Notes under the pieces: model-generated
Databases searched by the model: none
Seen by the model: the letters and a program-made list of their open reading frames with translations, nothing else
Told to the model about the DNA's origin: nothing
Program-made: the position numbers and the translations under genes
NCBI GenBank assembly: GCA_038889235.1
Contig: JAWAHN010000003.1
Coordinates: forward strand, 353,703 to 385,702
Direction: 5' to 3'
Length of the DNA: 32,000 bases
From: Candidatus Jordarchaeales archaeon
Lineage (GTDB): Archaea > Asgardarchaeota > Jordiarchaeia > Jordiarchaeales > Freyrarchaeaceae
In this document: positions 1 through 32,000 of the stretch, piece by piece
Layout: each line of letters starts with the position of its first letter
How positions within the stretch are numbered: the first letter of the stretch is position 1

Positions 1-429
1 TTCCGCACTAAGTCAGCGAGTGACAACTCTACTAACAGTGAGCAAATAGCTTTACCACTCGGAGGTTTAAGTGGATCCGCACACATGGAGGCGCGGGCGG
101 AATAGTAGACTAGCAAAGTAGCGTGCCACCGGACTCTTATTCTTCGTAGGGGCTATTTAGGGAAGCGAGTAGGCGAGACAAGAACCTTGGGTTTTTCAGA
201 GGAGCTCTAAAAATTCTTTGCTGTTTTCTGGCAGTTTAGACGGCTTGGGTCACGTGAAATGTTGCTCGGCGCTCAACAGCGAGGCCTCGGTCTTTCAGCT
301 TCCCCAGACTATTTGCCTACTTTTGAGTCCTAGTTAGAGAGGCTTCTGTTCACGTTTTTAAGAAGCTATTTATTTATGATGTTTGAATTACAGTATCACT
401 TATTGTGGAACCTTTTCGGAGGGAGTTTA

Positions 430-1965
430 GTGGCTGGGTTTGTTGTTGCCTGGGATTTTGGGACAAGCAGCGTTAAGAGTGTTGTGTGCACGACTGAGGG
501 CGAGATTGTCGGCTCCGCTGTGGCTGGTTACGAGCTCTACCATCCTCAGCCTGGGTGGGCGGAGCAGAATCCTAAAGAGTGGTGGGCTGCCGTTTCCAAG
601 TCGACAAGGGAGGCTGTTGAAGCCGCTAAGGTTAGCGTGGGCGATATTGAGGCTGTCTCCATCTCGGCGCAGATGGCTGGACTGGTGCCAGTCGACCGGA
701 GAGGGGAGCCGCTTAGGCCGGCGATAATATGGCTTGACAACAGGGCTGAGAAGCAGGCTAAGCAGCTGGCGGGCAACATAATTTCTATGCTTCTGACCTT
801 TGTGAGGATAACTGGCGGGGCCCCGGGACCTAAGGATGTGGTATCGAAGATCGTCTGGCTTAAGGAGAACGAGCCGCAAGTGTTCGAGAAGGCGTACAAG
901 TTCCTTGACGCGAAGGACTACATCATTTTCAGGCTTACAGGCAAGTACTACACTTCTTGGGACTGTGCAAGCGTAACTTGGATGTTTGACAGTAGGAAGG
1001 GGAAGATGAAATGGTCTGAGACTATATGCAGGAAGGCTGGCATACCAATAGAGAAGCTCTGTGAGCCTGTTCCGTCGCCTACGATAGTCGGTGAGTTGAC
1101 GGCTGACGCAGCTAAAGACCTCGGGCTTAAAGAGGGAACGCCGGTGGTCTGCGGTTGCGGGGACATCACGGCTGCTACCGTTGGGAGCGGGGCTGTGAGG
1201 GAGAAGCAGGTCCACGCGTATATAGGGACTAGCAGCTGGGTTGTGGCCCCTGTGAGGGACAGAAAGCTAAGCATAAGGTACTACATTGGCTCACTCTGCA
1301 GCGCCGACCCAACGAAGTACATTTTGGTTGGTGAACAGGAGTGCTCGGGTGTCTGCTACAGGTGGCTTAGAGACAATCTAGGTTACAAGTATGTGGTTGA
1401 AGGTGAAAGGGAGAGGCTGGAGGCTTACAAGATCATGGATAGGGTGGCGGCGGAGGCTGAACCAGGCTCGAAGAAATTGATCTTTACCCCGTGGATGTAC
1501 GGTGAGCGCTCACCTCTAAACGACCACACTGTTAGAGGCGGATTCATAAATTTGAGTCTGACGCATAGCGAGGCACATGTTTTGAGGGCGGTGCTCGAAG
1601 GGGTAGCATACCACATGCGGTGGATTCTTGAAGGGGTGCAGAAGCTCATAGGCAAAGTTACCTCGATCAACCTTATAGGAGGCGGGGCTCAAAGCGACTT
1701 GTGGTGCCAGATAATAGCAGATGTCACGGGGTCCGTGGTTAGGCAAATGAAGGACCCGCTGGAAGCGGGGTCCCGAGGCGCAGCACTCACAGCCTCCGTG
1801 GCTTTAGGCTACTACAAGAGCTTCGACGAGCTTGAGAAAGTCGTCCCGGTCAGAAAGGAGTTCGAGCCAAACCCGGCAAACAGGGAAATATATGACGAAC
1901 TTTACCAGAAGTTCAAATTGGTGTACAAAAAGCTGAAGAAGATGTACAAGGAGCTCAACAAGTAA
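430..1965 (+). CDS. xylB: FGGY-family carbohydrate kinase (xylulokinase-like)
   Basis: DFGTSSVK phosphate-1 motif, WAEQNP, ISAQM, IIWLDNR, GCGD, IGTSSW, GERSP, RAVLEG and GGGAQS motifs. Start moved from 376 to GTG 430, which follows GGGAG. The substrate is not certain. Confidence 0.85.
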   Translation: MAGFVVAWDFGTSSVKSVVCTTEGEIVGSAVAGYELYHPQPGWAEQNPKEWWAAVSKSTREAVEAAKVSVGDIEAVSISAQMAGLVPVDRRGEPLRPAIIWLDNRAEKQAKQLAGNIISMLLTFVRITGGAPGPKDVVSKIVWLKENEPQVFEKAYKFLDAKDYIIFRLTGKYYTSWDCASVTWMFDSRKGKMKWSETICRKAGIPIEKLCEPVPSPTIVGELTADAAKDLGLKEGTPVVCGCGDITAATVGSGAVREKQVHAYIGTSSWVVAPVRDRKLSIRYYIGSLCSADPTKYILVGEQECSGVCYRWLRDNLGYKYVVEGERERLEAYKIMDRVAAEAEPGSKKLIFTPWMYGERSPLNDHTVRGGFINLSLTHSEAHVLRAVLEGVAYHMRWILEGVQKLIGKVTSINLIGGGAQSDLWCQIIADVTGSVVRQMKDPLEAGSRGAALTASVALGYYKSFDELEKVVPVRKEFEPNPANREIYDELYQKFKLVYKKLKKMYKELNK

Positions 1966-1973
1966 CTTACGTC

Positions 1974-2288
1974 TTAACCTTCAACTATTTTTGATTTTAT
2001 GTGGCGCCCTACCTCCTCCTGGTTGCTATGTGGAGTTCCACTGGAGCACCCAATGGCAGGCGGTATTCGTCCATTGCTTTTGTAAGGATTTCCACGTAAA
2101 GATTTTCATGTCGACCTTTCCGGCACCACGATTAAGATGCTATAAATTGTTGTTCTATCTTCTGCGACCCGACTATAACGTATACTTTAGCGTTTGGGAA
2201 TGATTCCCCAGCGCTGCCTCAACTACGCTTTGAGCGTAATCCCTTCACTTCTAAGATGTTGAAAGTGGTAGCCAGCCGGGCTTAACAA
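1974..2288 (-). pseudogene. Decayed minimal nucleotidyltransferase (MNT) antitoxin remnant
   Basis: Manual translation across frames gives YHFQHLR / K*RDYAQSVVEAA / PNAKVYVI / VAEDRTTIYS-ILIVVP / LPLGAPVELHIAT. This resembles archaeal MNTs, with the DID catalytic segment apparently deleted plus several frameshifts and stops. Confidence 0.7.
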
Positions 2289-2678
2289 CGTCTTCAACCC
2301 CCTTAAGAAGTGCGGAGGATCTCTGCGGCTTCTAACAGGCCGTGGACATCCTTCTCAGAGTAATATACTTCGCCATGTCTGCTTTCGGTTTAGGCCCCTC
2401 TAAGTTCCTCTTTAAACTTTTGACGAACAAGCTCACTTTTTCGGACACGTCTCCAAGAAAGTTCCTTTTCAGGGGACTTTGAAAGAAAGCTTGGCAAGCT
2501 TCTCATGCCGCGGCCACGGACACTTTTCAAGTGACTTGTAGCATACCGCACTTAATGTATGTTCGAATGAATTGTTCCGCAGGGAACACAGCTAGGTTAG
2601 GGGGTCGAATGCCCCTTCTAGCTTTCCTGAGAAGCTTTCCGTTCGCTTCTCTAGTCCGGCGATGTATTCTCCACTCAA
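2275..2678 (-). pseudogene. Decayed HEPN-domain protein remnant
   Basis: Fragments MSGEYIAGLEKRTESF / NLAVFPAEQFIRTYIK / GEVYYSEKDVHGLLEAAEIL lie in different frames and resemble archaeal HEPN proteins. It sits directly upstream of, and overlaps, the MNT remnant. The 3' boundary is approximate. Confidence 0.7.
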
Positions 2679-2877
2679 AGTCCAGCCACTCTTTTCTGGG
2701 TTTGCCAGCATAACCAAGTGTGAAGGCTTAATAAAAGTGCTTAATTCAGAAAGCCGTAGGAGATAGGAGAAGGTCGATTCCGCCAACCGACCGCGGAACC
2801 CGGGGTTTTTCCTCGCGTCTTTCACGGCAACCATTATATCTTTGACTGTATTTTTCCTCACTCTTGGGGGTTGCGGC

Positions 2878-3996
2878 TTGGCTGAGTTAGAGGACCACGT
2901 CCTTCTAATTCTGTCTATTAAGAAAACGGGGAAGCTATTTGAGGGAGACCACATATGCGAAAAGGTTTCGAGGGATGCAAAGGTCTCCGAAGACGATGTC
3001 AGGAGGGTGCTTGCAAGACTCGTAAAGGAGGGATTGATTGAGGAGGCGGGCGGAAAGTACCGAATACTTCCAAAGGGCCTGGAGCGTTTAGAGGGAAGAA
3101 TTGGGAGTGTTTGGAGCCAGCTCAACAAATCCTACCGAGCTGTTTATCTTGCGAGGAAATACTACCCGAAGGTTGCAAGGCTCATGATACCCTACCTTGA
3201 AGGCAGGCCCGTTGCCGTGGTCAAGGTTTTCTCGGATGACAGTGACCCAATCAACAAGTTTAGCCCGTCGTTTGTAAGGTATGCGAAGTATAAGCCGGCG
3301 AAGCAACCGATACTTGTCAATAGCGAGAGGGAGCTCCTCGACCTCGTAGACCAGCATGCAGTCGACTTTTTCCCCGTTATACACGGGGCTGACGCTAGGA
3401 GACCGGACTGGCTCGTGTTTGAAGTAAGCGCAGGAAGAAAGTTTGGAGGCGACCTTGCTCCAGTTAAACTCGTCTGTAAGATTGCTTGCGAGTGTTTAAG
3501 GGATTACGGTGTCAAGCCTGCCGTTAAGTTTTCGGGCTCAAGGGAACTTCAGGTTTGGGCCATGTTCGGCGAGCACGGTCTCCCACGCGGATACAGGGAC
3601 TACTTCACACTATACAGGGAAATTGTTTCATTCGTTCAGAGGAGGGTTGAGGAGAGGATTCAAGGCGGCGAAGGGAAAGAGCTACTCTACAAGGTTACGC
3701 GTAAGGGTAAGCCTGCGACGACGACGCAGGTGGCCAAGGAAGAGGAGCGGGAGGACCAGGTGCTCATAGACCCCTCCTTGATTAAGCCGAACGGGGCGAT
3801 TAGGGCCCCATACTCGATGAACTATGAAACTTGGCTGACGTCTTACCCCGTTAACGACTTGGAGGGATTTGACCCGGAGATGGCCACCATAGAGAACACT
3901 CTTAGGGTCATGCCGGAGTTTAAGCTTGAAAAGTCAGACCCTCAGACGCTCATAGAAGCCGTCCTAAAGGAGAAGGGAAAGCAAGAGCACTTGTAA
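2878..3996 (+). CDS. wHTH-fused LigD/Prim-Pol-type AEP domain protein, probably catalytically impaired
   Basis: N-terminal helix-turn-helix-wing (VRRVLARLVKEGLIE..GGKYRI). Then PolDom-like segments YYPKVARLMIPYLEGRP, PDWLVFEVS, VKFSGSRELQV and VLIDPSLIKPNGAIRAPYS. Likely start is TTG 2878, downstream of ATTATATC. Confidence 0.75.
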   Translation: MAELEDHVLLILSIKKTGKLFEGDHICEKVSRDAKVSEDDVRRVLARLVKEGLIEEAGGKYRILPKGLERLEGRIGSVWSQLNKSYRAVYLARKYYPKVARLMIPYLEGRPVAVVKVFSDDSDPINKFSPSFVRYAKYKPAKQPILVNSERELLDLVDQHAVDFFPVIHGADARRPDWLVFEVSAGRKFGGDLAPVKLVCKIACECLRDYGVKPAVKFSGSRELQVWAMFGEHGLPRGYRDYFTLYREIVSFVQRRVEERIQGGEGKELLYKVTRKGKPATTTQVAKEEEREDQVLIDPSLIKPNGAIRAPYSMNYETWLTSYPVNDLEGFDPEMATIENTLRVMPEFKLEKSDPQTLIEAVLKEKGKQEHL

Positions 3997-4278
3997 CAGG
4001 AGACTTTTCACCATGCTGCCGAGCATGGAGACTTACACGGTTTAAAGCGAACTTTTCCTCAACGTTTCCTCACGGAAGCTTAAACATCTATTTCTCCTAG
4101 TTGTAAAAAGCGTGCTCCTTCTATTACAGGTTTAGTTCGGTGTTAGAGTTTGCTGGAAGCATTTCGCCAGGAGGGTTTTATGGAAATGTTTAAGAGCTAG
4201 CAGGATCGAGGAGCGTTCCTACGCTTCGAAGAAGCACCGCCTTGAAGGGTGACAAGAGGGTTGTAGTTGCGTGGGAGC

Positions 4279-4743
4279 ATGAGGATTTGGTCTCTTCATC
4301 CAAAGTTTCTTGACGCTAGAGGGCTTGTAGCTCTTTGGAGGGAAACTTTGCTCGCAAGAAAAGTTTTGGAAGGGAAGACCAAGGGGTACAGGAGGCATCC
4401 GCAGCTTGAAAGGTTTAAGAGGTTCAGGGAGCCTGTGGCCGCCATAAACTCCTACTTGTATTTCGTTTTCGAGGAGGCTGCAAGGAGGGGCTACCACTTT
4501 GACCAAGGAAAAATCTACTCCACGCCGATACTTGAAAGGGTGATTCCGGTCACAAACCTTCAGCTGAAGTTTGAGTTCGAACACCTACTTTCAAAGCTCA
4601 GGGTGAGAGATCCGAGCCACGCTGAGAGAATCGCCGGCGAAAAGCTGGACTGCAACCCGGTGTTCTTCGTCGTCGAAGGAGAAATAGAGCCGTGGGAAAA
4701 GCGTTCTCCGCTCGGTCCTCGAACAAACATGAACGATTTTTAA
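4279..4743 (+). CDS. Pyrimidine dimer DNA glycosylase / T4 endonuclease V family
   Basis: MRIWSLHP..LD..GLVALWRE.LLA..VL.G.TKGY..HPQL.RF family signature. The N-terminal Arg and the Arg-Glu pair match T4 EndoV catalytic positions. Confidence 0.85.
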   Translation: MRIWSLHPKFLDARGLVALWRETLLARKVLEGKTKGYRRHPQLERFKRFREPVAAINSYLYFVFEEAARRGYHFDQGKIYSTPILERVIPVTNLQLKFEFEHLLSKLRVRDPSHAERIAGEKLDCNPVFFVVEGEIEPWEKRSPLGPRTNMNDF

Positions 4744-5116
4744 TCTTTCCCGGCGAGCTTGTCGGGCTGCCGGCTGAGAAGTGTTCACTAGACTTAGAAA
4801 AAGCCACTCGACAGCTGAGACTCCCAACCTTCGTCTAATGCGAACACTCGAAAGGCGGCGGTTGGATTCAGGATCCTCGAAAAAGCTGGGGTTCAGCAGC
4901 GGTTGCAACAGCAACATTGTTGTCGATGCCAAACTTTTAAGAGCAGTTCTCTAGCACGTAAAACTTCCACGAGCCCTATTAAGGGTCAAGGTTTACTGTT
5001 GTACCTTTAATTTGTGCTCCCTCGCTTGGCCCCTTTTCAGTGGGCGCGTTTCTGACAAGCGGTGTTAGAATTACTTGACATCGAGCAGCCCACCGAGCCA
5101 CTGTTCTGCGTGCATT

Positions 5117-5575
5117 TCACTTCGTGGCGAAGAACTCCCTGAGCGTGACTACTTTTAACCCTAAAGACCTCATGTAGTTTTTGACTTCGTCTTTGAGAAG
5201 GTGCCTGTCCTCTGTCAGCATGTCTTCGGAGTAAAGCACGGCGACCGCTAGGTTTACTGCGTCCGAGGCGTAAAGATTCAAACTTATTTCTAGGTCTTTT
5301 GCCTTGTCTAAAAGTTTGGAGAGAGGGGCGACCTCTATGAAGCCCAGGCTTTCCATTTCTCTCAGCAGGCTGTACGCCTGAACGATTTTCGCTTCATTGT
5401 ACCTCGCTTTCACCAGCGCCCTCACGACTTCCAGGTATGTCCACTCGGAGATCACTGGGGTAACCCTCGACGAGAGAGTTTCGTCGCGCAGTTTTAACGC
5501 CTCCCTCTCGTGCTCCTCGCCGGCCTTAAACCACTTAACTACGACGGAGGAGTCTACGCATATCCTCGCGGTCAA
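5117..5575 (-). CDS. vapC: PIN-domain ribonuclease toxin (VapC)
   Basis: VDSSVVVKW, E..RAL, LYASDAVNLA and TEDRHL supply the four acidic PIN residues. Overlaps the upstream antitoxin by 4 bp. Confidence 0.9.
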   Translation of the reverse strand: MTARICVDSSVVVKWFKAGEEHEREALKLRDETLSSRVTPVISEWTYLEVVRALVKARYNEAKIVQAYSLLREMESLGFIEVAPLSKLLDKAKDLEISLNLYASDAVNLAVAVLYSEDMLTEDRHLLKDEVKNYMRSLGLKVVTLREFFATK

Positions 5576-5817
5576 CCTTCATCCTCTTCCTCGTGGGATC
5601 TCACAACGATCTCGGTCAGGCTCGGCATATCCTCCGTCCCTTTTCTGATTTCGTCGAAGCGCCTTGAAAGCTCGCCAGCCTTGTAGTGTCTCACCAGTAG
5701 CTGGAGAGCCCTGGAGAACGCTTCAGTCTTACTGCTGAAGTACCCCTTTCTGACCAGCTCCTCCACCGCCCTAACTATTCCCTCATCAAGCTTAAGGTTC
5801 ACTTGAACTTTAGCCAT
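5572..5817 (-). CDS. vapB: Ribbon-helix-helix antitoxin (VapB/CopG-like)
   Basis: 81 aa with RHH pattern VQVNLKLDE..VRAVEELVRKGYFSSKTEAF.RAL and an acidic tail. Translationally coupled to the PIN gene. Confidence 0.85.
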   Translation of the reverse strand: MAKVQVNLKLDEGIVRAVEELVRKGYFSSKTEAFSRALQLLVRHYKAGELSRRFDEIRKGTEDMPSLTEIVVRSHEEEDEG

Positions 5818-5965
5818 ACATTATACCTCCACTGTATAGATAAAAAGTCTAGATTAAAAGTGTTTTCACAACGTGAAGCAAGCACACCACGCCTCTCGAC
5901 ACACCCTCGCTTTGACGGCGACTTTTTAAGCACAGTTCGATGCTTGTGACTGTGGAGGCGGTTCC

Positions 5966-7558
5966 ATGCCCAGCGGGTTAATCAGCGGTGAAGCTGACTG
6001 CTGCGCAGCAGTCGTCATCTTAGACGGGTGCAGCGTTAAAATGCTCAGAAGAGCGCACACTCCAGTGATAAGCGAGGTCGCCAAAGCAGGCGCCGCCACA
6101 TTTAGGTGCCGCTCCGTCGCCCCGACAGCCACGTACACCGGTCACGCCTCGATAGTCACGGGCACCACACCTGAAGTGCACGGAATTGTCGGAAACTTCT
6201 TCTATGACAAGGCTGAGAGGAGAGTGGTCTGGTTTGACGTCGACGACGTCAACTCATACCTGGAAGCGCCGACGATTTTCGAGATCATTGGAGGCGGGGG
6301 GTGCGTCGGTGAGCCTGTTACGAGGGGGGCAACATTCAAAGTGTCCAAGGAGGATGTTCAGGCTAGGAGTGTGTGGGAGCAGGACTCTTACGCGATTTCC
6401 AAGGCTATAAGAATGGTCGAAGACGAGAGGCCGGCGCTCCTCGTGGTTAACATGCCGGGGGTTGACGGAGTGGGGGAGAGGTATGGTGCCTCGAGCAAGG
6501 AGTCCTCTAGAATACTGGAGGAGGACGATAAGCTGATCGGGAGGTTGCAGGAGGCCTTAGAGGAGTGCTATGAGGACTACCTGCTCGTGGTGACAGCTGA
6601 CCACGGAATGGTTGACGTTAGGGAAAACGTGGATGTTAAGGCTTTATTGGAGGAGTTTAACCCTGTGGTTTGCGCTTCGCACAGGTTTGCCCACATATAC
6701 TTGGAGGACGTGGAAGGAGCTGAGAGACTCCTCAAAAGGGATGGGAGGTTTAGTGTGGTTGTCTCGCGCGACGAAGCTGGGCTGATCTCCCTTAGGAGTG
6801 CACGCGCCGGGGACCTTATGGTCGCGGCTAAGCCGGGCTACGAGCTTAGCGAGCAAAGACTTAAGGGGAGCCATGGGGGTTTAAGCGTGGATGAGGTCTT
6901 CGTCCCACTTGTGGTAAGTAAACCGGAGTACGCGGATATAGTTAGGGAAGGTGCGTCAATAATGGATGTTGCAAGGATCGTCAAAAGGTATCTCGTCGAG
7001 AGGAAGTGCGTGAGGGAGGCGAGGCGGCTGCTTGAAAACGTGGACCCAGCACATGGATGGGAGCACGTGGAGAGGGTTCTCGCCTACTCTACGCGTTTAG
7101 CCTTGAAGTATGGGGGAGACGTTGAAACCGTGAGGCTTGCAAGCATACTTCACGACGTCGGTAAAGGAGTGGAGGGAGCCGACCACGCTGAGAGGAGCGC
7201 CGACGTGGCTGTCTCGCTCCTCCGCGGGGTGCTACCAGGCGACAGGGTCGATAAGATTTCCAGGGTTATCTTGCGCCACCACGCAGATCCAAACGAGCTG
7301 GAGGAGCTGGAAGAAGCTGTCCTCTGGGACTGTGACAAGCTTGACGCGCTGGGCGTCGTAGGCTTCGCAAGGTGCTTGGAAGAGGAGGGGTGGAAAAAGG
7401 GGGGTATAAGTAGCGCGGTGAAGCACTTGGAAAGGGACACTGCAGCGTTCGCCGAGAACATGCACTTTGAGGAGACAAGGCGTCTCGCGAGACTTAAGTT
7501 GAGGTGGGGAAAATGGGTCTTAGAAAGACTGGCCGCCGAAACAGGCTGGCGTTTTTGA
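5966..7558 (+). CDS. Alkaline-phosphatase-superfamily (NPP/phosphonoacetate hydrolase-like) domain fused to an HD phosphohydrolase
   Basis: N-domain: LDGC, PTAT..GHASIVTG, HGIVGN, APTIF, TADHGM, GSHGG. C-domain: AHGWEHVERV, ILHDVGK, DHAERSA, RHH, DCDKLDALG. Confidence 0.85.
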   Translation: MPSGLISGEADCCAAVVILDGCSVKMLRRAHTPVISEVAKAGAATFRCRSVAPTATYTGHASIVTGTTPEVHGIVGNFFYDKAERRVVWFDVDDVNSYLEAPTIFEIIGGGGCVGEPVTRGATFKVSKEDVQARSVWEQDSYAISKAIRMVEDERPALLVVNMPGVDGVGERYGASSKESSRILEEDDKLIGRLQEALEECYEDYLLVVTADHGMVDVRENVDVKALLEEFNPVVCASHRFAHIYLEDVEGAERLLKRDGRFSVVVSRDEAGLISLRSARAGDLMVAAKPGYELSEQRLKGSHGGLSVDEVFVPLVVSKPEYADIVREGASIMDVARIVKRYLVERKCVREARRLLENVDPAHGWEHVERVLAYSTRLALKYGGDVETVRLASILHDVGKGVEGADHAERSADVAVSLLRGVLPGDRVDKISRVILRHHADPNELEELEEAVLWDCDKLDALGVVGFARCLEEEGWKKGGISSAVKHLERDTAAFAENMHFEETRRLARLKLRWGKWVLERLAAETGWRF

Positions 7559-7699
7559 ACGTCTTTCGCAGACTGGCATGGAATACTGGTTGGAAACCTA
7601 TTTCGACAAAACTTATATTTGAGAAAGCTTCAACTTTAAGCTGGAATGTTCATAGTTTGTAGTTGTACTTTTTGAGAGTCATTGCATGGAGGTTGGCTC

Positions 7700-8527
7700 T
7701 TGAAAGTTATAGTGAAGGACGATGACGTGGATCTCTCCCGCGTCATTCGTAACGCTTCCGCTGGGGACGAAATAGTGCTAGAGAGAGGGGACTACATCGT
7801 CGGGGACGCGATAGTTAACGCTAACTTGTCTATCACGGGTAAGGGTGGCGGGCTGACGAGACTCATAATTGAAGGAGACGGCATCATCTGTGACGGGGTG
7901 ATGAGTCTCAAAATAGAGGGGTTGTCGTTCATCAGCTCAAGTGAGGGGGGAATATTCAATGTTAGGTATGGAAGAGTCGAGATGGTTAACTGCGAGTTCG
8001 CGGAGTGTAGGTCGTCTTCCTTCGAGATCGAGGTCGGAGTGGCCGTGCTCGACGGTTGCAGTTTCTGCAGAAACGAATACGGACTGCTGTCGAGGGAGGG
8101 AAGTGTGGTTTCCGTTAGAAACTGCAAGTTCTCAGATAACCAAGCTGCAGCCATCTGGATTGAGGGGGGAGACGTTAAAATCGAGAACAGCTTCTTCGAA
8201 AATAACGGGCTAGGCGTTGCGGCCACATGGAATTCCAGGGTTAAGCTCACCGGGAATACATTCGTAAATCACAGGTTTGACCCGGCAGTGGTGGTCATGG
8301 AAAGAGCAAGCGCGGTGCTACTCGGAAATTCCTTCAGTAATTGTCGCTGTGGGGTCCTCGTCTCCCGCTACTCGACGGTCACCATAGAGGAAAACACGTT
8401 CACCTCTTGCGGGGATGCTCGAACGCCAGCCATATCTATCAGCAGCAACTGCAGCATTAAGGGAAACATTCTTGAATCAAACAAGTTTTCAGAGCTACGC
8501 GGCGCCCCCCTAGAAGTTTTCAAGTAG
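7700..8527 (+). CDS. Right-handed parallel beta-helix repeat protein (NosD/pectin-lyase-like)
   Basis: Repeated [V/I]xNCxFxxN units with G-I/V turns. TTG start at 7700 follows GGAGGT. Confidence 0.8.
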   Translation: MKVIVKDDDVDLSRVIRNASAGDEIVLERGDYIVGDAIVNANLSITGKGGGLTRLIIEGDGIICDGVMSLKIEGLSFISSSEGGIFNVRYGRVEMVNCEFAECRSSSFEIEVGVAVLDGCSFCRNEYGLLSREGSVVSVRNCKFSDNQAAAIWIEGGDVKIENSFFENNGLGVAATWNSRVKLTGNTFVNHRFDPAVVVMERASAVLLGNSFSNCRCGVLVSRYSTVTIEENTFTSCGDARTPAISISSNCSIKGNILESNKFSELRGAPLEVFK

Positions 8528-8831
8528 TCCGGCGGGGGACCGCTTTAAAGGATGGGCTTGAAACGCGCTCTGCCTTGCACTTGGGGCACCTCGAAGGCTT
8601 TTTTGGTTCCTGTATGTTGAAGACGTAGCCGCATTTCAGGCAGCGTGGGGGAAGCATTACAAGCTGCCATTCTGAGTTCTGTGATGAACGGGCGATGTGC
8701 CTAATATCGTCAAGCACGTCCTTTTTATCTAATCCGAGAAGGTGGGATATCTCGTCCACGCTCAGTGGTGTGTCGCTCTCCTTTAACAATCTGAAGATTT
8801 TCTCGCGACGTGTCTCCCAAAAATCGGGCAA
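8520..8831 (-). CDS. HTH plus Zn-ribbon transcriptional regulator (COG3357-like)
   Basis: TRREKI..LL...PLSVDEI..LLG, then PPRCLKCGYVF...PSRCPKCK. Confidence 0.85.
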   Translation of the reverse strand: MPDFWETRREKIFRLLKESDTPLSVDEISHLLGLDKKDVLDDIRHIARSSQNSEWQLVMLPPRCLKCGYVFNIQEPKKPSRCPKCKAERVSSPSFKAVPRRTT

Positions 8832-9572
8832 CTATGTCGCCTCCCTTTCCAGCTTCAACACCAGCGGGGAGAAACACCTCTTATCGCAGGCAACGTTAAA
8901 CACTCTCACACGTCCAACCACGGCTTCCAAGCTGTCGTCGCGGCATCTGTGACTGTGACCGTGAAACACATAGTCCACCTCGTAGGCCTCCAGTAGCTCC
9001 ATGAACTTTGAAGCACCGCAGGTTTCTATCAGCGGGTCCCCTTTAACAGTTTCGGGTGTAGGGGAGAAGTGCAGTACAACTATTTTCAGCTTTGCATCCT
9101 CTATGCTCTTTAACCCCGCCTCTAGCTTTCTAAGCTCAGCATTAGTGGTCTTTACAGCCTTCTCGTACTTCTCGCGTTCGACGCTAAACCTGGAGCTAAA
9201 GGAGTAGTCGTACCACCCCATGGTTCCAGCTACCCCGATGCCCAAGTCGTCTAGAAGATATCCCTCCCCGTCTAGCATCTTTATGTCCCCCGGGGATGAG
9301 AGAACCCTCTGAAGACTTGGATCGTACCACTTGTCGTGGTTTCCCGGCACCATGAAGCGGTACCTAGCATTAACGGAGCGGAGGAGGTCTAAGGCCTGCC
9401 TCACCCTGGCGTCGTAACGCCTAGACATGGATAGGTCGCCGCAGAAGAAGAAGACGCTAACCGGGAGGTAGTCGAGCTTCCTCACACAGCTCTCGATGTT
9501 CTCAAGGGTGAAAACCTCTCTAAACTTGCCCTTCATTCCTATGTGGAAGTCTCCTGTTGCAGCTATGAGCAA
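8832..9572 (-). CDS. Calcineurin-like metallophosphoesterase
   Basis: Motifs GDFH, CGDL, PGNHD, LHFSP and FHGHSH. Abuts the regulator gene, so they are probably one operon. Confidence 0.9.
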   Translation of the reverse strand: MLIAATGDFHIGMKGKFREVFTLENIESCVRKLDYLPVSVFFFCGDLSMSRRYDARVRQALDLLRSVNARYRFMVPGNHDKWYDPSLQRVLSSPGDIKMLDGEGYLLDDLGIGVAGTMGWYDYSFSSRFSVEREKYEKAVKTTNAELRKLEAGLKSIEDAKLKIVVLHFSPTPETVKGDPLIETCGASKFMELLEAYEVDYVFHGHSHRCRDDSLEAVVGRVRVFNVACDKRCFSPLVLKLEREAT

Positions 9573-9714
9573 TTTAGGCTCCCCAGCCTTTTAGCACTGA
9601 AGTGCACTAGGAGACAAGGCGTGGAGCGATAAGTTTTTTTCGGCGTCGACCGAACTCATGTGATAAACAGCACCTAAAACGCCTCTCTAGGAGGGGTGTT
9701 TAACGGTCACAGGC

Positions 9715-10548
9715 GTGTTCTTTCACAAGGAGTTCAAGGGCAAAAGTTGGCCCGTTATAGGCGACAAGTTCGCCGGCTTCCCGGAGGCTTTAGGCAACCT
9801 CTTAGACAACCCAAAAATAGTTTTAATAGAGCCGAAAGAGGTCTCGGAGAGCCTTCTCTTGAAAGTCCACACGAGGGAGCTCGTCGAGAACTTGAAAAGA
9901 GCTTGGTACTGCAAGGGTGCACTTCTCTCGGTTGGCGGCTGCCTAGAAGCCGCGGAGAAAACCCTAATAGGGGAGCTTGAAAACGCCCTAGTCTTCGTGG
10001 TCGCGGCAGGACACCACGCGGGGCCATCGCACGCCTGGGGTGGAACATACGTGTCGTGCACCGGTCCAACCATAACGTACCTCAAAGAGACGTACGGCGG
10101 GAAAAAGCGCTACGTGATATTTGACACGGACTCGCATCATGGCGACGGGACTAGGGCTATCTTCATGGGGCAGCGCGACGTGCTGCACGTGTGCTTCTGT
10201 AGCCAGAACCTCGTTGAAGACGAGGGAACGAAGGTGGACGTGGACGTTGGGTGGAACACGACTGACGAGGAGTATCTGCGCTTAGTGGAGGAGGAGTTTG
10301 TCCCGAGAGCAAGGAAGTTTAGGCCACACCTCATAATACACAAGCTCGGGCACGATATCTGTCGGGGTGACTACGGTGATAGGGGGGTAACTGAGAAAGC
10401 CTGCATAGAGACCGTGCGCATTGTCGCAGAGTTAGCGGAAGATGTTTGCGATGGAAAGTATGTTGTCCTAACTCATGGAGGCGACAGAAGGGACCTCGCC
10501 GAGAAAATATACCCCGAAGCTGTAAAAGTGCTCGCGAAGATAGCGTGA
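9715..10548 (+). CDS. Short histone deacetylase/AcuC-family Zn amidohydrolase
   Basis: GHHAG, DTDSHHGDGT and GHD..RGD motifs. The start is uncertain: the frame is open back to TTA 9700 behind a strong GGAGGGGTG site. Confidence 0.85.
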   Translation: MFFHKEFKGKSWPVIGDKFAGFPEALGNLLDNPKIVLIEPKEVSESLLLKVHTRELVENLKRAWYCKGALLSVGGCLEAAEKTLIGELENALVFVVAAGHHAGPSHAWGGTYVSCTGPTITYLKETYGGKKRYVIFDTDSHHGDGTRAIFMGQRDVLHVCFCSQNLVEDEGTKVDVDVGWNTTDEEYLRLVEEEFVPRARKFRPHLIIHKLGHDICRGDYGDRGVTEKACIETVRIVAELAEDVCDGKYVVLTHGGDRRDLAEKIYPEAVKVLAKIA

Positions 10549-10575
10549 GCACTCAGAAACTTCTTTTCTTTTCCC

Positions 10576-12102
10576 TCATTCCTCTAGTTTCATGCCACAG
10601 TAGGGGCAGTAATCACACCCTTCAGCTAGAACGTTCCCACAAAACCGGCACGTAAACGCCCGCGTAACATACCACCCTGGCACCCCGCCACCTAAATTGT
10701 AGAACCAGAAAGTCAGTCCAACCGTGCGAATGACCAAAGCAATGCTCAACAGGAAACTCGTTAGTAGGCATCCACCGAGTATGGATGGGGAAACAAATGC
10801 TACAAGGTTGAAATCTAGGGGCGGATGGAGAAATAGTAGCGGCAGCATGGGAAGCATGAAGGCCAAAGTTAGGACGGCGAGAACTGGTGAAGACGCCGTT
10901 AAAAACGTAAAATATGCAATTGAGACGATTGTGAGCGAGACTGCTTCGAGGACCAGTAACACGATGAAAGTCTTCAGCATTACTCCCGTGGTGAGCTCTC
11001 TGCTCCTCCTCAGCGCTTCCCTCACTCCGGTTCCCTCTACAATGACCGCTTGTGGAGCCAAGGCGTAAATCACCGAGAAGAATATCCCAGGTACTATTAG
11101 TAGGAGCAAGCCTAAATTAACTACGAGTTTTACTACTATTATTGTTGCTGCGAGTTTGAAGAAGCGCTTGACGCTTAACTGCAAGCTTTTAAGCAGCATA
11201 GGTCTCCCCTGAGACGCTACCCCGTATGCGAAAGCTACGGCAAACCCTAAGACGAGAACCCACAAAGCGAAGGCAGCTAGAAGCGATACCACAGTGAGAG
11301 CGAGGAAGAAGGAGAACGAGGCAGCTGGCAGGCCTACATGCTGAAGTGCTAAGTAGGGTGACATTAGGAGGAGTGATAGCGTGGGCAAGAGACTATGTAC
11401 TAGGAGTAGGAGGCCCATTGGAAGCATCACGTATGACAGTGTTACTGGAGTAAGCTTGAACGCTCCAATGAGCACGCCCCCGACTCCTGTAAAGGAGGGC
11501 TGAGTCAGCCTAGAAAACCCCCCGACTACAGCGAAAGCTAATATGATGAAACCCAATATGAGTATGAAGCGGAACAGAGTGGTGAACGGATTCTCATGGG
11601 GCAATGTGAAGGCAACATTGCTTTGAACCATTAGCAGCGCGGGCTGGTCTCCCTGGTTTTCCCACAAAACTATCAGAAGGTAATAGTTCTTGGTTATCGG
11701 GGTGAGGACAAAAGTCGTCGACAGTATTTCAGTGTCGAGGAGTACGTCAAACGGAAGCGAAGTGGAGACCGTGTCTAGCCTGGTGGGGTGGACACCGTAA
11801 ACCTTGAACTTTAAAGGCTGGTTTGACACCGTTACTCCAAAAACGCAGCTTAGCGGGGAAGGGAGTGCCAGAAACGTGAAAACACTTTCTTTTGGAGGAA
11901 GGTAGACTAGGGAGAAGCCTTCCGAGGGAGTATTTGGAAGGTAGGGTAAAGGCATGATGTAGGAGGGGTACATGTAACAGGACGTGTAAAAGGTTACATT
12001 AGGGGAAACAGAGAGAGCGAAAAGAGAAAACAGGATCAAAGCAATGGACAGGAGCATGGAAGCCTTGTGAATCCCGCTAAATGACCGCGCGGAGCCAGAC
12101 AT
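10576..12102 (-). CDS. Multi-pass membrane protein with C-terminal zinc ribbon
   Basis: Signal/TM segment, a soluble beta-rich region, about 7-8 hydrophobic helices including LLIVPGIFF...ALRRSRELT (GDPD-membrane/YciC-like), and terminal CRFC..CPYC. Confidence 0.7.
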   Translation of the reverse strand: MSGSARSFSGIHKASMLLSIALILFSLFALSVSPNVTFYTSCYMYPSYIMPLPYLPNTPSEGFSLVYLPPKESVFTFLALPSPLSCVFGVTVSNQPLKFKVYGVHPTRLDTVSTSLPFDVLLDTEILSTTFVLTPITKNYYLLIVLWENQGDQPALLMVQSNVAFTLPHENPFTTLFRFILILGFIILAFAVVGGFSRLTQPSFTGVGGVLIGAFKLTPVTLSYVMLPMGLLLLVHSLLPTLSLLLMSPYLALQHVGLPAASFSFFLALTVVSLLAAFALWVLVLGFAVAFAYGVASQGRPMLLKSLQLSVKRFFKLAATIIVVKLVVNLGLLLLIVPGIFFSVIYALAPQAVIVEGTGVREALRRSRELTTGVMLKTFIVLLVLEAVSLTIVSIAYFTFLTASSPVLAVLTLAFMLPMLPLLFLHPPLDFNLVAFVSPSILGGCLLTSFLLSIALVIRTVGLTFWFYNLGGGVPGWYVTRAFTCRFCGNVLAEGCDYCPYCGMKLEE

Positions 12103-12331
12103 AAAACCACCATACCGCAGCTTCTAACCCATGAGGCAGGAAAACCAGGCGTCAGCAGCTAGTCAACGTTTACCCGGACAAGAGTTGCAACAGCTGCCCA
12201 CACGTGCCCCTCAATCCCCCTGAGATCCCTCCGGAGACTTCCACCCTGTGACGGGCCATTTAAAATAAAAAACTTTTCTATTCCTTCAAGTACCAGAGTT
12301 AGGGGAGTAGCTGGAGCACTAGCCCGGCGGC

Positions 12332-13153
12332 TTAGAGAGGTCTAGCTACCTGTGAAGCCACCAGTATCTTCTTCGACACACGTTCTCTTTCCCTTAACTG
12401 CCTAAGAAGCTCCCTATCTATAGCTTCCTTGACCGCGCTCCTGATAGCGTAGCCTCCGATGTGAAGATAAGTGTCACCTATCGTCTTGTCGTACTGCATG
12501 GACGCAGTGCACGGGTAGGCATGGTGTGCTTCAGCTATCCTCTCGTTCAGCCTATAGATCCTCGTCAGTTTTATCTGTTGCATGACGTAGAAAGTGCTCC
12601 CGCAGGGCGCTGTTCTGACGACGCGACCCCTCACTATCATATCTCCCTCAATCTCGACTTCGACGACTGGCCTGCCAACCCTACACTCCCTGACGAAGCG
12701 GTCTATTATGTCGCCCGTCCCCCTCTCGTCTAGGGTGCAAAAAGGCCTAGGGAAGGCGCTCACAACACCCTTCTCTTCAAGACTTTTCTCCACCTGCTTC
12801 TGCAAGCCAACCGGGCACCAGCTTCCATCTTCAATGGGAACTATAACCCCCTTAGCCCCCATGACCTCAGCTAAACTGGATACACTTGCAAGAATATCAT
12901 GGTGCACTCCAACAACGATTAGCAGGTCGCATTTCGGTGCGTCTCTTGGAAAGTATTCTTCTGGGTTTTCCAAGAAAGGGGGAGTGTCCCGGGGGACTCT
13001 GTGAAGACCGTAGATGTATCCTGCAAAAGAGCCATATTCGCGTCTACAGTGTTCACACGCGTCACCACAAGAAGTGCAAAACGTGGAAAAGTTTATGAGG
13101 TTGCCAGCGACCTTTTCCCCAAAATCGTCCCCATAAAGGATGTATATCTTCAA
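12332..13153 (-). CDS. DUF166 family protein with N-terminal CxxC-x3-CxxC
   Basis: DLLIVVGVHHD, FPRPFCTL, RTAPCGST, HHAYPCTASM and LHIGG match the DUF166 pattern as recalled. Confidence 0.75.
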   Translation of the reverse strand: MKIYILYGDDFGEKVAGNLINFSTFCTSCGDACEHCRREYGSFAGYIYGLHRVPRDTPPFLENPEEYFPRDAPKCDLLIVVGVHHDILASVSSLAEVMGAKGVIVPIEDGSWCPVGLQKQVEKSLEEKGVVSAFPRPFCTLDERGTGDIIDRFVRECRVGRPVVEVEIEGDMIVRGRVVRTAPCGSTFYVMQQIKLTRIYRLNERIAEAHHAYPCTASMQYDKTIGDTYLHIGGYAIRSAVKEAIDRELLRQLRERERVSKKILVASQVARPL

Positions 13154-13191
13154 AAATGAACCCTCTCAAACTTATCCAAAGAAAAGGATCC

Positions 13192-13223
13192 GTCAATAAA
13201 ATATATAATTATTGACAATAATT
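13192..13223. promoter_or_regulatory. TATA box of the DUF166 gene overlapped by two interlocking palindromes
   Basis: GTCAATAA-N9-TTATTGAC (13192-13216) and AATTATTG-A-CAATAATT (13207-13223). The minus-strand TTATATATTT spans 13199-13208. Confidence 0.55.
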
Positions 13224-13583
13224 CCTAAATTTATGCCGCATTTTTGTAATAAAATATTAGCAGGATTTTGCGGGGACAATTTAGCTTCGGTTAAAGTGCA
13301 TCCACAATTGAAGGGTTAAGACCTCTCTAAAAACCTTTGAAGGAGCTTTTGTGTGAAGACCTCCTGGGCGTAGACCGAGCTTGGGCTTGCATAGACAGAG
13401 CAGAGACCCCTGGCGAGCTTTTTGGTAGAGGTGGCTATTCAGGTGTTCTATAGACGCTGGAAGTGAAGTCTGGGTCTTGCGAGATTCGATCAGCTACACC
13501 GTTCCGGCTTAAGAAACATTTATTTCTGCTTTTCTAGCTTTTTACGAGAATGTGAAAGGATATTTGTGGAGGGGCTAGGAGAG

Positions 13584-13871
13584 GTGAAGGTTAAGGTTGC
13601 ATTTATTCACGTGATAGCTAAGGAGGTTGGGGTGAGGGAGGAGGAGGTTGAAGTTGAAGGAGGCGCGAGCCTGAAGGATTTGCTCGATTTGCTGGTTAGG
13701 AGGCATGGTGAAGCCTTCAAGAAGTATGTCTATGACAGCGATAAAGGTGAGGTTAGGGGGTACGCCATAGTAACTGTGAACGGGAACGTGGTTCAAAGAA
13801 GTAGAGTGAGAGACGTTAAGTTGAATGAGGGGGACCGAGTGTTCTTCGGAATAGGTGCAGGTGGAGGGTGA
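13584..13871 (+). CDS. MoaD/ThiS/SAMP ubiquitin-like protein
   Basis: Beta-grasp pattern, VNG, L.EGDRV.F and C-terminal Gly-Gly. Start could be GTG 13566 or 13584. Confidence 0.9.
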   Translation: MKVKVAFIHVIAKEVGVREEEVEVEGGASLKDLLDLLVRRHGEAFKKYVYDSDKGEVRGYAIVTVNGNVVQRSRVRDVKLNEGDRVFFGIGAGGG

Positions 13872-14108
13872 TCGGTCTAAGAACACAAAAAAGCTGCTAC
13901 TTCATCTAGGTCTAAGAATCCCGGGTTTAAAGTCCCCCAAACTGGGGGTGTTTGCACTGCCAAGTTTGTAGTCTATGCTTTGAGGGAACGTCTGCTTAAC
14001 CTAGGGTCATGCGCGTCCTTTTCGGGGGCTGACCTATGTCGGGTGGACTTTCCTCTGGCGTAGGGGTGAGGCTTCCGGAAACTTGCCTACCTTGCCCAGC
14101 TACTATTT

Positions 14109-14693
14109 TTATTTTTGCTGCCAGAAGTTGCCCTTGTAATGTTGTACCGCTGGGCACCCTAGACACTTGTTCTTCTGGAAGTACTGGCAGTCCTTGCACT
14201 TGGTCTTGGAGCCGCACGGAGGGGACTCTACAGGTTTAAAGTTCATTTTCAGTGGAACTATGAAGCTCCTGACGGCTGATATCACAATGTTGAACTCCAC
14301 ACTTTGAACATTGCTGTTCGGCCTAATGTGTGAGTCGACTATTGTTTCTATAGTTTCAATGTTTTCCCCTACGAATAGCATGCAAACATTGCTCCTCCCC
14401 GACACTAGGAATCCATTTACAAAGTAGGGGCAGTCCTTGAAGCTTTCGAGGAGCTCCAAGGGGTTCTTTGCGGTGATCTCTACTTTCGCCAGGTAGAGGC
14501 CAACCTTCGTTGGGTCCACGCCCACAACCTTCGACAGAACACCTGAGGCTTTAAGCTTCCTCAACCTTACAGCGACTGAGGGCTGAGAAATCCCTATCTG
14601 CTCCGCTATGTACTCCTGAGGGGCGTCGGGGTTTTCACCCAAGATGGTCAAAATAGCCTTATCCTTATTGTCCAGCTTGACGAAGAGAGACAT
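14109..14693 (-). CDS. Lrp/AsnC-family regulator with C-terminal Cys-rich extension
   Basis: LDNKDKAILTIL..P...IAEQIGISQPSVAVRLRKL HTH and a RAM domain (FVNGFLVSGRSN), then PPCGSKTKCKDCQYFQKNKCLGCP. Confidence 0.85.
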   Translation of the reverse strand: MSLFVKLDNKDKAILTILGENPDAPQEYIAEQIGISQPSVAVRLRKLKASGVLSKVVGVDPTKVGLYLAKVEITAKNPLELLESFKDCPYFVNGFLVSGRSNVCMLFVGENIETIETIVDSHIRPNSNVQSVEFNIVISAVRSFIVPLKMNFKPVESPPCGSKTKCKDCQYFQKNKCLGCPAVQHYKGNFWQQK

Positions 14694-14767
14694 GGGGAAC
14701 ACCCTCGGGCGAACAACCGCCACTCCATTAGCCAATACAATCTGAGACTTAATAAGATATAATGGTT

Positions 14768-14785
14768 TATTACATCTAAGTAATA
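14768..14785. promoter_or_regulatory. Candidate operator TATTAC-N6-GTAATA between divergent Lrp and thi4
   Basis: Perfect 6-bp inverted repeat in an AT-rich divergent promoter region. Confidence 0.3.
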
Positions 14786-14985
14786 CAACATATAGATAAG
14801 TGGTGCCCTTTGACTGTTTTCAATAACATTGAAGCTTGCCCGGGGTTATGTGGCTCCTCGGCCTGTTTTTACGGATTTCGCTTTAGTGGCGAATTCTTTA
14901 AAAAGCTCTGCGGGTAACTGAGATGGAAGAAAGCGTCGGGGATGACAAATAGTTAGAGAGAACGTTTAGCTCTAGGTGGTTTACC

Positions 14986-15783
14986 ATGGAGTTTGAAAAA
15001 GTGTTAAAAGAAGTTGACGAGGTCACAATTACTAGAGCGATCATAAAGTCTGCGTCCGAGGATTGGGTTAGGATCGCTGATTCGGATGCCGTGGTAGTCG
15101 GCGCCGGTCCTTCGGGGCTAACGGCGGCCAGGTACATTGCAGAGGCTGGTTTTAGGACCGTGGTGTTTGAGAGGCGGCTGTCGTACGGTGGGGGTATAGG
15201 TGGGGGCGGCATGCTTTGGCACAAGGTGGTGGTTTCCCAGCCCGCTGACGAGATACTCAGGGATATCGGGTGCAGGCTTGAGGAGGCAGCTGAGGGAGTG
15301 TACGTTGTGGATGCAGCTGAGATGCTTGCTCGCCTAGCTACCGCTGCTGTGGATGCTGGAGCCAAGGTGATATTCGGTGTTACAGTTGAGGACCTCATGT
15401 ACACGCCGAACCCGTTAAGGGTGACGGGTGTTGTTGTGCAATGGAGCGCTGTAGGCCTCGCGGGGCTCCACGTGGACCCTGTGGCTGTCAGGGCTAGAGC
15501 GGTGATAGACTGCACAGGACACGACGCTGAAGTTCTGAGGGTCGCCTCAAAGAAGATACCTGAACTCAACTTGGAGATTGTCGGTGAGAGGTCGATGAAC
15601 GCGCCTTACGGTGAGAGGTTCGTGGTTGAAAAGACAGGGGAGGTGTGCCCGGGCCTTTACGTTTCGGGGATGGCTGTCTGCGCCCTATATGGTGGTCCGA
15701 GGATGGGGCCTATTTTCAGCGGAATGCTGCTTTCCGGCAGGAAGGTTGCCAGGGAGGTCGTCAAGCGTCTGAGCGAGTCCTAA
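14986..15783 (+). CDS. thi4: Sulfide-dependent adenosine diphosphate thiazole synthase (Thi4)
   Basis: VVGAGPSGL, GGGIGGGGM, GLHVDP (His at the yeast Cys205 position), DCTGHDA and GPRMGPIFSGMLLSG. Confidence 0.95.
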   Translation: MEFEKVLKEVDEVTITRAIIKSASEDWVRIADSDAVVVGAGPSGLTAARYIAEAGFRTVVFERRLSYGGGIGGGGMLWHKVVVSQPADEILRDIGCRLEEAAEGVYVVDAAEMLARLATAAVDAGAKVIFGVTVEDLMYTPNPLRVTGVVVQWSAVGLAGLHVDPVAVRARAVIDCTGHDAEVLRVASKKIPELNLEIVGERSMNAPYGERFVVEKTGEVCPGLYVSGMAVCALYGGPRMGPIFSGMLLSGRKVAREVVKRLSES

Positions 15784-16534
15784 TGCCCCTCCTCCACTTT
15801 TTCGAAACCACCGCCTTGACGCCACTCCTCTCCTCAAAAACCGCCTCTACCTCCACCAGCTCCGGCTCGACAGCGTTCACTATGTCGCTTAGAATGGTTG
15901 ATACAACCTCCTCGTGGTGCATGCGCCTCTCCTTGAAGGTTTCGAAGTAGTCTTTGAGCGACTCGTACTCTATCAGCCTGCTTGCAGGAGAGTACTTGAT
16001 CTTTATGGCCGCCCTGTCAGGGGTGCCTGTGACGGGGCATATGCATGCAAACCCTTCGTAGGTGAAGGTAGCCTCGTGCTCGCCCTGAAAGTTTGGAATG
16101 GTCCTCAGCCTCACCCGCTTCTTCCCGAGCTCTTCGAGGAGCGAGAGGAGCTCACTTGGTGACCGAGCCATGGCACTCGCTATGTAGAGGGGCCACGGCG
16201 ACCTGACCTTCTCGGGACAGTAAGCTATGACTTGCTTGCCGGCGAGGGCTGAGAGGAGCGCTTCAACCGTCGCCCCGAAGCTCGGCTTAGTGGCTATAAG
16301 GACGATGACGTCAGCCTCCCTGCACCTCTCAATGTCCTTCGTGACTATCTCACGGCACAACTCCGGTTTGTCTCTGAAGTCATCCACGCCACCATAGTCG
16401 GCGCCGGCAAACTGGTCTATGACATTGTATCCAGCAGACCTTATGACGTCTTGGAGCCTGAGGATCTCGTCCTTTCCACCGTACCCGACCGAGCCGCAAA
16501 CTAGAACCTTAAGCCTGCCGCTCAACCAGCTCAC
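15761..16534 (-). CDS. DNPH1/Rcl-like nucleotide N-glycosidase domain fused to a QueF-like T-fold domain
   Basis: N-domain: VCGSVGYGG, KDIERCREADVIV, PSFGATVE. C-domain: IPN, CPVTGTPD, IEYESLKDY, HHEE, FEERSGV. Confidence 0.85.
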   Translation of the reverse strand: MSWLSGRLKVLVCGSVGYGGKDEILRLQDVIRSAGYNVIDQFAGADYGGVDDFRDKPELCREIVTKDIERCREADVIVLIATKPSFGATVEALLSALAGKQVIAYCPEKVRSPWPLYIASAMARSPSELLSLLEELGKKRVRLRTIPNFQGEHEATFTYEGFACICPVTGTPDRAAIKIKYSPASRLIEYESLKDYFETFKERRMHHEEVVSTILSDIVNAVEPELVEVEAVFEERSGVKAVVSKKWRRGIRTRSDA

Positions 16535-16707
16535 CGAGTGGAGGAGAAAACCTCTGGGAGAATTAAATCTGCCGAGCTGGGTACGCTAAGTTTACTGGGC
16601 GCACAATGAACCCTTCAGGGGGTGCCACTCGTAGTTTTAATCGTGACATTTTTAGGGCAGGTTGACAGGGGGATTTCATGTACACCTTATGAGACGGAGG
16701 GTTCAAA

Positions 16708-17472
16708 GTGGAAGTTTGGCGCTATATAGACTTCGACATAGTCGATCCGCCAACCAGCGGAGCTTTAGCTGAAGCAATCTTAATTGCGCGCTCCGAGGGA
16801 AAGTGTCCGGACACCTTCTTCATCTACAGAAGAAAGCCGCCGGCGGTCTCCATAGGATACTTCCAATCGGTGAGCAACACTGTCAACATTGAAGCATGCC
16901 GCAGGCTTGGAGTAGAGGTAAGCAGGAGGATAACGGGTGGCGGCGCCATATACTCGGACGAGAACGGGATAATATACAGCATAGTGGTGAGCGAAAGCAA
17001 CCCAAAGGTTCCAAGGAACATAGCCGAGTCCTACGGCGTACTCTGCAGGGGAATAATCGAGGCACTAAAGCTATTCGGGCTCGAAGCAGTCTTCCAGCCA
17101 GTCAACGACATACTAGTAGAAGGGAGGAAAATAAGTGGAAGCTCACAAACGAGAAGGAAGGGCGTCGTACTTCACCACGGGACACTCCTCGTGAAAGCAG
17201 ACATAGAAACCATGAAGAAAGTGCTCAAAATACCAGAGGAAAAAATGAGCGACAAGCAGGCTAAAAGCCTTGAAGAAAGAGTCACAAGCCTAGAAAGACT
17301 CCTAGGGAGAAAAGTGAGCATAGAAGAAGCCAAAGAAGCAGTGAAAAAAGGATTCGAAAAAGCGTTAAACGTAAAGTTCGAGGAAGGAGAACTTACAGAC
17401 TACGAGAAGAAGCTCGTCGAGCGACTAGTGAAGGAAAAATACTCGCGCGACGAGTGGAACTTCAAGAGGTAG
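16708..17472 (+). CDS. lplA: Lipoate-protein ligase A, catalytic domain only
   Basis: SIGYFQ, RRITGGGAIYSD, PVNDI..GRKISG and HHGTLL. It lacks the C-terminal LplB domain. Confidence 0.92.
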   Translation: MEVWRYIDFDIVDPPTSGALAEAILIARSEGKCPDTFFIYRRKPPAVSIGYFQSVSNTVNIEACRRLGVEVSRRITGGGAIYSDENGIIYSIVVSESNPKVPRNIAESYGVLCRGIIEALKLFGLEAVFQPVNDILVEGRKISGSSQTRRKGVVLHHGTLLVKADIETMKKVLKIPEEKMSDKQAKSLEERVTSLERLLGRKVSIEEAKEAVKKGFEKALNVKFEEGELTDYEKKLVERLVKEKYSRDEWNFKR

Positions 17473-17482
17473 AGAAGTAGAG

Positions 17483-17599
17483 GCGGGGGCGGCCCAGAAA
17501 AATTCGCGTCTGGGTGGGGGGAGGAGGGAGAGGAGGAGGGAGGGGAGGAGGGAAAACCAGCTGGGCCGCCCCCGCTGGTTGGAGGGAGGGGAGGAGGGA
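17483..17599. repeat. GGAG-rich purine tract with a 15-bp inverted repeat and a 19-nt direct repeat
   Basis: GCGGGGGCGGCCCAG (17483-17497) is complementary to CTGGGCCGCCCCCGC (17561-17575). GGAGGGAGGGGAGGAGGGA occurs at 17535 and 17581. Confidence 0.85.
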
Positions 17600-17733
17600 G
17601 GTAAGAGTGAATTTTTATTTTTCGTCAAAAAAACAAAGAAGAAGCTCAATATATAAACTTTACGTATTTACGTTCTTGAAGAAAATATATCTCTTTATTA
17701 ATCTTTATACGTGTATTTTTTTACAAACTTAAA

Positions 17734-18618
17734 TTATAGAGGTGACAAAAAACAGGTGTTCTTTTTACTTTTTTGAGTGGCTTCGTAGATGGCTTCTAGG
17801 AACTCTTCGAGCGTTGGGCTCCACTGAAGGTATACTATCATCTTCCTCGTGCCGTGTAAGATCGTTCCTTGAACGCTTGCCTTGCAGCATCTGACCACGT
17901 AGCAGTCGGCTTCCACACGCGCCTTGCGTGCAAGATGGGCGGGGCACATGTCGACCAGCCTTACTTTGAGCGAGGGGTTTACTTCTCTGAGCGTTGCTAG
18001 GGTTACAGGACACCCTAGGAGCGTGTAGTTTCCTTCTATGCTTGCTATTCTCTCGGCGTCCCTGTCGAGGGTGAGTATGCTGTCTGACTCATCTATCTTG
18101 CACGGCGTTATGAGGTTTCTTTCTCCCCTAACTAGGTCGAGTATGTTGACCACGGTTGCTGAGAACTTTGTGTCGCGTCTCACCAGCCCCTCTGCAACCG
18201 CCTTGTTGGCGTAGTCTACTAGTTTTGGGGGTGGGGGTTCCACCTCCACCAAATGGACATGAATCCCCGGTGGCTCGAAAAAGGCTAGGCCTATGTGTTG
18301 ATACCTTGCCTTGTATGCCACGCAGCGCACCCTTCCAGCGACGAACTTGGAGGTGGCGGATAAGACCTCTCTTTTCGATGAGGGGTCGACGTCTATGCTG
18401 ACGAAGAGTGTTTCGCTCTCACTGCTGGTCTGCTGAACTTCCACTACTTTTCTCAGGAACCCGTCCCCTTCAGACCTCACTCTAAATGAGCGCCACTCGC
18501 CTCCCTCGCCTGCCAACACATACTCTGTCAGATGGAAGATGCGCTTTCCCAAGAGGTCTTCGGCTTCAACCTTACCCTCAACTACCTTGACTTTTTGCGG
18601 GTGAACTACCTTGGGCAT
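17734..18618 (-). CDS. Uncharacterised Cys-containing protein co-transcribed with the LipS2-like radical SAM gene
   Basis: 294-aa ORF with normal composition starting 13 bp after the radical SAM stop. Contains TPCK, LGCP, MCP and RCC motifs. Confidence 0.75.
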   Translation of the reverse strand: MPKVVHPQKVKVVEGKVEAEDLLGKRIFHLTEYVLAGEGGEWRSFRVRSEGDGFLRKVVEVQQTSSESETLFVSIDVDPSSKREVLSATSKFVAGRVRCVAYKARYQHIGLAFFEPPGIHVHLVEVEPPPPKLVDYANKAVAEGLVRRDTKFSATVVNILDLVRGERNLITPCKIDESDSILTLDRDAERIASIEGNYTLLGCPVTLATLREVNPSLKVRLVDMCPAHLARKARVEADCYVVRCCKASVQGTILHGTRKMIVYLQWSPTLEEFLEAIYEATQKSKKNTCFLSPL

Positions 18619-18630
18619 CGCAAACCCACG

Positions 18631-19653
18631 CTACAAGTCTCTTTGTGGTACTATGTCGCAGGCCGTGCATTTGAGACACATTGTTCTGAACTTACGCGTG
18701 TCCAGTCCGGTCTCGTCGAGGACTTCCTTGTAGTTCACCGCGTGCCTTATCATCCTCTCTGCACTTGGTCTTCTAGCCTTGCCTCCAGTGGCCTCAGATA
18801 GTCTCTCAGCCACGGCAGGGTGGATGCTTAGGGGTCTAAGTGACGCCACGACACCCATCCACGCCAGGGCCCTTGCGCCCTCGTCTATAGACTGCTCTGG
18901 CTCGCCTAACCCAACTATTATGTTTGAGCAAACCTTGTTCTCTCCGAAGACCTCGACCGCGTACCTCACCATTTCGAGGTTAACGTCGTAGTCTATGTCT
19001 GGGCAGACCCTTCTAAATGTTTCAGGGTCGTAGCTCTCAACGTTTATCTTTATCTCGTCCGCTCCAGCCTCGTAGAGCATGTCTATATGGCGCCGCTCTG
19101 TTACCAGTGGCTCAACCCCTATTGGGAGGCTGTCCCCGAAGTGCTCCCTTAGCGCCTTAACAACGCTAGCCATGTGCTTCACGCTTTCTTCCGGACTGTC
19201 AGGGACGCCTGTCGTGAGGGCTACCCCTTTGATTTTCTCCCTCACCCTATTGACTATTCTGACGACCACTTCTTCTCTCATCGTGCGTCTGTTGACGTGG
19301 GAGGAGAGAAGGGGAGTTACGCAGAAGCGGCAGTTGAAGCGGCACCTAGAGTCGAGGTTGAGGAACGCTTGCTCTGGGCAGTGGAGGACGCTCTCAACTT
19401 CGATCGCAGGGTAAAGCTCACCTTGGAAGAGTATCCCTTTTCTGGGGATGTACGAGCAAACGTTAGTGGTTGGCGAGATTTGGAGGCGGACGAGTCTGCC
19501 TTCGAAGCCGAAAAAGGCGCAGTCGATCCCAGCGGTTGGGCCGGCCGTTGAGCGGTCTGGCGTGTAGAGCAGCTGTTTCTTGTCCGCCACACGTATCATA
19601 CCATGCTCTAAGAGTTTGGCTTTGAGCAGTGTTGCTTTTGGGACATCCAACAC
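18631..19653 (-). CDS. Radical SAM protein, biotin-synthase-related (LipS2-like)
   Basis: CRFNCRFC SAM-cluster motif and a C-terminal TMCLKCTACD Cys cluster. Lies next to lplA and a LipS1 homolog. Confidence 0.75.
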   Translation of the reverse strand: MLDVPKATLLKAKLLEHGMIRVADKKQLLYTPDRSTAGPTAGIDCAFFGFEGRLVRLQISPTTNVCSYIPRKGILFQGELYPAIEVESVLHCPEQAFLNLDSRCRFNCRFCVTPLLSSHVNRRTMREEVVVRIVNRVREKIKGVALTTGVPDSPEESVKHMASVVKALREHFGDSLPIGVEPLVTERRHIDMLYEAGADEIKINVESYDPETFRRVCPDIDYDVNLEMVRYAVEVFGENKVCSNIIVGLGEPEQSIDEGARALAWMGVVASLRPLSIHPAVAERLSEATGGKARRPSAERMIRHAVNYKEVLDETGLDTRKFRTMCLKCTACDIVPQRDL

Positions 19654-19717
19654 TTTACACCTTTCTCGTCAAAGTTTTATTCTTAGGGAGACTTGTTTAA
19701 GTGACCTGCGTGAACGG

Positions 19718-20749
19718 GTGAAGCCCTTGAAGAAAAACCTTGCGGAGATACTCGAGAAAGCCATCCAGAAGCCGTTGACGGCCGGTGAAGCTGAGCGGCT
19801 CCTAGCGGAGCGAGGGCACATAGACGATCTCCTAAGGGTGGCGAGGGAGGTGACTGAGGAGCAGGGGGGGAGAGTGTTAAAAGTTTACGCTCCATCCAAG
19901 CGTTTTCCGCCAATATCGGTGACGGGTGGGAGGTGCGAGCTTAACTGTGCACATTGCGGTGGACACTACCTTTCCCACATGATCCCAGCCGAGACGCCTG
20001 AGAGACTTTACGAGGTTTGCGTCGGCCTTTACGAGAAGGGGGCTGTGGGCTGCCTTATAAGTGGGGGGAGCACTAGTGGAGGGTACGTTCCTCTTGGACC
20101 CTTTATCGGGGCGATTAGGAGAGTTAAGGCTGAAACGGGCTTGATTTTGAACGTCCACACGGGGCTTGTGGACGACGTGCTTGCAAGGCAGCTGGCTGAG
20201 GCTGGGGTGGATGTGGTTTCTCTGGACGTTGTAGGTGACACTGAGACTGTGAGGGCGGTTTACGGGCTTGACAGGAGGGCTGAAGACTACTTTGAAGCTT
20301 TGCACAGGCATGTTAAGGCAGGTTTAAAGCACGTTGTACCCCACATATGCGTCGGGCTGCACTATGGGGAGTTGAGAGGGGAGTTAAAGGCGCTTGAGGC
20401 TGTTAAGTCTGTGAAGCCGAAGAAGCTTGTGTTCATAGTTCTCACTCCGACTAAGGGGACCCGGATGGAGGGTGTCGCGCCTCCGAGCCCGCTGGACGTG
20501 GTGAAGGTCATGGCTGTTGCGAGGCTCGTGATGAAGGACACGAAGATAATTTTGGGGTGCATGAGGCCGGCTGGAAGGGTGAGGGAGAAGCTCGACGTGC
20601 TCGCGCTGGACGTCGTAGACGGAATTGTTCTGCCTGTGAGGGAGGCGGTTAGGGAGGCCGAGAGAAGGGGGTTCGCCGTTGAGAAGCTTGAGTCTTGTTG
20701 CGCTATTCCACAAGAGCTTGAGGTTGCGGCCAGCCGGAAGGGCTACTAG
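19718..20749 (+). CDS. lipS1: Radical SAM lipoyl synthase subunit LipS1-like
   Basis: CELNCAHC, plus the GCMR and C-terminal CC motifs characteristic of archaeal LipS1. Start refined to GTG 19718. Confidence 0.75.
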   Translation: MKPLKKNLAEILEKAIQKPLTAGEAERLLAERGHIDDLLRVAREVTEEQGGRVLKVYAPSKRFPPISVTGGRCELNCAHCGGHYLSHMIPAETPERLYEVCVGLYEKGAVGCLISGGSTSGGYVPLGPFIGAIRRVKAETGLILNVHTGLVDDVLARQLAEAGVDVVSLDVVGDTETVRAVYGLDRRAEDYFEALHRHVKAGLKHVVPHICVGLHYGELRGELKALEAVKSVKPKKLVFIVLTPTKGTRMEGVAPPSPLDVVKVMAVARLVMKDTKIILGCMRPAGRVREKLDVLALDVVDGIVLPVREAVREAERRGFAVEKLESCCAIPQELEVAASRKGY

Positions 20750-21498
20750 ATGTTTCTCTCAACCCAGCTTAGGATTCCCTTCACGGCCTCCCTGTTCCCT
20801 CTGACGTGGTGCCCAACTCCCTTTACGATCAGCATGTCTTTAGGGGGCCTAGCTGCCTCAAATAACTTGTATGCTTCTTCCACGGGGAAGATCTCGTCTT
20901 CCTCACCGTGGACTACCAGTAGGGGCTTCGGGGAGACCTTGTGTATGAACAGCTTCGGGTTTAGCTCCCTTAGGTCTCGCTCTAGGTTCTCCAGCCATTT
21001 GTCTCCAAGCCTTATTATTCCCGCGGAGCCAGCCAGTCTGACCCCTTCCCGGAGCATTTGAGCGAAGCGCTCTGTGTCGTAGGGGCATGAGCAGCATGCG
21101 AAGCCACTCACCCTGCCGTCTGTTGCAGCGACGCTCGCAGCAGCTATGGCGCCCATGCTGAAGGCGACGACGAAAAACTTGTTTAAGCTAGTCTCTCCGA
21201 GCGAGGAGATGTAACTTATCACGTCGCGCAGGTTCTTGGACCACGATGAGAGGGAGAAGTAGCCGCCGCTTCCAACAGTACCCTGAAAGTTGAATATGAC
21301 GCTTACGAAGCCCTTGCTGGCAAACTCCTCCGCTAAAGTCGAGTAACCTTTCTCCTCCACCGGTCTTGCCTCACGCGGCAAACCGTGGCAGAAGCACACG
21401 GCAACCTCCTTAGCGCCTTCGCCGGGTAAGTATATGGCTCCTCTGAGAGGTATTCCTCCGCTAGAGACCGAGAAGGGTTTAACCTTCAAATGGGCCAC
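20746..21498 (-). CDS. Alpha/beta-fold hydrolase
   Basis: FCHG oxyanion motif, AFSMG nucleophile elbow, HGEEDE acid and GVGHH histidine. Confidence 0.88.
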   Translation of the reverse strand: MAHLKVKPFSVSSGGIPLRGAIYLPGEGAKEVAVCFCHGLPREARPVEEKGYSTLAEEFASKGFVSVIFNFQGTVGSGGYFSLSSWSKNLRDVISYISSLGETSLNKFFVVAFSMGAIAAASVAATDGRVSGFACCSCPYDTERFAQMLREGVRLAGSAGIIRLGDKWLENLERDLRELNPKLFIHKVSPKPLLVVHGEEDEIFPVEEAYKLFEAARPPKDMLIVKGVGHHVRGNREAVKGILSWVERNI

Positions 21499-21568
21499 CG
21501 GGCTTCTAGCGATAACGGCTTAGTTTTAGTTCAAGGTTTAAAGGCGGTTAAAAGATTTCTCCTTCACT

Positions 21569-23839
21569 TTAGACCACATCTACTTGTCTTTCACTAATGG
21601 TTTGCGGCTTTTTCTTCACCAGTGATTCCACGAAATCTTCTATTACCTTGCCGTAGAATCTTACCGCTCCTTCTTGCACCGAGACTGTTGCAACTGGCGG
21701 GTTTTCCGCGTCTACTGGGGCTATTAAGACCTCTTTGTCGTCGATCACCAGGCCCCAGAACGCCGCCTCCCTGCACCAGTAAATTTCCACGTTGTCTAGC
21801 AAAGCAAGCTCTCTCAAGATAGGGAGTTCCACAGCCACTTGAACAGCTATCTTCACTTTCACATCGCTTCTCACCTGCTTAACAGCTTCTAGGACCTCGT
21901 TGTGAGGCTGGGGGAGGACCAGTGTAACAGACTTCTTAGCCCGACCCAGCATTCCGGCCATGTGCTTGGCTATGGAGTTTTTCCCTACAATCGTCCACGT
22001 GCCGCTGTACACTGGAGCAACTTCTAACGAGCTGTTCCACACGTCCTCCAGCGTTTTAACGCCATCCTCCATCCTGGAGACGACATCCTCCATGGCATTC
22101 TCGGTCCTTTTGCCTGCTTCCTCTAGGCTGCCCGCCGCGGCTTCGAGATCGCGCACCGCTTTTTGGTTGATTGCCCCCACTCTTTCGGAGATCTTCCTTT
22201 TAACTTCCACAAGTTTATCGCTTTGCTCTCTTCTCAAGTCCTTAACGAGAGCCTCGCCCTTCATATCGTACTCGTGCAGCCTCTCTTGAATAGTCTGCGA
22301 TAGTTTCCTACGCAGGATTAGCGCACTGAACTCTAGAAGCTTGACGGCTTCGGCGACGCTCTTCGTGTAGGATGACAGGAGGTCTATTACCTCCTTCGCG
22401 TATGACGAAAGGGAGGCCACAAGACTCCTAGTTAGGTTCTTGAACTCGTCGCGCATAAATGATAGCACCGCGTTTGTCGTGTCCTCGCAGCTCCTAGTGC
22501 TTCTTAGGAGTGAAGAGTTTATTTCGTCAGTGACCTTTGATTCGAAAAGTTCCGGGAACACGCCAAGCCTATCTTCGATATCCCTCTTGATAGATTGGAG
22601 AGCGTTCTTCAGGTTTTCCTGCTCCTCGTTGATTGTGCTGGTAACATTCTTTACTACTTCATCTTCAACGGTTCTCAAAGTGTCAGCTTCGATGGCCAGT
22701 ATTTCGTTGTAACTTTCTTGAACAGAGGTCGCCAGCTTTAACAGCTCACGTGACCAAGCTTCCAGGGCCGACTTGATCCTGGAAATGCCAGACGACCCGA
22801 AAAAGGACGTTTTAATATTGCTGATGAATTCCAGCTCCTTTGCCACGACTAGTGCCCTACTGACTAGCTCGTTGAGTTTAGAGTGGAGGACTTTAAAGGC
22901 TTCAAGCTCCCTCCGGATTCCGCTGGCAACGGTTTGCACGAACTTTCTACTGCCGGATTGGAGGAGGCTGCTTACCCTAACAGCGACCCCTTCAACTAGC
23001 CAGCTCGCATCAACCTCGCACTTCTCGGTGAACGCCCTCAGCTGCTTCATCTCCTCTCCTATGGTTTTCCCGAGAAACTGCACCAGTTCTTCGACAACCC
23101 TGACGTGGTTTTTGTAGTGGTTTTCAAGCAATGCCTCCATGTGCGCTGCAAGCTGGTCCAATCTTCTAGAAACCTCGTTCTGGAGGGCCCCTATGAGCTT
23201 TATTTGAGCATCAACCACAGCGCGCACGCTGCCGTCAACACGCTTTAAAAACTCTTGCGTCATCTCAGAAAGGGAGACAGCATTCCCCTCAAAACGGTCA
23301 ACTTCCACCATTTTAACCATTGAAGTTGACAAGAAAGAGCTTAGTAACTCCTCTACTGAAACGGCAACCCCCCTTAAGACGTCACTACCCTCCTCAACAA
23401 ATTTCGCATATCTCTTCGCTACAGAATCCATCAGAGAAGCCATGTCACCAGACGTACCCTCAAGCTCAACCGATATACATGAAGCAACCTGCTTCGAAAG
23501 CTCACGAAGGCGCTTAGAGGCCTCCTCGAAGTAAGAGGAAACCTCGCCCTTGAGAGCGTTTATCTCCCCCAAAGTCCTCTCGTAAAGTTCTATGAAAAGT
23601 TCTAAGAAGGGTGTGAGCGCCACATAACGGTCGACAACTGCTGGAAGTTTGCGCAGAAAGCCACGCTCAACAAGTCGGTCGACAACGTCTCTAACAGACT
23701 CGTAGGGAAGTGACAGGTGAGAGGCCAAGTCGTATACCGAAAATTCGCCCAGAGAAAGTGCAACAAGATAAACGTTAACTTCACTTTCACTAAGGCCAAA
23801 CTGTCCCAACAACTCTTTTGAAACTATTTTCAGAGGCAT
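21569..23839 (-). CDS. TrmB-like wHTH regulator with about 500-aa coiled coil and C-terminal PLD-like domain
   Basis: FGLSESEVNVYLVAL...LVERGFL...RYVALTP wHTH, then a long helical region, then IVGKNSI..MLGRAKKSVTLVLP...LVIDDKEVLIAP. Confidence 0.8.
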   Translation of the reverse strand: MPLKIVSKELLGQFGLSESEVNVYLVALSLGEFSVYDLASHLSLPYESVRDVVDRLVERGFLRKLPAVVDRYVALTPFLELFIELYERTLGEINALKGEVSSYFEEASKRLRELSKQVASCISVELEGTSGDMASLMDSVAKRYAKFVEEGSDVLRGVAVSVEELLSSFLSTSMVKMVEVDRFEGNAVSLSEMTQEFLKRVDGSVRAVVDAQIKLIGALQNEVSRRLDQLAAHMEALLENHYKNHVRVVEELVQFLGKTIGEEMKQLRAFTEKCEVDASWLVEGVAVRVSSLLQSGSRKFVQTVASGIRRELEAFKVLHSKLNELVSRALVVAKELEFISNIKTSFFGSSGISRIKSALEAWSRELLKLATSVQESYNEILAIEADTLRTVEDEVVKNVTSTINEEQENLKNALQSIKRDIEDRLGVFPELFESKVTDEINSSLLRSTRSCEDTTNAVLSFMRDEFKNLTRSLVASLSSYAKEVIDLLSSYTKSVAEAVKLLEFSALILRRKLSQTIQERLHEYDMKGEALVKDLRREQSDKLVEVKRKISERVGAINQKAVRDLEAAAGSLEEAGKRTENAMEDVVSRMEDGVKTLEDVWNSSLEVAPVYSGTWTIVGKNSIAKHMAGMLGRAKKSVTLVLPQPHNEVLEAVKQVRSDVKVKIAVQVAVELPILRELALLDNVEIYWCREAAFWGLVIDDKEVLIAPVDAENPPVATVSVQEGAVRFYGKVIEDFVESLVKKKPQTISERQVDVV

Positions 23840-23947
23840 CCCCTTTCCCGCCTGAAGAATTCACTAATTAATTATGGATTTTTCAAAATAATTAATCTTT
23901 TTCGGTAAAAATCGCATTGGCCTCATCGCCATCTTTGGAGAGAACAA

Positions 23948-23986
23948 GGAGGAGGGGGAGGAGGGCGTGTTGGGAGGAGGGGAGAG
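23948..23986. repeat. Second GGAG-rich purine tract
   Basis: GGAGGAGGGGGAGGAGGG...GGGAGGAGGGGAGAG within an otherwise AT-rich intergenic region. Confidence 0.6.
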
Positions 23987-24144
23987 ATTCCGGCTCGGCC
24001 GGTTAAAACTTTTAAGCAGTGTGGCATATAAATTTTTTCATAAAAGCATTACCATTGTTAAAAACATTCATTATTTGAAGACCAGAAATTGAATAAATCG
24101 CAATAACCATTTAATTTGCAACCAGGATAACGAATTAAAGTTGA

Positions 24145-24834
24145 TTAGTCAGCCAGGCTGTTTGCCCGCTGCTGCTCCTCTGTGCTGTTTATGTGGAAGC
24201 CGCAGACAGAGCAGTAAACGGGATTGGAGCGGAACTCTGCCTTGCAGTTTGGGCATATAGTTTTAACTGTGCCCCCGTCTAGTAGTTCCACGGTGTTTCT
24301 GCGCTTCGATGTGAGTATTTTCGACGTGTAAGCGCCTAGTCCTAGAGCTAGGACAGCGAAGAGGTATCCTGTGGTGTAAGTTATGATGGGGTTTGCTTGC
24401 ATGAGTGTTAGGAGGAGCCAGGTGTATGTGTGCCTTGTGCTAAGCCCCCAGAGGAACACGAATGTGATGAAAAGAAGGGTGAGCGACGATGACTTGAGTG
24501 TGCCTTTAGGGTCATTGGAGAGCGCGGCGAGTATGAAGCTGGTTGAGAACCAGAGGAACATGACTGGTATTCTGAAGTCGAGCTCCGCTAAGTAGTAGAG
24601 AGGGATGTTGTGGAGGAGAGCTGTCGGTGGGACGGGCTTGTAGTTGAAGGCAGTTGACAGGGCGACCTGTATAACGCTAATAAGCCTGCCAGAGAAGTCG
24701 TAGCCGTAGATTGGCTGGGAGAAAAGGCTTAGCTCGATGTTGAAGAGGAAGTTTATGGCTAGGAGGACGAAGGATGTGGCGAGTATGGGTTCGAAATCTT
24801 TGACTTGTTGTTGGATGTTTTTCATGGAGCTCAC
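24145..24834 (-). CDS. Membrane protein with C-terminal zinc ribbon
   Basis: About four hydrophobic helices followed by CPNC...CSVC. Confidence 0.75.
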   Translation of the reverse strand: MSSMKNIQQQVKDFEPILATSFVLLAINFLFNIELSLFSQPIYGYDFSGRLISVIQVALSTAFNYKPVPPTALLHNIPLYYLAELDFRIPVMFLWFSTSFILAALSNDPKGTLKSSSLTLLFITFVFLWGLSTRHTYTWLLLTLMQANPIITYTTGYLFAVLALGLGAYTSKILTSKRRNTVELLDGGTVKTICPNCKAEFRSNPVYCSVCGFHINSTEEQQRANSLAD

Positions 24835-24884
24835 CGGTTTGCTGTGACTCGAGAGAGGGGGTTGCTGGACATTTTTAGTGCCGT

Positions 24885-25211
24885 CTACCGGACTCTGGTT
24901 CCTGGGGGGACGTCTTCTTCGACCGTTAGGGGGACTGGTCTTCCGTTGACGTCCGCTGCGAGAAGCATGCCTCTCGACTCGACTCCCATGAACTTTTTCG
25001 GCTCAAGGTTTGCGAGTACTACCACCTTCTTCCCCACAATGCTCTCGGGGGGTATATACTCCGCGATTCCCGCCACAATTTGTCTAGGCTCGTTTTCCCC
25101 TATGTCAACTAGTAGTTTCACGAGCTTTCTTGAGGACGCCACTTTCTCCGCTTTGACCACCTTGCCTACACGGATGTCCATTTTCGCGAAGTCTTCCAGT
25201 GAGACGGTCAA
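24885..25211 (-). CDS. Stand-alone tRNA-binding OB-fold protein (Trbp111/MetRS C-terminal-like)
   Basis: DFAKMDIRVGKV, RQIVAGI, VLANLEPKKFMGVESRGMLLAA. Confidence 0.92.
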   Translation of the reverse strand: MTVSLEDFAKMDIRVGKVVKAEKVASSRKLVKLLVDIGENEPRQIVAGIAEYIPPESIVGKKVVVLANLEPKKFMGVESRGMLLAADVNGRPVPLTVEEDVPPGTRVR

Positions 25212-25224
25212 CCAACATCCTCCT

Positions 25225-26439
25225 CTACTGCACTAGCTGCAGCTTTCTCAACTCGTTGAGCAGCTTTAGGAGCTTGACATTCCCCTTAGCGGCGGCTCTT
25301 AGAACGACGCCTATCTTCTTCCCGGCTGTTAGCTCTACCACGTTCTCGCCTGTAAGTACTTTTGCCAACTCGTCCAGGACCTCGTCGTCTGTTTCCTCGA
25401 GAAGGTTTCTAAGAGCCAGCATCTGGCTGAACTCGTGCCCATACTTCTCTCTCCAGAGGACCTCGTACTTCGAGAGGGCTTTCTCGCTCACATCCCCTTT
25501 CTCTATGCATTCCATCGCCACTTTTCCAGCTATGCTGCCGCAAACTATAGCGTACCCCATGCCACCCCCAGTTATCGGGTGAACTTGCCCAGCCGCATCA
25601 CCCACAAGCATAAGTCCGTCGGCGACGTTCTTGGCGTTGGGGCCTCCTAGGGGTATTGCTCCAACCCTGAACTCGATCGGCTTCGCATTCTTGCAAAGCT
25701 CTTTTCCGCGCGGGTTATTCTTTATGAAGTCCATTAGGTATTCGTACGCGGTTTTCTCTCCCATTCCGGCTCCTATCCCTATTCCAACATTAGCCCTGTT
25801 CTCGCTCTTGGGGAAAACCCAGATGTACCCTCTCGGTGCAACTTTACGTCCGAGGTAAAACTCCATGAGGTCGACGTCCTCTATGTGGACTCCAACCATT
25901 TCGAACTGAGCGCTAACGTCTAGGTCCCGTGGCTTAATGAACTTCCTCAGCCCCGAGATTCGAGCAACCGTGCTGTTGACACCGTCAGCTCCAACGACCA
26001 CCTCCCCCCGTACTTCAACCTTGTTCCCGAAGTAGCGTGCCACGACACCGGAGACCTTGCCATCTTCGTAAATTAAGTCGACTACGTTTGCGCCAACCAT
26101 CACATCGGCCCCAAGCTCGCATGCGCGTGCAAGAAGCTCCTTGTCGAAAACACGTCTGTCGACGATATACCCTTCAACCTCACTTTTGGCGTAGACCACT
26201 GGTGTCAAGTTTGGACTGAAAATCTTGAACCCCCTGATAGGGTTCACTATGGCTCTCTTGGGAATATCTATCTCGGCTATGCTTGGACCTGTCTTACCGA
26301 TGGCCTCGCCACAGTGGACAGGGACTCCCACGTTCGTCTTTCTTTCAAGTATTACAACCTTGCCGCCGGCTTTAAGGGCGGATATTGCTGTCGACGTGCC
26401 ACCTGGCCCAGCACCAACAACAACCAAGTCGTACTTCAT
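25225..26439 (-). CDS. Digeranylgeranylglycerophospholipid (geranylgeranyl) reductase
   Basis: VVGAGPGG, PVHCGEA, GADGVNS, PRGYIWVFPK and VGDAAGQVHPITGGGM. Confidence 0.92.
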   Translation of the reverse strand: MKYDLVVVGAGPGGTSTAISALKAGGKVVILERKTNVGVPVHCGEAIGKTGPSIAEIDIPKRAIVNPIRGFKIFSPNLTPVVYAKSEVEGYIVDRRVFDKELLARACELGADVMVGANVVDLIYEDGKVSGVVARYFGNKVEVRGEVVVGADGVNSTVARISGLRKFIKPRDLDVSAQFEMVGVHIEDVDLMEFYLGRKVAPRGYIWVFPKSENRANVGIGIGAGMGEKTAYEYLMDFIKNNPRGKELCKNAKPIEFRVGAIPLGGPNAKNVADGLMLVGDAAGQVHPITGGGMGYAIVCGSIAGKVAMECIEKGDVSEKALSKYEVLWREKYGHEFSQMLALRNLLEETDDEVLDELAKVLTGENVVELTAGKKIGVVLRAAAKGNVKLLKLLNELRKLQLVQ

Positions 26440-26455
26440 ACATTCCCCCTCCAAA

Positions 26456-26629
26456 CTACTTAGACTCGACGGTTATCGCTCCAACCGGGCACACGCCCGC
26501 GCAGACGCCACAGTCATTACAGAGCTCGCTGTTCACAGTTAACCCCCTTTCGGAAACACTTATAGCTCCTCTAGGACACACGCTTGCGCATCCGGAACAA
26601 ACTCCACAAAGCTCATCATTGACCCTCAA
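26456..26629 (-). CDS. 2x[4Fe-4S] ferredoxin (57 aa; absent from the ORF track)
   Basis: Manual translation MRVNDELCGVCSGCASVCPRGAISVSERGLTVNSELCNDCGVCAGVCPVGAITVESK contains two CxxCxxCxxxCP motifs. TTG start follows GGAGGG. Confidence 0.92.
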   Translation of the reverse strand: MRVNDELCGVCSGCASVCPRGAISVSERGLTVNSELCNDCGVCAGVCPVGAITVESK

Positions 26630-26748
26630 GCGGAACCCTCCATATGCTAAGGACGCGAAAACGTTAACGGCAAAACCATTAGATTAGCTATCCTTATAAA
26701 GGATTCCCGGGAGGCGGTGGGGGAACAAAATAAAAAGAGGGAGTTTTA

Positions 26749-27090
26749 TTATGCTTGGGCACCCCTAGCCATCGCGTACAAGCCGAAGAGCCCTAGTATT
26801 AAGCACGCTGCAACCACGACGTCGGAGTAGTAGACGTATATCGTGTTTCCTGTTGGTAGCACGTTGTTGAGGAAGAAGCCACCGTACTGCGCCTTTATCG
26901 CCCATATAACGGTGTCCATTCTTGTAACAGTGCCATACATTGTCGGAATCTCTATTATTGGGGGCAGTATTCCGAGGTCGACCATTGTGGTAATGTTGTA
27001 GATTAAGTGCTGCTGGGAGTATGCCATGAAGAATAGAATTGCGGCTACAAGAATCATTAGTAAACCTGTGAGGACCATTCCAGCTTTCAA
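26749..27090 (-). CDS. Small membrane protein, two predicted TM helices
   Basis: 113 aa with hydrophobic N- and C-terminal helices. Function unknown. Confidence 0.65.
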   Translation of the reverse strand: MKAGMVLTGLLMILVAAILFFMAYSQQHLIYNITTMVDLGILPPIIEIPTMYGTVTRMDTVIWAIKAQYGGFFLNNVLPTGNTIYVYYSDVVVAACLILGLFGLYAMARGAQA

Positions 27091-27364
27091 GAGAACACTC
27101 TCCTCCCAAACCCCTTGCCTAATTAAAGAGTAAGTAAATGTTTATTAACCTTTTTATGAGGGCAGTTCACGGTTTGAGCGAGGCGACGAATTTTGAGGCG
27201 TTAGTAATTCAAAACATGAGGGGGCCCGGTGCAGGCTAGCTTGGTTTTCTGTGTGGCCCGCCATGGAGGACACCGTAGATCATCGCTTGGCCAGCTTGCT
27301 CCCGGTGCACTCTGTGGCGGGCCTAGCTTAAGCTTTGGCTGGACACTCAGATATATGTTTCCGT

Positions 27365-28204
27365 TCAGCACTCCTTGGCAAACGAGAGCTTTTCCAGCGT
27401 GCTTAGTATGTCTCCAAGTTTTCCGCTCACTTCTAGGACTACGAGTTTTACTTTTCCCGCCAACTGGGAAGCTAGGTTCAAGATTTGCCTGTTTACTGGA
27501 GTGTCCGTGTAGGGGTGGTGGTCCCAAAAAATTGGAGCGGCCTTTAGATCCTTGAGCGTGAATTCTTCTATCTTTTCGTGGAGGAAGCTCACATGGAGCT
27601 CGGCGATGCGCAGACCCTTGAGGTTTAAGCTTTCAAGCGGCACCTCTCTGTACGCGCAGTTGACGGCTAGGTGGCCGAGATCTAGGAGTAGTGGTGTGAC
27701 CCTTGAAATTAGACGGAGTTCCTCTTCGTCGAAGCCGACAGCCCTTGACCGCTCGTCGCCCCCGTATATGTTTTCGAGGGAAAGTGTACCCGGGTTGGTT
27801 AAGCCTTGCACTAACTTGCAGAAGGCTTGTATGTTTTCCAAGCATTTTTCGAACGGAAGTAGCTCACCCTCGATCGTGAAGTCTCCCGGCCCCTTTATAC
27901 GCCCTCTTAGCCCGGCGTGAACACCGTAGACCTCCCAGCCCCCAAGCATCCTCTTCGCGCGTTCAACCATTCTGGCAGCCATCTCCGCCGTGGGTTCAGG
28001 GTTAACTGCCGGTTCCATCATGAAAGACTCCTCCCCCGGAGCTAGGGCGGGGAGGTTGTGTATGGTTTTAATCAATCCGCCCAAAACGTTGCAAAGCCCC
28101 TTGTTTTGTTCTATGCTTCCTATTCCGAGCTCGTAGCCGTCCACGTATTTCCGCACTTCGAGGAGTTCGCTCAAAGAGTGCTTGGCGGTGGATATAAGCA
28201 GCAA
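27365..28204 (-). CDS. Xylose-isomerase-like/AP-endonuclease-2 TIM-barrel metalloprotein
   Basis: YELG, VHAG, SLENI, LLLDLGHL, ELHVS, DHHP and VVLEV resemble the metal-ligand pattern of this clan. Confidence 0.65.
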   Translation of the reverse strand: MLLISTAKHSLSELLEVRKYVDGYELGIGSIEQNKGLCNVLGGLIKTIHNLPALAPGEESFMMEPAVNPEPTAEMAARMVERAKRMLGGWEVYGVHAGLRGRIKGPGDFTIEGELLPFEKCLENIQAFCKLVQGLTNPGTLSLENIYGGDERSRAVGFDEEELRLISRVTPLLLDLGHLAVNCAYREVPLESLNLKGLRIAELHVSFLHEKIEEFTLKDLKAAPIFWDHHPYTDTPVNRQILNLASQLAGKVKLVVLEVSGKLGDILSTLEKLSFAKEC

Positions 28205-28424
28205 CCAGGAAACCTCCAGAAGAGTCCTTTGATGCTACACCGTAGTGGGAAACATTAATTTTTCTAGGTACCATTGTTGGCTTGCACCTTTCACCATGCC
28301 GTTCAGGGGCTTGGAATGTTTTGGTTCCGAGCGAAGCCTTTCTGCAAGGCAAAAACCCTTGGAAATGCCGCTCTTGGAGAGTGGCAGGTATGGTGAACCT
28401 GCCGCGTAAACGAGTCAGTGGTGG

Positions 28425-29084
28425 GTGACATGGTTGGTGGACAAGGGCGATGAACTCATTGCTTGCGTCAAATTGGAGGACGGGAAGGTTAAAATTTACC
28501 CTTTGAGTAGGGAGGAAGCGCATGAAGCTGATGTTCCTCACATAGTGGTTAGGGTGCTCGGCTTTAGCAGGGATGGATTGCTGTTGGTTCAGAAGAGGTC
28601 TAAGCTTAAAAGGAGTAACCCTGGGAGATATACGGACACTGCTTCCGGGCACGTGGCCCCCAGCGAGGCTGCAAGTGCTGAGGGTTTGTTTCTGGCGGCT
28701 GAAAGGGAACTCTTCGAGGAGATGGGGGTTCACGGTAAGCTATCCTTTTTCACTGGGCCGGTTTACGACGAGGGTGATAGCGAGATAAACTACGTGTTTA
28801 TAGCTCTCGTTGAGGGGGCTCCAGGGTTCAGCGACGAGGTGGATGCTGCGGGAAGCGGGTTTAAAACACCTGAAGAGCTTAGGGCGATGCTCGACACAGA
28901 GGACTTCGTCCCATTAGCGAGGGAAATGTGGTCGCAGTTCTTGGAACTTTACCCTACAAGTGAAGACGTCAAAAAACTGGCGATGAACTTCAAGGATAGG
29001 GAAGGACTGGAGAAGCTGGCGGAAAAGCTGGATGAAGGTTTGAGGCTGCTGCTTTCGCGGAAAAAGATTCCCAGAGGAGTTTAG
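28425..29084 (+). CDS. NUDIX hydrolase (YfcD/IDI-like clade)
   Basis: H.VV.V...S.DG.LLVQKRS..K..NPG, ASGHV and AAERELFEEMGV Nudix box. Start could be 28434 or 28437. Confidence 0.85.
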   Translation: MTWLVDKGDELIACVKLEDGKVKIYPLSREEAHEADVPHIVVRVLGFSRDGLLLVQKRSKLKRSNPGRYTDTASGHVAPSEAASAEGLFLAAERELFEEMGVHGKLSFFTGPVYDEGDSEINYVFIALVEGAPGFSDEVDAAGSGFKTPEELRAMLDTEDFVPLAREMWSQFLELYPTSEDVKKLAMNFKDREGLEKLAEKLDEGLRLLLSRKKIPRGV

Positions 29085-29158
29085 GGGGGCTGAGTGCACT
29101 AAGTTTAATTAGATATTTCGGGTAATTTTTTCTTGAACTCCTCGAGGGAGGTAACGTA

Positions 29159-31111
29159 TTGGTTAGTGATGTCGCCCTTAATGCTCCCGGGAAGCGCGTT
29201 CTGCTTTTGGGGAACGAAGCGGTTGCTAGAGGTGCCTTGGAGGCTGGCGTCGGATTTGCTTCCGGATACCCTGGAACCCCTGCTTCCGAAGTTCTAGACA
29301 CCCTCGTCGAGGTCGCGAAAGAGTTTCCCGGGCTCGTCTCCCAGTACTCCGTCAACGAGTACGTTGCCTTGGAGACCGCGATAGGCGCCAGCTGGAGCGG
29401 TGTGCGGGCGATTTGCGCCATGAAAATGGTTGGAATGAACGTGGCCTCAGACCCACTTTTCACGTTCTGCTACTGCGGCGTCGGTCCTGGAGGCGGGCTG
29501 GTGATAGTTAACGGAGGAGACCCCAGCTGCATTTCAAGCACAAACGAGCAGGACAACCGCTACTACGGTTTACATGCTCACATGCCCGTGGTTGAGCCCT
29601 CAAACCCGCAGGAGTGCAAGGACTTTACGGTCACTTCTTTCGACATCTCTGAGAAGTTCGATGTCCCAGTTATGCTCAACCTGACAGCCAGAACAAGCCA
29701 CTCTCTAGGGCCCGTGGTTTTAGGGGAGTTGAAGGCCCCGAAAGAAGAGGGGTACTTTGTGAAGAACTGGGGTAAGTACTTCAGCGCCCTGGTGATTGCC
29801 GTTGCAAACAAGCAAAAGCTTCTCAGGAACATGGCTAAGCTAGCGGAAGACTACGCTTACAAGACGCCGCTCAACAGGGTACTTGAGGGGAGCAGGAAGA
29901 TCGGAATAGTGACTTCTGGCGTATCCTACAACTACACGCTGGAAGCCTTAGACATTTTGAAGCTCTACGACGTGCCCATACTCAAACTGGGCCTAGTATA
30001 CCCCTTATCGAAGAAGTTGGTTGCCGAGTTCGCCGAAAACCTCGACATGATCGTTGTAATGGAGGAGCTTGAAGGGTTCATCGAGGACGAGCTCAAGAAG
30101 ATAGCTTATGATGAAGGGTTAAGCGTGAAAATAGTTGGAAAAGAGTACTTCTCCCCAGCCGGCGAGCTGAGCGTCGACGACGCGCTCACAGCATATAGCA
30201 AGATTTTCGGCGTTGAGTCGCCCATTAACCCGCAAGAGCTCGCCCTGAAAACGTTTAGCTTCAGCAGTCTCCTAATAATGAGGACGCCTGGCTTCTGCCC
30301 CGGGTGCTCGCATAGAGCAACACTCTACGCGATAAAGAAGGCCATTGAAGGAAAGAACTACGACATAGTCTGGGGAGGAGACATAGGCTGCTATGCTAAC
30401 GCTTCCCTTCCGCCCTTCAACATGAGTGACTTCATGGTGTGCATGTCTGCCGGGGTAAGCATAGCTTCGGGGATCAGTTTCAAGAGCAAGAAACAGAAGG
30501 TTGTAGCGTTCATAGGTGACTCGACGTTCTTCCACACGGGAATGCCGGCGGTGCTCAACGCTGTTTGGAACAATGCAGACATACTCATAGTGGTAATGGA
30601 CAACGGTTGGACGGCGATGACTGGGCACCAGCCTCACCCTGGAACTGGGATTTCGGCTGCCGGTAAGTCTAAGGCCGTAGACATCGCTGAAGTCTGCAGG
30701 GCGCTGGGCGTGGACTACGTTAGGGTTGTCGACCCATTCAACTTGAAGCATGCGATATCCGTGTTCGACGAGGCGTTCAAGCAAAAAGGTGTTAGGGTCG
30801 TTGTTTCGAGGCGGGAGTGCGTTCTGCAGACCATGAGAAAAATGAGAGAGATTGAAGCCGAGAAGAAGAGGAAGGGGATTGAGGAATTCTACGAGGTGGC
30901 GGAGCACATATGCATATTCTGCGAGGAGTGCTTGAAAGCCTTCGGCTGCCCAGCGATCGTGGTGGGAGAGTTTGAGGGCAAAAAGGTTTCGAAGATAGAC
31001 CTTGGAAGGTGCGTCAACTGCTCTGTCTGCAAACAGCTCTGCAAAGGCTGTGCGATAACACACACGAAAGTGTGGAAGAACGCGTCGATAGTGGAGGAGG
31101 CGAAGGCATGA
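29159..31111 (+). CDS. iorA: Indolepyruvate:ferredoxin oxidoreductase alpha subunit
   Basis: LLGNEAVARG, GYPGTPASE, FCPGCSHR, GDIGC, GDSTFFHTG..DNGWTAMTG (TPP binding) and C-terminal ferredoxin cysteines. Confidence 0.95.
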   Translation: MVSDVALNAPGKRVLLLGNEAVARGALEAGVGFASGYPGTPASEVLDTLVEVAKEFPGLVSQYSVNEYVALETAIGASWSGVRAICAMKMVGMNVASDPLFTFCYCGVGPGGGLVIVNGGDPSCISSTNEQDNRYYGLHAHMPVVEPSNPQECKDFTVTSFDISEKFDVPVMLNLTARTSHSLGPVVLGELKAPKEEGYFVKNWGKYFSALVIAVANKQKLLRNMAKLAEDYAYKTPLNRVLEGSRKIGIVTSGVSYNYTLEALDILKLYDVPILKLGLVYPLSKKLVAEFAENLDMIVVMEELEGFIEDELKKIAYDEGLSVKIVGKEYFSPAGELSVDDALTAYSKIFGVESPINPQELALKTFSFSSLLIMRTPGFCPGCSHRATLYAIKKAIEGKNYDIVWGGDIGCYANASLPPFNMSDFMVCMSAGVSIASGISFKSKKQKVVAFIGDSTFFHTGMPAVLNAVWNNADILIVVMDNGWTAMTGHQPHPGTGISAAGKSKAVDIAEVCRALGVDYVRVVDPFNLKHAISVFDEAFKQKGVRVVVSRRECVLQTMRKMREIEAEKKRKGIEEFYEVAEHICIFCEECLKAFGCPAIVVGEFEGKKVSKIDLGRCVNCSVCKQLCKGCAITHTKVWKNASIVEEAKA

Positions 31112-31749
31112 AAAAGGTCAACATAGTGATAGCCGGAGTCGGCGGGCAGGGAGTGACCACCATAGGAATGCTCCTAAAGTACGCTGCAGTAAAAGCGGGG
31201 ATTATGGTAAGCGGAAGCGAGACTAGGGGGGCTTCACAGAGAGAAGGGTCTGTCAACAGCCACGTTAGGTTCGGAGTGCTCGAGCCCGGGGAAGAGTATG
31301 ACGAGAGGCGCGGGATACACTCCTCTCTTGTTCCATCAGGGACGGCCGACTTGCTCATCGGTTTTGAGCCCATGGAGACCCTCAGGAATGCCAGGTATGT
31401 TTCAAGCAATGGCATCGTGATAATGAACACGTACGAAATATGGCCTATACCCGTGAGAGTGGGCGAGGTCTCGTATCCGCCCATAGAGAAGTTCGTTGAG
31501 GCATTGAAGGCCTTCACCCCGCATGTCTACACAGTTAATGCCAATAAGATGGCGGACGAGAGGTACGGTGGGTACACCATGGCTGGAACCATACTACTTG
31601 GCATAGCTTACGCCACAGGCAGGATACCTCTCAAAACCCACCACATAGAGGAAACCATAAGGGAACGACTGGACAACCCTGAGGAGAACATAGACGCATT
31701 CCGCTTCGGATACGAAGAAGGCAAAAAGCTGTTCAACGTTAAAGTGTAA
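31108..31749 (+). CDS. iorB: Indolepyruvate:ferredoxin oxidoreductase beta subunit
   Basis: IVIAGVGGQG, GASQREGSV.SHVR and FEPMETLR. ATGA overlap with the iorA stop. Confidence 0.93.
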   Translation: MKKVNIVIAGVGGQGVTTIGMLLKYAAVKAGIMVSGSETRGASQREGSVNSHVRFGVLEPGEEYDERRGIHSSLVPSGTADLLIGFEPMETLRNARYVSSNGIVIMNTYEIWPIPVRVGEVSYPPIEKFVEALKAFTPHVYTVNANKMADERYGGYTMAGTILLGIAYATGRIPLKTHHIEETIRERLDNPEENIDAFRFGYEEGKKLFNVKV

Positions 31750-31820
31750 ACTTGGAGTGAGTGGATCCAGCCCGAGTGTTCAGCGGAGTGAGCGTTCACA
31801 AGTGGAGGATTTTAGAGCAC

Positions 31821-32000
31821 TTAGAAGACCGCGCCTTTCAATATCCTCGGGTTGACTAGGAGTCCTATCTCTTCCATCTGAATCTTCATGGAGAGACCTT
31901 TTTCTTTCATTTCGTTGATTGTTTTTTCTATTTTCGACTCGAGTTCGTCCTTGAACTTTAGTGTTGAAGCGAAGAGTATCAGGAGGTTTGCAAGCGTTTT
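31821..32000 (-). CDS. C-terminal fragment of an unidentified gene running off the window
   Basis: Open frame KTLANLLILFASTLKFKDELESKIEKTINEMKEKGLSMKIQMEEIGLLVNPRILKGAVF* ends at the TAA at 31821. Confidence 0.6.
   Translation of the reverse strand, partial: KTLANLLILFASTLKFKDELESKIEKTINEMKEKGLSMKIQMEEIGLLVNPRILKGAVF

Follow-up and report, generated by a model that had tools for sequence, protein, structure and literature searches.

Archaeosine is found in nearly all archaeal tRNA. We know of no account of what becomes of archaeosine nucleotides after tRNA decay, nor of any described archaeal counterpart of the eukaryotic queuosine-monophosphate glycosylase. One gene in the window, the 32,000-nucleotide stretch of Candidatus Jordarchaeales DNA (contig JAWAHN010000003.1) analyzed here, makes this question concrete: it joins a DNPH1/Rcl-like domain to a QueF-like domain. 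Annotation pipelines call its product either "preQ(1) synthase" or "nucleoside 2-deoxyribosyltransferase," while the original prediction saw a two-step salvage module that frees a 7-deazaguanine base from nucleotides left by tRNA turnover and interconverts its nitrile and amidine forms. What does such a protein do?

One reading frame, two domains

The gene, its upstream region and its two halves are as follows.

15761..16534, minus strand: whole fusion ORF; the GTG-start reading gives 257 amino acids plus the stop codon
16535..16707, no strand: divergent intergenic region of 173 bp between the fusion gene and the LplA gene
16112..16534, minus strand: N-terminal domain (residues 1-141), DNPH1/NDT-superfamily flavodoxin-like fold, from the AF2 model, Foldseek and the Rcl profile alignment
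15764..16111, minus strand: linker and C-terminal unimodular QueF-type T-fold (residues 142-257), from PF14489, TIGR03139, 4f8b and Foldseek

The true start is probably the TTG at 16525 (residue 4), which would give a protein of 254 amino acids, since a Shine-Dalgarno-like GGTGA sits 5 nt ahead of it and the database copy has this same length. The 3' end of the gene shares 23 bp with the convergent Thi4 gene. On the other side, the divergent intergenic region is presumably the site of both promoters (those of the fusion and LplA genes), and the A/T-rich sequence TTTAATT is found some 35 nt 5' of the fusion-gene start.

Both domain assignments of the original prediction hold up, by fold and by profiles. 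The C-terminal half matches PF14489 with an E-value of 2.1e-19, and judged by its sequence it is a member of the QueF family beyond chance. It also passes the TIGR03139 equivalog (preQ1 synthase), whose cut-off of 86.9 bits it exceeds by 1.5 bits (score 88.4) in a match confined to model positions 17-111. As had been proposed, it is nearer to bacterial QueF than to QueF-L: the family profile reaches E 9.5e-20 against Bacillus subtilis QueF (4f8b) and E 5.4e-8 against QueF-L (5jyx), with Foldseek identities of 28% and 22%, respectively. The Foldseek rmsd to B. subtilis QueF is 1.1-2.0 Å, and the target-normalized TM-score to QueF-L is 0.84-0.91. No near relative that stands alone turned up for this half in a word-indexed search with residues 143-257.

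The N-terminal domain is weak by sequence but clear by fold. PF05014 (Nuc_deoxyrib_tr) gives the window protein 14.2 bits (E 0.05), below the gathering threshold of 28.8 bits, and is a precomputed hit in some relatives; a profile search against rat Rcl gives E 0.002-0.005. Residues 1-141 are modeled by AF2 with a pLDDT of 92. Among the 50 best PDB matches listed by Foldseek, the 45 whose titles were examined are NDT (30), DNPH1/Rcl (13) or BcmB (2), with TM-scores of 0.53-0.78 and a probability of 1.00. The top matches include NDT 7o62 (TM 0.76), DNPH1 and BcmB, and the best Swiss-Prot model matches are putative DNPH1 proteins. The modeled fold is of the NDT/DNPH1 type, and the domain can be read as a putative nucleoside 5'-monophosphate N-glycosidase.

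The fusion is genuine and not an assembly artifact, since it occurs at full length in about 54 protein clusters (90% identity) from independent NCBI, JGI, ENA and Logan assemblies. It is present in 32 species-representative genomes, and its carriers are Jordarchaeia, Archaeoglobaceae and Mnemosynella MAGs. Mean column identity over both halves is 62% across the 54 clusters, and the halves are still strongly constrained between carrier lineages that are about 50% identical. The full-length protein is modeled confidently (pTM 0.83). In one divergent relative (L054), the PSxG..E site of the N-domain is gone but the QueF half persists, so the T-fold can matter alone. The carriers are uncultured thermophiles, and no cultured Archaeoglobus appears among the best 80 loci. 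Our literature searches found no published account of a DNPH1-like/QueF fusion, in keeping with the novelty originally claimed for it. This narrow range among uncultured thermophiles limits the impact of the finding, and accounts for the protein having gone unnoticed so far.

Conserved residues in the two active sites

The motifs that carry the functional reading are these.

16477..16506, minus strand: KVLVCGSVGY (residues 10-19), strand 1 and Gly-rich phosphate loop by rat Rcl alignment; the final Gly of the loop (G20) lies just outside this range
16262..16285, minus strand: PSFGATVE (residues 84-91), from the HMMER alignment to rat Rcl
16016..16045, minus strand: CICPVTGTPD (residues 164-173), with C166 as Cys55, C164 as the position 53 Cys and D173 as Asp62
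15947..15970, minus strand: EYESLKDY (residues 189-196), variant QueF motif, with E189 as Glu78; from the 32-sequence comparison against bacterial QueFs
15911..15919, minus strand: HHE (residues 206-208), with H207 as His96, E208 as Glu97 (the preQ0 anchor) and H206 in place of Phe95

All of the motifs first quoted for this protein (CGS..GG, D....D, PS.G...E, CPVTGTPD, IEY, HHE and ERSG) are present, and the retention of catalytic residues in both halves extends to all 32 fusions, in which the aligned set is invariant. In the N-domain, the phosphate loop CGSVGYGG covers residues 13-20, and the Asp residues are D67 and D75. HMMER aligns D67, S85, G87 and E91 to rat Rcl Asp69, Ser87, Gly and Glu93. 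E91 is the equivalent of the nucleophile Glu (rat Glu93, human Glu104), D67 of the general-acid Asp (human Asp80) and S85 of the phosphate Ser (rat Ser87, human Ser98), with G87 at the backbone phosphate contact. These four are invariant in the 32 sequences, as are Ser112 and Trp114. Ser112 lies at the expected spot after strand 4, and the Rcl profile alignment ends before it. In DNPH1, for which the roles of the active-site residues have been described, the 5'-phosphate site consists of Ser98 and the partner-subunit Ser128 (PMC10483697), whereas in nucleoside-specific NDT, Asp79 and Asn113 bind O5' (PMC7308715). A Ser where these NDTs have Asp or Asn suggests that the fusion acts on a 5'-phosphorylated substrate. 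The Archaeoglobus veneficus N-ribosyltransferase was considered as a counterpart and rejected, since it is another, nucleoside-type NDT with Asp79 and Asn113 at O5' (PMC7308715).

The sugar preference may be read from position 11. Where DNPH1 has its catalytic-site Tyr (rat Tyr13, human Tyr24), the window protein has L11 and the family as a whole Ile (12), Leu (8), Phe (7), Met (4) or Val (1), with no Tyr in any of the 32 sequences. In the deoxy-specific DNPH1, this conserved Tyr is hydrogen-bonded to the nucleophile. Changing it to Phe in rat DNPH1 causes a 280-fold loss in kcat/KM (PMC10483697), a point against the recycling reading given below, while the F17Y change in MilB flips its preference from CMP to dCMP (PMC4081090; PMC7308715). 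By analogy, the non-Tyr residue of the fusions matches the ribo-specific state of MilB and BcmB. Because Ile, Leu, Phe, Met or Val replaces the Tyr beside the nucleophile, a ribonucleotide rather than a deoxynucleotide substrate is expected.

The N-domain also has stand-alone relatives of about 130 amino acids that lack QueF. The close ones (32-43% identity) bear the same DFR, PSxG..E and PW signatures, and more distant ones have Tyr at position 11; against PF05014 these relatives score 26.7-33.2 bits. One adjoins genes for a DSPc phosphatase and an ADP-ribosylglycohydrolase, with no QueF nearby. The others lie on short contigs or in uninformative neighborhoods. Given these close relatives, the motifs and pocket of the N-domain are not demonstrably specific for 7-deazaguanine.

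In the T-fold, the catalytic QueF set Cys55, Asp62, Glu97 and Glu78 corresponds to C166, D173, E208 and E189, and Cys164, Cys166, Asp173, Glu189, His207 and Glu208 are invariant in all 32 fusions. The roles of the thioimide Cys55, of the "position 53" back-door Cys and of Asp62 have been described (PMC5372742; PMC13740343), and B. subtilis Glu78 binds the N9-H of free base preQ0 (PMC13740343, table 2). Since its equivalent E189 is kept throughout, the expected ligand is a free base rather than a nucleotide or tRNA.

The cofactor site has diverged. The QueF motif, E(S/L)K(S/A)hK(L/Y)(Y/F/W), bears the NADPH-binding residues (PMC5372742), and its Lys (V. cholerae Lys96) binds the NADPH 2'-phosphate (PMC13740343). 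The fusions do not conform to it: positions 2, 3 and 7 are off in all 32, and position 6 is Lys in nine. At the 2'-phosphate Lys site, every fusion has Glu (E191), whereas the 47 nearest bacterial QueFs have Lys (46) or Arg (1). Residue 194 (motif position 6) is Lys in 9 fusions, Asp in 19 and another residue in the rest, against Lys in all 47 bacterial sequences. Y190 takes the place of the motif Ser or Leu, and the PRGG-type strand reads ERSG (residues 235-238). The altered NADPH contacts suspected from the single sequence are thus a family trait. With the motif Lys replaced by an invariant Glu, canonical NADPH reduction of the thioimide is improbable, and the database name "preQ1 synthase" is doubtful for the fusion. 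With neither the NADPH motif nor the deoxy-specific Tyr preserved, both pipeline names probably mislead.

Host pathway and gene partners

The host genome encodes QueC, QueD, arcTGT and ArcS, and canonical arcTGT uses preQ0. QueA, bacterial TGT, DpdA and a third TGT-family gene were all absent from this 95%-complete genome. With the arcTGT/ArcS route present and QueA and a third TGT absent, preQ1 would lack any known use in the host, whereas preQ0 and G+ nucleotides are bound to form there. ArcS (DUF5591) was also found in five of five other carriers tested. QueC is present in 22 of the 32 fusion-carrying genomes and missing from 10 of 33 MAGs, absences that are clouded by MAG incompleteness. 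The original prediction also allowed for an enzyme that keeps 7-deazaguanine nucleotides out of DNA, but the non-Tyr residue at position 11 and the lack of DpdA in the host disfavor this.

The salvage module itself fares unevenly. Its nucleotide-to-base direction gains support from the ribo-state residue at position 11 and from E189, each found in 32 of 32 sequences, as well as from a downstream or fused HD enzyme. Yet salvage is not obligatory, because the host, like most carriers, has its own preQ0 synthesis. The G+ base, once free, reportedly turns into preQ0 by spontaneous loss of ammonia (PMC5699537), so that an enzyme for the amidine-to-nitrile step is far less necessary. As preQ0 can in turn be reused without conversion, the purpose of the T-fold step is left unexplained.

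The HD enzyme, a YpgQ-type nucleotide phosphohydrolase, is encoded directly downstream of the fusion in 14 of the 32 species-representative loci, and in 12 of these a half-size MFS gene comes next. One protein of 406 amino acids even combines NDT-like, QueF and HD domains. The Archaeoglobus HD partner matches B. subtilis YpgQ (5dqv, E 1.3e-30) and YedJ (3gw7, E 5.3e-23). YpgQ hydrolyzes (d)NTPs, with a preference for dGTP and dATP (PMC8177086), while PenF, a YpgQ-like HD enzyme, dephosphorylates nucleoside 5'-monophosphates as part of a nucleoside antibiotic pathway (PMC11592144). The HD linkage is confined to related Archaeoglobaceae and may in part be inherited synteny. In the window genome the HD gene is unlinked, the best host homolog (45% identity) lying 270 kb away on the same contig. 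We rejected the idea that the HD-MFS operon goes with a lost capacity for de novo preQ0 synthesis, since 10 of the 12 HD-MFS loci are in QueC-positive genomes.

The expected link to 7-deazaguanine genes was not borne out at the locus itself: queC/D/E, arcTGT and arcS do not adjoin the fusion gene in any locus examined. In Jordarchaeia its neighbors are lipoate and thiamine genes, and the LplA/Thi4 arrangement recurs in three other Jordarchaeia genomes. The fusion occurs without HD or MFS genes in Jordarchaeia and many Archaeoglobi, next to housekeeping genes such as CoaD, LplA and Thi4. A CTP_transf_like gene upstream in three loci was dismissed as a functional partner, being an ordinary archaeal phosphopantetheine adenylyltransferase. 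The radical SAM gene downstream in Mnemosynella loci has only weak matches, to activase-type models.

Possible functions and known systems

Our tentative reading, which we put somewhat short of an even chance, is that the fusion is a bifunctional enzyme for the recycling or sanitation of 7-deazaguanine nucleotides. Judging from residues and fold, the N-domain would act like DNPH1/MilB, with Glu91 attacking C1' of a nucleoside 5'-monophosphate while the Gly-rich loop, Ser85 and, probably, the partner subunit's Ser112 hold the phosphate in place. Its products would be a free base and ribose 5-phosphate, and its expected substrate is a ribonucleotide, either derived from RNA or tRNA or wrongly phosphoribosylated. 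The freed base would be preQ0, or the G+ base decaying to preQ0. The T-fold would then bind this base via Glu189, His207 and Glu208, and Cys166 would trap it as a thioimide with the aid of Asp173. After this, preQ0 might be re-released for arcTGT, undergo ammonia exchange or be reduced by another donor. In many Archaeoglobaceae, the YpgQ-type HD enzyme would feed the first step by converting tri- and diphosphates to monophosphates, and the half-size MFS protein would carry the base across the membrane. It is possible, although we consider it doubtful, that this is the first dedicated archaeal route for recovering 7-deazaguanine bases from tRNA-turnover ribonucleotides, in which a MilB-like glycosidase hands the base directly to an NADPH-free, QueF-derived T-fold whose thioimide serves a non-redox purpose (preQ0 capture and hand-over, or amidine/nitrile exchange), and which with the HD and half-size MFS proteins makes up a four-part module in Archaeoglobaceae.

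The fusion could instead be a preQ1 synthase (nitrile reductase), as databases say, with its N-terminal Rossmann-like domain as an accessory: a nucleotide site for NAD(P)H or another donor, an oligomerization module or a regulatory one. The TIGR03139 score, the closeness of B. subtilis QueF among solved structures and the intact thioimide and preQ0-binding residues all agree with this, as do the degenerate N-domain of L054 and a dinucleotide-binding-like layout, with a Gly-rich loop after strand 1 and the acidic D40 after strand 2. We nevertheless judge it unlikely: the 2'-phosphate Lys is always Glu and the second motif Lys mostly Asp, the host has no known use for preQ1, none of the glycosidase residues Asp, Ser and Glu is missing from the N-domain, and its autonomous 130-residue relatives are unattached to any oxidoreductase. 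It seems very unlikely that the T-fold half makes archaeosine at the tRNA level in the manner of crenarchaeal QueF-L, with the N-domain as a non-catalytic RNA- or nucleotide-binding appendage. The degraded NADPH motif, the archaeal hosts and the TM-scores to QueF-L fit such an enzyme, but its sequence is much nearer QueF, the Glu189 that binds the N9-H of a free base is invariant, and ArcS is present in the host and the five other carriers, whereas the distribution of QueF-L is inverse to that of ArcS (PMC5485725).

An anabolic role has also been weighed and is distinctly unlikely. The N-domain would move ribose 5-phosphate from a common NMP to a base delivered by the QueF half, so making a 7-deazaguanine ribonucleotide or nucleoside, with the HD protein as a PenF-like 5'-nucleotidase and the MFS protein as a nucleoside exporter. 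Loss of the Tyr could prolong the ribosyl-enzyme intermediate and favor transfer, methanol can serve as an acceptor for rat DNPH1 (PMC10483697), YpgQ-like PenF is a nucleoside 5'-monophosphatase (PMC11592144), and the fusion-HD-MFS gene order resembles a make-and-export operon. However, transglycosylation by (d)NMP glycosidases is not reported (PMC7308715), the loci of Jordarchaeia and many Archaeoglobi offer housekeeping neighbors in place of HD and MFS genes, and no further tailoring genes lie nearby. We give little credence, finally, to halves with unrelated jobs, the N-domain being a general purine ribonucleotide N-glycosidase and the fusion saying nothing about a shared substrate. The unrelated contexts of the stand-alone relatives and the lack of 7-deazaguanine genes nearby would suit it, but the strong constraint on both halves, the confident full-length model and the third nucleotide enzyme within the same polypeptide in one lineage speak against it.

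Recycling or clean-up of 7-deazaguanine nucleotides by the fusion would be an activity so far undescribed in archaea. The protein is a concrete candidate for archaeosine-nucleotide processing after tRNA decay, and its T-fold may represent a third functional state of the QueF fold, after those of the NADPH reductase and the tRNA amidinotransferase.

Unimodular QueF (the YkvM type, such as B. subtilis QueF 4f8b) is an NADPH-dependent preQ0 reductase. The fusion shares its T-fold and has invariant equivalents of Cys55, Asp62, Glu78, His96 and Glu97, as well as the back-door Cys at position 53 known from Aquifex-type QueF (PMC5372742). It differs in its motif, E-Y-E-S-L-(K/D)-x-Y instead of E-(S/L)-K-S-h-K-L-Y, in having His for Phe95 and RSG for RGG, in the glycosidase-like domain of 140 amino acids that replaces the usual N-terminal extension, and in its hosts, which are archaea without a queuosine pathway.

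Two other systems offer partial parallels. QueF-L from Pyrobaculum calidifontis (5jyx) is an ammonia-dependent archaeosine synthase acting on preQ0-tRNA; like the fusion, it is an archaeal T-fold with the Cys/Asp thioimide residues and no intact NADPH motif. It is, however, a single domain of 105 amino acids with weaker sequence similarity (E 5.4e-8), and it stands in for ArcS, whereas the fusion co-occurs with ArcS. Qng1 (DUF2419) is the eukaryotic queuosine glycosylase for queuine salvage, with a 5'-monophosphate as its substrate. Here only the proposed logic is shared, namely a 7-deazaguanine base freed from a tRNA-turnover nucleotide: the folds are unrelated and the likeness is functional only. 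The DUF2419 family is mentioned in PMC5699537.

With DNPH1/Rcl and MilB/BcmB, the N-domain shares the fold, the nucleophile Glu, the Asp, the phosphate-binding Ser and the Gly-rich loop. It lacks the DNPH1 Tyr, and its non-Tyr residue beside the nucleophile is as in ribo-specific MilB/BcmB. Unlike all of these, the fusion family has a phosphate loop that is one residue longer, its own invariant DQ, DFR and SPW signatures, and an attached T-fold. The product of the Archaeoglobus partner gene resembles the YpgQ/YedJ/PenF HD phosphohydrolases, and in one lineage the HD partner is part of the fusion polypeptide itself.

The fusion gene, its neighbors and its distribution

The fusion joins a DNPH1/NDT-like N-terminal domain to a C-terminal QueF T-fold within a single open frame, from which residue numbers are taken here. 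The true start of the gene is probably at 16525: the TTG at codon 4 has a GGTGA box five bases upstream, and in the database the protein is 254 residues long. In the window the gene is monocistronic. A spacer of 173 bp separates it from a divergent gene for lipoate-protein ligase, and its 3' terminal 23 bp overlap the end of the convergent Thi4 gene.

Features around the fusion gene
15761-16534 (-): fusion ORF, single open frame of 257 codons
16708-20749: lipoate cluster, with an LplA catalytic domain, a DUF7714/XcbA-like protein and two radical SAM genes
14109-14735 (-): AsnC/MarR-type winged-helix regulator with a Cys-rich C-terminal tail (CxxC...CxxC)

Lipoate and thiamine genes are neighbors of the fusion here and in three other Jordarchaeia genomes, and carry no information about it. 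The lipoate cluster also flanks the gene in other Jordarchaeia; one of its radical SAM genes (18631-19653) reaches 61.8 bits with the LipS2 lipoyl synthase model, whose cut-off is 270 (NCBIfam scan), and the other has only Radical_SAM and BATS domains. The regulator sits between a ThiS-like gene and Thi4, an order kept in another Jordarchaeia genome.

The host genome (2.14 Mb, 8 contigs) is 95% complete, and this DNA is contained in hot-spring metagenomes from two studies. The same architecture is shared by 54 clusters at 90% identity from four independent data sources (44-73% identity), so the fusion is real and conserved, and the assembly artefact considered in the original prediction can be set aside. 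It is also matched by an ESM Atlas cluster with 70 archaeal members. Thirty-two species-representative genomes carry the fusion, with a mean column identity of 62% over both halves, and its closest relatives, at 68-73% identity, are found in Jordarchaeia MAGs. When 301 genomes sampled from the host's phylum were surveyed, the full-length protein was found in the host's own family only (5/5, host included) and in none of six near-complete genomes of the sister family in the same order. Other carriers are Archaeoglobaceae, Mnemosynella and further archaeal MAGs; no cultured Archaeoglobus is among the best 80 loci. In a tree of the 32 proteins, midpoint-rooted without an outgroup, the Jordarchaeia-type sequences and one additional MAG form a single clade (support 100/99) nested among Archaeoglobi-type sequences. 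This fits a single origin and transfer between thermophiles, to which a tree without an outgroup assigns no direction.

A QueF domain with an altered NADPH motif

The C-terminal half is beyond doubt a QueF domain (Pfam PF14489, E 2.1e-19; TIGR03139, 88.4 bits against a cut-off of 86.9). A profile of the 32 members matches Bacillus subtilis QueF (9.5e-20) better than crenarchaeal QueF-L (5.4e-8), which bears out the predicted closeness to the bacterial enzyme. The AF2 model (pLDDT 90, pTM 0.83) superposes on QueF at 1.1-2.0 Å, and all of the motifs on which the prediction was built are present in the ORF.

Residues invariant in 32/32 fusion proteins
Cys166: thioimide Cys55
Cys164: position-53 back-door Cys
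Asp173: Asp62
Glu189: Glu78
His207, Glu208: His96, Glu97
Asp67: rat Rcl Asp69
Ser85: rat Rcl Ser87
Gly87: backbone phosphate contact
Glu91: rat Rcl nucleophile Glu93
(The last four are from a HMMER alignment to rat Rcl.)

The back-door Cys has been described for Aquifex-type QueF (PMC5372742). Glu78 is the residue that contacts N9-H when the base is free (PMC13740343, table 2); that it is kept, as Glu189, suggests that the ligand of this half is a free base and not a nucleotide or tRNA. The QueF motif, E(S/L)K(S/A)hK(L/Y)(Y/F/W), which bears the NADPH-binding residues (PMC5372742), is lost and reads E-Y-E-S-L-(K/D)-x-Y. Position 3 is Glu in 32/32 fusion proteins, compared with 46 Lys and one Arg in an alignment of the 47 closest bacterial QueFs from the genome scan; position 6 is Lys in 9/32 and 47/47, respectively. 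The alteration of the NADPH motif seen in the original prediction is upheld. The position-3 Lys (Lys96 in Vibrio cholerae QueF) reportedly holds the NADPH 2'-phosphate (PMC13740343), and this fixed charge reversal makes canonical NADPH use unlikely, though NADH or another donor may still serve.

The N-terminal domain and its genomic partners

Sequence similarity of the N-terminal half is faint (PF05014, E 0.05; rat Rcl, E 0.002). Folded alone (pLDDT 92), it finds nucleoside 2'-deoxyribosyltransferases, DNPH1 and the CMP N-glycosidase BcmB as its best PDB matches (TM 0.53-0.78), and putative DNPH1 proteins as its best Swiss-Prot models, so the predicted DNPH1/NDT-like assignment is recovered through the fold. 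Ser112 and Trp114 are likewise invariant (32/32). Human DNPH1 binds the 5'-phosphate through its Gly-rich loop, Ser98, the amide of Gly100 and, from the partner subunit, Ser128; its conserved catalytic set is Tyr24, Asp80 and Glu104 (PMC10483697). Since the DNPH1-type Ser/Gly/Glu set is kept, and nucleoside-specific NDTs have Asp and Asn in place of both serines (PMC7308715), the domain is predicted to be suited to a nucleoside 5'-monophosphate. The Tyr position is never Tyr in the fusion family (Ile 12, Leu 8, Phe 7, Met 4, Val 1), and Tyr is still present in more distant stand-alone relatives. In MilB and BcmB, which belong to the superfamily, Phe at this position accompanies ribonucleotide substrates, and the F17Y change makes MilB prefer dCMP over CMP (PMC4081090, citing Sikowitz 2013; PMC7308715). 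By analogy the substrate would be a ribonucleotide, which argues against the DNA-sanitising role offered as an alternative in the original prediction.

Near stand-alone relatives share the DFR, PSxG..E and PW signatures and have no QueF linkage, so it is the fusion itself that speaks for a 7-deazaguanine substrate. One of them, a 132-aa protein (locus L015, 5307-6129), lies 4 bp after a dual-specificity phosphatase gene and adjoins ADP-ribosylglycohydrolase and tRNA-splicing endonuclease; a separate pair related to nucleotides or ADP-ribose may be present here.

In 14/32 species loci, all Archaeoglobaceae, an HD-domain gene lies downstream within about 50 bases or overlapping, and 12 of these continue with a half-size MFS gene. 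One 406-residue chain holds NDT-like, QueF and HD domains. This triple fusion is the stronger argument, since the 14 loci belong to related species and their count exceeds the independent support. The HD partner resembles YpgQ of B. subtilis (5dqv, 1.3e-30) and YedJ of Escherichia coli (5.3e-23). YpgQ is a Mn-dependent (d)NTP pyrophosphohydrolase preferring dGTP and dATP (PMC8177086), and the related PenF acts as a nucleoside 5'-monophosphatase (PMC11592144). The simplest reading is a predicted three-enzyme chain acting on the phosphate, glycosidic bond and base of one nucleotide. The MFS protein is conserved, and its gene comes after the HD gene in every case; it is presumably a homodimer, being too short for a normal MFS carrier. 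The host's own HD homologue is 45% identical and unlinked to the fusion.

Partner-related and divergent genes
L012 8753-9280, L020 5316-5867 and 12/32 species loci: half-size MFS protein, 175-183 aa, about six helices
Window 5966-7558 (+): 530-aa PF01663-HD fusion with a type I phosphodiesterase/nucleotide pyrophosphatase domain (PF01663, E 2.7e-41)
L054 4554-5321 (+): divergent archaeal relative, 255 aa, EYESL / HHE QueF half kept at 47% identity

The PF01663-HD protein, whose HD domain shares 35% identity with the HD partner from Archaeoglobus, is a second nucleotide-catabolic fusion 8 kb from the target. Elsewhere, a phosphopantetheine adenylyltransferase gene is upstream in three loci, and a radical SAM gene is downstream in the two Mnemosynella loci. 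In Mnemosynella (L010/L039/L045) the fusion runs into the beginning of this 308-aa gene, whose likeness to AmmeMemoRadiSam/NrdG-type activases is weak. The L054 gene begins 18 bp past an RNase HII gene of the same orientation, and the Archaeoglobus locus L012 likewise has RNase HII nearby.

7-deazaguanine metabolism and the proposed pathway

The host encodes QueC, QueD, arcTGT and ArcS, with one QueF-family gene only. Neither QueA nor a third TGT-family gene was found in this 95% complete genome, and the host is therefore without a queuosine pathway and without DpdA-type DNA modification. ArcS is present in 5/5 other carriers tested, so the fusion is no substitute for it. QueC occurs in 22/32 carriers (23/33 genomes searched), hence the fusion does not replace de novo synthesis. 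Full-length QueC was not found in 10/33 MAGs of unknown completeness (G301, G302, G305, G309, G313, G322, G325, G326, G329, G331), both Mnemosynella genomes included; ArcS is present in the three of these tested for it (G301, G302, G305). The absences reflect either MAG incompleteness or genuine dependence on salvaged preQ0.

The best reading, held tentatively, is hydrolysis of a 7-deazaguanine ribonucleotide, thioimide capture of the base, then its re-entry or conversion. The N-domain would hydrolyse a 7-deazaguanine ribonucleoside 5'-monophosphate derived from tRNA decay or mistaken phosphoribosylation of preQ0; where present, the HD enzyme would supply monophosphates from higher phosphates. 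The attached T-fold would take the freed base, forming the Cys166 thioimide, and the base would return to the arcTGT route or be converted by non-NADPH chemistry. This last step is the weak point. Reuse of preQ0 requires no conversion; free G+ base reportedly loses ammonia by itself (PMC5699537) and is no substrate of canonical arcTGT (PMC5485725). The T-fold may therefore speed or protect base recovery, not enable it. One possible role is the capture, at high temperature, of a nitrile that is reactive or toxic.

That the protein is a true preQ1 synthase whose N-domain is an accessory is unlikely. In favor of it are the marginal TIGR03139 pass and the L054 relative, which lacks the PSxG..E site and the Asp in its N-domain while its QueF half is intact; preQ1 would, however, have no known user in these cells. 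It is quite improbable that the module is anabolic, forming nucleotides or nucleosides with the HD protein as 5'-nucleotidase and the MFS protein as exporter, and two unrelated activities sharing one chain would be more surprising again. A tRNA-level archaeosine synthase is the most doubtful. ArcS co-occurs with the fusion, whereas QueF-L is distributed inversely to ArcS (PMC5485725), which argues against a QueF-L-like role.

The original prediction knew of no such fusion, and our full-text literature search likewise found no published description of this architecture; members are named preQ(1) synthase, 7-cyano-7-deazaguanine reductase, nucleoside 2-deoxyribosyltransferase or hypothetical protein in databases. 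Both domains come from known superfamilies, and each departs from its nearest characterised family in one defining feature: the N-domain from DNPH1 in the Tyr, and the C-terminal half from QueF in the QueF motif.
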